In this document: piece after piece, positions 1 through 58,569 of the stretch | Numbering within the stretch: position 1 is the stretch's first letter | Layout of the letters: each line of letters begins with the position of its first letter | Source of the DNA: Verrucomicrobiota bacterium | GTDB lineage: Bacteria; Verrucomicrobiota; Verrucomicrobiia; Verrucomicrobiales; DEV007 | Direction: 5' to 3' | Length of the DNA stretch: 58,569 nucleotides | Assembly (NCBI GenBank): GCA_045046875.1 | Contig: JASFYY010000146.1 | Span: forward strand, 1 to 58,569 | Translations under genes and position numbers: made by a program | The notes under the pieces: model-generated | Told to the model about the DNA's origin: nothing | The model's input: the letters and a program-made list of their open reading frames with translations, nothing else | The model's database searches: none

Positions 1-156
1 TTGGGGCTTAAGCCCCAAGGAATAAAGAAAAAATTTGAAAGCCATGCGATCCACTGCTAATAACTCAAGTCCCTTGTGTAGTTTCTCTAGGATTCGTATT
101 TGCAAATCGCTTGCTAATCATTACGAATTGGAAATGCCATCAGGGAACCCTGCTGA

Positions 157-510
157 ATGAAATTACTAAAAGCACATAGCTGGATTTTTCTGGTTTTCAT
201 CATTGCGGGGTCCTTCTTGATCGGAAATGAAGCGCCGCAATATCTGCCTCAAGCCGAAATAGAGGAAGAATCGATCGAGTCCAAAGAGCTTGAAATAGAC
301 CACTCTGATTCATCCGGTGGCCAACGCTTGAAATCCGGCGGCGGTGACGGTGGCGATAAGTTCCCACAGTCACTGGTAGATTCCGGCTTGAGGGTTCCGA
401 TTTATTCCGGCCGTGCACAGCACTTGCGCCGCCCTCATGCCCAAGCTCAATCTCTGGCGAAGTTCCCCTATTACATCTTGTATTGTAATTTGAAGCTCCC
501 CTTCTGTTAA
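157..510 (+). CDS. small hypothetical protein, possible leader/regulatory ORF of the sulP-dabAB operon
   Basis: 117 aa ORF with N-terminal hydrophobic segment, acidic/Gly-rich linker and C-terminal PYYILYCNLKL; co-directional with and upstream of sulP. Confidence 0.6.
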   Translation: MKLLKAHSWIFLVFIIAGSFLIGNEAPQYLPQAEIEEESIESKELEIDHSDSSGGQRLKSGGGDGGDKFPQSLVDSGLRVPIYSGRAQHLRRPHAQAQSLAKFPYYILYCNLKLPFC

Positions 511-725
511 ACCCTCACACTGAGGGAAGGGTAGATGCTCGTCTGATTGCCACAAGCCTGACCATAGGCTCACCGGCACTCAAACCATAATCGATTCCCC
601 TCTCCAGGGCACTTCACGCCCTGCGCTTGTTTCCTGCAAGCTTATCCGCGGCATTTCACCATCAAGTGGTGATGCCGCTACTCACCAAATTCACAAATAA
701 CAGAAAAACTTTTTTACAAAATACA

Positions 726-2321
726 ATGAACGCTACAAAAACAACACCCCCTAAAGACTGGTTGGAAGGACTCAAGGAAAATTTCAGCTCTGACTTAAGC
801 TCAGGATTCAGCATCTTTTTACTCGCGCTGCCACTAAGTCTAGGCATCGCCCAAGCCTCTGGCATCCCCCCTCTGATGGGAGTGATCTCAGCGATTATCG
901 GCGGTGTCCTAATCACCTTTTTCACTGGATGCAAATTATCCATCAAAGGCCCGGCAGCAGGACTCATCGTGATCGTCGCAGGAGCGGTGTCGGAATTTGG
1001 CGGTGGGGTTGAAGGATGGAAAATGGCCGCAGGCGCCATGGTGGTGGCTGGAATCCTGCAAATAATATTTGGTGTCACCAAGCTCGGCAAATACGTGGAT
1101 TTCTTTCCACTGTCCGCCATTCACGGCATGTTGGCTGCGATCGGCCTGATCATTATCGCCAAGCAAATCCCCGTTTTGTTAAATGACAACCCCAGTTTGA
1201 GTAAAGGTGAAGGACCCTTTGAACTGTTCTACGACATTCCGAAATTCATCTCGAATCTTGACCCGCGAGCCACTCTTGTCGGCTTGGTCAGTCTCGCCAT
1301 CATGCTGGGATGGCCTCGCATCAAACACCGGATCCTCTCCAAATTCCCCGCCCCGCTCATCGTTCTCCTGTTTGCGATCCCTGCAGGCATCTTTATGAAT
1401 TTTGCCACCACTGAACCGGTTTACACTCTGGTCAAGGTGGGCAGCCTGATAGACAGTCTTGCCATCAATGCGAGTTTTGAAGGCGTCAGCCATACTGGTG
1501 TATTCATAAAATACGTAGTCATGCTGTCTTTGGTGGGCACCTTGGAAAGCCTATTGACGGTCAAAGCGATCGATCTGCTCGACCCTTACAAAAGAAAGTC
1601 CTCCCCCAATCAGGATTTGATTGCGATCGGGATTGGCAACACTCTTTCAGCCTTCCTCGGCGGTTACCCCATGATCTCTGAAGTAGCCAGAAGTTCGGCC
1701 AACATCAAAAACGGGGCAAAAACCCGCTGGGCCAACTTTTTCCACGGTGTATTCCTATTGGTCTTCGTATTAGTGGCCTACCCCGTTCTTGAGATGATCC
1801 CCAATGCAGCTTTGGCCGCCATGCTTATTTCCGTCGGCATCAATCTGGCCCATCCAAAAGAGTTCCTGCACATGTCGAAAATCGGCAAAGACCAACTGGC
1901 TATATTTTCAACCACGATCATCGTCACTCTCGCAGAAGACCTGTTGTTAGGGATTGCCGCCGGCATCCTGTTGAAACTGGTGATCCATACCGTGCGAGGT
2001 GTTCGTGCCCGGCATCTATTCAAAGCCTCGGTAACCGTGGAAAACAGTGATGCTGAAAACTACACCATCACCATCAACAACGCGGCTCTCTTCTCCAACT
2101 ATTTGGGAGTTAAAAAACACATCGACAGTATTCCTGGTAAAAAACATATCGACATTGAGCTCTCAGACAGTGTGAAATTAGTCGATCACTCCTTCTTGGA
2201 CAATCTTCATCACTTCAAACACGATTATGAAGAAGAGGGTGGAACGGTGAATATTCTAGGTCTCGATAAACTGACCCCGCTATCAGGGCATGACCTGGCA
2301 GCCCATAAAAGAACATGCTAA
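726..2321 (+). CDS. SulP/SLC26 family inorganic anion (probably bicarbonate) transporter
   Basis: ALPLSLGIA, KGPAAGL, ESLLT and SEVARS motifs, many TM segments, short STAS-like C-terminus; ATG at 726 preferred over the track's TTG at 627. Confidence 0.93.
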   Translation: MNATKTTPPKDWLEGLKENFSSDLSSGFSIFLLALPLSLGIAQASGIPPLMGVISAIIGGVLITFFTGCKLSIKGPAAGLIVIVAGAVSEFGGGVEGWKMAAGAMVVAGILQIIFGVTKLGKYVDFFPLSAIHGMLAAIGLIIIAKQIPVLLNDNPSLSKGEGPFELFYDIPKFISNLDPRATLVGLVSLAIMLGWPRIKHRILSKFPAPLIVLLFAIPAGIFMNFATTEPVYTLVKVGSLIDSLAINASFEGVSHTGVFIKYVVMLSLVGTLESLLTVKAIDLLDPYKRKSSPNQDLIAIGIGNTLSAFLGGYPMISEVARSSANIKNGAKTRWANFFHGVFLLVFVLVAYPVLEMIPNAALAAMLISVGINLAHPKEFLHMSKIGKDQLAIFSTTIIVTLAEDLLLGIAAGILLKLVIHTVRGVRARHLFKASVTVENSDAENYTITINNAALFSNYLGVKKHIDSIPGKKHIDIELSDSVKLVDHSFLDNLHHFKHDYEEEGGTVNILGLDKLTPLSGHDLAAHKRTC

Positions 2322-4864
2322 ATCCTACAGAAATGAAAAAAAGCCTGTTTAATGAAAGCGAAGTGCTTCACCAGTTGAAGCACTATCTGCCGGCACAATC
2401 TACTTTGAAGGATTTTGTGCACCACAACTCATTGCATTCGTTTCAGGACAAGGAGTTCTTCGATGGCATATTCAGTGCCTCGAAGATATTTGGCTTCCAC
2501 GTCACCTTCAATATCAATAATTATCGCAAACTGCACAAGCAAGGCAGGATCCGGAAAGAAATCATTGAACAAGTTATCGAACGTAGTAAAGGCCCCGACA
2601 AGGTCGAAGAGTATCTGGATAAGATGCTGAACGCGGATCTCAAACACCACTATAACCCACGAGTTGGCAAACTGAGGAAAGAATGGAAAAAACAATACAA
2701 AATCGGCCTCGACAATCTGGTTCAACCACTGCTGTTCAGAATCCTGGGAAGTTTTCTAGACCAGGGAATCGCGCTGTGGCACTTCCCCTTTGAAACCGAA
2801 GGCCTCATCGAGGCCATTCGCATCTTGGAAAAAAACAGCTTTACCAGTTTTTTTAAATCGAAAAGAACCAAGCAACTGCTCTTCGAAAACGATCTATCCA
2901 TAGAAAAACTGCTAGCTATCGTAGTAGGCAATCCTGACTACTACAAAAACTACCTCTTTGACCAACAATTCTCACACAAAGGCTGGAGTGGAATTGTGGC
3001 TGTCATTGAAGAAAACCCCGACAGCATCTTTTACAAAAAGAATGTCAAATTTCAGGATCTGATTCTGCTCGAACTGTTGTTGGAAATCGACGCCCTAGAT
3101 AAAACCTTGGGAAACAAATGGAATCCCCTGGCTCTGGATTTCACCGAAGTTCCCATGGATTACCTGTCTCCGGTAGAACATGGCGAACTGGAACAAATAC
3201 TGCAACTCTGGCAGGAGGCGTTTGAATGGGATTATTACGATGATGTTCTGTCGGGAGTGGTCTATTCGGCAAAAAACGGCAGCGCTTCAAATCAAAGCCC
3301 TGCAAGTTTTCAAGCGGTCTTTTGTGTGGATGACCGGGAGTGCTCCTACCGCAGACATCTGGAGAGTGCTGACCCGCAATGCATCACCTATGGAGCGCCT
3401 GGATTTTTCGGTGCTGCTATTTACTACCAGCCTTTCGGTGGAAAATTCTACGACAAAAATTGCCCGGTAGCCCTCGAACCCACTCATCTGATCAAGGAGG
3501 TGGAATCCAATCATGTCAGGAAACATGAGATTTTTCACAACAACAAAACCCATTCTTTTTTCCACGGAGTAGCCTCTGTTTTCTCCATTGGTTTGTTGGC
3601 AGGCTTCAAAATGACCTTGGACTTGGCCAGCCCGAAAATGCAGGCCGACATATCCGATGCTTTTGCACACATGGACGTGAATGGAAAGTTGTTAATCGAA
3701 AACCAGAACCCGGACGAAATCGAGAATGGAGTTCAAGTCGGTTATCAAGTCCACGAAATGGCCGACGTGGTCGAACCTATTTTAAAGGGAATCGGATTGA
3801 TCCAGGATTTCGCGCCCATTGTTTACATTGTCGCCCACGGTAGCAGCAGTGCGAACAACCCCCACCATGGAGCCCATGATTGCGGAGCTTGCAGCGGGAG
3901 GCCTGGCGCGGTCAATGCTCGTGTTTATGCCTTCATGGCCAATCATGAAAAAGTTCGGAAAATTTTGGCGAAAAGAGGTTTGGCCATTCCACAAACCACC
4001 CGCTTCATTGCCGCCATGCATGACACCGCCAGTGATGAAGTGGCGTTTTATGACGAAGACCTGCTCTCAGTCAGTCATGAAAAAGCACATACTCTCAACA
4101 AGGCTGTATTTGAAACGGCGCTTGATCACAATGCAAAGGAACGAGGTCGGCGCTTTTCTTCCATCAACATCAACAAAGATCTAAAAAATATTCGCAAGCA
4201 GGTCAAACAGCGATCCGTCTCCTATTTTGAACCGCGCCCGGAATTAGGGCACGGCACCAATGCCCTGTGCCACATTGGTTCGAGAGATAAAATCAAAGGA
4301 CTGTTTCTGGATCGCCGCGCATTTTTACAATCTTATGATTGCAGCACTGATCCCGAAGGGGAAGTATTAGCCCAGGTTCTTGGGCCACTGCCCGGGGTTT
4401 GTGGAGGCATCAACCTGGAGTATTACTTTTCAAGAATGGACATTGAAAAAATGGGAGCAGGAACAAAACTGCCTCACAATGTAACTGGCCTCATTGGCGT
4501 GACCAATAGCAGTGATGGCGACATTCGGACAGGCCTGCCATTGCAAATGATCGAGAATCATGACCCGGTTCGCTTGCTGATGATGATAGAACACCGGCCT
4601 GAAGTCGTTCTCAGGATTATCAAATCCTCCGCCGCCATTTATGACTGGTTTGATAAAGGATGGATTCATCTGATCGCCATTTCTCCTGAAGACGGCAATC
4701 TGTATTTATTCCGCAATGGCAACTTCGAAAAATACACTCCTCTGAAAGAAGTCTTACTCACCGATGACATCAACCGGGTGATCAAAGAAAGGCCGGAGAT
4801 GAAAACCAACCACATCCTCGATGCCACCGAGGAAAACATCCCAACCTACGTTTATTCAAAATAG
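2315..4864 (+). CDS. dabA: DabA/YbcC (DUF2309) inorganic carbon transporter subunit, beta-CA-like
   Basis: LKDFVHHN N-terminus; putative Zn ligands in FCVDDRE, AHGSS and DCGAC; EPRPELGH and GINLEYYFS motifs; overlaps the sulP stop. Confidence 0.93.
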   Translation: MLNPTEMKKSLFNESEVLHQLKHYLPAQSTLKDFVHHNSLHSFQDKEFFDGIFSASKIFGFHVTFNINNYRKLHKQGRIRKEIIEQVIERSKGPDKVEEYLDKMLNADLKHHYNPRVGKLRKEWKKQYKIGLDNLVQPLLFRILGSFLDQGIALWHFPFETEGLIEAIRILEKNSFTSFFKSKRTKQLLFENDLSIEKLLAIVVGNPDYYKNYLFDQQFSHKGWSGIVAVIEENPDSIFYKKNVKFQDLILLELLLEIDALDKTLGNKWNPLALDFTEVPMDYLSPVEHGELEQILQLWQEAFEWDYYDDVLSGVVYSAKNGSASNQSPASFQAVFCVDDRECSYRRHLESADPQCITYGAPGFFGAAIYYQPFGGKFYDKNCPVALEPTHLIKEVESNHVRKHEIFHNNKTHSFFHGVASVFSIGLLAGFKMTLDLASPKMQADISDAFAHMDVNGKLLIENQNPDEIENGVQVGYQVHEMADVVEPILKGIGLIQDFAPIVYIVAHGSSSANNPHHGAHDCGACSGRPGAVNARVYAFMANHEKVRKILAKRGLAIPQTTRFIAAMHDTASDEVAFYDEDLLSVSHEKAHTLNKAVFETALDHNAKERGRRFSSININKDLKNIRKQVKQRSVSYFEPRPELGHGTNALCHIGSRDKIKGLFLDRRAFLQSYDCSTDPEGEVLAQVLGPLPGVCGGINLEYYFSRMDIEKMGAGTKLPHNVTGLIGVTNSSDGDIRTGLPLQMIENHDPVRLLMMIEHRPEVVLRIIKSSAAIYDWFDKGWIHLIAISPEDGNLYLFRNGNFEKYTPLKEVLLTDDINRVIKERPEMKTNHILDATEENIPTYVYSK

Positions 4865-4870
4865 CATACC

Positions 4871-6745
4871 ATGAACATAAGTTATTTATTATATGCATTG
4901 CTGCTCGTTCCCTTTTTGTCATTGGTCATCAGTTATCTGTTTCCCAATGACAATGAAAAAGCCATCTTCACCACATCTATAACAGGTGTAGCGATTGATT
5001 ACGTGATTCTGGTTGTCGTGGCCATCATCTGGGTTTGGAATGGCTTCCAGCCCATTTTTGTGGAAGGCCCGGTTTTGTACCACACTGGAAAGGCTGACTT
5101 TTCGATCAGCTTTTTGATCGATGGCTACAGTCTGGTCTATTTATTAACCGCAACTTTCTTAACCGGCATCATTGTCATGTTCAGCAAGAATTACATGCAT
5201 CGGGAAAAAGGTTTTAAGCGGTTTTTTAATAACATCAAATTTTTCTACTTCGGTCTGTTGCTGGTATTGATGGCGGGTAATCTGGAGACCATTTTCCTGG
5301 GGTGGGAAATCCTCGGTGTTACTTCTTTTTTCCTGATCGGATTTTACCGCGACCGCTATCTGCCGGTAAAAAATGCCCTGAAGGTGGTCTCCCTCTATCG
5401 AGTAGCTGATGTGTCGATCCTTTTAGGGATCTGGTTGAGCCATCATTATTTTGGCTACAGTATCAATTTCCGGGATCTTCACGGACTGGAAAGCTCCCAT
5501 CATCATATAAATAATGAATCGTTCTATCAATATTTGATCCCCGGACTGTTCTTACTGGCCGCCATGGTCAAATCCGCCCAGTTCCCTTTTTCATCATGGT
5601 TGCCTCGCGCCATGGAGGGCCCCACAACTTCCAGTTCTATTTTTTATGGATCCCTCTCGGCGCATATCGGGGTTTTCCTTTTGATCCGGATATCGCCCTT
5701 ATGGGTAGGCAACTACTGGTTCCATTTTATCATCGGAGGCATTGGTCTGATAACCGTGGTCTTGTCAGGGTTCACCGCCAAAGTTCAATCCACTATTAAA
5801 ACACAGATTGCCTATGCCTCGTTGGTTCAAATAGGCCTCATGTTCATCGAAGTATCATTCGGTTTGTACTGGCTGGCCATGATCCACCTGGTGGGCAATG
5901 CCATGCTGCGCACCCACCAACTGCTTATTTCCCCATCCATCTTGAGTTACAAGATCCATAACCAGTTTTTTAATTTTTCCCCGCCTGCTGCCCAGCTCAA
6001 AGATTCGTTCTGGGATCGCTTGAAATTGTCAGTGTATATTCTCAGTATCAAAGAGTTTAATCTCGATACTTTCATGTATAATTTCTTGTGGAATCCACTG
6101 AAAAAACTGGGCAACTTGATCAATTTCATTTCCCCTAAAATTGTTTTTGCGATTTATTTCCCCCTCTTTTTTTTAGGACTTGCCGGAGTTTACAATAAAG
6201 AAATGGTTCCCGTTCAAATAATAAAATACATTCCGGAAATCTTTGCGGTATTGAGCTTCTCATTAATCCTCAAAGTCTTCGTAAAACGTAAATCAGTTTT
6301 AAACGCATGGTTACTTATAATTCTAAGCCAATTATTCCTCTCGCTGTCATTTGGCTTCAACGAAGAGTTCGACTTCTCCCAGGTTCATATTTTCCTGAGC
6401 GGCATTTTCGTTTCAGGCATCGTTGGTCTGCTTGTCATTTACAGACTCAAATCAAAAGGGAAAAATATAAGCCTCGATCAATTCCATGGCCACTGCTATG
6501 AATTCCCCAGGCTCGCGTTTGTTTTTGTGTTAGCCTGCCTAGGCATATCAGGATTCCCCATCACCCCCACCTTCATTGGTGAAGACTTGATGTTGGGTCA
6601 CATTTACGAAAACCAATTCCCGCTGGTGATCATGTTGATCCTCTGCCTGGTCTTGGATGGTTTGGTCGTTTACCGGATCTATTCACGCCTGTTTTTAGGA
6701 CAGCACAAAAGCGACTACCACGACTTTGCCTTCCGCTCCTCGTAG
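4871..6745 (+). CDS. dabB: DabB, NuoL/MrpA-like proton-conducting membrane subunit of the DIC transporter
   Basis: GWEILG, KSAQFPFSSWLPRAMEGPT and KTQIAYAS motifs; 6 bp after dabA; no other nuo/mrp genes nearby. Confidence 0.9.
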   Translation: MNISYLLYALLLVPFLSLVISYLFPNDNEKAIFTTSITGVAIDYVILVVVAIIWVWNGFQPIFVEGPVLYHTGKADFSISFLIDGYSLVYLLTATFLTGIIVMFSKNYMHREKGFKRFFNNIKFFYFGLLLVLMAGNLETIFLGWEILGVTSFFLIGFYRDRYLPVKNALKVVSLYRVADVSILLGIWLSHHYFGYSINFRDLHGLESSHHHINNESFYQYLIPGLFLLAAMVKSAQFPFSSWLPRAMEGPTTSSSIFYGSLSAHIGVFLLIRISPLWVGNYWFHFIIGGIGLITVVLSGFTAKVQSTIKTQIAYASLVQIGLMFIEVSFGLYWLAMIHLVGNAMLRTHQLLISPSILSYKIHNQFFNFSPPAAQLKDSFWDRLKLSVYILSIKEFNLDTFMYNFLWNPLKKLGNLINFISPKIVFAIYFPLFFLGLAGVYNKEMVPVQIIKYIPEIFAVLSFSLILKVFVKRKSVLNAWLLIILSQLFLSLSFGFNEEFDFSQVHIFLSGIFVSGIVGLLVIYRLKSKGKNISLDQFHGHCYEFPRLAFVFVLACLGISGFPITPTFIGEDLMLGHIYENQFPLVIMLILCLVLDGLVVYRIYSRLFLGQHKSDYHDFAFRSS

Positions 6746-6765
6746 GAAAGCCACGCATCCCTTAA

Positions 6766-7560
6766 CTAATCACCAACCCCATGCACCTCTCTCCCATCGA
6801 TATCCTGAACGGGCCGATTGTTGTGTTTGAGAATTTCCGCGAGTTTGTCTAGCAGTTTCCCATCTGCCTCAAGCTCTTGTTTGAGAATGAACCACTTCAC
6901 CCCCTCGGTACAGGGCGGGGTGGTGAAGGATCCTGAATAAGTATAATAATCCGGCTGGGCAGGCACCAAATCTCTCAAATGAATGCCTTGTTTCATCACC
7001 GTTTTATCCCCCTCTTTCTCCGGTAATTTTGCGTGCGCCACATACTTCAAAGCTTGTGACGACTCGCCGGCTTTATAGAAAATAGCGAGAACGGCAACTT
7101 CTCCATCTTCCGCTTTATGCACCATGTGCAGCTCAACCGGGAAATATTTTCCGTCTACAGTGTGTTCACTAGGTGAATGAAGATGAAACTGCTCCAACTT
7201 GTAATGCTTGCCTGCAACTTCAATCTCACTGCCATCCTCCTCCTGCTGATGTTGCAAAGTATGGCCATTATTAATGAAGTCCGGCCGCTCTTCGCTGTGG
7301 TAGCGAAAAATGAGCTCCGGCAGTTTGTCTTCCACCACCTTACGGGTATCGATATTCACAGGAGATTGCTTTTTCCCAGCATCCGCCAAACTATAACTGG
7401 CACTCAACTTGCCCCAGTATTCAGGCCCCGTAGCCCCTTCGTAACTCCAGTGAGCATCGGGGTGGTGAACTGTTTTTTTAAAATAATAATGCTCGGATTT
7501 AACCTTTTCGGCCGGACCACAAGATACAACTAACAAAACGACAGCTATTAAAAAACGCAT
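6766..7560 (-). CDS. alpha-class carbonic anhydrase, probable lipoprotein
   Basis: HWSYEG, QSPVNI, QFHLHSPSEH, ELHMVH, GSFTTPPCTEGV and NNRPVQ motifs; signal peptide ending VVSC. Confidence 0.95.
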   Translation of the reverse strand: MRFLIAVVLLVVSCGPAEKVKSEHYYFKKTVHHPDAHWSYEGATGPEYWGKLSASYSLADAGKKQSPVNIDTRKVVEDKLPELIFRYHSEERPDFINNGHTLQHQQEEDGSEIEVAGKHYKLEQFHLHSPSEHTVDGKYFPVELHMVHKAEDGEVAVLAIFYKAGESSQALKYVAHAKLPEKEGDKTVMKQGIHLRDLVPAQPDYYTYSGSFTTPPCTEGVKWFILKQELEADGKLLDKLAEILKHNNRPVQDIDGREVHGVGD

Positions 7561-7575
7561 TAGAACCGGATTGGG

Positions 7576-8274
7576 TTAAAATTTATGGTGAATACTAAAC
7601 TGCAACTGCCCCTTGTTCCAATCACTGGTGGTTTGCTGCATGTAGGCTAACTGCACTCTAAAGTTTTTCTTAACGGCATAACCTAAACCTCCATATACGC
7701 GGTTGCGGTCAAAAAGATCCACACTTTTCCCATTGCCAATGTTTTTCTGCATATTGAGGAACAACTCATTGTAAAAAGCCAGATAAACAGCTCCCTCATC
7801 AATCTCCTTCATGTTCAACGGGATGTTCAAAAATATATTATATCTAAGGCGTGTTCTGAAATCCTGATTCTCCACAAATCGTTGCTCAAAACGAAAACGA
7901 TGATTAAAATGAAAGCGGCTGCCTAGTTTTTGTGGGGAAAGCAACTCTTGATAAATCCGCCACTCCTCACTGTTCGAATCACTTTCGCCGAAATCACCAC
8001 TTAACACATAAGCCGACCCTAAAGTGAACTTCAGATTTGTGTCGACCGGCCGATAGGTGATCCCCCCACGCAACAAACGCTGTTCGAGATCCTGGGAAAC
8101 GCCCCAACTGCGATGCTGAAAGTCCCCTTGAAATCCCCATTGGGAATCTTTGATCGGAGCATCCCAGAAATACATATACCACGAGCCGAGTTGACCACCA
8201 TCGACTTGCCCCTGCCCTTTTTGTGCGGTCGAGCAAACTAGCAAGACCACAAGAAGAATGAAATGTTTTGCCAT
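7576..8274 (-). CDS. DUF2490-like outer membrane beta-barrel protein
   Basis: Signal peptide; HRFRFEQRF, RTRLRY and FDRNRVYGGLGY motifs; C-terminal Phe. Confidence 0.8.
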   Translation of the reverse strand: MAKHFILLVVLLVCSTAQKGQGQVDGGQLGSWYMYFWDAPIKDSQWGFQGDFQHRSWGVSQDLEQRLLRGGITYRPVDTNLKFTLGSAYVLSGDFGESDSNSEEWRIYQELLSPQKLGSRFHFNHRFRFEQRFVENQDFRTRLRYNIFLNIPLNMKEIDEGAVYLAFYNELFLNMQKNIGNGKSVDLFDRNRVYGGLGYAVKKNFRVQLAYMQQTTSDWNKGQLQFSIHHKF

Positions 8275-8325
8275 GGCTATCTTTCAGCCACCTCTAATCG
8301 CTAGTCTAGCAAAAAAATTAATTTC

Positions 8326-9582
8326 CTACCACCAGGTTCTAACTCCGGCAAAATGAGTCCACCCGGAAAAACCATCCGTGCCTCCACTCATGTTGGAATA
8401 CTCCGATCCAATCATCACTTTCAAGCGTTCGCCATTAAGCCGGTAATCCAGTCCCGTGTAAAACGCATTGTAGATTCGCCCCTCTTTTCCTCCGCCGTCC
8501 GTTATCGCCTCAGTTTCATATCGCTTTTGCAGAGCTATTCCCGTGTCCGAATTCGATGCGGCTAATTGATAACGAAATACTCCCCGGAGTTTAGGAGTGA
8601 GCTCAACCCACGGCATGAATACGATCCCAAAAGCGCTCTGCCCCTCTCTTTCAGCCGCTCCCACGGTATAGAGCATATCTGTGATCAAGCCATAACCGTC
8701 CCATTTGCTTTTTGAATTCAGCGACACCACATGCTCATAAGGACGCATCTCCCGAGATCCAATTTTTGGATCCGACCACCAGTAGTCCAGGTAGGCCTGG
8801 GTGTTCTCATTCACTTTATAACCCAACTTCAACAGGGCCGCGACACTGCCACTGTTTTCAAACTCCCGAAACTTCCCATCGAGTAAATCTGAAAAAATAC
8901 CGGTCTGAATAGTCACTTTGTCTGTAATATTATAAAACACTGACGCGCCCATAATCTTGTCTACAGTCGACTGCAGAACCAAACGTGAACGGTTAAAAGG
9001 CAATACGAATCTCGAAGAGGTAAATCGTTCCCGGGAGGTATTGGACTTCTGGCGCCCTACCCGGAATTTTAAATCCTTGTTTGGCTTCCAGTCGATATAG
9101 AAGTTGTCCCACCCCTTGAGATACTCTCCGTGAAGATCATCCGCCCCTCGAATATTCGCCTCTAGCACAAAAGTAAATTGACTAAGAAAGGCAATCTTGA
9201 ATCCAGGTCGAATACGTCTTTCCTCCCAACCGGTGGCACTGCCACGATCCGAGTCGACGTAATAGCCTTGACCATGAAAACGACCTATAAAAGTAACCTT
9301 CTGCAGAAGAGGGCTCTCCTCATTGTCATACCAAACGGTGTGATCCCACAGGTTCAGATAAGACCAGGATTGATCCGAAATCGCGGCATCCCCAGTCATC
9401 GCCTCAACCGTATTGGCAGTTTCCGAGCCCGCAAAAACCACATTCCCCAGCAACAAAAGCCAACACAGAGAAGCCCGCACAATGCATCCACCTTGTCTGG
9501 TTTTTATCGTTCTTACGCTCTTTTCACTCATCTTCTCACCACTATTCGATTTGTTCATGTCAAGGCAACCAGCCTCTATCAT
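8326..9582 (-). CDS. OprO/OprP-like anion-selective porin (copy 1)
   Basis: GRFHGQ, ERRIRPG and ERFTSS-RS motifs, amphipathic strands, C-terminal Trp; true start may lie downstream (about 9531). Confidence 0.75.
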   Translation of the reverse strand: MIEAGCLDMNKSNSGEKMSEKSVRTIKTRQGGCIVRASLCWLLLLGNVVFAGSETANTVEAMTGDAAISDQSWSYLNLWDHTVWYDNEESPLLQKVTFIGRFHGQGYYVDSDRGSATGWEERRIRPGFKIAFLSQFTFVLEANIRGADDLHGEYLKGWDNFYIDWKPNKDLKFRVGRQKSNTSRERFTSSRFVLPFNRSRLVLQSTVDKIMGASVFYNITDKVTIQTGIFSDLLDGKFREFENSGSVAALLKLGYKVNENTQAYLDYWWSDPKIGSREMRPYEHVVSLNSKSKWDGYGLITDMLYTVGAAEREGQSAFGIVFMPWVELTPKLRGVFRYQLAASNSDTGIALQKRYETEAITDGGGKEGRIYNAFYTGLDYRLNGERLKVMIGSEYSNMSGGTDGFSGWTHFAGVRTWW

Positions 9583-9663
9583 AAATCATCACAAATAACC
9601 AATTCTTATTTGTGATAACTACTTCGCAAACACACAGCAGATCTGCTCCCCCCTCGCTTGATC

Positions 9664-10596
9664 TCATCTCTTTTTTGCCTGTTTGACCGCGCCCTCCCCA
9701 CCAAACAGCTTTTCCCGTGCTGTCCGGGTGATAGCCAAGGCGATTGGGTGGTGCAGCTTGCGCTCCACTGTGATCGCGTAAAAAGACTCCAATATTTCAT
9801 CCGTCCGCCCCACTTTTTCAACATTGTATTCCCTGCAAATCTCATCCTCGATGATCGTCGGCCCGACAAACAAACCCGCGCCATCACTGCCGAACTCTTT
9901 CAACAAGGCACTGTCGTGAAACTCAGCGCGAATCAGGGGGATATACCCCTTCGCTGACATCCAACGGTCAATGGATCGTCGTAAAAGCGTTCCCTCTGAC
10001 GGCACCAACAACGGCGCGTCTGAAATGGAACCCGGAAAACCTTGCCGATAACGACGCGCCAAATCTTTTGTGCCAAAAAAAGTCACCCCACTCGATCCAA
10101 GAAAATGATTAAAAGCCTTGATTCTGACCGCCCCCCCAATCGGAGCATCTGCAATAACCAAATCCAAACGGTGAATAGACAGATCGGTCAGCAATTCCTC
10201 CGTTTTCCCCTCCTCACAAATTAAACGAACCGGCTTGTCCATCTTCAAGGCGGGTGCCAGCAGACGATGAGAAACCAATTTTGGCAATACGTCCGATATC
10301 CCCACCCTCAATCGAGCCGGGCGATCCGAACCAATCCCCTTCAAACTTTCCCTGAGCTCCTTGCCTAAAGTGAAAATTTCATCCGCATAATCAAAAGCCA
10401 GACGGCCAGAATCCGTCAAAGTCAGCCCACCACGCCCCCTCACAAACAAAGATTCTTCCAAATTGGTCTCCAAGGCCTTGATCTGCGTACTCACCGTCGG
10501 TTGCGATAAATTCAACATCTGACTGGCTTTACCAATGCTTCCCTCCTTCGCCGCCACCCAGAAATAATAAAGATGATGATAATTGAGCCAGTCCAT
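9664..10596 (-). CDS. nhaR: LysR family transcriptional activator, NhaR-like
   Basis: LNYHHLYYFW HTH start; LRVGISD, HRLDLV, EFHDSALLK and FYAITVERKLHHP typical of the NhaR subfamily; ATG at 10596. Confidence 0.88.
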   Translation of the reverse strand: MDWLNYHHLYYFWVAAKEGSIGKASQMLNLSQPTVSTQIKALETNLEESLFVRGRGGLTLTDSGRLAFDYADEIFTLGKELRESLKGIGSDRPARLRVGISDVLPKLVSHRLLAPALKMDKPVRLICEEGKTEELLTDLSIHRLDLVIADAPIGGAVRIKAFNHFLGSSGVTFFGTKDLARRYRQGFPGSISDAPLLVPSEGTLLRRSIDRWMSAKGYIPLIRAEFHDSALLKEFGSDGAGLFVGPTIIEDEICREYNVEKVGRTDEILESFYAITVERKLHHPIALAITRTAREKLFGGEGAVKQAKKR

Positions 10597-10602
10597 AACG
10601 AT

Positions 10603-10667
10603 TAGGTTTAATCTATGGATAAACGCTGTTATTTTCAATTTGTCAATATAATATCCAAACGTAGAAT
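10603..10667 (+). promoter_or_regulatory. putative LysR box and sigma70 promoter for sulP2/beta-CA
   Basis: T-N11-A dyad TAGGTTTAATCTA (10603-10615); TTGTCA (10640-10645), 16 bp spacer, TAGAAT (10662-10667). Confidence 0.55.
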
Positions 10668-10722
10668 CTCTTCAGTCAATAAAATCCAGTCTCCCGCACT
10701 GAACCCCCACTAAACAAAAACG

Positions 10723-12318
10723 ATGAATTCTGACAACAATTTAAGCCCACTGAAACACTTAAAAGATGATCTTCCCGCTGGCTTGGTGGTTTTTTTAGTC
10801 GCTCTGCCTTTATGCCTGGGCATTGCACTGGCATCAGGAGCACCTCTGTTTGCCGGACTGATCAGCGGTATTATAGGAGGGCTGATCGTTGGCGCTCTCA
10901 GTGGATCGCCTCTGGGAGTGAGTGGTCCAGCAGCAGGTCTAGCCGTAATTGTGCTGAACGCGATCACCGAACTGGGCGCCTTTGAGATATTCCTCGTCGC
11001 CGTGATCATCGCCGGCATCATCCAATTGATCATGGGTTTTGCGAAAGCCGGCATCATTGCCTACTTTTTTCCATCTTCGGTGATCCACGGCATGCTGGCC
11101 GGAATCGGAGTCATTATTTTTCTGAAACAAATCCCCCATGCCCTGGGTTACGACAAAGTTTCCGAAGGTGACTTCGCTTTCCAACAGAGGGACGGCCACA
11201 ATACTCTCGAAGAATTGTCACATATGCTGCAATTTATCAGCCCTGGAGTTCTCATCGTATCCGTGACCTCGTTGATCCTTCTCATTCTCTGGGAAACCGC
11301 TTTTTTCAAAAAATTAAAATTCACCAAGCTGGTTCAAGGCCCTCTTGTGGTGGTCATCGTAGGCATTATTTTAAACAAAGTTTTTGCCACCAGCTCCAAT
11401 CTTGCGATCAGCGTCGATCACCTGGTAAAAGTGCCTGTCCCTGATAGTTTCAACAGCTTTATCGGTAACTTCGCCCTGCCCGATTTCAGCGCACTGTCCA
11501 ACCCGGCCGTTTACACCACCGGGATTGTGATCGCCGTCGTTGCCAGCCTTGAAACCCTGCTTTGTGTCGAAGCCTCGGACAAACTAGACAAATTAAAAAG
11601 GATCACCCCGACCAACCGCGAACTGAAAGCCCAGGGAGTCGGCAACATCATCGCTGGTTTTGTAGGTGGACTGCCCCTGACCCAGGTCATCGTCAGAAGC
11701 TCGGCCAACCATCAGTCCGGCGGCAAAACCAAAGCCTCGGCCATCACCCACGGCATCTTGTTGCTGATCAGCGTGCTTGCCATCCCCAAAGTTTTGAACC
11801 TCATACCTCTTGGAGTTCTGGCTGCCATTCTATTAGTCGTGGGTTACAAACTCGCCAAACCCGCCCTCTTCAAAAAAATGTATCAAGACGGGCTCGAGCA
11901 ATTCATTCCTTTCACCATCACTGTGATAGGCATCGTCTTCACCGACCTACTCACGGGCATCGCCATGGGCATGGCGATTGCCATATTTGTCATTCTGAAA
12001 AACAACTTCAGCGTGCCCTTCAAAATGCAAAAAGAAAACCTGAAAGGCAAAGAGAATCTCCGCATCGTGCTCTCCGAAGATGTTACCTTCCTGAACAAAG
12101 CATCCATTCTCAAAACACTGGAACAGATTCCCAACGGCACTTCAGTGGAAATCGATGCCAGTAACACCAAGTTCATCCACTACGACGTGGTCGAGATCAT
12201 TGAAGACTTTGTGATCAGCTCCAAAAACCGCAACATCGAAGTAGTCATCATTGATCTCTACGACCACAAACAAGACAGCCCGATTCAACATTTCAGATTG
12301 GCCAACGATAACAAATAA
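10723..12318 (+). CDS. SulP family anion transporter (second copy)
   Basis: VALPLCLGIA, SGPAAGL, ETLLC and QVIVRSSAN motifs; short STAS-like domain (VTFLNK). Confidence 0.94.
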   Translation: MNSDNNLSPLKHLKDDLPAGLVVFLVALPLCLGIALASGAPLFAGLISGIIGGLIVGALSGSPLGVSGPAAGLAVIVLNAITELGAFEIFLVAVIIAGIIQLIMGFAKAGIIAYFFPSSVIHGMLAGIGVIIFLKQIPHALGYDKVSEGDFAFQQRDGHNTLEELSHMLQFISPGVLIVSVTSLILLILWETAFFKKLKFTKLVQGPLVVVIVGIILNKVFATSSNLAISVDHLVKVPVPDSFNSFIGNFALPDFSALSNPAVYTTGIVIAVVASLETLLCVEASDKLDKLKRITPTNRELKAQGVGNIIAGFVGGLPLTQVIVRSSANHQSGGKTKASAITHGILLLISVLAIPKVLNLIPLGVLAAILLVVGYKLAKPALFKKMYQDGLEQFIPFTITVIGIVFTDLLTGIAMGMAIAIFVILKNNFSVPFKMQKENLKGKENLRIVLSEDVTFLNKASILKTLEQIPNGTSVEIDASNTKFIHYDVVEIIEDFVISSKNRNIEVVIIDLYDHKQDSPIQHFRLANDNK

Positions 12319-12324
12319 TCAACC

Positions 12325-12945
12325 ATGAGAACACAAACCCAGGAAACCCAAAAAAACCTAACTCCAAAAGATGCCCACAGAATCCTGGAGGAAGGAAATC
12401 AACGTTTTGTCCAGAACCTGAAAGTTCAACGCAACCTACAAGAACAAGTTCTCGCCACCAGTAAAGGGCAATACCCCTTTGCCGTCATCTTATCCTGCAT
12501 CGACTCTAGGGTGCCGGCAGAACTCGTGTTTGACCAGGGGATCGGAGACGTATTCAGTGTCCGGGTCGCCGGCAACATCGTTAATGAGGATGTGCTCGGC
12601 TCGATGGAATTCGCTTGCAAAGTCGCCGGCTCAAAAATTGTGGTTGTCCTGGGGCACACCAAATGCGGTGCCGTCAACGCCGCCTGCAATAACGTTGAAC
12701 TGGGCCATATCACAACTCTGCTCAGTAAAGTCAGGCCTGCTGTTGACTTCATCAGAACCAGCGAAAATCCAATGAGCGAAGCCGAAATCGAAAGCGTCGC
12801 CATTCAGAATGTGAAGTTTTCGATTGATCGAATCCGAGCGGAAAGCCCCATTTTAGCCGAACTTGAAAGCGAAGGACAAATTGAAATCGTTGGAGCCATC
12901 TATGACGTTGCTTCCGGGGAAGTGGAGTTTTTCTCCAAAAGCTGA
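12325..12945 (+). CDS. beta-class carbonic anhydrase (cytoplasmic)
   Basis: GNQRF, SCIDSRV, RVAGN and GHTKCGAV Zn motifs; no signal peptide. Confidence 0.96.
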   Translation: MRTQTQETQKNLTPKDAHRILEEGNQRFVQNLKVQRNLQEQVLATSKGQYPFAVILSCIDSRVPAELVFDQGIGDVFSVRVAGNIVNEDVLGSMEFACKVAGSKIVVVLGHTKCGAVNAACNNVELGHITTLLSKVRPAVDFIRTSENPMSEAEIESVAIQNVKFSIDRIRAESPILAELESEGQIEIVGAIYDVASGEVEFFSKS

Positions 12946-12952
12946 AGCGCTT

Positions 12953-12990
12953 AAAAAAAGCGGGGCCTTCCCTTTCGGAAAGACCCCGCT
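12953..12990 (-). terminator. Rho-independent terminator of porin 2, possibly bidirectional
   Basis: Minus strand AGCGGGGTCTTTCC-GAAA-GGGAAGGCCCCGCT, 14 bp stem with two G-U pairs, followed by a T run. Confidence 0.85.
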
Positions 12991-13027
12991 CCACATTACC
13001 AATGTTTAGGCATAGCTCAGAGGGCAA

Positions 13028-14209
13028 CTACCAGAAAGTCCGAACCCCCACCCAAGGGGTCACTCCGGAAAAATCATCCTTGCCACCGGTCAAGTGCGAA
13101 TACTCTGCGCCTGCCATCAACTTCAGCTTGTCTCCGTTGATTTTATAGTTCAATCCGAGATAGATTGCATTATACAAGTCCCCTCTAGTCCCTCCACCAT
13201 CGGTAACCGCTAAGCGGTCGTATCGCTTGGCCAAAGAAATTCCGTTCACAGAATTAGAATTTCCTAATTGATACCTAAATACTCCCTGCAACTTATCAGT
13301 GATGTTGTACCATGGCATCAAAGTCAAACCGAACACCTCTTCTCCTTCCCTCAGTCCAGTTCCAACTCCATAAATAAGGTCCGTATTTAAGCCAAAATCA
13401 TCCCATATATTGGTCGTATTCAAAGAAAAAACATGTTTATAATCCTTTATCTCTCTTGCACCACCTTGACGATCTGCATACCAATAATCTAGGTAGGCTT
13501 GAGTATTCTCATTCACTTTATAACCAAGTTTCATCAAAGCTGCCACACCTCCGCTTCCTTTATAACTATTGAGCTTGTTATCGAGTGGTGACGAATAAAT
13601 TCCACTTTGCAGTGAAAGTTTATCAGTAAATTTATAACGCGCCGACGCGCCCAAAATTTTATCCGAAGTCAATTGATTGACCAACAGGGATCGTTCCGCT
13701 GTTATAATATACTTGGAAGAGGTATACCGCTCTTGTGTCGTATCTGATTTTTGGCGACCAAATTTGAATCGAAGCTTCTTAGTGGGCTCCCACTGCAAAT
13801 AAAGGTTGTCCCAACTTTTAAAAAACGGGCCATCCAGATTTCTCACATCTGCCAGATTAATTTCACCTTGGAACTTAAATTTATTCCAAAATTTCACTGC
13901 GAAACCAGGACGAAAACGACGATTTTCCCAACCCGCTGAATGCCCATGGTTTGAAGAATCATAATAATATTGGCCATGATACCTACCAATGATTTTGACC
14001 TCCTGAATAAAAGAATCCTCTTTGTTTGAATACAAAGTTGTATAATCCCATAAATTGAGATAACTCCAATTGCTGTCTGAAACAACAGCTTCTTCTGCTA
14101 CCGCCTTAGTGCTATCTTCCCCTGCAAAAACAGTGTGATTGACCAAAAGGGTAATGGCCACACATGTAGAGAGAATCCATCCAGCCTGCCTGATTTTTAC
14201 TTTTAACAT
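13028..14209 (-). CDS. OprO/OprP-like porin (copy 2, paralog of 8326-9582)
   Basis: Shares WSYLNLWD, KLGYKVNENTQAYLDYW, TDGGG and GVRTxW with copy 1; signal peptide. Confidence 0.78.
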   Translation of the reverse strand: MLKVKIRQAGWILSTCVAITLLVNHTVFAGEDSTKAVAEEAVVSDSNWSYLNLWDYTTLYSNKEDSFIQEVKIIGRYHGQYYYDSSNHGHSAGWENRRFRPGFAVKFWNKFKFQGEINLADVRNLDGPFFKSWDNLYLQWEPTKKLRFKFGRQKSDTTQERYTSSKYIITAERSLLVNQLTSDKILGASARYKFTDKLSLQSGIYSSPLDNKLNSYKGSGGVAALMKLGYKVNENTQAYLDYWYADRQGGAREIKDYKHVFSLNTTNIWDDFGLNTDLIYGVGTGLREGEEVFGLTLMPWYNITDKLQGVFRYQLGNSNSVNGISLAKRYDRLAVTDGGGTRGDLYNAIYLGLNYKINGDKLKLMAGAEYSHLTGGKDDFSGVTPWVGVRTFW

Positions 14210-14693
14210 TTTATTCGTTGGTTACAGTTTTTCCGTTCGTCAAAATCATTGACGGCTCCTATTTAGTTCGCCTACCCGAAACTAGCCACTGATCAATTGT
14301 GACAATTCGGGCACAAAATATTTTTTGATACAAACTCTGCAAATGGCTTTTGGTTTCACTTGCAGAATGTGTCGAGCGAGGCACTAGAGGTCGTAAAATT
14401 TGATGTAATATAAAATATAAAGTTGAAGCCACTTAACACATATATGCGTATTTGCGCTTTTAAGCAAGTATTTTGAAGCCCTCTCACAGAATCCCCATCC
14501 ATTTCCCTTGTTTTCATTTTTTCTAACGGTTTACTACTCTTTCTTTTTTTAACTCACCTGCATCAATTTGATTCCCCCCCCTCTCACCCCTCTCCTTGTT
14601 TACCTGCCATTCTTTAAAACGATTCATCCGCATAAAACCTTACAAAAATCTCTCTGGACATCACGATGGGAGAAACGAGCTTCATTCACTATC

Positions 14694-15179
14694 ATGCTGA
14701 AAAAAATCATCTCCGGCGGTCAACCCGGTGCGGCTAGAGCAGCACTGGACTGGGCTATTTCCCATCAACTCCCTTACGGAGGATGGTGCCCTCGTTGGCG
14801 CCACATGCATGACGGAGTGCTCGATGAACGTTACGCTGAACTGAAAGAAAGCACCCTGCCTATCTATTCCCAGGCCAAAGAGTGGAACGTGCGCGACAGT
14901 GATGGCACTTTGGTTTTTACGCTTGAGGAGAATCTCGATTCTTTCACCAGAAAAACAGTGGACTTCGCCCGTAAACACGAAAAACCCTGCCATCATATTT
15001 GCGGCACCGGTTACGAAAGCGCCGAAGATCTACTTCATTTCATCAACCGCAACCACATTGAAACTCTCAACATCGCAGGTTCACACGATTCAGAAGAACT
15101 TGGCATTTACATTTACGTAGTGGATCTGTTGAACGAAGCCTTTCCCCAACATTTAACAAAAAATCAACCCCACCCATGA
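14694..15179 (+). CDS. circularly permuted YpsA/SLOG family protein (putative molybdenum carrier)
   Basis: KIISGGQ, GGWCP, NVRDSDGTLVF and LNIAG motifs; ATG at 14694. Confidence 0.8.
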   Translation: MLKKIISGGQPGAARAALDWAISHQLPYGGWCPRWRHMHDGVLDERYAELKESTLPIYSQAKEWNVRDSDGTLVFTLEENLDSFTRKTVDFARKHEKPCHHICGTGYESAEDLLHFINRNHIETLNIAGSHDSEELGIYIYVVDLLNEAFPQHLTKNQPHP

Positions 15180-16288
15180 AAAGAAGATCCTTCACCCAAG
15201 CTCTCGCCGGCAGCCTCATCGCCTCTCAGACAGCCTACGCTCAAAACACTGGAAAAACTGTGATCGCCGTCATCACCAACGCCGAAGGTGCCCACCTCAG
15301 CGCCTATTTTCCAGCTCTGGCCCAAGCCGAGGACGTCGACTCCGTCGTGCTCTCCGACCCCAGCGGCAAGACCATCGAACTCGCACGCAAACACCTCGGT
15401 GACAAACTGACCGCTACCTATACCGATCCAGCCGAGATGCTGGAAAAAGAGCAAGCGGTAATGGCCCTGGTCAGTCTGGAGGCTGCCATCGCGCCACCAG
15501 CCATCAATCTAGCCCTCGACGCCGGTTGTCACGTGATGGCGGAAAAACCCGCGTGCTTGAGTGCGGAAGAGTTCGCCAAGCTGACCAAAAAAGCCAATGA
15601 CAAAAAACTACTGCTGATGCTCGCCCTGGCCAACCGACTCAACCCGGAAAGCCAGGAAGCCAAACGCATCATTGGAGAGGGCTTAATCGGGAAAATCTAC
15701 GGCATGGAGCTTCACCTGATCGCCGACCAGACGCGATTAAAATCAAAAAGCTATCACAAAAAGTGGTATGCCCAAAAAGACCGCGGCGGCGGCGGCCACC
15801 TAATCTGGCTGGGCATCCATTGGTTGGATCTGGCGATGTATCTGACCCAGTCCAAAATCACCGATGTGGCGGGATTCGCCGGTAACGTTGGCGGTCAACC
15901 GCTCGACGTCGAGGACTCTGCCGCGCTGGCGATCAAGTTTGACAACGGCAGTTTTGGCACCGTGACCTCCGGTTTTTATCTGGACAAAGGTTACCATTCC
16001 CACATCAAAATCTGGGGCTCGGACGGCTGGCTGGAAATCAATCGTCACGGAGGTGCAGGCAAAGCCCCGCTACGCTGGTACAGCAGCAAGGGTGACAAAC
16101 CCGATATCATCGAATACCTGCCACCCGATGGCCCGCAAGGTTATTCCCCCTTTGTCGCTGCGTGCGTGCGTGCCGCTATAAGAAAAGGTGAAGCGCCCTT
16201 GACGGCCAATGATAGTTTGCAAGTTCTGAAAACGGTTTATGGTGCTTACCGCGCCGCTGAAACCGGCCAAAGCCAGCACATCCGATAA
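15176..16288 (+). CDS. Gfo/Idh/MocA family oxidoreductase, Tat-like signal
   Basis: KRRSF N-terminus; HVMAEKP, GGGHLIWLGIHWLD and VED motifs. Confidence 0.9.
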   Translation: MKRRSFTQALAGSLIASQTAYAQNTGKTVIAVITNAEGAHLSAYFPALAQAEDVDSVVLSDPSGKTIELARKHLGDKLTATYTDPAEMLEKEQAVMALVSLEAAIAPPAINLALDAGCHVMAEKPACLSAEEFAKLTKKANDKKLLLMLALANRLNPESQEAKRIIGEGLIGKIYGMELHLIADQTRLKSKSYHKKWYAQKDRGGGGHLIWLGIHWLDLAMYLTQSKITDVAGFAGNVGGQPLDVEDSAALAIKFDNGSFGTVTSGFYLDKGYHSHIKIWGSDGWLEINRHGGAGKAPLRWYSSKGDKPDIIEYLPPDGPQGYSPFVAACVRAAIRKGEAPLTANDSLQVLKTVYGAYRAAETGQSQHIR

Positions 16289-16324
16289 ACTTCCCTTTTA
16301 TTAAATTTTGCCACCATTCAAATC

Positions 16325-18940
16325 ATGACAAAAAAACTAACCACCCTCACCACCCTCTGCCTGCTAGCCTCCAGCTCTCTCCCCAGTACGGCAGCCGACG
16401 ACCACCAGGCTGAAGTCAAAACCCTACAACCCGGTGTCACCCTCACCATGATCGCGCAGCAGCCGGACATCGTCACTCCGATCGGGCTCGATGTCGATTC
16501 CAAGGGACGGGTCTGGGTCATCTCCAGCAATACCCACATGCCACCCCGGGGATACCAAGGCCCCGCTCATGACCAGATCCTGATCTTTGATAAAAACGGC
16601 AAACGTCATCTTTTTTATGACAAAACCGACCTAACCATGGATCTCGAATTTGGTGCCGACGGCTGGGTTTACCTCTCCGAACGCGATCGGATCCTGCGCA
16701 TCAAAGACAGCAACGGTGACGGCAAGGGCGATCTGGAAGAAACCCTGATCACACTCGAATCGGAGGCCGATTACCCGCACAATGCGGTCTCGGGCATCGC
16801 CTGGGATCCTACCAACGGAGACCTGGTGTTTGGCCTGGGAGAAAACTTCGCCAAAGCCTGGACCCTGACAGCTCACGATGGCAAAGCCATCAAAGGAGCC
16901 GCCCGCGGCGGAGTGTTCCGCTGCAAAGCCGATGGCAGTGATCTGCGTCAAGTCGCCGAAGGTCTGTGGAACCCTTTTGGTATCGTAGTGCGCCAGGATG
17001 GCGAGATTTTTGCCGCCGAAAACGACCCCGGTGAGCACCCGCCCTGCAAGGTGCTGCATATCGTCCAGGACGGCGACTACGGATTCCGCCGCCAGTATGG
17101 ACATGAAGCCCATCACCCTTTTGTTTCATGGAACGGCGAAGGTCGCGGCACTCTGCCGATGATCCATCCCTCCGGCGAAGCCCCTTGCGGCATCGCCACT
17201 CTGGGTCGCGGTCTTTTGGTCCCCTCGTGGGGCGATCACCGTATCGATTTTTTTCCACTCAGCCCCAAAGGCGCCTCTTACACCGCCAAGCAAATCACCC
17301 TCGCCCACGGTTCGCGTTATTTCCGCCCCGCCTGCATTGCCCGGGATAAGAGTCAAAGCGATAGCAATAAACTAACTTGGTATCTCACCGACTGGGTGGA
17401 CGGACGTTACCCGGTTCACGGTTACGGCCGTTTGTGGAGAATGGAGATCGACCTCAAAGCCGCCAAATGGATCGGACCTATGGAACTCGAAAATAAAAAT
17501 GAAGCCGCCCAACTCGCTGCCCAACTGCGCGACGGCAAGCAGGGTTTCAGTCAGGACAAACTCTTCGAACTCAGTCATCATAAAGATCCTTTCATCGTCA
17601 GCGCTGCCCTTTCAGCTCTGAAAAACAGCTCCGCCACTTGGAAACTTGAACAAATCCAAAAGCTGGATGCACCAGACCGCGTGCAAGCCGTCATCGCACT
17701 GAAACTCGCCAAATCATCGCCGGAAGCCTGGATACCAGCCCTGCTGGCCGATAAAAACCCCGCGGTGCAATTCGAAACCCTGCGCTGGATCGCCGATGAA
17801 GAACTCAAGGACTACCTGCCTCAGGTCGATCAGATTCTCAAACGCAACGAACTGGACTATGACGTGTTCGAAGCCGCACTCGCCGCCCGCAATACCCTGC
17901 TCGGCAAATCTGACATCGGCGTGCGCGATCCGGAAACCCTGTTGAGCCGCGTGCTTGATAAATCCAGCTCCCCCACCATCCGCGCCTACGCTCTGCGCCT
18001 GCTGCCTTCCCGTCAAAAAAACGCGCCTAAAAACGGCGAGACACCGCCAGTGAAATTCCCCAAAGGGCTCACCCTCGAAGTTCTAGAAGAATTACTCGGG
18101 GTAAACGATTCACAACTCTCTCTGGAAGCCCTACGAACCTTGGCCGGAAACCCCGAAGCGGGACAAAAGCTGCTAGCAAAAACCGCCGACAACGAAAAAT
18201 TGGATATTCAACTGCGCTGCGAAGCCATCAGCGGACTCGCATCAGTTGCCGATCAACATACTGAACGGCTGATCAGTCTGGCCGGAAATACAAATGAAAA
18301 ACTTCGTGAATCCGCCTTGCGCTCTTTGCGTTCAACTCCGCTCAATCCCGGGCAAACCGAACAACTGAAGATACTCTCCAACAAATACCCCGACTCAGCT
18401 CCTCTGTTTGCCGCCCTGCTTGACCCGGCTTCACTGATGGCCGGTCGCCCCGCGCTGACCGATACCGCTGCCTGGTTGAAACGGCTCGATGCGCTCAAAA
18501 CCCCCGCCGACCTGCAATCTGGACAACGTATTTTCAATCACAGCAAAGTCGCCCTCTGCTCCAACTGTCACCGTTATGGCGGGCGCGGTAATGTGGTCGG
18601 CCCCGATCTGAGTAATGTCGGCGATCTCGGCGATCGCGCCTGGCTGCTGGAAGCCATCCTCAATCCTAATAAAGACATCGCCCCCCAATTCCTACCACGA
18701 ATGATAACCCTGAATGACGGTAGCGTTTATACCGGCATCCGCCTGCGCTCCTACGTCAATGAACAAATCCGCGACGCCCGCGGCCTCAACTACACCTTCA
18801 AACGCGACGAAGTGAAATCCATTCAGGACTTACCCATGTCCTTCATGCCCGGAGGTCTGCCCCTGACCCTGACCGACAGCGAGCTGCGCGATCTGCTCGC
18901 CTTCCTTCAAAACTCTGCAACCCAGCTCAACGCCAAGTGA
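16325..18940 (+). CDS. PVC-type heme-binding CxxCH protein (propeller dehydrogenase-like domain, HEAT repeats, cytochrome c)
   Basis: Signal peptide; DSNGDGKGD and NPFG repeats; CSNCH..VGPDLS and SFMPGGL C-terminal domain. Confidence 0.88.
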   Translation: MTKKLTTLTTLCLLASSSLPSTAADDHQAEVKTLQPGVTLTMIAQQPDIVTPIGLDVDSKGRVWVISSNTHMPPRGYQGPAHDQILIFDKNGKRHLFYDKTDLTMDLEFGADGWVYLSERDRILRIKDSNGDGKGDLEETLITLESEADYPHNAVSGIAWDPTNGDLVFGLGENFAKAWTLTAHDGKAIKGAARGGVFRCKADGSDLRQVAEGLWNPFGIVVRQDGEIFAAENDPGEHPPCKVLHIVQDGDYGFRRQYGHEAHHPFVSWNGEGRGTLPMIHPSGEAPCGIATLGRGLLVPSWGDHRIDFFPLSPKGASYTAKQITLAHGSRYFRPACIARDKSQSDSNKLTWYLTDWVDGRYPVHGYGRLWRMEIDLKAAKWIGPMELENKNEAAQLAAQLRDGKQGFSQDKLFELSHHKDPFIVSAALSALKNSSATWKLEQIQKLDAPDRVQAVIALKLAKSSPEAWIPALLADKNPAVQFETLRWIADEELKDYLPQVDQILKRNELDYDVFEAALAARNTLLGKSDIGVRDPETLLSRVLDKSSSPTIRAYALRLLPSRQKNAPKNGETPPVKFPKGLTLEVLEELLGVNDSQLSLEALRTLAGNPEAGQKLLAKTADNEKLDIQLRCEAISGLASVADQHTERLISLAGNTNEKLRESALRSLRSTPLNPGQTEQLKILSNKYPDSAPLFAALLDPASLMAGRPALTDTAAWLKRLDALKTPADLQSGQRIFNHSKVALCSNCHRYGGRGNVVGPDLSNVGDLGDRAWLLEAILNPNKDIAPQFLPRMITLNDGSVYTGIRLRSYVNEQIRDARGLNYTFKRDEVKSIQDLPMSFMPGGLPLTLTDSELRDLLAFLQNSATQLNAK

Positions 18941-19048
18941 GTGCCTCCCCTTGAATTCTTCTCTCCATCAGTGAAATCAGAGATTACATATTTTTTATCG
19001 TATAGCTCGATATTCTGTATCTTGATTCTCACGGGAACCCTATCGTCC

Positions 19049-20632
19049 ATGACTGCCAGTGATTCCCCCGCCCTTGAGCTCTGGCAAGTTAAGGAAATCG
19101 AATTTCACAGCAGTGCCGAATACCCGCATCCCTTCCGCGAAGTTGAGCTGAAAATAAACTTCACTTCACCCTCGGGAAAACTATCAAGCGTCAACGCCTT
19201 CTGGGATGGAGACGATACTTGGCGCGCCCGCTTCTCTCCCAATCAACCCGGCAAGTGGACTTGGAAATCTTCCTGCCACCCTGCCAGTGACACCGGTCTG
19301 CACAACAAAGCAGGAAGCTTCGAATGCCGTGACGGAGAAAAAAATACCGGCCTCCTATCCGGCCCGGTTAAAATATCCTCCACTCAAACCTATCTGGCCA
19401 AGCCCGACGACAGCCCCTTTTTCTGGCTGGCCGACACTGCGTGGAATGGCGTATTGCGGGCTAAGAACGATGACTGGAAACGTTATCTGCTCACGCGAAA
19501 AAAACAGGGTTTCACCGCAATACAGTTTGTCGGCACCCAGTGGCGCGGCGGCAGCAAAACCTTGCCCGCTCCCGTTTACCTGGGCGAAAAGGACATCTCG
19601 GTGAACACCGATTACCTGCAAGTCATGGATCAAAGGATTGCCGAAATCAATCGACAGGGACTGATCGCTGTACCCGTTCTGCTCTGGGCCTTAAACGCTA
19701 CCGATCCCGGACGCGCCCTGCCAGAAGTAGACGCCATTCGCCTGGCACGATATCTAGTTGCTCGTTGGGGTGCCTACAATGTAGTTTGGTTCCTTGGCGG
19801 TGACGGCCGCTATCAAAACGTCGAGCGCTGGAAGCACATCGGCCGCGAAGTTTTCACCGGAAGAAAAAACGACGACCCGATGAGGCGTCTGCGCACCCTG
19901 CACCCTTCGGGCGGCAATTGGGTTGTTCCCAATTTTGGCAGCGAAGCTTGGCTCGACTTCATCGGTTACCAATCCAGTCATGGTGATCACGCAAAGAGCC
20001 TGCAATGGTTAACCAGCGGACCAGTGGCTCAAAACTGGAATCGACAACCGCTCCGCCCGATCATCAATCTCGAACCCAATTATGAACTCATCCCGGGACC
20101 TCCCAGCATGATTCCCCACAGCCCACAGCATGTGCGACGCGCTGCCTATTGGTCGATGCTGGTCACCGCTCCCGCCGGAGTCAGCTATGGTCACCACGTC
20201 ATCTGGCCATGGAACAACCAGCTCGATGATATCGAAGGCCACGTTGCCGCCGGCAAAGCAGATGCTTGGTCCACCGGGCTGGAAACCGAAGGCATCAAAA
20301 ACATGAGCTTGCTGCGTCAATTTTTTGAAAGCGGTCCGTGGACACAACTTCGCCCCCTGCCCTCGCTTTTAGTCAATCAACCCGGACAGCAACAGCCGCA
20401 GGATTTTGTCGCCGCCGCCCAAACAAAAGACCAATCGTGGACAGTCCTCTATCTACCCGAAGGCGGAAACATTCAGCTCAAAAACGAACAACTGCCCAAA
20501 CAGTGGCAAGCCTACTGGACCAACCCTCGCAATGGAGAAAGCAAAACCATCGTAGAAACTGATCTGCATTTTACTAGCCCCGACCACCATGACTGGCTAT
20601 TGCAGATCAAAGTCACCAAAACGGCTCAATAA
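19049..20632 (+). CDS. DUF5060/DUF4038 apiosidase-like glycoside hydrolase
   Basis: FWDGDDTWRARFSP, PFFWLADTAW, YLVARWGA, NLEPNYE and GVSYG motifs; start uncertain (18941-19049). Confidence 0.8.
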   Translation: MTASDSPALELWQVKEIEFHSSAEYPHPFREVELKINFTSPSGKLSSVNAFWDGDDTWRARFSPNQPGKWTWKSSCHPASDTGLHNKAGSFECRDGEKNTGLLSGPVKISSTQTYLAKPDDSPFFWLADTAWNGVLRAKNDDWKRYLLTRKKQGFTAIQFVGTQWRGGSKTLPAPVYLGEKDISVNTDYLQVMDQRIAEINRQGLIAVPVLLWALNATDPGRALPEVDAIRLARYLVARWGAYNVVWFLGGDGRYQNVERWKHIGREVFTGRKNDDPMRRLRTLHPSGGNWVVPNFGSEAWLDFIGYQSSHGDHAKSLQWLTSGPVAQNWNRQPLRPIINLEPNYELIPGPPSMIPHSPQHVRRAAYWSMLVTAPAGVSYGHHVIWPWNNQLDDIEGHVAAGKADAWSTGLETEGIKNMSLLRQFFESGPWTQLRPLPSLLVNQPGQQQPQDFVAAAQTKDQSWTVLYLPEGGNIQLKNEQLPKQWQAYWTNPRNGESKTIVETDLHFTSPDHHDWLLQIKVTKTAQ

Positions 20633-20732
20633 AGGTGGGTGAGCGAATGAGCTTACCTGCCCACTGCCAAGCGAAAAATATGGCATCCCGGGTGAACAGG
20701 TCTAAACTTCCAACACTTTAAGTCTATAAATC

Positions 20733-21644
20733 ATGAAACACCTTCTTAATTCCCTTTTCTGTCTTTGTTTGCTGGCCACCACTTTACCGGCCTTCGCCAA
20801 AACCACTAAAGCCAATTACCCGGGCGCCACTGCCGAGATTTATAAACACGCCTCCGGCGATGATCTCTACCTCTACATTTTTAATCCTCAAGGCCACGAC
20901 CCGGCTAAAGACCAACGCGCCGCCGTCGTCTTTTTCTTTGGCGGTGGATGGAACGGAGGCAGCACCGGGCAATTCAAGCAACACGCCGCTTATCTCGCCT
21001 CACGCGGCATGGTCGCCATCCTTGCCGATTACCGCGTCGCCAGCCGGCAGAAAACCACCCCTAGGGAATGTGTCGCCGACGGAAAATCGGCACTGCGCTG
21101 GGTGCGTGAACATGCCACCCGACTCGGCATCGACCCGAAACGAATTGCAGCCGGAGGAGGATCGGCAGGCGGACACGTCGCCGCTGCCACGGGCATCGTC
21201 AAAGGACTCGATGATGACGCCGGTGACTCGACGATCAGTTCAAAAGCCAATGCCCTGGCACTCTACAATCCAGTCTATGACAACGGACCACAAGGATACG
21301 GCAACAGTCGGGTCAAGGACTACTGGAAGGAAATATCTCCGCTGCACAATCTCGATAAAAACTCTCCACCAACCATTGTTTTTCTCGGTACCAAGGACAA
21401 CCTGATCCCGGTAGCCACCGCAGAAAAATTCAAATCCAAAATGCAAGAGCTTGGCATCAAATCCGAACTACATCTCTACCAGGATCAACCCCACGGCTTT
21501 TTTAACGAAGGCAAAGGCGGCAGTGAGATCTTCCTCGATACCCTGCGTAAAACCGACGCCTTTTTTGTATCCATCGGTTATCTGGAAGGCAAACCCACCG
21601 AGCAACAGCTCGCTGCGGCCTCCCATCGCAAAAAGAAAAAATGA
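20733..21644 (+). CDS. secreted alpha/beta hydrolase (carbohydrate esterase/BD-FAE-like)
   Basis: FFGGGW, GGSAGGH nucleophile motif, D in GTKD, HGFF; signal peptide. Confidence 0.9.
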   Translation: MKHLLNSLFCLCLLATTLPAFAKTTKANYPGATAEIYKHASGDDLYLYIFNPQGHDPAKDQRAAVVFFFGGGWNGGSTGQFKQHAAYLASRGMVAILADYRVASRQKTTPRECVADGKSALRWVREHATRLGIDPKRIAAGGGSAGGHVAAATGIVKGLDDDAGDSTISSKANALALYNPVYDNGPQGYGNSRVKDYWKEISPLHNLDKNSPPTIVFLGTKDNLIPVATAEKFKSKMQELGIKSELHLYQDQPHGFFNEGKGGSEIFLDTLRKTDAFFVSIGYLEGKPTEQQLAAASHRKKKK

Positions 21645-21987
21645 AGCTCCGCCTGAGCAAATCGCCATCCATCTCGCTTTTCGTGCTGGCGGCTAGGCTG
21701 GAAGTCTTATTCTTTTGTATTTTGTAGCTTCAATTTCCAGCTTCGGGCGAACATTTTCAAGCACCTCAAAGGGAATATCAGTTCAAGTTTTTTGCTTCCG
21801 CTGATATGACTATTGAAATAGTATGAGCCCTCAAGGCTGCACCGGTGGCACACAAAAACCCCTTAATTTCTAGTTTTATTTAAAAAACATTATTTTTTAA
21901 TTGCTTTTATTCCACCAACTGCTTAAAAAGTTAACAACTCATTGCCTTATAAACACAAAGCTTTAGTAGCAATTGATATTTGTTTGC

Positions 21988-22257
21988 ATGTTTAAACTAC
22001 TATTTACTCTTGTAGCCATAACTACCATAATTTCGATGGCCTTCATCGGAAAATTGGGAATGCAGCATGGGGATAACGCCTCTCTCCAACCTGCACCAAT
22101 AATGGTCAGTTCCACTGGAGCTATTTCTTTTCCTGGCCGCATCCCTGCACCTGAAGTGGTTTATCAGCTGCGACAGGCAGCCCAAGCTAATGATGCTGCA
22201 ACGCTGAACGCCTTGCTTGTCGAGCACCGACTCTTTTTAGCTTCTACTCCTAAATAA
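21988..22257 (+). CDS. small hypothetical membrane or secreted protein
   Basis: ATG followed by a hydrophobic N-terminus; AT-rich upstream region; no recognisable domain. Confidence 0.4.
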   Translation: MFKLLFTLVAITTIISMAFIGKLGMQHGDNASLQPAPIMVSSTGAISFPGRIPAPEVVYQLRQAAQANDAATLNALLVEHRLFLASTPK

Positions 22258-22376
22258 ATCAACTGTAACGGTTTAGCTGATTTCAGGGCTTGTCGACAAC
22301 TCTGTATACGATCTGAAACGCGGCGCGATTTTTGATGCACAAGACAAGGAGCGTTACTGATAGCGGGGGGCACCCA

Positions 22377-22428
22377 CCCTGCCCTCTTGCCCGCCGTAGC
22401 CTCGGCGAGTGAAGTTTCGTTACCGAAC
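22377..22428. repeat. dispersed repeat A, also at 43884-43936; related motif at 47425-47461
   Basis: 19 identical nt ccctgccctcttgcccgcc followed by a degenerate match to ttaccgaac. Confidence 0.8.
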
Positions 22429-22465
22429 TTGGATTGAAAGGGATCAAAAAATGACTTATTGTTAT

Positions 22466-22891
22466 TTATCTGAATTGGCAAAATTCAATTAATCTTTTTT
22501 TTCTTAATCTTTGATTGTTGAGTGAAAATAAATCGGTGACATGAAGTTCTGGAACTGAGGATTGAGCCCCAGCTAAAGAAAAATCACATTGCTTGCTTAA
22601 ATAGGCAATAAATTCATCGGGACTATCAAAATCGATAATGACAAAAGCATAGTCGATGCAACCATCTTGAACAGAAACAATGCCGTATTTTTCGCTTTTA
22701 TATACCAAGCCATGTCCACAGTAATCAGGATGAGCATAAATAAAGCTGCTTGCCATTTTTAAGCTCTTTAGCTACAGCTGTCGCAAGTTCCACACCAATT
22801 TTATCATGGCTTAACCACTTGATCATTTCAGGAGTTGACCATTTTGGAGGTTGACCTCTAAAGGAATATTTCAGTTTTTAAAAATACCCAT
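22466..22891 (-). pseudogene. AT-rich frameshifted hypothetical gene
   Basis: MGIFK/LKYSFRGQPPKW..ELKNGKQL/IYAHPDYCGHGL.. reads continuously only across two frame changes. Confidence 0.5.
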
Positions 22892-22964
22892 TTCCAAAAG
22901 TGTTTATTGTAATTGTTAAGTAGATGCCCAGCACCCGTGAGAGTGATTCGTAATCCAGCTTAAA

Positions 22965-24476
22965 TCACTCGCTCTTAGGGGGCAAAGCTGCCCGCCAGCC
23001 TGAGCTTAGTTTTTCCGTCAGCTTTTTTACCAGCTCTGCGTTTTCCGGCAAGTTGGCGATGTTAACGTTCTCCTGAGGATCAGTTTTGTGATCGTAAAGT
23101 TCCAGCCCTCCGACCATCTCAGGTTTTCCTGCTTTGGTCCAACGAGTGAAGCGGTAGCGGTCGGTGCGAATTGAGCGTCCCATGTGGGATTGATTGGGGT
23201 ATTGGCTGAAGGCCGCGCTCTTCCATTCTTGAGTAGGCTTGTCGAGCAAGGGAGCAAAACTGGTTCCTTCAAGGAAATCAGGTAGCGGCAGGTCGGCGAG
23301 TTCACACAGCGTCGGATAAATATCGACAAACTCCACCAGAGCCGGGGTTTTCCGGCCAGCGGCTTTCATCCGGGGATCACTCACAATGAGGGGTGCGTGG
23401 GCTGAGAGCTCGAAGTTGGTGGCTTTGCCCCAAATGTGATTTTCTCCGAGATGCCAGCCGTGGTCACCCCAAAGAACAACGATCGTACTATCACGGAGCC
23501 CCAGGCGATCAAGTTCGTCTAGAACACGGCCGACCTGGGCATCGACATAGGTGACACATGCAGCGTAACCACGAGTGAGTTCGAGAACAAGTTCATCGGA
23601 AGGTTCCCCCTTGCCTGGAAAATCTGTGTAAGTCCGGGGGTGCCCCCAATTAGTAGATGCAAATTTCGGGGCATCTTTAGGAGCTTTACGGTTCGTCGCC
23701 ACCCGGACCTTTTCCGGTGGATACATATCCCAGTATTTTTTTGGTGCAATGAAAGGCAGATGTGGTTTGAGAAATCCCAGAGCGAGGAAAAAGGATTCGT
23801 CCTTGAGCTTGCGGAGAGCGGCAATGCCTTGGAGCGCAATTTGCCCGTCCTGCAGAACATCATCATCTACATCCGGGGCTTCGTGGGACAGGCCGAGCAC
23901 AAAGTGATTTACCCAGTCATCGATTTTGTCACCTTTGGCTTTTGTTTTTCTGGCAAAGACTCCACGGGCAACCCGAACGCCCTCTTCGGAATAATAATAA
24001 CGCGGTTCGTTTAACCAGGCAGGATCAGACCATGACTTGGGATCGTTCCATTTATTACGCACAGCGAAAGCTCCGTGATAAAGTTTACCAAAAGCCTGGG
24101 AACGATAACCGTGATTTTTAAATTGTTCGGGAAGGGTGACGACGTCAGTCAGGTGATCGCGAAAATGTTTGTGGCGGGATCCGTTCGACCAGATCTCGGT
24201 GCTGTCCGGCCGAAGGCCGGTGAGCAGAGAAGCCCGACTGGCACGACAGACCGCCGCCTGGCAATAAGCGCGTTCGAATACCATGCCGCGGGCAGCCAGT
24301 GCGTCAATGTTCGGCGTGATCATCTCGCTGTGCCCGTAGCAGTTGAGTTGCGGACGTAGATCATCGGCGGCTATGAAAAGCACGTTGAGTTTTCTTGTTG
24401 TGTCGGCGGCGTGAAGATTGCTAAACGAGGTGAGCAAAAGAAAAACGATGAGTTGAATGGGGGAGGCGGTTCTCAT
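22965..24476 (-). CDS. sulfatase (iduronate-2-sulfatase/choline-sulfatase-like)
   Basis: DDLRP, CRASRASLLTG (CxAxR), KPHLPF and GDHGWHLGE motifs; signal peptide. Confidence 0.93.
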   Translation of the reverse strand: MRTASPIQLIVFLLLTSFSNLHAADTTRKLNVLFIAADDLRPQLNCYGHSEMITPNIDALAARGMVFERAYCQAAVCRASRASLLTGLRPDSTEIWSNGSRHKHFRDHLTDVVTLPEQFKNHGYRSQAFGKLYHGAFAVRNKWNDPKSWSDPAWLNEPRYYYSEEGVRVARGVFARKTKAKGDKIDDWVNHFVLGLSHEAPDVDDDVLQDGQIALQGIAALRKLKDESFFLALGFLKPHLPFIAPKKYWDMYPPEKVRVATNRKAPKDAPKFASTNWGHPRTYTDFPGKGEPSDELVLELTRGYAACVTYVDAQVGRVLDELDRLGLRDSTIVVLWGDHGWHLGENHIWGKATNFELSAHAPLIVSDPRMKAAGRKTPALVEFVDIYPTLCELADLPLPDFLEGTSFAPLLDKPTQEWKSAAFSQYPNQSHMGRSIRTDRYRFTRWTKAGKPEMVGGLELYDHKTDPQENVNIANLPENAELVKKLTEKLSSGWRAALPPKSE

Positions 24477-24664
24477 GATTGTTGTAAAATGGAAGCGGGC
24501 GGATTAGAAATCCAAAACATAAGAGTCAAGAATCGCAGCGTCAATGCCTGGAAATCGTCCTGTAATATGCTGTGAATGCTGACAGCTTCAAAAATGGAAG
24601 CAAATTGGGACAGAATGATTTGCAGCTTTGCTGAAGAAAGTGAAAACAGGCTTGTCCTAAATAG

Positions 24665-24704
24665 AATTAGCCCCATGCCTTCAGCGGAAGGCATGGGGCT
24701 AATT
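24665..24704. terminator. perfect 18 bp hairpin downstream of DUF1501, probable terminator
   Basis: aattagccccatgccttc-agcg-gaaggcatggggctaatt; weak U tail. Confidence 0.7.
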
Positions 24705-24761
24705 AGATGCTGTATTTTGAAAAAGAGGAGGGTAATTCAACCTGCCTTTTGATATTTTTCA

Positions 24762-26027
24762 TCAGGCAATGATGTCCACTTGCGGGAATTTTTTGCTCAA
24801 TATTTTCTCAGCAGGTATTTTCAACCATTTCTCCAGGATGCCGGCATAAACATTGCGGAAATCCACTGAGGATTTCAGATTGCCGGTTTTGTCAAGGTCG
24901 GTGAGGCTCGGTTGCGTGCCATGGACGCCGGCCTTTACGCCGGGCCCCATGATAAACATCGGTTGAGCCTGGCCGTGATCGGTCCCTCCGCTGTAGTTCT
25001 CTGCGGCGCGGCGACCGAACTCACTGTAAGTGTATGTTAGTACTCGATCCGCATTTCCTCCGCGGGCGAGGTCTTCGTAAAAAGCCCCCACGGTGTTGTC
25101 GAGTTCGTCCAGCAACTGTGAAAGTCGGCGTGGTTGGTCGGCGTGAGTATCGTAACCACCAAAAACGGCTATTCCCTGCGCAGCATAAAAGGCGCGTGCA
25201 TCGAGTCCGCCATTGATAAAAGCGGCAATGGTCTTCACCGAGTTGCCGAATTGAGTGTCCGGATACTCAATCGGTGTTTTATAGTTGCTGGCCAATTCGC
25301 CAAGCTTTCCACTGGCGGAGTTTGCATTGACTGCCGTTTGAGTGACAAACTGGAGATCCATCTTGGGATCCTTTTTCATTCCCTTCTGCATCTGGTTAAG
25401 CTTGGCATAGAGCATCTTCTCGCGATCATTATGGCTGCCGTTGAAGCGAAATGAGTCAGGGTTCACAAAGCCTATGCCGGGATGTTCCATCCCAGTGAGT
25501 CCCAATGGTAGACCACCGGGACCAACGGCGATATTTCGCGTTGGGGAGGTGTCTTTGCAGGAGTAATCCACAAAACGTCCCAACCAGCCAGTGGCGCCCG
25601 GTTTACCGGTTCGAACGCCTTTTTCACCTGCTTCCCAGACCTCACGCCCCCTGAAATGACTGAGGTTAAAACCCGGATAACCAGTTCCAAGTACCACGGC
25701 GAGTGAGCCCTCGTCATGCATTTTTTTGAAGCGTTTCAGGCTCGGGTGCAAACCTACTTCGTCGTTGAGTTTGAGCACATCCTTGGCCGGAATACCCAAT
25801 ACCTTGCGCAACTTGTAATACTCATCGTTTGCATAAGGTGGCACGACTGCCAAACCATCGGGGCCACCAGTCAGGAGCAGGGATACAACGATGCGATCGT
25901 CCGAACCAACTGGTGGTCCAGCCATGGCCGTGCGCAGGACGAAATTCGGCAGAGTAGCGCCGACTCCTACGATTCCTAAACCGCGATTCAAAAACTCACG
26001 CCGAGTTGCAATATTGGGGATTTTCAT
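24762..26027 (-). CDS. DUF1501 family protein, partner of DUF1800
   Basis: TRREFL Tat-like signal; GGPDGL, SHF, YDTH and SEFGRR..GTDHG motifs. Confidence 0.9.
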   Translation of the reverse strand: MKIPNIATRREFLNRGLGIVGVGATLPNFVLRTAMAGPPVGSDDRIVVSLLLTGGPDGLAVVPPYANDEYYKLRKVLGIPAKDVLKLNDEVGLHPSLKRFKKMHDEGSLAVVLGTGYPGFNLSHFRGREVWEAGEKGVRTGKPGATGWLGRFVDYSCKDTSPTRNIAVGPGGLPLGLTGMEHPGIGFVNPDSFRFNGSHNDREKMLYAKLNQMQKGMKKDPKMDLQFVTQTAVNANSASGKLGELASNYKTPIEYPDTQFGNSVKTIAAFINGGLDARAFYAAQGIAVFGGYDTHADQPRRLSQLLDELDNTVGAFYEDLARGGNADRVLTYTYSEFGRRAAENYSGGTDHGQAQPMFIMGPGVKAGVHGTQPSLTDLDKTGNLKSSVDFRNVYAGILEKWLKIPAEKILSKKFPQVDIIA

Positions 26028-26071
26028 AATGGATTATTTTTTCGGTTTGGTGAAGTAGGTTTCTCGTCGGG

Positions 26072-28444
26072 TTATGAAATCTGGTGCTCCGGCACACATA
26101 GCATCAGCATTAACATTGAGCGGAGTTTCTGGTTAACTTTATTACGCTTCTTTGACCATTCTCCACAGGGTGGCAATTTGCCAAGATGAGTGATCAAGCT
26201 TTTGCGTTTTTCTGCATCCAGAGGCAAGGTCAAAAAAGACTTGGCCAGATAGTCCACCGCTTCGGATGCGTTTTTACAACCCCCACCCTGAAGCAGCGCC
26301 ACTACGTCGACCCCCTCTTTGCCAACTGCGTCGATCAAGCTCGCGACCGCATTGTAACGGACAAACATTCGCTGTGAGCTGATCCACGGACGACCGTAAC
26401 GCCAGCCTTTCACATCTGGCGGTTCCAACAGTTGCATGCCCATTTCCTGCAGCGCCGTGTCGAGCGCTTCGTAGTTGGTGAGCGGTTGTTCCACAACGAT
26501 GCGCATACCGTCTGATTTTGGCAAGGGGGTTCCGATTAACTGAGGGCTGGAGAGTGGTTTTGCTCCCAGATCCCGTAGCAATCCTACCATCAGTTCTACC
26601 GGACTTTTGATCTGCTTGCCCATGGCGCGGCTACTGTAAAATTCCTCTGAGAGAAAAAGGTTTTTCAGCATGGGTTCCAATGCATACTTACGCTCTCTGA
26701 GCACAGCGGCTAGTCTTTCAGTCGTGGTTTTGCTCGGATCTTCATAGGCGAAATATTCCCACAGCTTATGAGAAATGAAGCGTGCGGTTTCCGGTTTCTC
26801 CAAAATCAACCTCACCAGATCGTCACCTGTCCACGGCCCCTTTTTGCCAAAAATGGTTTTATCAGTGGTATCATGTTGGTTGTAGAGAAAGCGGTAGGTA
26901 CCGGTGGCATTGTCATAATTGTAACCGGTCAGCGCACGGGCAGCCTCGACGATATCTTTCTGTGTGTATCCCTGATCAACTCCCATCGAAAACAGTTCCA
27001 TGATTTCACGGGCTAGGTTCTCGTTGGGCTTGCCTTTGGCGTTCTTGTTATTGTCCAGATAGCGGATCATTGCCGGGTCATGGACAATGCCGTAGAGCAA
27101 GGCACCAAAATTCCCTGCGGCCTGTTTGCGGAAGAACTGGTTTTGACCAAGCATGGTGTAGCTGTTCTGTACCACACTGTCCTGACTGGCAAAGTGGCCG
27201 TGCCAGAAGAGTGCCAGTTTTTCCTGTAGCGGACGATTGGATTCAACCATGCGCTGCAGCCACCAGCGGCGGATCTGGGTACGCTGATTGGCTTCCACGG
27301 ATCGGGGATCCAGTCCAACCGCGCGGTTACCTGTGCCACGAATTCTCATCTTACCTTTCAGTGGATCAACCATGAGTTTAGGGGTAAGATCAAGTGAAGG
27401 CCCATTCGAAGGTTGACGGTAGTACTCCACCAAATAATCAACCGCCTTGTAAAGTCCCATGGCACGGAGCTTCTCAACTTCCTGGGGAGTGCCTCCAAAC
27501 CCAGCTCTTACCAGCAGATGGCGCGCCTTGGCGTAGTCCCATTTATTCGGAGCCAAAGGCTTCAAGCCACCCATCGCGGCAACGCGCAGGGGGTAAACTT
27601 TGGCAGCTGCGCCGTCAATCGCCTTTATCGCATTGGCAACAATCTTGTCAGCATCAGCCTTTTGTTTCTCCTGTTGCTTGATGAATTGCTGCAATTGTTT
27701 TTTGTGTGCCGGATCACTGTCCACGGCGGCAATTTTTTTTGCAATCCGAGCAGCCTCACCACTCTGTTCGACGAGTTCCTCAGCCGTGTCTTTGCGGATG
27801 GCCGCCCACTCGCGAATTTCCATTTCCCTGATCGCCTCCAAGGCATAGATTTGTCTTTGCAGAGCATCGGCAATCTTAGCCTGGGCCTTTGCTTCTTTCT
27901 CCTTATTCTCCTGCAGTGTCAGATCGACAGTGCCTTTTGCTGAAATTTTCGCGTTGTTCTCTAAAAGCCTCAGTTCAACCATACGGGTTGCCGCCATTTT
28001 GTCGCGAAGATCGATCTCCGAGCCAAACAACTCATTCGATTTTTCATTTGCTGTAATCGTATCAGCGATCAAACGCCCCGCCGTATCCCACCTCGTTTTC
28101 TCACGATCTTTCTCCGCCTTTCGCAATATGGCCAAACGGGTTTCGGGTTGCTTTTCGGCAATGGCCTGCTTGAGAGCCTTCTTCACTATTTGCCATTTTT
28201 GCAGATCATCCTCGGCACGATTCCGTTCTGAACGCGCAATTTCACGCGTTGCGGAACGAGCCATCTCACGCGATCGCTCTACTTCCTTGGTAGATTTTTC
28301 CACTTTTTGGGCTTTCCCGAGAATCGGATCGATTTTTTTCTCTGTTTTTTTCTTCGGTGCAGCCCCCTGTGCCAGACTGGCAGTAAAAAGGCCAAGTGAA
28401 ATCATGGCGAGTATCCACGAATAGTGTTTTGTTCGTTTTTTCAT
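26072..28444 (-). CDS. DUF1800 family protein with long N-terminal coiled coil
   Basis: HLLVRAGFG, LFWHGHFA, YLDN..PNENLAREIMELFSMG and PPDVKGW motifs. Confidence 0.9.
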   Translation of the reverse strand: MKKRTKHYSWILAMISLGLFTASLAQGAAPKKKTEKKIDPILGKAQKVEKSTKEVERSREMARSATREIARSERNRAEDDLQKWQIVKKALKQAIAEKQPETRLAILRKAEKDREKTRWDTAGRLIADTITANEKSNELFGSEIDLRDKMAATRMVELRLLENNAKISAKGTVDLTLQENKEKEAKAQAKIADALQRQIYALEAIREMEIREWAAIRKDTAEELVEQSGEAARIAKKIAAVDSDPAHKKQLQQFIKQQEKQKADADKIVANAIKAIDGAAAKVYPLRVAAMGGLKPLAPNKWDYAKARHLLVRAGFGGTPQEVEKLRAMGLYKAVDYLVEYYRQPSNGPSLDLTPKLMVDPLKGKMRIRGTGNRAVGLDPRSVEANQRTQIRRWWLQRMVESNRPLQEKLALFWHGHFASQDSVVQNSYTMLGQNQFFRKQAAGNFGALLYGIVHDPAMIRYLDNNKNAKGKPNENLAREIMELFSMGVDQGYTQKDIVEAARALTGYNYDNATGTYRFLYNQHDTTDKTIFGKKGPWTGDDLVRLILEKPETARFISHKLWEYFAYEDPSKTTTERLAAVLRERKYALEPMLKNLFLSEEFYSSRAMGKQIKSPVELMVGLLRDLGAKPLSSPQLIGTPLPKSDGMRIVVEQPLTNYEALDTALQEMGMQLLEPPDVKGWRYGRPWISSQRMFVRYNAVASLIDAVGKEGVDVVALLQGGGCKNASEAVDYLAKSFLTLPLDAEKRKSLITHLGKLPPCGEWSKKRNKVNQKLRSMLMLMLCVPEHQIS

Positions 28445-29047
28445 ATTCTTCGATCGGTTTTTTTCCTTGCCCTGTTATCAGGGGGCTGGGGGGGGGAAGA
28501 GGAAAGCATGGGGGTAAACGGCTATTTTTAAATCAGCCCTGTCGTAGACCGATGCGTTCTTAATGAGATATCTTACTGGGAAGATCCGCCATTCTCGTTT
28601 TAGGCGAGGAAACTTCTGCTCCAATTATTAGAAAGTTTCCACTTGGGGTTAAACCAGATTAATGGCTCTAATATATCCCACCACTTGGATATTGTGATTT
28701 TCTCTGCTTAAATTGCCCTACTCCCTGTGTCGGATCTAAAATAGAATCCGTGAGAAATTCTAACCATACCTCGCTTAAATTAACCCTGTAGATTTACCAG
28801 AGTAGTGAGACACATGAACGGCGGGGACGATAGATGAAAAGCATAATAACTGTTACCAAAAATAATTATCCTTAAAAGAAACCCTCTCAAAAGAAAGTGA
28901 TCATTTTAAGAATAACAAAGGCAAAAATGATACTTTCCTCGCTACTTTACGCAAGACAGATGCAATTCTGGTGAAAATCGGCTACCTTGAAGGCACTCTA
29001 AACAGGAACAGCTCTCAACTGCTTCCCCGCGAAAGATTAAGAAAAAA

Positions 29048-32000
29048 ATGAATCCGCGCCCTTTTAACAGAATAAAAGCCATACCAAGGCTGACCGTCTT
29101 TCTGACATTCGGCTTTGGGTTTTGCCTGACTGGATCCATTCCCTGTTTTTCCGCACCAACTGAAATCCAATTCAACCGCGACATTTTACCGATCCTATCG
29201 GATAAATGTTTTCATTGCCACGGCCCCGACGAAGAAGCACGCGAAGCAGATTTGCGGCTCGATACCGCGGCAGGCTCAACCGCCGATCTTGGGGATCATG
29301 CCGCCATCGTTGCCGGACAGCCGCAAAAATCCGAGCTCATCTCGCGGATTTTCCATCAGGACAAGGATGAAATCATGCCTCCGCTAAAGGCAAACAAAGA
29401 CCTGACTGACAAAGAAAAAAATCTACTCAAACAATGGATCGCCGATGGCGCTGAGTATCAAGCTCACTGGGCCTTCCTTCCACTTGCCGGCGAAGTGCCG
29501 CCACAAGTCAACGCTGCAAACACGATCAAAAACCCTATCGACCTTTTCATCCTGGCCAAGCTGGAGAAAAAAGGTTTTGCCCTTGCTCCCGAGGCAGACC
29601 CATCCACCTTGGTGCGCCGTCTTTACGTCGATTTGCTTGGCCTCTTGCCACCTCCCGAATTGGTCAAAAAATTTCGCGACAGTTATGCCGACAATCCAGA
29701 CGGCACTTACCTGCAACTGGTCGACGCCCTGCTCAATAGCCCCCACTACGGCGAACGCTGGGGGCGTCACTGGCTCGACCAGGCACGCTACGCTGACTCC
29801 AATGGTTACACCGTCGATGGGGACCGTCTGATGTGGCCCTACCGTGACTGGGTGATCCGCGCAGTGGGTGACGATCTACCCTTTGATCAGTTCACTATCG
29901 AGCAGATCGCCGGCGACCTATTACCTAAGCCCAGCAAATCGCAGCTCGTCGCCACCGGCTTTCACCGCAACACCCTGATCAATCAAGAGGGCGGAACCGA
30001 CGACGAACAGTTCCGCATTGAGGAAGTCATCGACCGGGTCAATACCACCAGTGCCGTATGGTTGGGACTCACAGTAGGATGCGCGCAATGCCACAATCAC
30101 AAGTTCGACCCAATCAGCCAAAAAGAATTTTACCAACTGTTCGCCTTTTTTAACAGCACCGAAGATGTCAACAATACCGGCCCGACGCTCGAAGTGAATC
30201 AGCGAGAACTGTTCATCGACGAATTTGATCCAATCATCACGCAGCAACTCAAAAACGCACGCAGCGAACTCGCTGCCCTCGATCGTGCCAAAACTTTACG
30301 CCAGACCACTTGGGAGAAAAACCTCATCCGTGAAAGCCAATCCCATTCCACCGCCCAATGGAAACCTCTGGCAGCCCGTTCCTTCAAAGCTCACGGAGGC
30401 GCCCCCTTGAGAAAACTCGATGACGGCTCCTTGCTCGCAAGCAAAGGGGCCCCCCGGGAAGTTTATGAAATCAGCCTGAAACCCGCTGAAGTACTTTCCG
30501 CTATACGTCTGCGCGTTCTGCCTAATACCATCCTGCCCAAAACAGGGCCCGGCCTCGCCGCCAACGGCAATTTTGTACTCACCGCTTTCGAAGTCTGGCA
30601 AGGCAACCAACGTATTCTCATCAAACACGCCCAGGCCGATCACTCACAACCTGGTTTTGCCGTCACTGGAACCATCGATAACAATCCCGAAACCGGCTGG
30701 GCGATCAATATCGGCAAAGGTTCTGCTCGCGGAGCCAGAATGAATGCCGAACACGAAGCCGACTTTGTTTTTGCCCACCCTTTGATGCCTAACAGATATG
30801 ATCTCCGAATCATTCTGCGCCATGATAAAAACGATCATTATAATATCGGCCGTTTTGCCATCGACGGCAGCACCAGTGCTCCGGCATCGATCAAAGACGA
30901 ACAAGTGCTGGTCACTCTGCGTACCGCACCCGAAAAAAGAAATAAAACCCAAAAGAAACTCGCCAACGAAGCCTTCGCCGCTGCCGATACCGAACGCAAA
31001 GCCGCACTGGCAAAAATAGAGCACCTCAAAGGCCAACTGGGAATGGGTCCTGCGGCCAGAATGATGATCACCCGTGAACTCAAACAGCCGCGCAGCACCT
31101 ACCTTCTCACCCGTGGCAACTTTCTCCTGCCGGATAAAAAAACAGGCCCACTCAAAGCCGGCGTCCCAAAAATCCTTAACACCCTGACAATTGCCGGCTC
31201 TCAGCAAGCCACTCGTCTCGACCTCGCTCATTGGCTGGTCAGCCCCGACAACCCACTAACTCCAAGAGTAACGGTGAACCGTGTTTGGATGCGCTACTTC
31301 GGTCATGGCTTGGTTGCTACCGAAAATGATTTTGGCACCCAAGGCTCCTACCCTACCCACCCCGCCTTGCTCGATTGGCTGGCCGGACAATTCATCCGCA
31401 ACGGCTGGTCGATGCGCAAACTGCACCAATTGATCGTCACCTCCGCCACCTACCGCCAATCCTCACACGCTCGCCCTGAGCTGAACGGGATCGATGCGCA
31501 CAACATCCTACTGTCCCGCCAAAATCGGATCCGCTTCGATGCCGAGATCATCCGTGACGCCTCATTATCAGCCAGCGGGCTACTGACCGCCACCATCGGC
31601 GGCCCCAGCGTCCGCCCTCCGCAACCCGATGGCGTTTACGCTTTCACCCAGAACAAAAAAAGCTGGAAAGCCGAAACTAATGACAACCGCTACCGTCGCG
31701 CGCTCTACACCCAATTCTACCGCAGCGCCCCCTACCCTATGCTGACCACCTTCGACTCCCCCGATTTCCAAGCTGTCTGCACCCAGCGCTCCCGGTCTAA
31801 TACCCCGCTTCAATCACTCACCCTGGCCAATGACGCCGCACTTTTTGAGATGTGCCAAGGCCTAGCCCGTCGCATCATGACAGAAATCCCCGGCAATGAC
31901 GCCAAATCCCGACAAAGGCGGGTACGTCGAGCTTATGTGCTCTGTTATTCCAGACAACCTTCAGGCAATGAACTCAAAAAAGTAACAAGCTTTCAACAAA

Positions 32001-32152
32001 ATCAAGTCGCCCATTTTACAAAAAATAAACAAGCAGCTGAAATGATTGCTCCCAGCAACACCCCTGCCGGATACGACTCCGCCACCGCTGCCTCATGGAC
32101 ATCCGTGGCCCGGGCACTGATGAACACCGACGAATTTATCACCCGCGAGTGA
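29048..32152 (+). CDS. PSD1/planctomycete cytochrome c, DUF1549 and DUF1553 protein
   Basis: CFHCHGPD, YGERWGRHWLD, CAQCHNHKFDP, PTHPALLDWLA, NTPLQSL motifs; ends NTDEFITRE. Confidence 0.93.
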   Translation: MNPRPFNRIKAIPRLTVFLTFGFGFCLTGSIPCFSAPTEIQFNRDILPILSDKCFHCHGPDEEAREADLRLDTAAGSTADLGDHAAIVAGQPQKSELISRIFHQDKDEIMPPLKANKDLTDKEKNLLKQWIADGAEYQAHWAFLPLAGEVPPQVNAANTIKNPIDLFILAKLEKKGFALAPEADPSTLVRRLYVDLLGLLPPPELVKKFRDSYADNPDGTYLQLVDALLNSPHYGERWGRHWLDQARYADSNGYTVDGDRLMWPYRDWVIRAVGDDLPFDQFTIEQIAGDLLPKPSKSQLVATGFHRNTLINQEGGTDDEQFRIEEVIDRVNTTSAVWLGLTVGCAQCHNHKFDPISQKEFYQLFAFFNSTEDVNNTGPTLEVNQRELFIDEFDPIITQQLKNARSELAALDRAKTLRQTTWEKNLIRESQSHSTAQWKPLAARSFKAHGGAPLRKLDDGSLLASKGAPREVYEISLKPAEVLSAIRLRVLPNTILPKTGPGLAANGNFVLTAFEVWQGNQRILIKHAQADHSQPGFAVTGTIDNNPETGWAINIGKGSARGARMNAEHEADFVFAHPLMPNRYDLRIILRHDKNDHYNIGRFAIDGSTSAPASIKDEQVLVTLRTAPEKRNKTQKKLANEAFAAADTERKAALAKIEHLKGQLGMGPAARMMITRELKQPRSTYLLTRGNFLLPDKKTGPLKAGVPKILNTLTIAGSQQATRLDLAHWLVSPDNPLTPRVTVNRVWMRYFGHGLVATENDFGTQGSYPTHPALLDWLAGQFIRNGWSMRKLHQLIVTSATYRQSSHARPELNGIDAHNILLSRQNRIRFDAEIIRDASLSASGLLTATIGGPSVRPPQPDGVYAFTQNKKSWKAETNDNRYRRALYTQFYRSAPYPMLTTFDSPDFQAVCTQRSRSNTPLQSLTLANDAALFEMCQGLARRIMTEIPGNDAKSRQRRVRRAYVLCYSRQPSGNELKKVTSFQQNQVAHFTKNKQAAEMIAPSNTPAGYDSATAASWTSVARALMNTDEFITRE

Positions 32153-32242
32153 CCCTGATTAAGAGGAACAAAGCAAATGAAAGAAGTCGGATCATAAACC
32201 GAATGGGAGTCTGACAAAAATTAACCGGATTTTCTGGAGTCA

Positions 32243-33538
32243 TTATTTCTCCGAGTGAATAGTTTGGTAAATTTCTGCACCCTTGAACTGGGATCGATCA
32301 CCAAGATGCCGCTCGATACGCAGCACTTCATTCCACTTCGCCATGCGTTCGCTGCGTGCGAAGGAGCCGACTTTAAGCTGTCCGGCATTGGTGGCAACCG
32401 CCAGGTGAGCAATGAAAGTGTCTTCGGTTTCACCGGAGCGTGCGGAGACGACCGGCAACCATCCCGCATCTTGAGTCAGGCGGATAGCGTCGAGAGTTTC
32501 GGAGACCGTTCCGATCTGATTGAGTTTAATCAGAACGGCGTTAGCAGCATTTTTTTCAATGCCTTTGCGGATACGTCCAAGATTAGTGGTGAACAGATCA
32601 TCACCAATAATTTGCACTTTCCGACCGATAGCGGTTTTAATTTTTATCCAGGCATCCCAGTCGGTGTCGGCTGCTGGATCCTCAATGGAGATCACAGGGT
32701 AGCGTTGACACCAGTCGATTATGAGATCGGAAAATTCATCTGAAGTGAAACTCCGGTTTTCCGAAGGGAAGCAGTAGCTATGGGTGCTGTGATCGTAGAG
32801 ATCACTGGCAGCGATGTCGAGTGAAAGTGAGGCGTCCACACCCGGGGTGTAGCCGGCGCGCTCAATTGCGCTTATAATAAGTTCGAAAGCTTCTTCATTG
32901 CTGGTTAATTCGGGCCAGTATCCCCCTTCGTCGGCGAGTCCAAAACGACGACCTTGTTCATGAAGGATGTCCCCCGCTGCATGATAAATGTTGAAAGTGA
33001 TTTCCAGTGCCTCTCGGTAGGTTTTTGCAGCCTTGGCAATGATCATGAAATCCTGTATATCGGTGCGCCAGTTGGCATGGGCACCACCTCCAATGATCTG
33101 GATTTCCGGTAGTGGGAGCAATGTGCCCTTACCTGAGCCGAGGGTGGTGTAGAGAGCTTCACCTTTTGCTTTGGCGGCGGCGTTTGCGGCAGCCATCGAT
33201 ACTGAGAGAATCGCATTCGCACCCAGACGTGTTTTATTATCTGTTCCATCGAGGGCAATCATAGCTTCGTCGAGCCCTTGTTGGTCATCGATGTCACGCC
33301 CACACACAAACTCCGATATTTCACCTTCAACGTGGCCAATAGCCTTAAAAACAGACTTTCCACGCCATTGAACGGGATCACCGTCACGCAGTTCCAAAGC
33401 TTCGTATTGCCCGGTAGAGGCTCCGGAAGGCACGATGCCGCTTGCGCACACGCCGTTCTCAAGCTCGATTTCCGTTTCGATTGTGGGATAACCACGGGAA
33501 TCAAAAATCTGAATAGCTGAAATTCTTTTTATTTTCAT
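32243..33538 (-). CDS. enolase-family protein with variant active site
   Basis: DSRG-PT, PSGASTG, EALELRD, DEGG, SIED, GDDL and IKLNQIG conserved; QDF and SARSGETED variants. Confidence 0.9.
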   Translation of the reverse strand: MKIKRISAIQIFDSRGYPTIETEIELENGVCASGIVPSGASTGQYEALELRDGDPVQWRGKSVFKAIGHVEGEISEFVCGRDIDDQQGLDEAMIALDGTDNKTRLGANAILSVSMAAANAAAKAKGEALYTTLGSGKGTLLPLPEIQIIGGGAHANWRTDIQDFMIIAKAAKTYREALEITFNIYHAAGDILHEQGRRFGLADEGGYWPELTSNEEAFELIISAIERAGYTPGVDASLSLDIAASDLYDHSTHSYCFPSENRSFTSDEFSDLIIDWCQRYPVISIEDPAADTDWDAWIKIKTAIGRKVQIIGDDLFTTNLGRIRKGIEKNAANAVLIKLNQIGTVSETLDAIRLTQDAGWLPVVSARSGETEDTFIAHLAVATNAGQLKVGSFARSERMAKWNEVLRIERHLGDRSQFKGAEIYQTIHSEK

Positions 33539-33603
33539 AGAAGCGGGCAACTGAACCATGAATCACATTAATGGAATAGCTATTCTTCAGGTTGATCAAA
33601 TAG

Positions 33604-34629
33604 TTAGGGCTGTTCCAGATTTTTTTGCCACTTGTCGAACAATTCAGTGACATCTTTCGGAGTTTCTCTCAATACCTGATAAGCAAACTTACGCAGGGTT
33701 TGTTTTTTTTGCTCATCAGCCAAGTATTCTACGGGTGATTTGCCATCAACGCGAGCGAGCATAAGCATGGGAAGGAGAATATGCAGAAAAGGTGCCACTG
33801 CAGAACTGATGAGAGTTTCCCCCAGTTCGTCACAGTAGGCCATCCATGCGGCATGGGTCAGTTCGATGCACGAAGTCCGGTTTTTGTCGAGGTGGAGGGA
33901 TTTAAGCAACAGGTGATTGAGCAGAAAGGCGATATCAAAAACCGGGTCACCAAACCAAGCGACCTCACAGTCGAGTATAACGAAGTGTCCGCTGGAGAGC
34001 ATTAAGTTTTTCGGACTGTAGTCTCCATGCACGAGGCAGAGCTGCGTTTGATGCAGGCGCTGTGCCTCTGCACGAATGCAAGTGGAGAGCTCGGGGTGTC
34101 GTTCCGCCGTAGTAAGAAGGTAGGGTTCTATGCGCAGTTGATGGAAATTCTCCTTACTTTCAAAATTAGCCTGGACTTTTTTATCACCCCAGGTTTGCCG
34201 ATGAATGGTAGCCAGCATTTTCCCGGCAATTGATGCGTGGTGGATTTCACAAACGCCGGCTAATAGAAGTTCTTTCCAGTTGGAAAAATCCTCACCAAGA
34301 AATTCCATGGCAAAATAGCCACGTTCTGCATTTGAAAATAGAACATCTGGCACCGCATCGGGTAGAAAACCGGCAACGCATTGCAGATAGGCAAGTTCAA
34401 AACGGTTGCGGGATATGTCGGCATACCAATCATCCTTTACGCGTAATTTTTCCAACGCCCGCTTTATGACAAATACGCGTTCACCATCGTTGACTCGATA
34501 GATGTCACTCGATACCCCTCCTGTCAACGCGGTGATTTCTGCTTCAGGGTCGTTGATATAGCCATCTGTGAGCAGTTGCCTACGCATGGAATCGGCGTTG
34601 GGCAATGATGCTTCAAGAACGTGTGTCAC
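33604..34629 (-). CDS. APH/5-methylthioribose-kinase-like phosphotransferase
   Basis: LTGGVSS, IKRAL, LVHGDYSPKN and LDCE..GDPVFD motifs. Confidence 0.88.
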   Translation of the reverse strand: MTHVLEASLPNADSMRRQLLTDGYINDPEAEITALTGGVSSDIYRVNDGERVFVIKRALEKLRVKDDWYADISRNRFELAYLQCVAGFLPDAVPDVLFSNAERGYFAMEFLGEDFSNWKELLLAGVCEIHHASIAGKMLATIHRQTWGDKKVQANFESKENFHQLRIEPYLLTTAERHPELSTCIRAEAQRLHQTQLCLVHGDYSPKNLMLSSGHFVILDCEVAWFGDPVFDIAFLLNHLLLKSLHLDKNRTSCIELTHAAWMAYCDELGETLISSAVAPFLHILLPMLMLARVDGKSPVEYLADEQKKQTLRKFAYQVLRETPKDVTELFDKWQKNLEQP

Positions 34630-34929
34630 GAGAGGGTTTGTAGGGGGTTAAGAGGAAGAAGGGAGCCATTTCCATTCATATACCAAACACAAACACGGTA
34701 TTTTTCTACCGTCAAGCCTGCTAAGCGCTCAAATAGAGGATTTCCGACGGTCTTTGCGCAAATCTACCCTGAATCATGAACACACGATTCATCCGAGCCT
34801 TTCTCCTGCTCCCTTTCCGCCATGAGATTGGAGAAGGATGTTTGGTTAACAGAGGTGGCGGGGGCGATTCATATTCCTCCGCCTTCAGCCTCCTCAGAGG
34901 ACGCCACTAATTTTCGATTCTAGCACATC

Positions 34930-35504
34930 GTGATTATTTCCCCTTATCGCAAAATTCACTGCGGACTTCACTTTATAGCTGCCGCATTCTGCTTCACTTT
35001 GTTCAGTAATGCAAAGTCCATTGCGGATGACAAACTCGCTGCTAAAACCGAAAAAACTGAACGGCTAATTTCTCTGGTAGTGCTGTTGCATGAGCCGAGC
35101 GATCTGAATGAGCATACTCTCGGCACAATAGTCAATAAGGCACTGGGGGTCAAACGCGGCCATGATGAAAAGGATGGCAACTTTGTCGTTGTGAAAAAGA
35201 GCTGACACAATTTTGTTAATGCTTTCCGTGAGAAGGCGGGCTCAGAGTTCGCCGTGAAGGGGCGGATTATCGAAGGTGACAACGCCGAATTCCTGTGGTT
35301 AATCGTCGATTCAATTGATGACATGAAAGTCCATGGACAGCTCGATAACCGGCCGTCTACTGTCATGAACCTCAAAATGGGTCAAGATCTTCGCATACCA
35401 GTCGCAGACGTGGATGATTGGATCTACCTCAACAAAGAAAAAACGTCGGAGGCTTCATCATCAAGGTATTCGACCAACTCGCACAACCTAAGCCAAAGCA
35501 TTAA
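34930..35504 (+). pseudogene. DUF2314-like secreted protein pseudogene
   Basis: In-frame TGA at 35203-35205; EFLW..GQLDNRP..VDDWIY, then a frameshift before VGGFIIKV. Confidence 0.65.
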
Positions 35505-35588
35505 AAATTCGTGTAAGTCTCGGTGAGATGGAGTTTTTCAACAAAAAGAGGAAAGATGCTGAAATTTGCATCCTTCTATCAGACGACA

Positions 35589-35723
35589 TTAGAGTTTATC
35601 CAAAATAGATTCACGCTTTGCTTGGAACTCAGATTCCGAGATCAACTTTTGATCCCATAGGCTCTGAAGTTTTTCAATTACATCATTCTTAGCGGGAGAA
35701 AAGAAAAGGTGAATCCAATTCAT
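35589..35723 (-). CDS. 44 aa SHOCT-domain mini-ORF or gene remnant
   Basis: MNWIHLFFSPAKNDVIEKLQSLWDQKLISESEFQAKRESILDKL; below the ORF track length cutoff. Confidence 0.5.
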   Translation of the reverse strand: MNWIHLFFSPAKNDVIEKLQSLWDQKLISESEFQAKRESILDKL

Positions 35724-35779
35724 TCCCTATGATTGGAACACGGGATATTTCTGCCGTCAAGAGCCAATGAGTAGGCAAA
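35701..35779 (-). repeat. dispersed repeat B with sigma70-like promoter; copies at 43951-44028 and partial at 34692-34716
   Basis: ggtgaatcc..gattRgaacacgggatatttctRccgtcaaga..aatgagYaggcaaa; minus strand reads TTGACG-N17-TC(C/T)AAT. Confidence 0.85.
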
Positions 35780-35932
35780 CTTTTCCTCCAATCCCTCGTT
35801 CGCCTTTGGCTGCTGAATGTGGCAATCACCGCCTTGGCTGCAAAGGCCAATTACCCTGTAGCCCCACCGCCTCATCGACAACCCTGGCTCGGACTTTGAT
35901 GAACACCGGCGAATTTATCATACGCGAGTGAC
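35777..35932 (+). pseudogene. chimeric scar: esterase 5' end fused to PSD1 3' end
   Basis: KLFLQSLVRLWLL..KANYP resembles the N-terminus of the 20733 gene; 35897-35932 matches 32118-32153 at 33/36 nt. Confidence 0.8.
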
Positions 35933-36026
35933 TACTCGCTAAAGCCTGCTTTCTCAATTACCCTATTCTCATTGACCGAAGCGAAGTTGGCGGAAAGTAG
36001 CAAAACGACTTAATGTATCGTGAACT

Positions 36027-37394
36027 TCATTCACTTTGCCCCCAGATTTTTGGAACGACAAACGCTGCCGGGGGCCGATTCGGGGTAATGTTTGCTTTGA
36101 CTGCTTCGCTTTCCAATTGGGCCAATTTCGCTTTCAACCTTGCAAAAACTTTAGGGCGTTTTTTGCTAACATCATTCGTTTCGGACAGGTCCTTCTTGAT
36201 GTTGAAGAGCTCCCAAATCTCCTTTTTGTCAGCACTGGTCACATTGGCCCGGACATGTCCATTGTGAACCAATTTCCAGTCACCCATTCGGATCGCACCA
36301 GCGAATGGCGATACGTTGTGCAGGATGAATTCATGCGGAGTCACTTTGCCTTTGGCAATGGTTGGCCAGGCATTTATTCCATCGAGAGCTTTTGTGTTAT
36401 CTGCTTTTGCCCCGGCAAGATACGCAAATGTAGGGAAAATATCCACGATATGAAGCGGCTCATCCACATCCGTATTCGCTTTCAATTTCCCTTTCCAAAC
36501 GGCAATTGCCGGAACCCGGACTCCGCCTTCGTAGAGGGAGCTCTTACCATCACGAAGTTTTCCATTGGAACCCAGTTTTTTGATTCCCCCGTTGTCCGAA
36601 CAGAAAAATATCAAGGTGTTTTCGGCAGGAAAATCATGTTGCTGCAATGCAGCAATGATCTTTCCCACTGCATCATCCATACAGGTGACCATGGCCGCAT
36701 AGATTCGGCGATTCTTAATTTTGAAGGATTCAGTATAACGCTCAATATATTCTTCAGGAGCCTGCAAAGGCGTATGAGGCGCGTTAAAGGGAACGTAAAG
36801 AAAAAGCGGATCAGACTTGTCATGTTCGCCAATAATTCGAGCAGCTTCTTCTCCTATTAGATCAGTCGAATAGCCTTCGTCGTAATTAGCGGTGTCATTC
36901 CGATGCCAATCATGCCCTCCATCGCGAATATGGGTGAAGTAATCGAGCGCACCATTGTAATGTCCATATTGCTGATCAAAACCACGATGAGTCGGAAGAA
37001 AATCGGGAGAAAGGTGGCCGAGATGCCATTTCCCGACAAGCGAAGTTTTGTATCCAGATTTTCCCAGCATCTCCGGCAAAGTAAGTTCATCCAGTGGCAA
37101 GCCATGATTTGCCCAAGGGCGAACAACACCACATTGCAAGCCAAGTCGCATCGGGTAGCGCCCCGTCATCAACGCCCCGCGCGTAGGGGAGCACACTGGC
37201 TGCACATAAAACTGATTCAAGCGAACACCTTGTTTCGCCAGCTTGTCGATATTCGGAGTGGCAATTTTGCTAGCGTGATAACCAACATCTCCCCAGCCGA
37301 GATCGTCTGCCATCATGAAAATGATGTGAGGCTTTTCAGCTGCCTGGACCTGGCAAGCAATGAGCATGAGCAGAAAGAGAATAATGCGCTTCAT
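36027..37394 (-). CDS. arylsulfatase B-like sulfatase
   Basis: DDLGW, CSPTRGALMTG, GKWHLG, PHTP and SDNG motifs; signal peptide from ATG 37394. Confidence 0.94.
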   Translation of the reverse strand: MKRIILFLLMLIACQVQAAEKPHIIFMMADDLGWGDVGYHASKIATPNIDKLAKQGVRLNQFYVQPVCSPTRGALMTGRYPMRLGLQCGVVRPWANHGLPLDELTLPEMLGKSGYKTSLVGKWHLGHLSPDFLPTHRGFDQQYGHYNGALDYFTHIRDGGHDWHRNDTANYDEGYSTDLIGEEAARIIGEHDKSDPLFLYVPFNAPHTPLQAPEEYIERYTESFKIKNRRIYAAMVTCMDDAVGKIIAALQQHDFPAENTLIFFCSDNGGIKKLGSNGKLRDGKSSLYEGGVRVPAIAVWKGKLKANTDVDEPLHIVDIFPTFAYLAGAKADNTKALDGINAWPTIAKGKVTPHEFILHNVSPFAGAIRMGDWKLVHNGHVRANVTSADKKEIWELFNIKKDLSETNDVSKKRPKVFARLKAKLAQLESEAVKANITPNRPPAAFVVPKIWGQSE

Positions 37395-37568
37395 AAAATT
37401 ATTTGATGATATCGTTTCTTGATTGTGCTCCACAGTTTGTCAGTTGTTGACGAGTATCCAATTGATTGTCGGAGAGGGATTTCCCAGGAGGATCACAATT
37501 GATAAGGTCGTTCGCTCTTTGTTATGTTTTTCTGAACTGAATTCACTATTGGTGTAATCGCTTGATTT

Positions 37569-40310
37569 CTATTTCCGCTCTTTTTGAAATGCCGGATCAC
37601 CCGCATCGACAGGCAGTTCGGCATTCCATTCCCAAACGGATTTTTTTAATCTTTCCACTATCTCGGGATTCTTTGCTGCCAGGTTATTGCTTTCGGAAAT
37701 GTCCGCATCGAGATCGTAGAGTTGCGGATCTCTGCCATCGTAGTTTATGAGAAATTTCCACTTTCCTTCACGGACAGCTAGATCGGGGTTATCCTCCTCT
37801 TTGCTGCCGGGACGATCAGGCGGGCGTCGCCAGAAGATGGGTGCCTTACGGCTTGTTTTTATTTTCCCAAGAAGCGTATCAATCAGATTCTCTCCATCGA
37901 GGGTTTCTCCTTGAGGAAGTTCTGTGCCGGTTAATGCGTAAAGAGATCGATTCAAATCCAATGCGCAGAAAATGGATTCGTCATTTGTTGTACCACTTGC
38001 AGCACTCTCAATGATGCCCGGACCCCAGACGATGAGGGGTGAACGGACTCCGCCTTCATAGAGCCAGGTCTTGGAACCTCGGAGAGGATCCGAGGAACCT
38101 GCTCCATCTTCGTGACCATTGTCGGATGCGATCAGGATAAGGGTATTGTTTTTCAATTTTTCATCATTCCTAACCCGGTCGAAAAGGAAAGCTAACTGCT
38201 GGTCCATGGCTTTGAGCACGGCATAATAGAGCTCGCGTTTGCTTCCGTCGGTGGTATCGCGCAGGACTTCTGGCGGGAACCAGGGGCCATGAACATCGTC
38301 AGGCCACAGGTTCAAAAAGAAGGGTTGCTCTGTAACCTGTGCGTGATCGATGAATTTCACCGCCTCTTTGACAAACTCAGCAGTGATAACGGAGCGGTCT
38401 TTCCAGATAATCGGACCTTTGCCGAGGTCGGCTGATCCGAGATCATGTTTTTTTGGCGGCTTGCCGTCGTAGGCGTCTTTCAAAGGGAGGATACGCGGGC
38501 CAAGTCCTTCAAAATTGGTCAAGCTGCGGTCGAATCCGTACTCTGCGATCAATGGTGCATTACCCACATCTCGTTGCCCGCCCATATGCCATTTCCCAAA
38601 ATGCCCAGTTGCGTATCCGGCGCGGCGAAGTTCACGAGCCAAGACCGGAGCTTTGGGATCAAGCCATTGCGCCATGCCGCGTTCACGATTCAGCTTCCTC
38701 CTTGCAAGGTAGGAGCCAATCTTCCATCGCTGTGGATATTGACCCGTGGTGAGTGCGGTCCGTGATGGCGAGCAGATGGGTGAGTTGACGTAGAAATTTG
38801 TGAATTTGATGCCTTCAGCAGCAAGGCGGTCGATGTTTTGTGTCTCTACTCTTTTGCCTCCGAAACAGGAAAGATCCGACCAGCCCATATCGTCGATAAA
38901 CACGATGATGATGTTTACTTTCCCTGATTGGGCGATTCGCTTGGCAGTGCCGAATACCTCTTGGGGATCATTCGTTTGCTTCATCCACGTCTCCACTTTT
39001 TTACGTAAACCTGCGAGACGTTCTGCTTGCGCCGGATCACCGACAAGATTGTTTTGCTCGTAGGGATCATCCGTGACGAAGTAGAGTTCTTCAGCAGGAC
39101 GCTGTTGGTATCGCTTCACCTTACGTTTTGCTTCGGGCGCGGTTTTGGCTTTATTCACCCAACTTTGCCAGTAACCATTATCGCCATGATTTTTTGTCAC
39201 ATGACTGGTGAAACGAAATTCCGGATGAAGGTTGCGGATATATTTCCAGCCGTCAGGTGTCATAGCCGCACGGATGGGATATACATTGTTGTTCCCGTCG
39301 CCGCTGTGGGTAGTGAAAATAACATCGCGGTGGGTCTTTGTTTGCTCCAACAGAACGGGGAGAAAAGAATAACCATCGGTGTGCTTCGGTTTTTTTCCTC
39401 CGGCAACATCCACCAGTGTTGGCAGAATATCGATCCACGAAACCATGGCATCACTGCGAGCTCCGCTCTTTATATGGCCAGGCCATGAAACGATCATCGG
39501 CGTCCGGATTCCGTCGTCGTAGAGATTCCATTTCCCAAAAGGCCACTGCGCTCCGTGGTCGCTGGTATGGAGAAAAAAGGTGTCGTTACCGAGTTTTTCC
39601 CGAGCGAGATCGTAGACCTCACCCAACTCGTGATCCATTTTGTGAATTGCCGCAGTATAGCGTGCCCGCCATTTTCGAGTGGTTGGATTCCTAACGTGAT
39701 TCGGCGGTATTTTTAATTTTGCAGGATCGATTTTTCCGATGTCCTCCGGCCAGGGGACGTGCGGCCAGTTCGTCCCGACAAAAAGGCAAAGAGGTTTTTT
39801 GCTGTCACGTGCTTTCAGCCATTCGAGAGCTTTCGGGATGGCGGTATCTTCATGGTAATTAAAATGCCGGGCCACATCAAATCCATATTCCGCCGTTTGT
39901 CTATAGTGACCGACTTTCCCAAACGAAGCCACTTCGTATCCGAGCTCCTGAAGATAGGCTGGTAGCTTTTTAATATCAGCCCGCGGACGGGAGTGATTCG
40001 GCTCTGCACCATTGTTGGCCGGATAAAGTCCTGTCAAAAGAGCTGCCCGGCTCGGTGCGCAGGAGGGCGATGCAACGTAGGCTTTGTGAAAAGTCATTCC
40101 CGCCTTTGCCAATCGAGCCATATTCGGTGTTTCAATGTCCGGTGAGCCATAAACCGATGAGTCTCGCCAGGTGTGATCGTCCGAGAGAAAGATGACCATA
40201 TCAGGGCGGTCTATTCCTCCTTCCTCTTGAGCAATAAGATCGCTAGGTAACAAATGACCGGAAAAAAGGAGCGCCGCGAGAATAGACACCTTTATTGAAA
40301 TGATTTTCAT
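37569..40310 (-). CDS. tandem two-domain sulfatase
   Basis: CAPSRAALLTG and CSPSRTALTTG, each with its own DD and SDHG/SDNG motifs. Confidence 0.93.
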   Translation of the reverse strand: MKIISIKVSILAALLFSGHLLPSDLIAQEEGGIDRPDMVIFLSDDHTWRDSSVYGSPDIETPNMARLAKAGMTFHKAYVASPSCAPSRAALLTGLYPANNGAEPNHSRPRADIKKLPAYLQELGYEVASFGKVGHYRQTAEYGFDVARHFNYHEDTAIPKALEWLKARDSKKPLCLFVGTNWPHVPWPEDIGKIDPAKLKIPPNHVRNPTTRKWRARYTAAIHKMDHELGEVYDLAREKLGNDTFFLHTSDHGAQWPFGKWNLYDDGIRTPMIVSWPGHIKSGARSDAMVSWIDILPTLVDVAGGKKPKHTDGYSFLPVLLEQTKTHRDVIFTTHSGDGNNNVYPIRAAMTPDGWKYIRNLHPEFRFTSHVTKNHGDNGYWQSWVNKAKTAPEAKRKVKRYQQRPAEELYFVTDDPYEQNNLVGDPAQAERLAGLRKKVETWMKQTNDPQEVFGTAKRIAQSGKVNIIIVFIDDMGWSDLSCFGGKRVETQNIDRLAAEGIKFTNFYVNSPICSPSRTALTTGQYPQRWKIGSYLARRKLNRERGMAQWLDPKAPVLARELRRAGYATGHFGKWHMGGQRDVGNAPLIAEYGFDRSLTNFEGLGPRILPLKDAYDGKPPKKHDLGSADLGKGPIIWKDRSVITAEFVKEAVKFIDHAQVTEQPFFLNLWPDDVHGPWFPPEVLRDTTDGSKRELYYAVLKAMDQQLAFLFDRVRNDEKLKNNTLILIASDNGHEDGAGSSDPLRGSKTWLYEGGVRSPLIVWGPGIIESAASGTTNDESIFCALDLNRSLYALTGTELPQGETLDGENLIDTLLGKIKTSRKAPIFWRRPPDRPGSKEEDNPDLAVREGKWKFLINYDGRDPQLYDLDADISESNNLAAKNPEIVERLKKSVWEWNAELPVDAGDPAFQKERK

Positions 40311-40483
40311 ATTACATTTACCTGGGTTCATAGCTTTCCTCATGATTTTTAAATACGTCCATCCCTGCTTGATCTTACGAGGAACCTTCCATGCAGCGCC
40401 TCCCATAGCGAAGAGGTCATCAAAGAGAAGATGAGAATTGGGTGAAGAATCCTTTTCACGGTAATTTGGGATTGGGAATTTTA

Positions 40484-40523
40484 AAGTTTAGGCCTGTTCA
40501 TGCGGGATGCCAAATGTTTTGCT
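40484..40523 (-). repeat. inverted copy of the esterase upstream element 20670-20709
   Basis: 34/40 nt identity; core tggcatcccg also at 45829-45838. Confidence 0.8.
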
Positions 40524-40557
40524 TTCAACTATTTATTCCAGGTGATAATTTCTTCTC

Positions 40558-42453
40558 ATGAACAGAATAGGAGTAGCTCACAAAATAGGCTGGATCAGTG
40601 GGTGCTGGCTGATCCTCATCGCTGCTCCTTTGTTATCCCAGCAGAAACAATCCCAGGAAAAAATCCCCTCTCTGAGAAACCTGCAGTTTATCAATCGGGT
40701 GCATGTTGAAACACTAAAAAGCTCTCTGAATGATCTGAGCCAGAAATATCGGCAAGCATTGACCCAATTGCAGGAGAAGTCCCAACAATCTGGGAACCTA
40801 AACCAAGCGATAGCTCTGCGTGACGAGTTGACACGTCACGCAGCGAACCAGGCCCCTGTCTCGACATTTTCAGAAATCCCCTCATTGGCCAAGCTTCAAA
40901 AAATCTATTTACTTAGTTATGCAAAAGAAGAAGCTACGTTGAAAAAACAGCTCGCTAAGGCAAAACTGGACTACCAAAAAAAGCTGCAGGTGATGATGCG
41001 CAAGCTCATGGCGGAAGGCAAACAGGAAGAAGCTGACAAGGTTCTGGCCGCTTTCGCCGAAATAGACCATCCGTCAGGAGGAGGCCCCTTGCCGTTTAAA
41101 GAACGACTGAACAGCGATCAATACCAGACACACTTGACCCGAGCCCGGCTGGATTTAGAAAAAATAAAAAATAGCGAGCGAAGCCCCTATGCTTATGTCG
41201 TCAAATCAGTGGCCCCCGATAGTGTAGCGGAAAACCTGGGAATTCAACCCGGAGACCGGATCATCAAAGTGGACGGGCAGGAGTTATGGTGTGATCATTT
41301 GGATTGGCATCACGAAAAAAAACTCCGTGAACTTGTTTGGGAGGATGCAGAAGGGAAGCAGCAAGCGGCGGAGATCGGGTCGGGGAAAATCGGCATTTTA
41401 TATGAAGGTGATCTCATCTTTCATCAGTATTACCTGATGTTTGGCAAACGAAATCCGCGTTGGGATAAATTTATCCTGACCGCCTTGTTGGCCGCCGAGA
41501 CAGATCCGGATCTGGCGGAAACAGCGATGCAGCAGGCAGTGGCGGAGGGTTATCAAGCGGATGGGTTTTCCAGTGCCATCGGGGTGTTGATTGCGCTCCG
41601 GGAAAATCGCTTGAACGATGCGCTGAAATTTGCCCGACATATTCTCAAGCAAGCTGGAAATGATGCTGGTGAAATTCCTCGCGCCATATTTACGGTTTTC
41701 TACCGAGCCGCACTCGCTGCCGGGCAATTGGACCTTCTGGAGCAAGCTGACCGTGAAGCGGGCAATCAACTCAGTCGTCTCGACGAAGAGCGCTGGCCGG
41801 AATTCATCAGCCATTGGAGAACTGTGCGAACGGATTGGAAGACATCCGGGCGTCCGTCCAGGAAAATTCCGGATAAGCTTAAAGATGATGTTTTCAAAAA
41901 ACGCAAACTGATCACCGACTTTATGTCTGGGAAAAAGGTGGACATCCCCCGCCGGCAGGTGGGTCCGGATATCATTAGTATAACTCCCAATCATTTCATC
42001 ACATCCTTTCATGCCATCGACGGAGGACTGCAGAATTTTGTCTGGGAGACTGTTTTTGAAGCGAAGCCCAACGATGCTACCTCTGAGCATCATCGTTTCC
42101 AACCAATGCTTGAGTTTAGCGCTCTCAATTACCTCAAAGGAGGCAAGCAACCGCTTGCGTCAGCTCAATTTTTTAAAACGAGAGGAAGCCAACATCGCTT
42201 AATGCTCAGAGGAGGCCAGACCGCATGGTTCCGGCCTTATTTTCACAGCAAATGGGATGCGGGAGATAAGTCAGGCACCACCAGACTGCGCATCATCCGA
42301 ATCGACAACGAAGTCGAAATTCAAGTGAACGGCGGGACTCAACTGTGGTTGCCGCTGGATCAGCAAGTGCAGATCCATGATGTTGGATTTTATATCAAGA
42401 TAGTAGGTATGACCGTGAATTTCAAAGAAAGCCATATCTGGAGGCTTCCGTAA
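40558..42453 (+). CDS. secreted protein with helical N-terminal module and PDZ domain
   Basis: Signal peptide; VAPDSVAENLGIQPGDRIIKVDG PDZ signature. Confidence 0.75.
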   Translation: MNRIGVAHKIGWISGCWLILIAAPLLSQQKQSQEKIPSLRNLQFINRVHVETLKSSLNDLSQKYRQALTQLQEKSQQSGNLNQAIALRDELTRHAANQAPVSTFSEIPSLAKLQKIYLLSYAKEEATLKKQLAKAKLDYQKKLQVMMRKLMAEGKQEEADKVLAAFAEIDHPSGGGPLPFKERLNSDQYQTHLTRARLDLEKIKNSERSPYAYVVKSVAPDSVAENLGIQPGDRIIKVDGQELWCDHLDWHHEKKLRELVWEDAEGKQQAAEIGSGKIGILYEGDLIFHQYYLMFGKRNPRWDKFILTALLAAETDPDLAETAMQQAVAEGYQADGFSSAIGVLIALRENRLNDALKFARHILKQAGNDAGEIPRAIFTVFYRAALAAGQLDLLEQADREAGNQLSRLDEERWPEFISHWRTVRTDWKTSGRPSRKIPDKLKDDVFKKRKLITDFMSGKKVDIPRRQVGPDIISITPNHFITSFHAIDGGLQNFVWETVFEAKPNDATSEHHRFQPMLEFSALNYLKGGKQPLASAQFFKTRGSQHRLMLRGGQTAWFRPYFHSKWDAGDKSGTTRLRIIRIDNEVEIQVNGGTQLWLPLDQQVQIHDVGFYIKIVGMTVNFKESHIWRLP

Positions 42454-42529
42454 GGGGGGAGATGCACAAAGCCGGGAAGCCGTGATCTAACAAAATCCTG
42501 GCTCATCCACTAGTGCAAAAAGGCATTCA

Positions 42530-43852
42530 TTATCGGAGAAATTCAAGCTTACCACCCTTGATCTCGTATTTCACAGAGGAGCCGACTTTGCCATTTAGTT
42601 CCTCGACTGGTTTCAGATTGAATTTATAATGCTCCTCCTCGGCAGGCAGTTTGGGTTCGCCCCCTTTGTAATAGAGAGTGGCTAAAGTTCTTGTTACAAT
42701 AGGAAACTGTTGCCGGGTAAATCGGCAGTTTTCGAAAACACAATCCTCTGTTGCAAGCAGAATACCAATTGGAATATCACAATCCCGGAACAGGCAGCGC
42801 TCAAACTTCCACCAGGGATTCACCGATTCTTTACCGGCGTCTTCCAGGTAACCGTAAGGCTCAAAATCAACCGATTCAAAAGTGCACCGGTTGGCTTTGA
42901 CTCCGACAAGTCGAGCTCTCCAAGTCGTGAAAAACGACTTGGATATCACGCAATCGTCGTAGGTCCATCGTGAAGAAAGCGCGTTGCCCCAAGCGCCCGC
43001 TTTAGCGAATGTTGATTGGTCAATCAAACAACCCTTGGCGATGAATTCACCACCAAGATTTTGTGTGAATTGGACTTTCCGCAGCAGGCTGTCAGTCAGA
43101 TCCAATAAGCCGACGTCCATATAGATTTCTCCTCCATCAAAAACGCTTCCTGCAGCAACTTTTATCTTACCACGCTTTTCGGCGCTGCTCAGTTTCGTAT
43201 TATTACGATCTCCGATCACTGTCCGTCCAATATTCTTATATCTCCCCACCTTAAGTCTGTGATCACCGGTGACCGGTTTAGCATGCCCCAGTATAGAATC
43301 CTTAATCTCTACCACTTCGCTACTGAGAACTGGTTTACCGGCGCTGAGCGAATTATTCGACAAGTCCATGGATTTTTTGATGCCTTCCATCCTTTGGTCT
43401 ATTGCCATAGCTTCTTCGAGTGCCCCGGCCTGAGTCAGTGATTTCCGAAGAGGCTCCAGCACCCTGATCAGTGTTTTACCAAGGCCATTGAGGCTGGCGA
43501 CTTCGTTTTTCTCGATCGTTGCAAGTCGGTCAACCATGGTCTGGCGAAGGCTGTCAATACCTGGAAAGGCTACGCTCCCCAAAGCGCGATCGGTGCGGGC
43601 TTTTTCCGTTTCGGATTTCGCTAATAATGCATTTTTGAGATCACCGGACTGCTGAAACGATTTTTGTAATCGCTCCACTGCTTTTGCGTATTGGTCGAAC
43701 AGCGTTGTTTTTTCCTTTTCGAATTTGCTGCGAGCATCCGTGACGGCAACTTTATATTTATCGTTATACTCATCTAATCCAGCAGCATATATGTTACTGG
43801 AAACACTGAGCAGCACTAATAAATATAACAAGCGTTGAAAGGATAGATGCAT
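42530..43852 (-). CDS. secreted hypothetical protein with helical N-terminus and beta-helix-like C-terminus
   Basis: Signal peptide; repeated CxF/CxI motifs (RCTF, RCLF, DCVF, NCRF). Confidence 0.75.
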   Translation of the reverse strand: MHLSFQRLLYLLVLLSVSSNIYAAGLDEYNDKYKVAVTDARSKFEKEKTTLFDQYAKAVERLQKSFQQSGDLKNALLAKSETEKARTDRALGSVAFPGIDSLRQTMVDRLATIEKNEVASLNGLGKTLIRVLEPLRKSLTQAGALEEAMAIDQRMEGIKKSMDLSNNSLSAGKPVLSSEVVEIKDSILGHAKPVTGDHRLKVGRYKNIGRTVIGDRNNTKLSSAEKRGKIKVAAGSVFDGGEIYMDVGLLDLTDSLLRKVQFTQNLGGEFIAKGCLIDQSTFAKAGAWGNALSSRWTYDDCVISKSFFTTWRARLVGVKANRCTFESVDFEPYGYLEDAGKESVNPWWKFERCLFRDCDIPIGILLATEDCVFENCRFTRQQFPIVTRTLATLYYKGGEPKLPAEEEHYKFNLKPVEELNGKVGSSVKYEIKGGKLEFLR

Positions 43853-44170
43853 AACTGACTACTAAAAATTTGATTTTCCGCCTCCCTGCCCTCTTGCCCG
43901 CCATAAACTCAGCGAAGGAGCTTTCAATTACCGAACCGGAGTTGACGGAAAGGAAGCGGTGAATCCGGTTCATTTTTCGCGATTAGAACACGGGATATTT
44001 CTACCGTCAAGACTAATGAGCAGGCAAATCAAAGGCTTCACTCACCTTGCAAGACCTCCCCGAATTCAGGATAATAAGAGCCAAGCCTGTTCTGTTTTTG
44101 AAACCATTCCTTCAAGAAGTCATGACTAGGAGCGCATCAACTGGGGACATCGGCGGATCTCACAATAAAA

Positions 44171-45739
44171 TCAGTTTTCCAAACCCCATTCCAACAATCT
44201 CGGCAATACGTCCCGCAGCCCATCGCTTTGCTCGGGATGCGGACTGATGCCAATCACACGCCCTTTACCGAATTGGCCTCGCAAAATAGCGGGGGAATTG
44301 ATCTGAATGCCTTTGGGGGATCCGTTTTTAGCAGTTTCAGTTTTGAAAATAGCGACGGTTTCAAAATCAGGGATCGCGCCTGAATTGGCGGGAGCCATCA
44401 CGGGACCGTTGATGTAGGTGACTTTGGCTTTGTTGGATTTCAGGCCCATTTCTGAAAAGGGCAGGACATCAGAAAATTCGAGATCAAGACTCGCGCGGCC
44501 ACGCTTCCATTTTCCGGGCAAGGTCTTCGCATCGAGAATCTTTAAACTCCACGAGAAATTTTCACATGCTAAATAACAACCCGCGCAGACGCCGACATAC
44601 ACTCCGCCATCGGAAATGAATTCGCGCACGTTCTCGAGCCCCTCTTGCTGCAACGATGCCGATTCCTTACGCCCACTTCCACCAGGGAAAATTACAGCGT
44701 CGAAATCATCGAGCGTTCCTTCGCGAATGTCGGCTCCGCTAACGATTCGGGTTGTGTATTTTTCAGGTTCGCTCTCCAGACGTTCGCGGATTTCACGTGA
44801 ACCATTACCACCGACTCCGCCATCCTGATAAATCGCAATGTATTTCAGTTTATCCTCCGGCTTTTTGAAAACAAGATCACTAGGAGCGTTTTCGATCATT
44901 TTGAGATTCCTCAAAATTCGATGCACCATCAGTCGGTGTTGGCGAATGCGAACAGCGAGGGGGACGCCTTTGTAGGTGGTTTCTAAAATTGCCCCCACCG
45001 CGCCAAGCCGTTCCATCGAGGCGCGGACGAGGCTGCCGTTTGCGGTCATTGTATCGGATTTCAGCACAAAAAGATCGTCAGGATCATCAATCGAAGCGTT
45101 CACGACAGCGAGTGCGTGCTCAAAAATCGGCAACGTAGCCTCGTTCGGACTGCACAAAATAGACGATCCCACGGACTTCGGATTTTGGCGATTGATCGCG
45201 AACCCTTCGTGCAGGTCGATGACCCAGTCTGGTTTCTGGGATTTCACAACCGCCCACACGATTTTCGCTAATTCCGTTCGCGCTTCATTGGGTTCACCGG
45301 TTTTTGGGAAGTTTCGATTTAGATCCGAGATTTCAGGTGCGGAATTCGGGATTCGGCGCTCTCCGGCATCGAGCGCTTGTTGGTTCACCCGCGGGATTAC
45401 GATCAGTTTTCCCTGTGTAACGGGCCAATGCCTAATTTGATCCGCGGCAAAAGCTCCGGCTGATTCATTGCCATGAATACCGCCGGTGATCAACACCGTT
45501 GGCCCCTCTTTTCCTGAATCTAAATAATAAACGGGGGTTTCCCATTCCGTTCCCGTTGCAATAGTGGTCGGAAGCGCTTGTTTTTCCTGGCCGTGGGCAG
45601 CCAGTGCAAAAATCAAACTAATGACATGGAGCAAGTGTCGTGGAATTTTACCGCTAGAAAATTGCTTTTTCAAATCTGGCGTTTGACTGAGGGCGGAAGT
45701 CACTATCTGAAAAAAGGGGGTAGATAAGACGGCTCTCAT
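44171..45739 (-). CDS. M14 succinylglutamate desuccinylase/aspartoacylase domain fused to BPL_N (GATase-like) domain
   Basis: IHGNE, DLNRNFP and DLHEG; then FPGGSG, GVCAG and SPHPE. Confidence 0.85.
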   Translation of the reverse strand: MRAVLSTPFFQIVTSALSQTPDLKKQFSSGKIPRHLLHVISLIFALAAHGQEKQALPTTIATGTEWETPVYYLDSGKEGPTVLITGGIHGNESAGAFAADQIRHWPVTQGKLIVIPRVNQQALDAGERRIPNSAPEISDLNRNFPKTGEPNEARTELAKIVWAVVKSQKPDWVIDLHEGFAINRQNPKSVGSSILCSPNEATLPIFEHALAVVNASIDDPDDLFVLKSDTMTANGSLVRASMERLGAVGAILETTYKGVPLAVRIRQHRLMVHRILRNLKMIENAPSDLVFKKPEDKLKYIAIYQDGGVGGNGSREIRERLESEPEKYTTRIVSGADIREGTLDDFDAVIFPGGSGRKESASLQQEGLENVREFISDGGVYVGVCAGCYLACENFSWSLKILDAKTLPGKWKRGRASLDLEFSDVLPFSEMGLKSNKAKVTYINGPVMAPANSGAIPDFETVAIFKTETAKNGSPKGIQINSPAILRGQFGKGRVIGISPHPEQSDGLRDVLPRLLEWGLEN

Positions 45740-45881
45740 GCGTGCGATCTAATCATCGTTTTGATAGACTGTCAAACAAGTGCTAAAAATGAACACGCCA
45801 GCTTGACTCCTCCCCATCACAAAAGATCTGGCATCCCGACCGAATCCGGCTAAATTTAAAATGCGGCCAATCTAAAACCCC

Positions 45882-45953
45882 ATGAAACTCTTTCTCCAAT
45901 CCCTCGTTTGCCTTTGTCTGCTGAATACCGACGAATTTCTCACTCACGTGTGA
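45882..45953 (+). pseudogene. 23-codon chimeric mini-ORF (esterase start plus PSD1 end)
   Basis: MKLFLQSLVCLCLL-NTDEFLTHV*; 45919-45953 matches the PSD1 end at 29/35 nt; stops 5 nt before the DUF1501 ATG. Confidence 0.75.
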
Positions 45954-45958
45954 AAACC

Positions 45959-47419
45959 ATGAACGCCGCCGAACAAAACAGACTGGACGAAGCCCAGAGC
46001 GACTTTATACTCGCCCGCACCCGCAGGCATTTTTTCCAGGATTCCGGACTCGGTTTGGGATCGATCGCACTGGCCAACCTTCTCGGATCGGGAAAAACCC
46101 ACGCAGCCCAAGCCGCGCAGAACGCTAACCGCCCCGACTTCGCACCCAAGGCAAAAAACGTCATCTTTCTGTTCATGGCAGGCGGCCCCAGTCAATTTGA
46201 ACTGCTCAGCGACAAACCCAAGCTCAGGGAGCTCAACGGCCAGGTGGCCCCCGATTCATTTTTTCCCAAAGAGAAAAATTTCGCCTTCATCGGCAAAGGC
46301 GCCAAACTGCTAGGCTCTCAAAGAACTTTCAAAAGACACGGCCAATGCGGCAAAGCCATTTCCGAGTTACTGCCCCACACCGCCCGCATCGCAGATGACC
46401 TCTGTTTCCTCGATGGCATGACCACCGATGTTTTTAATCACGGTCCGGCCAAACTGTTCATGAACACCGGCTTCCAGGTTCCCGGGCGTCCCAGCATGGG
46501 ATCATGGGTCACATACGGCTTGGGATCCGACTCCCAGGATCTGCCCGGCTTTGTGGTGCTGCAATCCGGCCCACGCGGTCCACGGGCAGGCAACGCGCTG
46601 TGGTCTTCAGGATTCCTACCGACCTCCTACCAGGGAGTGCCCTTCCGCAGCAGCGGCGACCCCATTCTCAATCTCAACAGCCCACCGGGTTTCGATGCCA
46701 CCTCACAGAAGGACTTCTTCAAACTCGTCGGCGAGCTCAACCGCAAGCGTCTCGAAAGCACCGGTGATCCGGAAATCGCCACCCGCATCGCTGCCGGTGA
46801 AATGGCCTACCGCATGCAGACCAGTGCCCCGGAACTGATGGATATCAAATCAGAACCCAAAGCTGTGCTCGAACGATATGGTGCCCAGCCCGGGGCCAAC
46901 ACCTACGCCAACAACTGCCTGCTCGCCCGCCGTATGGTCGAACGCGGCGTGCGCTTCATCCAACTTTATCACACCGATTGGGATGACCACGGCAACCCTA
47001 ACGAAAATCTTGGTGCACCCCTGGAGAAACGGTGCCTACAAATTGACCGCGCCAATGCAGCCTTGATCACCGACCTCAAACATCGTGGATTACTTGAGGA
47101 CACCATCGTCATCTGGGGAGGAGAATTCGGCCGCACCCCGATGGGCGAAGTGCGCAAGTCTCTGGTCGGACGGGATCACCACATCGACGCTTTCAGCATG
47201 TGGGTCGCAGGTGGCGGATTCAGGCCCGGCCTCATCCATGGCAAAACCGACGAACTCGGATTCTCCATCACTGAAGGCAAAGTCCATGTCCACGACCTGC
47301 AAGCCACCATTCTTCATCAGCTCGGTTTCGATCACGAAAAACTCACCTTCCGTTTCCAAGGCCGCGACTACCGCCTCACCGACATCGAAGGCCATGTGGT
47401 CAATGAGATCATCACCTAA
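45959..47419 (+). CDS. DUF1501 family protein, PSD1-partner type
   Basis: TRRHFF, FLFMAGGPSQ, RPSMGSW, LARRMVERGVRF, GEFGRTP and RLTD motifs. Confidence 0.93.
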   Translation: MNAAEQNRLDEAQSDFILARTRRHFFQDSGLGLGSIALANLLGSGKTHAAQAAQNANRPDFAPKAKNVIFLFMAGGPSQFELLSDKPKLRELNGQVAPDSFFPKEKNFAFIGKGAKLLGSQRTFKRHGQCGKAISELLPHTARIADDLCFLDGMTTDVFNHGPAKLFMNTGFQVPGRPSMGSWVTYGLGSDSQDLPGFVVLQSGPRGPRAGNALWSSGFLPTSYQGVPFRSSGDPILNLNSPPGFDATSQKDFFKLVGELNRKRLESTGDPEIATRIAAGEMAYRMQTSAPELMDIKSEPKAVLERYGAQPGANTYANNCLLARRMVERGVRFIQLYHTDWDDHGNPNENLGAPLEKRCLQIDRANAALITDLKHRGLLEDTIVIWGGEFGRTPMGEVRKSLVGRDHHIDAFSMWVAGGGFRPGLIHGKTDELGFSITEGKVHVHDLQATILHQLGFDHEKLTFRFQGRDYRLTDIEGHVVNEIIT

Positions 47420-47512
47420 AGAAGCTGCCTGTCGCGCCATAGCCCGCAGGGCGAAGGCGGATAGGTCTTATGTTTTTCCATTCTAAACCCTGAATCCTGA
47501 ACCCTTCTTCCA

Positions 47513-48439
47513 ATGCTTACCCGTAGAAAATTCCTCGCCACCTCTTCCGCTGCAGCTATAACAAGCGCATTACCCGCTACCGCTGCAGACCTCAAAACAG
47601 GATGGATCGATGCTCATTCACATATCTGGACTCCAGACACTAAATCCTACCCGATCAACTCAGCCTATAAAAAGGAGAATATGAAACCGGCGAGTTTCAC
47701 CCCAGAGCAACTGTTCACCCATTGCCAACCCGTGGGAGTCACACGCATCGTATTGATCCAAATGAGTTTTTACAAATACGACAACTCCTACATGATCGAC
47801 ATGATTAAAAAGTATCCAGGTGTGTTCTCCGGGGTTGCAGTCATCGATCAGGACGCTCCCGATATCGAGAAAACGATGCAGACACTCTCCCAGCAAGGCG
47901 TTCGCGGGTACCGCCTTCGTGCTGGTAAAAAAGAAGCCGTCGAAGCTTGGGTGAAATCCCCCGGTATGCGCACGATGTGGAAATATGCCGCCGACAACGG
48001 CCTCGCCATGTGTCCGTTGTCCAACCCCGAAGCCCTGCCCGCCATCGCCGCGATGTGCAAGGAGTTCCCCAAAACGCCTGTCGTCATTGATCATTTTTCT
48101 AGAATCGGAGCCAGTGGCACCATAGAAAAAAGCGACCTCGATCAACTGTGCCGATTAGCTGACTTTGAAAATACTCATGTGAAAGCCTCCGCCTTCTACG
48201 CCTTCGGCAAAAAAGCCGCCCCCTACACGGATCTAGGTCCAATGATCCTCCGCCTGCGCGACACCTTCGGAGCCAATCGCATCATGTGGGCCAGCGACTG
48301 CCCCTACCAAGTCGTGCGGGGCCACCACTACGCCGACGCCATCGACCTCATCAAAAAACGACTCGATGACTCCCTCAGCAGCGAAGACAAAAACTGGATC
48401 CTCCGTGACACCGCCGCGAAAGTCTTTTTCAATGGATGA
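47513..48439 (+). CDS. amidohydrolase-2 family (sugar lactonase-like), Tat signal
   Basis: TRRKFL, IDAHSHIW, IDHF and WASDCP motifs. Confidence 0.88.
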   Translation: MLTRRKFLATSSAAAITSALPATAADLKTGWIDAHSHIWTPDTKSYPINSAYKKENMKPASFTPEQLFTHCQPVGVTRIVLIQMSFYKYDNSYMIDMIKKYPGVFSGVAVIDQDAPDIEKTMQTLSQQGVRGYRLRAGKKEAVEAWVKSPGMRTMWKYAADNGLAMCPLSNPEALPAIAAMCKEFPKTPVVIDHFSRIGASGTIEKSDLDQLCRLADFENTHVKASAFYAFGKKAAPYTDLGPMILRLRDTFGANRIMWASDCPYQVVRGHHYADAIDLIKKRLDDSLSSEDKNWILRDTAAKVFFNG

Positions 48440-48453
48440 TTAAGAATTGACCC

Positions 48454-49236
48454 TCACCAAAGCGTATAACCTCCATCGATCAGCAACGCCGCTCCAGTCA
48501 TATAACGAGACGCATCGCTGGCCAGATAAACTGCCAGGGGTCCGAGATCTTCCGGCCGGCCAAACTCACCCATCGGAATCTGAGCATTAAAGGACTCGAT
48601 CACTTCGGGATTCTCCTTTGACCACCGTTGATTCGGTGCGGTCATGAATCCTCCGGGACAAATCGCGTTCACCGTCACCCCACGCGCAGCCCAGTCTGCG
48701 GCCGTTGCCCGGGTGAATGCAATCACCGCCGCTTTTGAAGTTTCATAACAACGTCCGCCAATACCTCGATTGGCAATCATGCCCGACATCGAAGCCGTAT
48801 TGATCACCCTGCCCGGCTTTTCACCATCCAACATCGCGCCACCAATCATCTTGGTGCATACAAAGGTGCTGGTCAGATTCAAATCGATGATCCTCTGCCA
48901 CTCACTTAGCGGCAGATCTTCCGTCGCGGTATCAATCAAACGCCCGCCCACATTGTTAAGCAAAATATCAACCGGTGCGTGTTCATCCAAAATCAATTGG
49001 CAAATCTCTTCACATTTTTCAGGATCCCCCATATCAGCCTCTATCGTCACCGCCTCCCGCCCCAAAGCCCGTATCTCACTCGCGGTTGCCTCCAGACTTC
49101 CCCCGTCGCGCCCGGATAAAATCACGTCCGCCCCTGCATCCGCAATCGCCAAGGCCATCTCCCGCCCCAGCCCACGACTGCCTCCGGTGATAAACAAATG
49201 TTTCCCCGCCAATGAAAATCGATCAAAAATACTCAT
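48454..49236 (-). CDS. SDR oxidoreductase (gluconate 5-dehydrogenase-like)
   Basis: TGGSRGLG, NNVG, YETSK and IDGG motifs. Confidence 0.92.
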   Translation of the reverse strand: MSIFDRFSLAGKHLFITGGSRGLGREMALAIADAGADVILSGRDGGSLEATASEIRALGREAVTIEADMGDPEKCEEICQLILDEHAPVDILLNNVGGRLIDTATEDLPLSEWQRIIDLNLTSTFVCTKMIGGAMLDGEKPGRVINTASMSGMIANRGIGGRCYETSKAAVIAFTRATAADWAARGVTVNAICPGGFMTAPNQRWSKENPEVIESFNAQIPMGEFGRPEDLGPLAVYLASDASRYMTGAALLIDGGYTLW

Positions 49237-49374
49237 TCAGGAATGAAGCCTCTCAACCCACTTTCATCAAGGGCATATCCGAAGACTTGCTTTGAAATGA
49301 AACGCTATGGAGATTTACACTGACCCGTTCTTATCATTGACTCCATCTCAAACACGCCCTTAGTTGCCAGCACT

Positions 49375-52365
49375 ATGAGAACCCCCTCTCGCATCCACCT
49401 CGCCTTCACGAGTTTTACCACCTTGTGCCTGTTAAGCGCCGCACTCTCCGCTGCGGATAAAAAAACCAAGCGCACAGAAAAACTCCTCATCCCTCAACTG
49501 CCGGCAACGGCTCCTGCCGAATCAATCAAAAAATTTGAAACCATCGCCGGATTCGAAATGCAACTGGTCGCCTCCGAACCGCAAATCCAGGAACCCATCG
49601 TCATCCAATATGACGAAAACGGCCTGCTATTTGTCGCCGAATATTTGAAATTCCCCTGGGATGGCAAAAAGGGCGGTGAGGTCAACGGCCGTATCCGCCT
49701 GCTGCGCGACGACGACGGCAACGGGCACTACGAAAAAAGCACGGTCTTCGCTGACGACATCGCCTGGCCCACCGGCATCCAATCTTGGAAGGGCGGAATC
49801 TTTGTGGTCGCCTCTCCGGATCTCTGGTATCTAAAAGATACCACGGGGGATGGTATCGCCGATCTGCGGCAAAAAATTTACACCGGTTTTGGTTTCACCA
49901 CCGAAGAAGGCACCGCCAACAATCTGATCTGGGGACTCGACAACTGGATCTACGGTGCGGGCTCCGGCTCGGGTGGAGAGGTGCGTCCGGCCGATCAGCC
50001 CAATGCCAAAACCGTCTCCCTGCGTGGCCGCGATTTCCGCTTTGATCCGGTGAGCAAAAAATTCGAAGCACTCTCCGGCTCCGAGCAATTTGGCAATAGT
50101 TTCGATGATTGGAACAACCGCTTCCTGTGCCAAAACTCCAAACCTGGAGTGCATGTCATTCTACCTGCCCGCTACCTGGCAAGAAACCCCTACCTGCCGG
50201 TTTCCAAAGTCAGACAAAACATCTGGCAAGGAGACCGGGTTTACCGTGCCAGCCCTCCGGAACCCTGGCGTGTTGCCCGTTCCAAATACCGTCGCTCGCT
50301 GGACCGAAAATGGGCACCATCTTACGTCGCTGACGATGTATTCACCGCCGTGTCCGGAGTCACTATTTATCGAGGGGCCGCCTACCCCGAGGAATTTCGT
50401 GGCAACATTTTTTTTGGTGAGGTGCAAAGCAACCTGATCCACCGCCGTGTGCTCACCCCCAACGGGGTCAGCTTTGATTCCAAACGCGTCGATGAAAATA
50501 CCGAAATCGTGCGATCCAAAGACAACTGGTTCCGCCCCACCAACCTCACCAATGCCCCCGACGGCACTTTACATATCGCCGACATGTATCGCGAGGTGAT
50601 CGAAACCCCCACTTCGATGACCCCGGAAATTCTCGCCGCCATTGATCTGCAGAACGGCCACAAACACGGTCGCATCTACCGCCTCGCCCCTGCAGGATTC
50701 AAAGCTCCCGCACCACCGAAGCTGGGATCGGCCTCCATTGCAGAACTGGTCAAAATGCTCGAAAACCCCAACGGTTGGTGGCGTGATACCGCACAGCGAC
50801 TCATCTACCAACGCCAGGATAAAGCTGCCATCCCCCCACTTCTCGAGTTGGTGAAAAACAGCTCCTACGACCGCGCCCGCTTACACGCCCTTCACTCTTT
50901 GGCACGCCTCGATGCTCTCGACGAAAAACTGCTTCTTATTGGCCTCAGCGATCCCTCCGCCGGAGTACGCGAACACGCCTTGAAACTAGCCGAACCCCAG
51001 CTCGCAGATAACAAAGCCCTACAGCAACAAACAATCAAACTGGCTCAGGACGAGCATGCCCGGGTGCGCTTCCAGGCCGCCTTCAGCCTCGGCGAAATCA
51101 GTAATCCCCAGGCTGCCACCGCACTCGCTGGCATCGCCAGCCGGGATGCCGGTGACTACTGGATGCGCACCGCCATCCTGAGCTCTTCGCTCAACCTCGC
51201 AGCGGGCATGATCGAACAACTGCTCACCCATAACGACAGTTTCATCAACAGCAAAAGCGGTCAACTATTCCTACGGGAACTCAGCCAACTGGTCGGCAGT
51301 CGCAAACAAAAGGACGAAATCATGCACATTCTTAAAGCCGCAGAAACCAGCCCTGCGGCGAAGGATCCCAAAATCCAACGCATTCTGATTCTCGGCCTCG
51401 GCGACGGCTTGGTGCGTTCCCGCTCCAGCCTCACGCCCTATTTGGCGCAATCAGCTGCTGCCTCCAAGCTGCTGACCACTATGATCACCAGAGCCAAAGC
51501 CACCCTGGACAAAAAGTCTTCCTCCGCTGCCCAACGTCAGCAAGCTATCAAAACCCTCGCCCACGCCAACTTCGCTGATGCTGAAGATGCGCTCGCCGCA
51601 ATGCTCAACCGCAGCCAATCGCCCAAGGTGCAGTTGGCCGCGCTGAACACCCTGACCGGATATGCTTCTCCGCAAACAGCCAAACGCATCGCCAGCGCTT
51701 TACCGGACCTTTCTCCAGCGGTTCAGAAAGAGGCGGTCGAAGCCCTGCTCGGACGTAAGACGTGGATTCCTGCTTTGCTCGATAGCATCGCTAATAAAAA
51801 ACTCACCGCAGACCATATCGACCCCGCGCGTCGTGCGGCTCTAATGAAACACAAGGATGAATCCATCCGCCAACAAGCCCAACAACTTTTTGCCAGCAGT
51901 GTTCCGCGCGCGCGCGATAAAGTCATCGCAGCTTATCAACCCGCGCTCCAGTTGAAAGGCGATAACAAACGCGGAGAAACCGTGGCCCAACAAGTCTGTA
52001 TCGCCTGCCACCAAATCGGCAAAATCGGCAACGAAGTCGGCCCCAACCTGGCCACCATCCAGAATCGCAGCCCCGCCGATCTGATGACCCATATTCTCGA
52101 TCCCAACCGTGAAGTGCAAGCCAACTACCGGCAATACATCGTCGAACTCAACGACGGGCGCTCCGTTTCAGGATTCATTGTCACTGAGTCCCCCACCAGC
52201 ATCACCCTGAAACGCACCGAAGGCATTCAGGAAACCCTCCTTCGCCAGAACATAAAAAACATCACCAGCAACAGCCTCTCACTGATGCCCGAAGGCTTGG
52301 AACAAATCATCAACCAGCAACAAATGAGCGACCTGCTGAGCTATTTGCTGAACCTGAAAAAATAA
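49375..52365 (+). CDS. PVC-type heme-binding CxxCH protein
   Basis: WGLDNWIY, WFRP, DMYR, GRIYR, HEAT repeats, CIACH..VGPNL and SLMPEGLE motifs. Confidence 0.92.
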   Translation: MRTPSRIHLAFTSFTTLCLLSAALSAADKKTKRTEKLLIPQLPATAPAESIKKFETIAGFEMQLVASEPQIQEPIVIQYDENGLLFVAEYLKFPWDGKKGGEVNGRIRLLRDDDGNGHYEKSTVFADDIAWPTGIQSWKGGIFVVASPDLWYLKDTTGDGIADLRQKIYTGFGFTTEEGTANNLIWGLDNWIYGAGSGSGGEVRPADQPNAKTVSLRGRDFRFDPVSKKFEALSGSEQFGNSFDDWNNRFLCQNSKPGVHVILPARYLARNPYLPVSKVRQNIWQGDRVYRASPPEPWRVARSKYRRSLDRKWAPSYVADDVFTAVSGVTIYRGAAYPEEFRGNIFFGEVQSNLIHRRVLTPNGVSFDSKRVDENTEIVRSKDNWFRPTNLTNAPDGTLHIADMYREVIETPTSMTPEILAAIDLQNGHKHGRIYRLAPAGFKAPAPPKLGSASIAELVKMLENPNGWWRDTAQRLIYQRQDKAAIPPLLELVKNSSYDRARLHALHSLARLDALDEKLLLIGLSDPSAGVREHALKLAEPQLADNKALQQQTIKLAQDEHARVRFQAAFSLGEISNPQAATALAGIASRDAGDYWMRTAILSSSLNLAAGMIEQLLTHNDSFINSKSGQLFLRELSQLVGSRKQKDEIMHILKAAETSPAAKDPKIQRILILGLGDGLVRSRSSLTPYLAQSAAASKLLTTMITRAKATLDKKSSSAAQRQQAIKTLAHANFADAEDALAAMLNRSQSPKVQLAALNTLTGYASPQTAKRIASALPDLSPAVQKEAVEALLGRKTWIPALLDSIANKKLTADHIDPARRAALMKHKDESIRQQAQQLFASSVPRARDKVIAAYQPALQLKGDNKRGETVAQQVCIACHQIGKIGNEVGPNLATIQNRSPADLMTHILDPNREVQANYRQYIVELNDGRSVSGFIVTESPTSITLKRTEGIQETLLRQNIKNITSNSLSLMPEGLEQIINQQQMSDLLSYLLNLKK

Positions 52366-52380
52366 GCTTACGACAACCTG

Positions 52381-54549
52381 TTATTTTTTACGCTTGCGAT
52401 AAGTCGTCTTGCTCTTGCCCGGATCCACCGCTTCTTCAATGCCTGCCTGCATTTTCAACTCCTTGACCTGATCCCGCAACAAAGCAGCGCGTTCAAATTC
52501 AAGTTTCTGCGAGGCTTCCTGCATCTCCCCCTCCAGCTCGCGGATCACTTCGAGCACATCAAAATCCTCATTCGTTTCACGTAATCCCGAAGCTTCGGCT
52601 TGCTGCCCTTCGGAATAAACATGGAGGGATTTTTGCACCGCCCTTTTCACCGATCTCGGAGTGATGCCATGTTTCTCGTTATACGCCATCTGCTTGCCTC
52701 GACGGTACTCGGTCAAATTCAGCAAAGCCTGGATCGACTTGGTCACATAATCCGCAAACAAAACCACCTCCCCATTCACATGCCGCGCCGCACGCCCCGC
52801 CGTCTGCACCAGCGAAGTCTCCGAACGTAAATACCCTTCTTTGTCCGCATCCAGAATACAGACCAGCGAAACCTCCGGCAGATCCAAACCTTCCCGCAAC
52901 AAATTGATTCCAATCAAAATGTCAAACTCCCCCGCGCGCAAAGCGCGCAATATCTCAACCCGCTCAATCGCTCCGATATCCGCATGAATATAACGCACCC
53001 GCAGCTCCACCCGGCGCAAATAATCCGTCAGATCCTCCGCCGTTCGTTTGGTCAGCGTGGTGACCAATACCCGCTCATCCAACTCGGTTTTCTGCCGGCA
53101 CAACTCAATCGTCTCATCGATTTGCTCCCCCAGCGGGCGCAGGGTGATCTTCGGATCGAGCAAACCAGTCGGGCGAATGATCTGCTCCACAATCAAATCG
53201 CTGCCCTTTTTACTGACATCAAATTTCTCAGCGGGCTGGTCCGTGCTCGATATCCTCGGCAAACGTAACTTCACCGGCCCTTCCGCCTGACGCGCTTTGC
53301 TGTTTTTATACGGAATGAACTCCGGCCCGCCGACCCGGGAATTTTCTATTTCAAATCGCGAGGGAGTAGCCGACACATACACCAGTTGATTGGTCAGCGG
53401 CATGAATTCAGCAAACTTCAGCGGACGGTTATCCATCGCGCTCGGTAAGCGAAAACCAAAATCCACCAATACCGACTTGCGTGAGTGATCCCCCGCATAC
53501 ATGCCGCCGATTTGAGGCACCGAAGCATGGGATTCATCGATCACCGTGAGGAAATCATCGGGGAAAAAATCGATCAAGGTCCCCGGCCTCGAGCCCTCAG
53601 GGCGTCCCGTCAAATGGCGCGAATAATTCTCAATACCCGTACAAAAACCCATCTCGGTCATCATCTCGATGTCGTAATCCGTGCGCATCCTGATCCGCTG
53701 CGCTTCGATCAACCTGTCCTTGCTCTCAAACCACTCAACCCGTTCCTTCATCTCCGAACGAATCGACTTGATCGCACCCTGCAGTTTGTGCGCCGGAGTC
53801 ACAAACTGCTTGGCCGGGTAAAACGTGTAATCCTCCAACTGACCCGCCACATGCCCGGTGAGCGGATCAAAAGAAGAAATACGTTCGATTTCATCACCAA
53901 AAAACTCAATCCGAATCGCCTCCTCATCAAGGTAAGCGGGATACACTTCAACCACATCCCCCCGCACCCGAAATTTTCCCCGGGTGAAAGCGATATCATT
54001 GCGCTCATATTGAATCGCCACCAGATCCTTGAGAAAATCATCCCGATCCAGTTCCGCTCCCATACTGAGCGATACCATCATGTCCTTATAATCATCCGGC
54101 GACCCCAAGCCATAAATACACGACACCGAAGCCACCACAATGACATCCTTACGCGTCAGCAACGAAGACATCGAAGCCAGGCGGTGACGCTCGATCTCTT
54201 CATTGATCGAAGAATCCTTTTCGATATAGGTATCCGTGCGCGGCAAATAAGCCTCTGGCTGGTAATAATCGAAATAAGAAACAAAGTACTCCACCGCATT
54301 GTTGGGAAAAAAGTTCTTAAATTCCGAATACAACTGCGCCGCCAGCGTTTTATTATGCGACATCACTAGCGTCGCCCGATTCTGCTCAGCGATCACATTC
54401 GCCATAGTAAAGGTTTTGCCCGAACCCGTCACCCCCAGCAAAGTCTGGTGTTTGTTGCCCGCCGACAAGGATTTGTTCAGCTTGGCAATCGCCTGCGCCT
54501 GATCCCCCTTGGGTTCGAACTCACTGGATAATTGAAAATGGTCAGGCAC
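52381..54549 (-). CDS. uvrB: excinuclease ABC subunit B
   Basis: GVTGSGKT, YYQPEAY, DESH, RPTGLLDP, GINLLREGLD, GRAAR, UVR domain FERAALLRD. Confidence 0.98.
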   Translation of the reverse strand: MPDHFQLSSEFEPKGDQAQAIAKLNKSLSAGNKHQTLLGVTGSGKTFTMANVIAEQNRATLVMSHNKTLAAQLYSEFKNFFPNNAVEYFVSYFDYYQPEAYLPRTDTYIEKDSSINEEIERHRLASMSSLLTRKDVIVVASVSCIYGLGSPDDYKDMMVSLSMGAELDRDDFLKDLVAIQYERNDIAFTRGKFRVRGDVVEVYPAYLDEEAIRIEFFGDEIERISSFDPLTGHVAGQLEDYTFYPAKQFVTPAHKLQGAIKSIRSEMKERVEWFESKDRLIEAQRIRMRTDYDIEMMTEMGFCTGIENYSRHLTGRPEGSRPGTLIDFFPDDFLTVIDESHASVPQIGGMYAGDHSRKSVLVDFGFRLPSAMDNRPLKFAEFMPLTNQLVYVSATPSRFEIENSRVGGPEFIPYKNSKARQAEGPVKLRLPRISSTDQPAEKFDVSKKGSDLIVEQIIRPTGLLDPKITLRPLGEQIDETIELCRQKTELDERVLVTTLTKRTAEDLTDYLRRVELRVRYIHADIGAIERVEILRALRAGEFDILIGINLLREGLDLPEVSLVCILDADKEGYLRSETSLVQTAGRAARHVNGEVVLFADYVTKSIQALLNLTEYRRGKQMAYNEKHGITPRSVKRAVQKSLHVYSEGQQAEASGLRETNEDFDVLEVIRELEGEMQEASQKLEFERAALLRDQVKELKMQAGIEEAVDPGKSKTTYRKRKK

Positions 54550-54654
54550 GGGGAAGTAGGATTCAGTAGTCAGGATTCAAATTCATCTCCCACTCACCAT
54601 ACCCAACTTCCCCCCCCTATCTCCTGAATTCTCTCAGAATCTCCTCATCCCCCC

Positions 54655-54817
54655 GTAGGATAGATTTCCAAATCTGTCCACGCCAGCCCTAACAACATAA
54701 AAATCCCCCAAACACTCACCCACACACCCACCCCCCCCTAAAAAAATCAGTGCTCATCAGTGCCCTCAGTGGTTAAATCCCCCTCTTATTCGTGTTTCTT
54801 CGTGTCCATTAGTGGTT
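54655..54817. repeat. cluster of REP-like and short tandem repeats
   Basis: GTAG-GATAGATTT-CC-AAATCTGTCC palindrome (54655-54679); about 10-mer arrays atcagtgctc/atcagtgccc/tcagtggtt and attcgtgttt/cttcgtgtcc/attagtggtt. Confidence 0.65.
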
Positions 54818-54877
54818 CCCAACTCCCCTCTCCTAAATTTCCTTGGAATTCCTCGCCTCAGCTGATAACTAAAAGAC

Positions 54878-55921
54878 ATGTCATCCGAGCAAAAAATCGA
54901 TTCGATCAAAGATCTAGGCCAGCGAGTCGGCCCCAACGCAGAAAAATGGTTAATCTGGGCTCAACTGGAACTGGCCATTGCAAAAACCGCCCGCAGTGGC
55001 AGTCCCTACTACGAACTGAAATTTGTCGACGCGGAAGGTTCGGTCACCCTACGCGCTTGGAATGACACCGCCGCCTTCGAGCAATCCAGCCAACTGAAAA
55101 ACGGCGACTTTTTTGAAATCAATGCCGAGTGGTTCTACAACGAAGAGTTCAAAAGCATCGAAGCCAAAAACTGGACTCTCGTGCCTCTCAACGAAGAACA
55201 AACCGACGTCGTTCTAGCGGGCTCAGCCGAGCTCAAACAACAACAGCACCAAGATTACCTGTTCATCGAAAGTTCGGTCTCAGCCATCGGCGATCCGCGC
55301 TTGCAAGCCTTGTGCCAAAGTTTCCTCGACCGCTTCGGCGAACGCTTTCGCCGCACCGGTGCGGCACGTGACTACCATCACGCCCGGCGCGGTGGACTGG
55401 TCGAACATGTCGCGCAAATGATGCGCTCCGCGCTCAAAATCTGCGAAGCCTACCCCGCACTCAATCCTGACCTGATGGTCGCCGGCGTGCTGTTCCACGA
55501 TTGCGGCAAGTTATGGGAAAACCACTACGCGGCAAAAGGTTTCACCATGCCCTACAGTGAAACCGGCGAACTCATCGGCCACATTCCCATGGGCATGGAA
55601 CTGATCAACAAACTGTGGCGGGATTTGCTCGATTCCGGAGTCAGTGATCAATGGCTGACCCTGGACCCACCCAACGAACAAGTTAGACTCCACCTACTGC
55701 ACCTGATCGCCGCCCACCACGGTGAGATGGCCTTTGGCTCTCCGGTCGTCCCCAAAACTCCGGAAGCCATCGCCCTGCACTACGTCGACAACCTCGACGC
55801 CAAGATGGAAATGTTCGCCAAAGGTTATCAAAAAGCTGCCACCCTTGCCCCCAACGTCTTCGACCGCGTCCGCCCGCTGCCCGGAAAACTCATCCGCCCG
55901 CTGGATAAATTTGAAGGTTGA
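54878..55921 (+). CDS. YhaM-like 3'-5' exoribonuclease (OB fold plus HD domain)
   Basis: N-terminal OB fold; HHA..GGLVEH, HDCGK, AHHG..GSP and HYVDNLDAK motifs. Confidence 0.88.
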   Translation: MSSEQKIDSIKDLGQRVGPNAEKWLIWAQLELAIAKTARSGSPYYELKFVDAEGSVTLRAWNDTAAFEQSSQLKNGDFFEINAEWFYNEEFKSIEAKNWTLVPLNEEQTDVVLAGSAELKQQQHQDYLFIESSVSAIGDPRLQALCQSFLDRFGERFRRTGAARDYHHARRGGLVEHVAQMMRSALKICEAYPALNPDLMVAGVLFHDCGKLWENHYAAKGFTMPYSETGELIGHIPMGMELINKLWRDLLDSGVSDQWLTLDPPNEQVRLHLLHLIAAHHGEMAFGSPVVPKTPEAIALHYVDNLDAKMEMFAKGYQKAATLAPNVFDRVRPLPGKLIRPLDKFEG

Positions 55922-55936
55922 AACTTGATGGTCGCG

Positions 55937-55960
55937 GCGGACTGAAAAGTCCGCACTCCT
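55937..55960. repeat. REP-like hairpin between convergent genes
   Basis: GCGGACT-GAAA-AGTCCGC followed by ACTCC. Confidence 0.6.
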
Positions 55961-57976
55961 TTATTGCCCCCAAAGATCCTGCCCAGCAGCTTGCTTGAGC
56001 ATGCGCACCGCGTCTTCATCCAACAGATAACCTTGTTGCTGCAAGTCCAACACCGCATCCGTGTATTTGCCCAAATAGTTCTCGCGGGTCGGATAACGCT
56101 CAAGAACCGGTAGGCGAGGATCTCCCGCTACCCGCCGCAGGGGCAAGGCCAGATAACCTCCATGCAAACCCGCCAACACACCCCCTGCACCATATTTTTC
56201 ATCTCTCAAATTCCACCCCATGTAGGTTGCCAATGGCACTCGCACCTCCGGCAAGCGAATGCCCGCCAATTCATTACCATCGGCATCCACCGCAGGAACC
56301 AAGGTGCGATAAACTTCCCCCGCCTCTGCCGGAACCTTATCGGCTATGCCCTCGCTGTGCCAACGCGGCCCCGGATCCAATCGTAAAGGCTGGTATCTAA
56401 CCTCCGGCGTCATCACCCCGGAAATCTTAGGAAACTGCTTACGAAACGTTACCAAATCCACCAAGGTGCCATCATCGATACGGGGATAACAACTGGCAGG
56501 CGGTTCTTCACCCTCACTCACCCAATCGTCCATCGCCACCAACAGGGCTCGCAACACCGGCCCACGATGTCTCAGCGGACTACGCGGATACTGACAGATG
56601 CCTTTATCCGTTTTTCCCCCACCCAAATGCTGCGCCCCGGCGATCGAATAAATGCGCACATTTTCATCAAGTTTGATATCCTTCTCCCCTGCCACATCCG
56701 TATGCAAAAGCGACGCCGCCCGCGACCAGTATTCAGTGCCGGTCTGCACAAAGAAAATCCTAGGCATGCCTGGCCCCTTACGCAGACGAGCTAGGGACTC
56801 CCCCTTTTTTCCGCTAAGCGGATCTGTCTGCAGCGTCGCCGCAAAAGGAAAAAAATCTGCCGGTGATAAGTTGGCTCGTCGATAGGTGCCATACACCGTT
56901 GCCATCGCAAAACGGTAATTGAACAAGCCCTTGCCCGCTCCTGCCACATGCAGGATCGCCCCATCAAAGACCTTTTGATCTTTTTCATCCAAATTCAGCC
57001 CCTCGTAGAAAAAATGATGGCCCAGCCGACCCGACTGGGATATGCCAAAGATATACGCTTGCTGCAGCCTTCCCATCGCTGGATTACCAGAGCCTCCATA
57101 ACGGAAAAACGCCACCGCATCACGCAGTCCCGCCAAACCCAAACCCGAAACCCGCGGATCCCTTGCGGTATAAACCAACTCATAAATCCAGCCAGGTTTA
57201 AAACCAGCCTTCAGATAAAGGCTGGTTGCATTAGCCACCACCCGCCCCTCTTTAAACTCGGCAAAAGCCCAATCCTTACGCGCCACCTCTACCGCCGCCG
57301 TGGCTCGATCCGGTCGCATCTTCAATGTCGCCTCGGCATTATCCAACGATGCCGAAGGGTAGGCCTTGGGACTCCCCCAGGGACTTTCAAAAAAAGCCCG
57401 ACTGTAAGTTTTCTCGTCCACCGAGAATTCAACATAATTACGCCCCGTCAAAGGCTTTCCGTCCTTCTGCCGCGCCAAGGGCAGCCCTGCCAACAGCCTT
57501 CCCGTTCCATCCTCCGCCACATCCCCGTTCCAACCGGTCCACAACAACGAATAACCCTGACGAAATAAAAACCCGTTGCCCGCATGTTCCATCGTCAGCG
57601 GGTCATTACTTCTCAGCCCTTCATTGAAAGTCCATAAAGCCAGCTTGTTACCCCGGTTATGCACATCATATAACAAACGCCCACTGCCCTTCGCCGGATC
57701 GATGGGTTGCAACAAAAAAAAGTCTGCCCAAAACTCCACCCGTCCATTGGCATTGCGATTTGTCAAATCCAAATCAGTGATACGCTCGTTCGCTTTATTT
57801 TCAGGATCCACCGCAAAAAACAGACGACCGGATATCGCCTCATAAGCCCCCGTATTGCCAAAGTGAGCCCCGTCGGCAAAAGCTCGTCGCTGCTCAATCT
57901 GAATCCGTGTCACCTCTGCCGAAGCAGTGAACAACATGCCAAACAACAACAAAATCAAAACGCATAATTTCATCAT
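55961..57976 (-). CDS. secreted alpha/beta hydrolase domain protein
   Basis: Signal peptide; DVHNRG, GISQSGR, EYW, DADGNE..GIR and ATYMGWN motifs. Confidence 0.82.
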   Translation of the reverse strand: MMKLCVLILLLFGMLFTASAEVTRIQIEQRRAFADGAHFGNTGAYEAISGRLFFAVDPENKANERITDLDLTNRNANGRVEFWADFFLLQPIDPAKGSGRLLYDVHNRGNKLALWTFNEGLRSNDPLTMEHAGNGFLFRQGYSLLWTGWNGDVAEDGTGRLLAGLPLARQKDGKPLTGRNYVEFSVDEKTYSRAFFESPWGSPKAYPSASLDNAEATLKMRPDRATAAVEVARKDWAFAEFKEGRVVANATSLYLKAGFKPGWIYELVYTARDPRVSGLGLAGLRDAVAFFRYGGSGNPAMGRLQQAYIFGISQSGRLGHHFFYEGLNLDEKDQKVFDGAILHVAGAGKGLFNYRFAMATVYGTYRRANLSPADFFPFAATLQTDPLSGKKGESLARLRKGPGMPRIFFVQTGTEYWSRAASLLHTDVAGEKDIKLDENVRIYSIAGAQHLGGGKTDKGICQYPRSPLRHRGPVLRALLVAMDDWVSEGEEPPASCYPRIDDGTLVDLVTFRKQFPKISGVMTPEVRYQPLRLDPGPRWHSEGIADKVPAEAGEVYRTLVPAVDADGNELAGIRLPEVRVPLATYMGWNLRDEKYGAGGVLAGLHGGYLALPLRRVAGDPRLPVLERYPTRENYLGKYTDAVLDLQQQGYLLDEDAVRMLKQAAGQDLWGQ

Positions 57977-58283
57977 TCACTATGCAACGATCCCACCCGC
58001 CCACAAGCTTATTCAGCGGACATAAAGTGCTTCTCAGAAGTTCCCTGAAATGAAACTTGTGATTTTTAAACGCGGGATTAATTCAAGCGATGATAGTATT
58101 GGATGTGGGACGTAATGGTATTGCGTGGGTCTTGGTGAGGCGGGAAATACACAGCCGTAGCGAAGCGAATCGGAACGTAGTGTAGATGTGGAGAAAACTA
58201 TTCGAAAGCAACACAGGCAACCCGTAGGGTTGAGCATAGCGTCCAAAGGAAACTGCCCGAAGGCAAATTGCCAATCCATTCCA

Positions 58284-58516
58284 CACGTTGAACCTCCCTC
58301 AACTGTAGAATGCCCACCTGCGAGTAGATGCTGGCGGTGCCGACCCTGGCATAGCCGAGCAACTGCTGGATAAACCTTATGTGCGCCCGTTCCTCCAGCA
58401 CGTGGGTGGCGCAACAAATGACAATTCCCCTCCCGCTCGATGCCTACGCTCCTCATCGCCCGCTTGATCCAGCTGCCCAGGTAGCCCGGGCTGAACCTCT
58501 CACCGTAACTGCCCAC
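58284..58516 (-). pseudogene. tyrosine recombinase (XerC/D-like) C-terminal remnant
   Basis: CHLLRH, frameshift, then ATHVLE..IRFIQQLLGY..TASIYSQV; catalytic LGH appears as LGY. Confidence 0.8.
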
Positions 58517-58569
58517 GGCGACGGCGGAGTGGTTCGAGTTCAGCGGAAGCGTTTGATGTTGGGGTGTGC

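Follow-up and report, generated by a model that had tools for sequence, protein, structure and literature searches.

We sought to understand why an apparent heterotroph should carry, within some 14 kb, a set of genes predicted to handle inorganic carbon at every layer of its envelope. The genes lie at the left end of the window, by which we mean the whole 58,569-nt stretch of DNA that was analysed (Table 1). The original prediction had joined them into a single pathway from outer membrane to periplasm to cytoplasm under one regulator. The gene content it had claimed (DabAB, two SulP transporters, an alpha- and a beta-carbonic anhydrase (CA), outer-membrane barrels and an NhaR-like regulator) was confirmed by ORFs and family scans, and all 11 island genes are real, with open frames. 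Its count of three outer-membrane barrels was also right, but these belong to two families, one being a DUF2490 protein and the others two OprO/P-like paralogues. The single pathway was not supported. The island genes fall into four transcription blocks, which have two origins, and the cluster is a mosaic.

Table 1. Features of the inorganic carbon island (positions in the window).
Feature	Position	Strand	Remarks
ORF, 117 aa	157..510	+	no family; absent from the original prediction's list
SulP1	726..2321	+	PF00916, 229 bits; likely ATG start 726, longest ORF from 627
DabA	2315..4864	+	PF10070, 678 bits
DabB, NuoL-like, 624 aa	4871..6745	+	Proton_antipo_M/N
alpha-CA, predicted lipoprotein	6766..7560	-	PF00194, 154 bits
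DUF2490, predicted outer-membrane beta-barrel	7576..8274	-	PF10677, 162 bits
OprO/OprP-like porin copy 1 (Porin_O_P)	8326..9582	-	PF07396, 36.8 bits, part of model
NhaR-like LysR	9664..10596	-	NF008284, 216.5 bits against cut-off 219
Candidate LysR operator TAGGTTTAATCTA	10603..10615	.	T-N11-A, dyad TAG-N7-CTA
SulP2	10723..12318	+	PF00916
beta-CA	12325..12945	+	PF00484; NF011765, 255 against cut-off 221
OprO/OprP-like porin copy 2	13028..14209	-	PF07396; likely local duplicate

The cluster reaches approximately 1.4 kb to the left of the window. The end of contig C152 is the window's first 18 bases, a genus-mate locus (L035) is contiguous across this edge, and the extension brings a second small ORF and a second DUF2490. 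L035 is the one other genome that shows the whole arrangement. GC content is 0.44-0.49 in the island and 0.51 genome-wide; we set it aside as evidence of transfer, values of 0.46-0.47 elsewhere in the window making it too weak.

No RuBisCO or carboxysome families were present among the 35 window ORFs scanned, which bears out what had been said of the window. A search of the genome for rbcL and carboxysome genes had been proposed as a check, and whole-genome profile searches for RuBisCO, CdhC (CODH/ACS) and BMC shell proteins were empty, with positive controls, in an assembly that is 94.7% complete. RuBisCO together with a carboxysome shell, the mark of an autotroph's CO2-concentrating mechanism, was thus not found, and with no autotrophy markers detected the description of the host as an apparent heterotroph is supported. 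The search for the ATP-citrate lyase domain was empty too, but so were its controls. According to PMC10880623, DIC toolkit genes reach their highest abundance in autotrophs, and an incomplete assembly may be missing genes. Nevertheless, set against these searches and against the three sulfatase genes and other degrader-type genes of the window, it is scarcely credible that the island is an accessory CO2-concentrating system for an autotrophic pathway elsewhere in the genome. DABs in heterotrophs are already in print (10.1101/476713; PMC13144422, from the parts available) and are thought there to feed biotin carboxylases (10.1101/476713). The genome encodes pyruvate carboxylase (pyc, 1650 bits); genome searches did not find PEP carboxylase or purK. 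Two further beta-CA genes lie elsewhere in the genome, so that need by itself does not account for the island.

The functional case is strongest from synteny, for which we compared ORF lists together with family scans of selected ORFs. The SulP/beta-CA unit of two genus mates runs into pyruvate carboxylase. In G002 the LysR gene is divergent from SulP-beta-CA-pyc. In G001 it is divergent from SulP-beta-CA-SulP-beta-CA-pyc-porin-DUF2490-alpha-CA, which share one strand over two contigs that overlap by 141 bp, with pyc following the second SulP and beta-CA and with no DabAB. The linkage of porin, DUF2490 and alpha-CA to the CA/SulP unit is therefore real in G001. In this genome, G003 and G005, pyc lies on another contig. 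Native dab loci of relatives contain the bicarbonate-using purK with purE in three of the four loci annotated. The SulP/beta-CA unit is common in the genus, and DabA is absent from three of five mates (G001, G003 and G004, all at least 91% complete); the genomes compared are kin, so that such counts are not independent. With pyruvate carboxylase inside the homologous clusters of G001 and G002, the anaplerotic role originally suggested is supported as likely. We consider it reasonably probable that the island serves pyruvate carboxylase and other carboxylases with bicarbonate by way of two modules under separate control and not through one serial pathway.

The island genes differ in their probable ancestry. 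DabA is 76, 67, 68 and 65% identical to the proteins of four Bacteroidota, against 25-27% for four other Verrucomicrobiales, and DabB is 79, 63, 64 and 64% identical to Bacteroidota proteins, against 24-25% for native DabB. The best match to SulP2 in each of five Bacteroidota genomes is 66, 68, 62, 52 and 36% identical, against at most 53% outside the genus among 61 genomes. The order ORF-SulP-dabA-dabB recurs in L038, SulP and DabA are fused in L046, and 32 of the 36 loci matching DabA patterns bear Bacteroidota titles. Cultured carriers among the Bacteroidota include Psychroserpens burtonensis and Maribacter antarcticus (L039 and L042). DabA, DabB, SulP2 and the small first ORF look Bacteroidota-derived and were likely acquired, a direction of transfer that we infer from the identities and the patchiness. 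The NhaR-like LysR, like both OprO/P-type porins, appears to be native; neither LysR nor porin was found in any of the five Bacteroidota genomes searched. The 117-aa ORF has a hydrophobic N-terminus, an acidic middle and a C-terminal PYYILYCxLKL, and matches no Pfam or NCBIfam family. Alignment placed an ORF of similar size 5' of the cassette in all eight Bacteroidota loci examined, and a profile search returned 64 matches, 60 of them of 93-134 aa. Its best Atlas matches score 0.95, with Bacteroidota the commonest phylum; the Atlas model is poor (pTM 0.16), and a 50% paralogue lies on C152. It is a candidate to serve the dab cassette as a leader or as an accessory gene. In this cassette the end of the SulP1 gene overlaps the dabA start by 7 nt and dabA and dabB are 6 bp apart.

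The DabAB pair has the features of the DAB/DAC/MpsAB family, a PF10070 subunit beside a PF00361 subunit with Cys2His zinc ligands and an Asp-Arg dyad. DabA C337, D339, R341, H508 and C523 align to C351, D353, R355, H524 and C539 of 9rd0_A, and these five zinc-site residues, together with L644 and H646, are invariant in 33 of 33 members of the branch. Between dabB and the convergent alpha-CA gene there is no further ORF that could encode DabC, the third subunit of DAB1. A literature search for DabA with Bacteroidota gave nothing relevant among the matches listed, and this branch may already figure in supplementary trees or alignments that accompany PMC13144422, PMC13684180 and PMC10880623.

The LysR scores 216.5 bits with the NhaR model NF008284 and its 88%-identical G001 orthologue 219.6, the cut-off being 219. 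Orthologues of 86-97% identity are divergent from SulP-beta-CA in four of five genus mates. The candidate box is kept in an otherwise diverging spacer in five of five sequences from the genus, and its pattern, which was derived from this same site, has its sole match there within positions 1-14209. Counted from the transcription start that a promoter-like site at 10640-10667 would give, the box centre lies ~65 bp upstream; that site comes from a scan whose overall counts are at chance level (promoters 21 against 19.5, terminators 18 against 14.5). With its conserved box as predicted operator, the LysR is the likely regulator of SulP2 and beta-CA. Upstream of dabAB the pattern has no match, which argues against one regulator for all. 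An alignment of six spacers from a sister clade of LysRs also gave no match to the window's box. These sister-clade proteins are 32-34% identical to the window's LysR; in 12 of 12 genomes with native DabA one lies upstream of dabA, at a distance of 1.65-2.2 kb and on the other strand, and in two genomes without DabA it is divergent from sbtA. The dab link thus belongs to the sister clade. Elsewhere, the window's own clade stands beside TerC/Alx, an HPF-like gene, a zinc peptidase or Rnk (6/6 loci examined), with no CA, SulP or Dab among the scanned neighbours at these six loci. Searching the 94.7% complete genome for nhaA (PF06965) found none, with positive controls. The NhaR hallmark of regulating an nhaA gene was therefore not observed, and a Na+ role through NhaA is not supported. 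A literature search, with most subscription papers outside its range, returned nothing linking NhaR with carbonic anhydrase and SulP and no title linking NhaR, bicarbonate and DUF2309.

If the regulator were a sensor of Na+ or alkaline pH, the island could instead dispose of respiratory CO2 or buffer pH, with CA or a partly uncoupled DabA forming bicarbonate and SulP exporting it. The closeness of the LysR to NhaR and the TerC/Alx neighbours of its clade fit this idea, as do a DabA His at the canonical beta-CA position, a Leu where W656 mutations decouple DAB2, SulP-DabA fusions that parallel SulP-beta-CA fusions, and an NhaD-like (CitMHS) gene in the L036 cassette. However, the placement of pyc inside the unit (two genus mates) and of purK next to native DABs speaks for the supply of carboxylases, nhaA was not found, and L658Q gave DAB2 no free CA activity in the available text of PMC13144422. 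We judge the idea improbable.

Both transporters are SulP family members (PF00916), and they score 148.9 and 141.9 bits with the BicA model NF050096, far from its cut-off of 880; SulP1 is below the TIGR00815 cut-off also. SulP members carry many anions, according to the accessible part of PMC10880623. A fused SulP-beta-CA is also present in this genome (L002). The beta-CA carries PF00484 with intact CxDxR and HxxC motifs (C58, D60, R62, H111, C114) and, read by eye, no signal peptide. The alpha-CA combines PF00194 with a three-His site read from the sequence, H126, H128 and H145, which we take to be the zinc ligands, with H100 at the shuttle position and T213, on roles from human CA II. Its lipobox, read by eye, is a hydrophobic stretch followed by VVSC, with the cysteine at position 14. 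The family occurs in 7 of 61 genomes, four of them in the host genus. A 231-aa gene after the alpha-CA gene in G001 was considered as a further CA and rejected, being a sulfotransferase.

A serial capture pathway under the NhaR-like regulator would have porins admit bicarbonate, alpha-CA make CO2 for DabAB and the SulPs import bicarbonate. All its parts are together here and in L035, G001 has porin-DUF2490-alpha-CA co-directional with SulP/CA/pyc, the gaps along LysR-porin-DUF2490-alpha-CA are only ~80, 50 and 15 bp, and, at alkaline pH, a CA in the periplasm makes sense as a source of CO2 for a DAB. Such a chain is nonetheless unlikely, given that DabA is missing from the three genus mates named above, that alpha-CA is unlinked to the cluster in G003 and that no box match lies 5' of the dab operon. 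Moreover, bicarbonate accumulated by a pump is expected to be lost through a free CA in the cytoplasm, and Staphylococcus given a transporter plus cytoplasmic CA had no benefit and slightly lower growth (PMC8552792, in the text available).

The AlphaFold2 model of the DUF2490 protein (pLDDT 81.5, pTM 0.75) has an N-terminal helix and is then all-beta, with 11 strand elements; R55, R69, R126, R142, R144, E130 and E170 are invariant in 11 of 11 sequences. DUF2490 lies inside the dab cassette in seven of eight Bacteroidota loci examined and after SulP-beta-CA in L095. A literature search on it, most subscription papers falling outside, found no title on carbon. The two porin copies are 52% identical. 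The site could be an insertion hot spot of unrelated envelope genes, the porins carrying phosphate or other anions with no connection to carbon: 47 of 61 genomes have the porin family, many of them more than one copy, with two further paralogues in this genome (C9, 51%; C103, 33%), gene order varies among genus mates, and copy 2 is seen at the island only here and in L035. This is very unlikely, however, since the sole porin match in G003 and in G001, there just upstream of DUF2490 and alpha-CA, adjoins cluster genes and since, in Bacteroidota, DUF2490 goes with DabAB cassettes as well as with SulP-CA cassettes.

Returning to the two-module supply of bicarbonate, we propose the following. Module 1 is common to the genus. 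In it, SulP2 and beta-CA are likely switched on by the NhaR-like LysR from the TAG-N7-CTA box. The anion that SulP2 likely brings in is probably bicarbonate, while beta-CA would equilibrate CO2 and bicarbonate in the cytoplasm; in the periplasm the predicted lipoprotein alpha-CA would maintain equilibrium, and the route of an anion through the outer membrane would be DUF2490, a likelier candidate than the OprO/P porins. Module 2 (small ORF-SulP1-dabA-dabB), likely a later acquisition from Bacteroidota present in half of the genus, is likely a CO2 hydratase that is driven by an ion gradient and would serve when CO2 runs low. The path of the ions is probably unlike that in DAB1 and DAB2, an acidic TM12-like motif of DabB being predicted to replace the DabA finger glutamate.

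DABs, SulP-CA pairs and CAs in heterotrophs are already known; their link to anaplerosis was mostly assumed before and can here be read from gene order, with pyc and purK in the loci. The LysR with its mapped candidate box is a testable candidate sensor of inorganic carbon in heterotrophs, DUF2490 a testable candidate for bicarbonate crossing the outer membrane, and the divergent DabAB a natural test of whether protons pass by way of the DabA finger glutamate, a point on which two structures of 2026 disagree. A bolder reading, to which we give a low but real chance, is that NhaR-family LysRs regulate bicarbonate supply in heterotrophic Verrucomicrobia, that DUF2490 is an outer-membrane channel dedicated to bicarbonate and that the DAB branch with His646 and no finger Glu represents a third kind of mechanism, operating in a complex with SulP and governed by a translated leader ORF. 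If true, a heterotrophic carbon-concentrating regulon is spreading between phyla, the sister clade acting on dabBA and sbtA and the window's clade recruited to SulP-CA-pyc.

Several known systems offer a comparison. As in SulP-beta-CA pairs and BicA, a SulP adjoins an intact beta-CA here, but the SulPs are far below the BicA cut-off and lack a Pfam STAS match, and the pair is placed under an NhaR-like LysR, whereas in L095 it follows a TetR-like gene (by eye). E. coli NhaR, a Na+-dependent activator of nhaA, gives the window's LysR its best NCBIfam match; the latter is instead divergent from SulP-beta-CA(-pyc) in a genome where nhaA was not found. It would work more like CmpR and NdhR, the cyanobacterial Ci regulators, a likeness that does not imply membership. 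The porins share with phosphate-selective OprO and OprP a PF07396 score above cut-off and an aromatic C-terminal residue, but match ~120-180 of 370 model positions. DabAB has the PF10070 plus NuoL-like pair, the Cys2His zinc site, the Asp-Arg dyad and the NNP..DCGAC and GxxGFFG motifs in common with DAB2 (DabA2-DabB2, Halothiobacillus neapolitanus; PDB 9rd0), DAB1 (Thermocrinis albus) and MpsAB (Staphylococcus aureus). Unlike these, it has dabA before dabB, a SulP gene upstream, no DabC and an extra C-terminal GED motif in DabB (GFPITPTFIGED, with E571 and D572). The DAB2 finger Glu444 and the Trp656 and Leu658 of RPEWGL are replaced by Leu427, Leu644 and His646, the latter two in all 33 of the branch, while native Verrucomicrobiales DabA has SCFSFVE and RPEWGL in four of four. 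DabB keeps Glu146 (5/5 of the branch), where four of four natives have I, V, M or A and DabB2 has Ile151, the Ile that stands in place of NuoL Glu144 in the available text of PMC13144422; Asn343 and Arg347 are His and Lys in native DabB. With the DabAB-SulP clusters of Bacteroidota the island shares the DabA branch, the SulP link, the CA neighbours and the SulP-DabA fusion, but its carrier is a genus of Verrucomicrobiales, a native LysR, OprO/P porins and alpha-CA have joined it, and genus mates show linkage to pyruvate carboxylase.

The assembly holding the window measures 5.59 Mb, with a completeness of 94.7% and a contamination of 0.19%, and the window is the entire contig C146. An ORF listing and family scans gave eleven open reading frames in the island. 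The metal sites of both carbonic anhydrases (CA), read from sequence, and that of DabA, aligned to the DAB2 structure 9rd0, are intact. Since 18 bases are common to the start of C146 and the end of contig C152, and since a genus-mate locus (L035) is contiguous across this junction with the same gene order and all genes present, the island extends leftward to include an additional small ORF and an additional DUF2490 gene. An RND-type efflux operon, identified by eye, marks the left border. Next to the island, in this genome as well as in genus mate G001, lies a circularly permuted YpsA SLOG gene (no such gene appeared behind the porin in L035).

Features of the island, its surroundings and related loci
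Feature	Position	Strand
117-aa ORF without family, SulP1, DabA, DabB	within 157-14209	+
alpha-CA, DUF2490, OprO/P-like porin, LysR	within 157-14209	-
SulP2, beta-CA	within 157-14209	+
Second OprO/P-like porin	within 157-14209	-
Small ORF before dab cassette, window	157-510	
Small ORF, source genome	L001:7543-7890	
Small ORF, Bacteroidota	L036:9582-9926	
RND-type efflux operon	L001:1555-7285	-
YpsA SLOG gene	14568-15179	+
Pyruvate carboxylase locus	L090:4706-8185; 8615-10237	+; -
SulP-beta-CA fusion	L002:8560-10824	-
beta-CA, apparent signal peptide	L003:7557-8252	-

DabA was found in 15 of 61 genomes searched, 12 of which carry a different subtype. Window DabA shares 25-27% identity with four aligned proteins of that subtype versus 65-76% with four Bacteroidota proteins, and the DabB alignment gave the same pattern. 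The nearest DabA records (93% and 97% identity) are both Verrucomicrobia by title. DabA patterns taken from the window, and so biased to close relatives, returned 36 loci, by title Bacteroidota (32), Verrucomicrobia (2), Saccharibacteria (1) and Azotobacter (1). The Azotobacter DabA (L060), of the same branch at 49% identity and with two ORFs (624 and 532 aa) behind it, suggests a further transfer of the branch. All eight Bacteroidota cassettes examined have a 113-128-aa ORF ahead and a SulP that is either a neighbour or part of a fusion; seven are followed by DUF2490. The small ORFs before these and other dab cassettes share a hydrophobic start, an acidic middle and a C-terminal PxYILYCxLKL, a layout presumably like that of translated leader peptides. 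A divergent Crp/Fnr-like gene lies upstream of the small ORF in L036, L039, L042 and L048 (identified by eye in L036 and by Pfam in the other three), and integrase or relaxase genes lie near the cassette in L039 and L042. Three of the five Bacteroidota genomes searched have a SulP2 match at 62-68% identity, against ≤53% outside the genus among the 61 genomes; one Bacteroidota locus (L095) has the order SulP-beta-CA-DUF2490. LysR and porin had no match in the same five genomes, and their relatives occur in 25 and 47 of the 61 genomes of the host's order. With DabA, DabB and SulP2 Bacteroidota-like and LysR and porin of host-order type, the island is likely a mosaic.

The original prediction assigned the whole island to one NhaR-like regulator. 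A TAG-N7-CTA dyad of T-N11-A form is kept in the 126-bp LysR/SulP2 spacer in all five genus sequences, at the distance from a promoter-like site that is typical of LysR activators. Control of SulP2-beta-CA by the window LysR through this candidate box is thus likely, and the signal may be bicarbonate, pH or Na+; a pattern search found the box nowhere else in the island, the region upstream of the dab operon included, and so gave no support to control of dabAB here. Family scores and identities split the relatives of this LysR into two groups. Its own contains 11 full-length non-genus rows, and all six examined have TerC/Alx, an HPF-like gene, a zinc peptidase or Rnk as neighbours. The other (33-37% identity) has 15 rows; of the 14 examined, 12 are divergent from dab genes, with dabB between LysR and dabA verified in four, and two are divergent from sbtA (L086 and L087). 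This NhaR-related clade is divergent from dabBA in all 12 genomes with native DabA (G054, G046, G039, G057, G050, G051, G032, G030, G016, G023, G041, G018), and is likely a dedicated inorganic-carbon regulator.

Searches of the 94.7%-complete assembly for RuBisCO, CdhC and BMC shell found no match while controls were positive, and, as far as an incomplete assembly allows, the claim that the source organism is a heterotroph holds. ATP-citrate lyase likewise gave no match, but neither did the controls of that search. PEP carboxylase, NhaA and PurK were likewise not found in this assembly, with positive controls. A full-length pyruvate carboxylase gene (pyc) lies on another contig, with a SulP-STAS gene convergent after it and an IclR regulator divergent before it; two further CA genes of this genome are listed in the table. 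In G002, LysR is divergent from SulP-beta-CA-pyc, and in G001, which has no DabA, from SulP-beta-CA-SulP-beta-CA-pyc, with porin, DUF2490 and alpha-CA continuing on the strand of pyc across a 141-bp identical contig overlap. LysR, SulP, beta-CA and porin are clustered in G003, with alpha-CA elsewhere; G004 has the SulP-beta-CA pair and gave no LysR match. Three of four annotated native dab loci contain purE and purK. Because bicarbonate is a substrate of both pyruvate carboxylase and PurK, these neighbours support a cluster that would supply carboxylases, and pyc in the homologous unit of G001 and G002 supports anaplerosis as the likely purpose. All the gene families are known, and DABs in heterotrophs are already published, with carboxylase supply proposed as their role (10.1101/476713).

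A single serial pathway from outer membrane to cytoplasm had been predicted. Two modules serving different conditions fit better, because the parts differ in origin and lie in separate transcription blocks, and because just 3 of the 6 genus genomes have DabAB. Also against one chain, pumped bicarbonate would revert to CO2 through a free cytoplasmic CA; MpsAB and CA seldom coexist, and expressing both slightly lowered growth (PMC8552792). The outer-membrane step is the weakest part of the model. The OprO/P porins are widespread and present in duplicate, yet the sole match in G001 and in G003 adjoins the cluster. DUF2490 appears the better channel candidate, since it recurs with both cassettes, its predicted model is all-beta and five arginines are invariant in its alignment. 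A literature search, mostly by listings and without supplements or subscription papers, found no paper that connects inorganic carbon with NhaR-like regulators or with DUF2490, and none that describes the present DabA branch.

In DAB2, Glu444 is essential and Leu658 strictly conserved though replaceable (PMC13144422), and changes at W656 decouple the pump (PMC13684180); the DAB1 authors doubt proton carriage by the DabA finger (PMC13684180). Window DabB retains the NuoL-type Glu146, and its motif GFPITPTFIGED aligns weakly with the NdhF TM12 motif (phmmer score of the stretch not significant). We infer that the ion path may be contained within DabB. Compared with DAB2, window DabA lacks the finger Glu444 (Leu427 in the 9rd0 alignment) and has Leu644 and His646 in place of Trp656 and Leu658, both invariant in 33/33 sequences of the branch (the window and 32 of the 36 loci, leaving out L035, two partial matches and one out-of-frame match).
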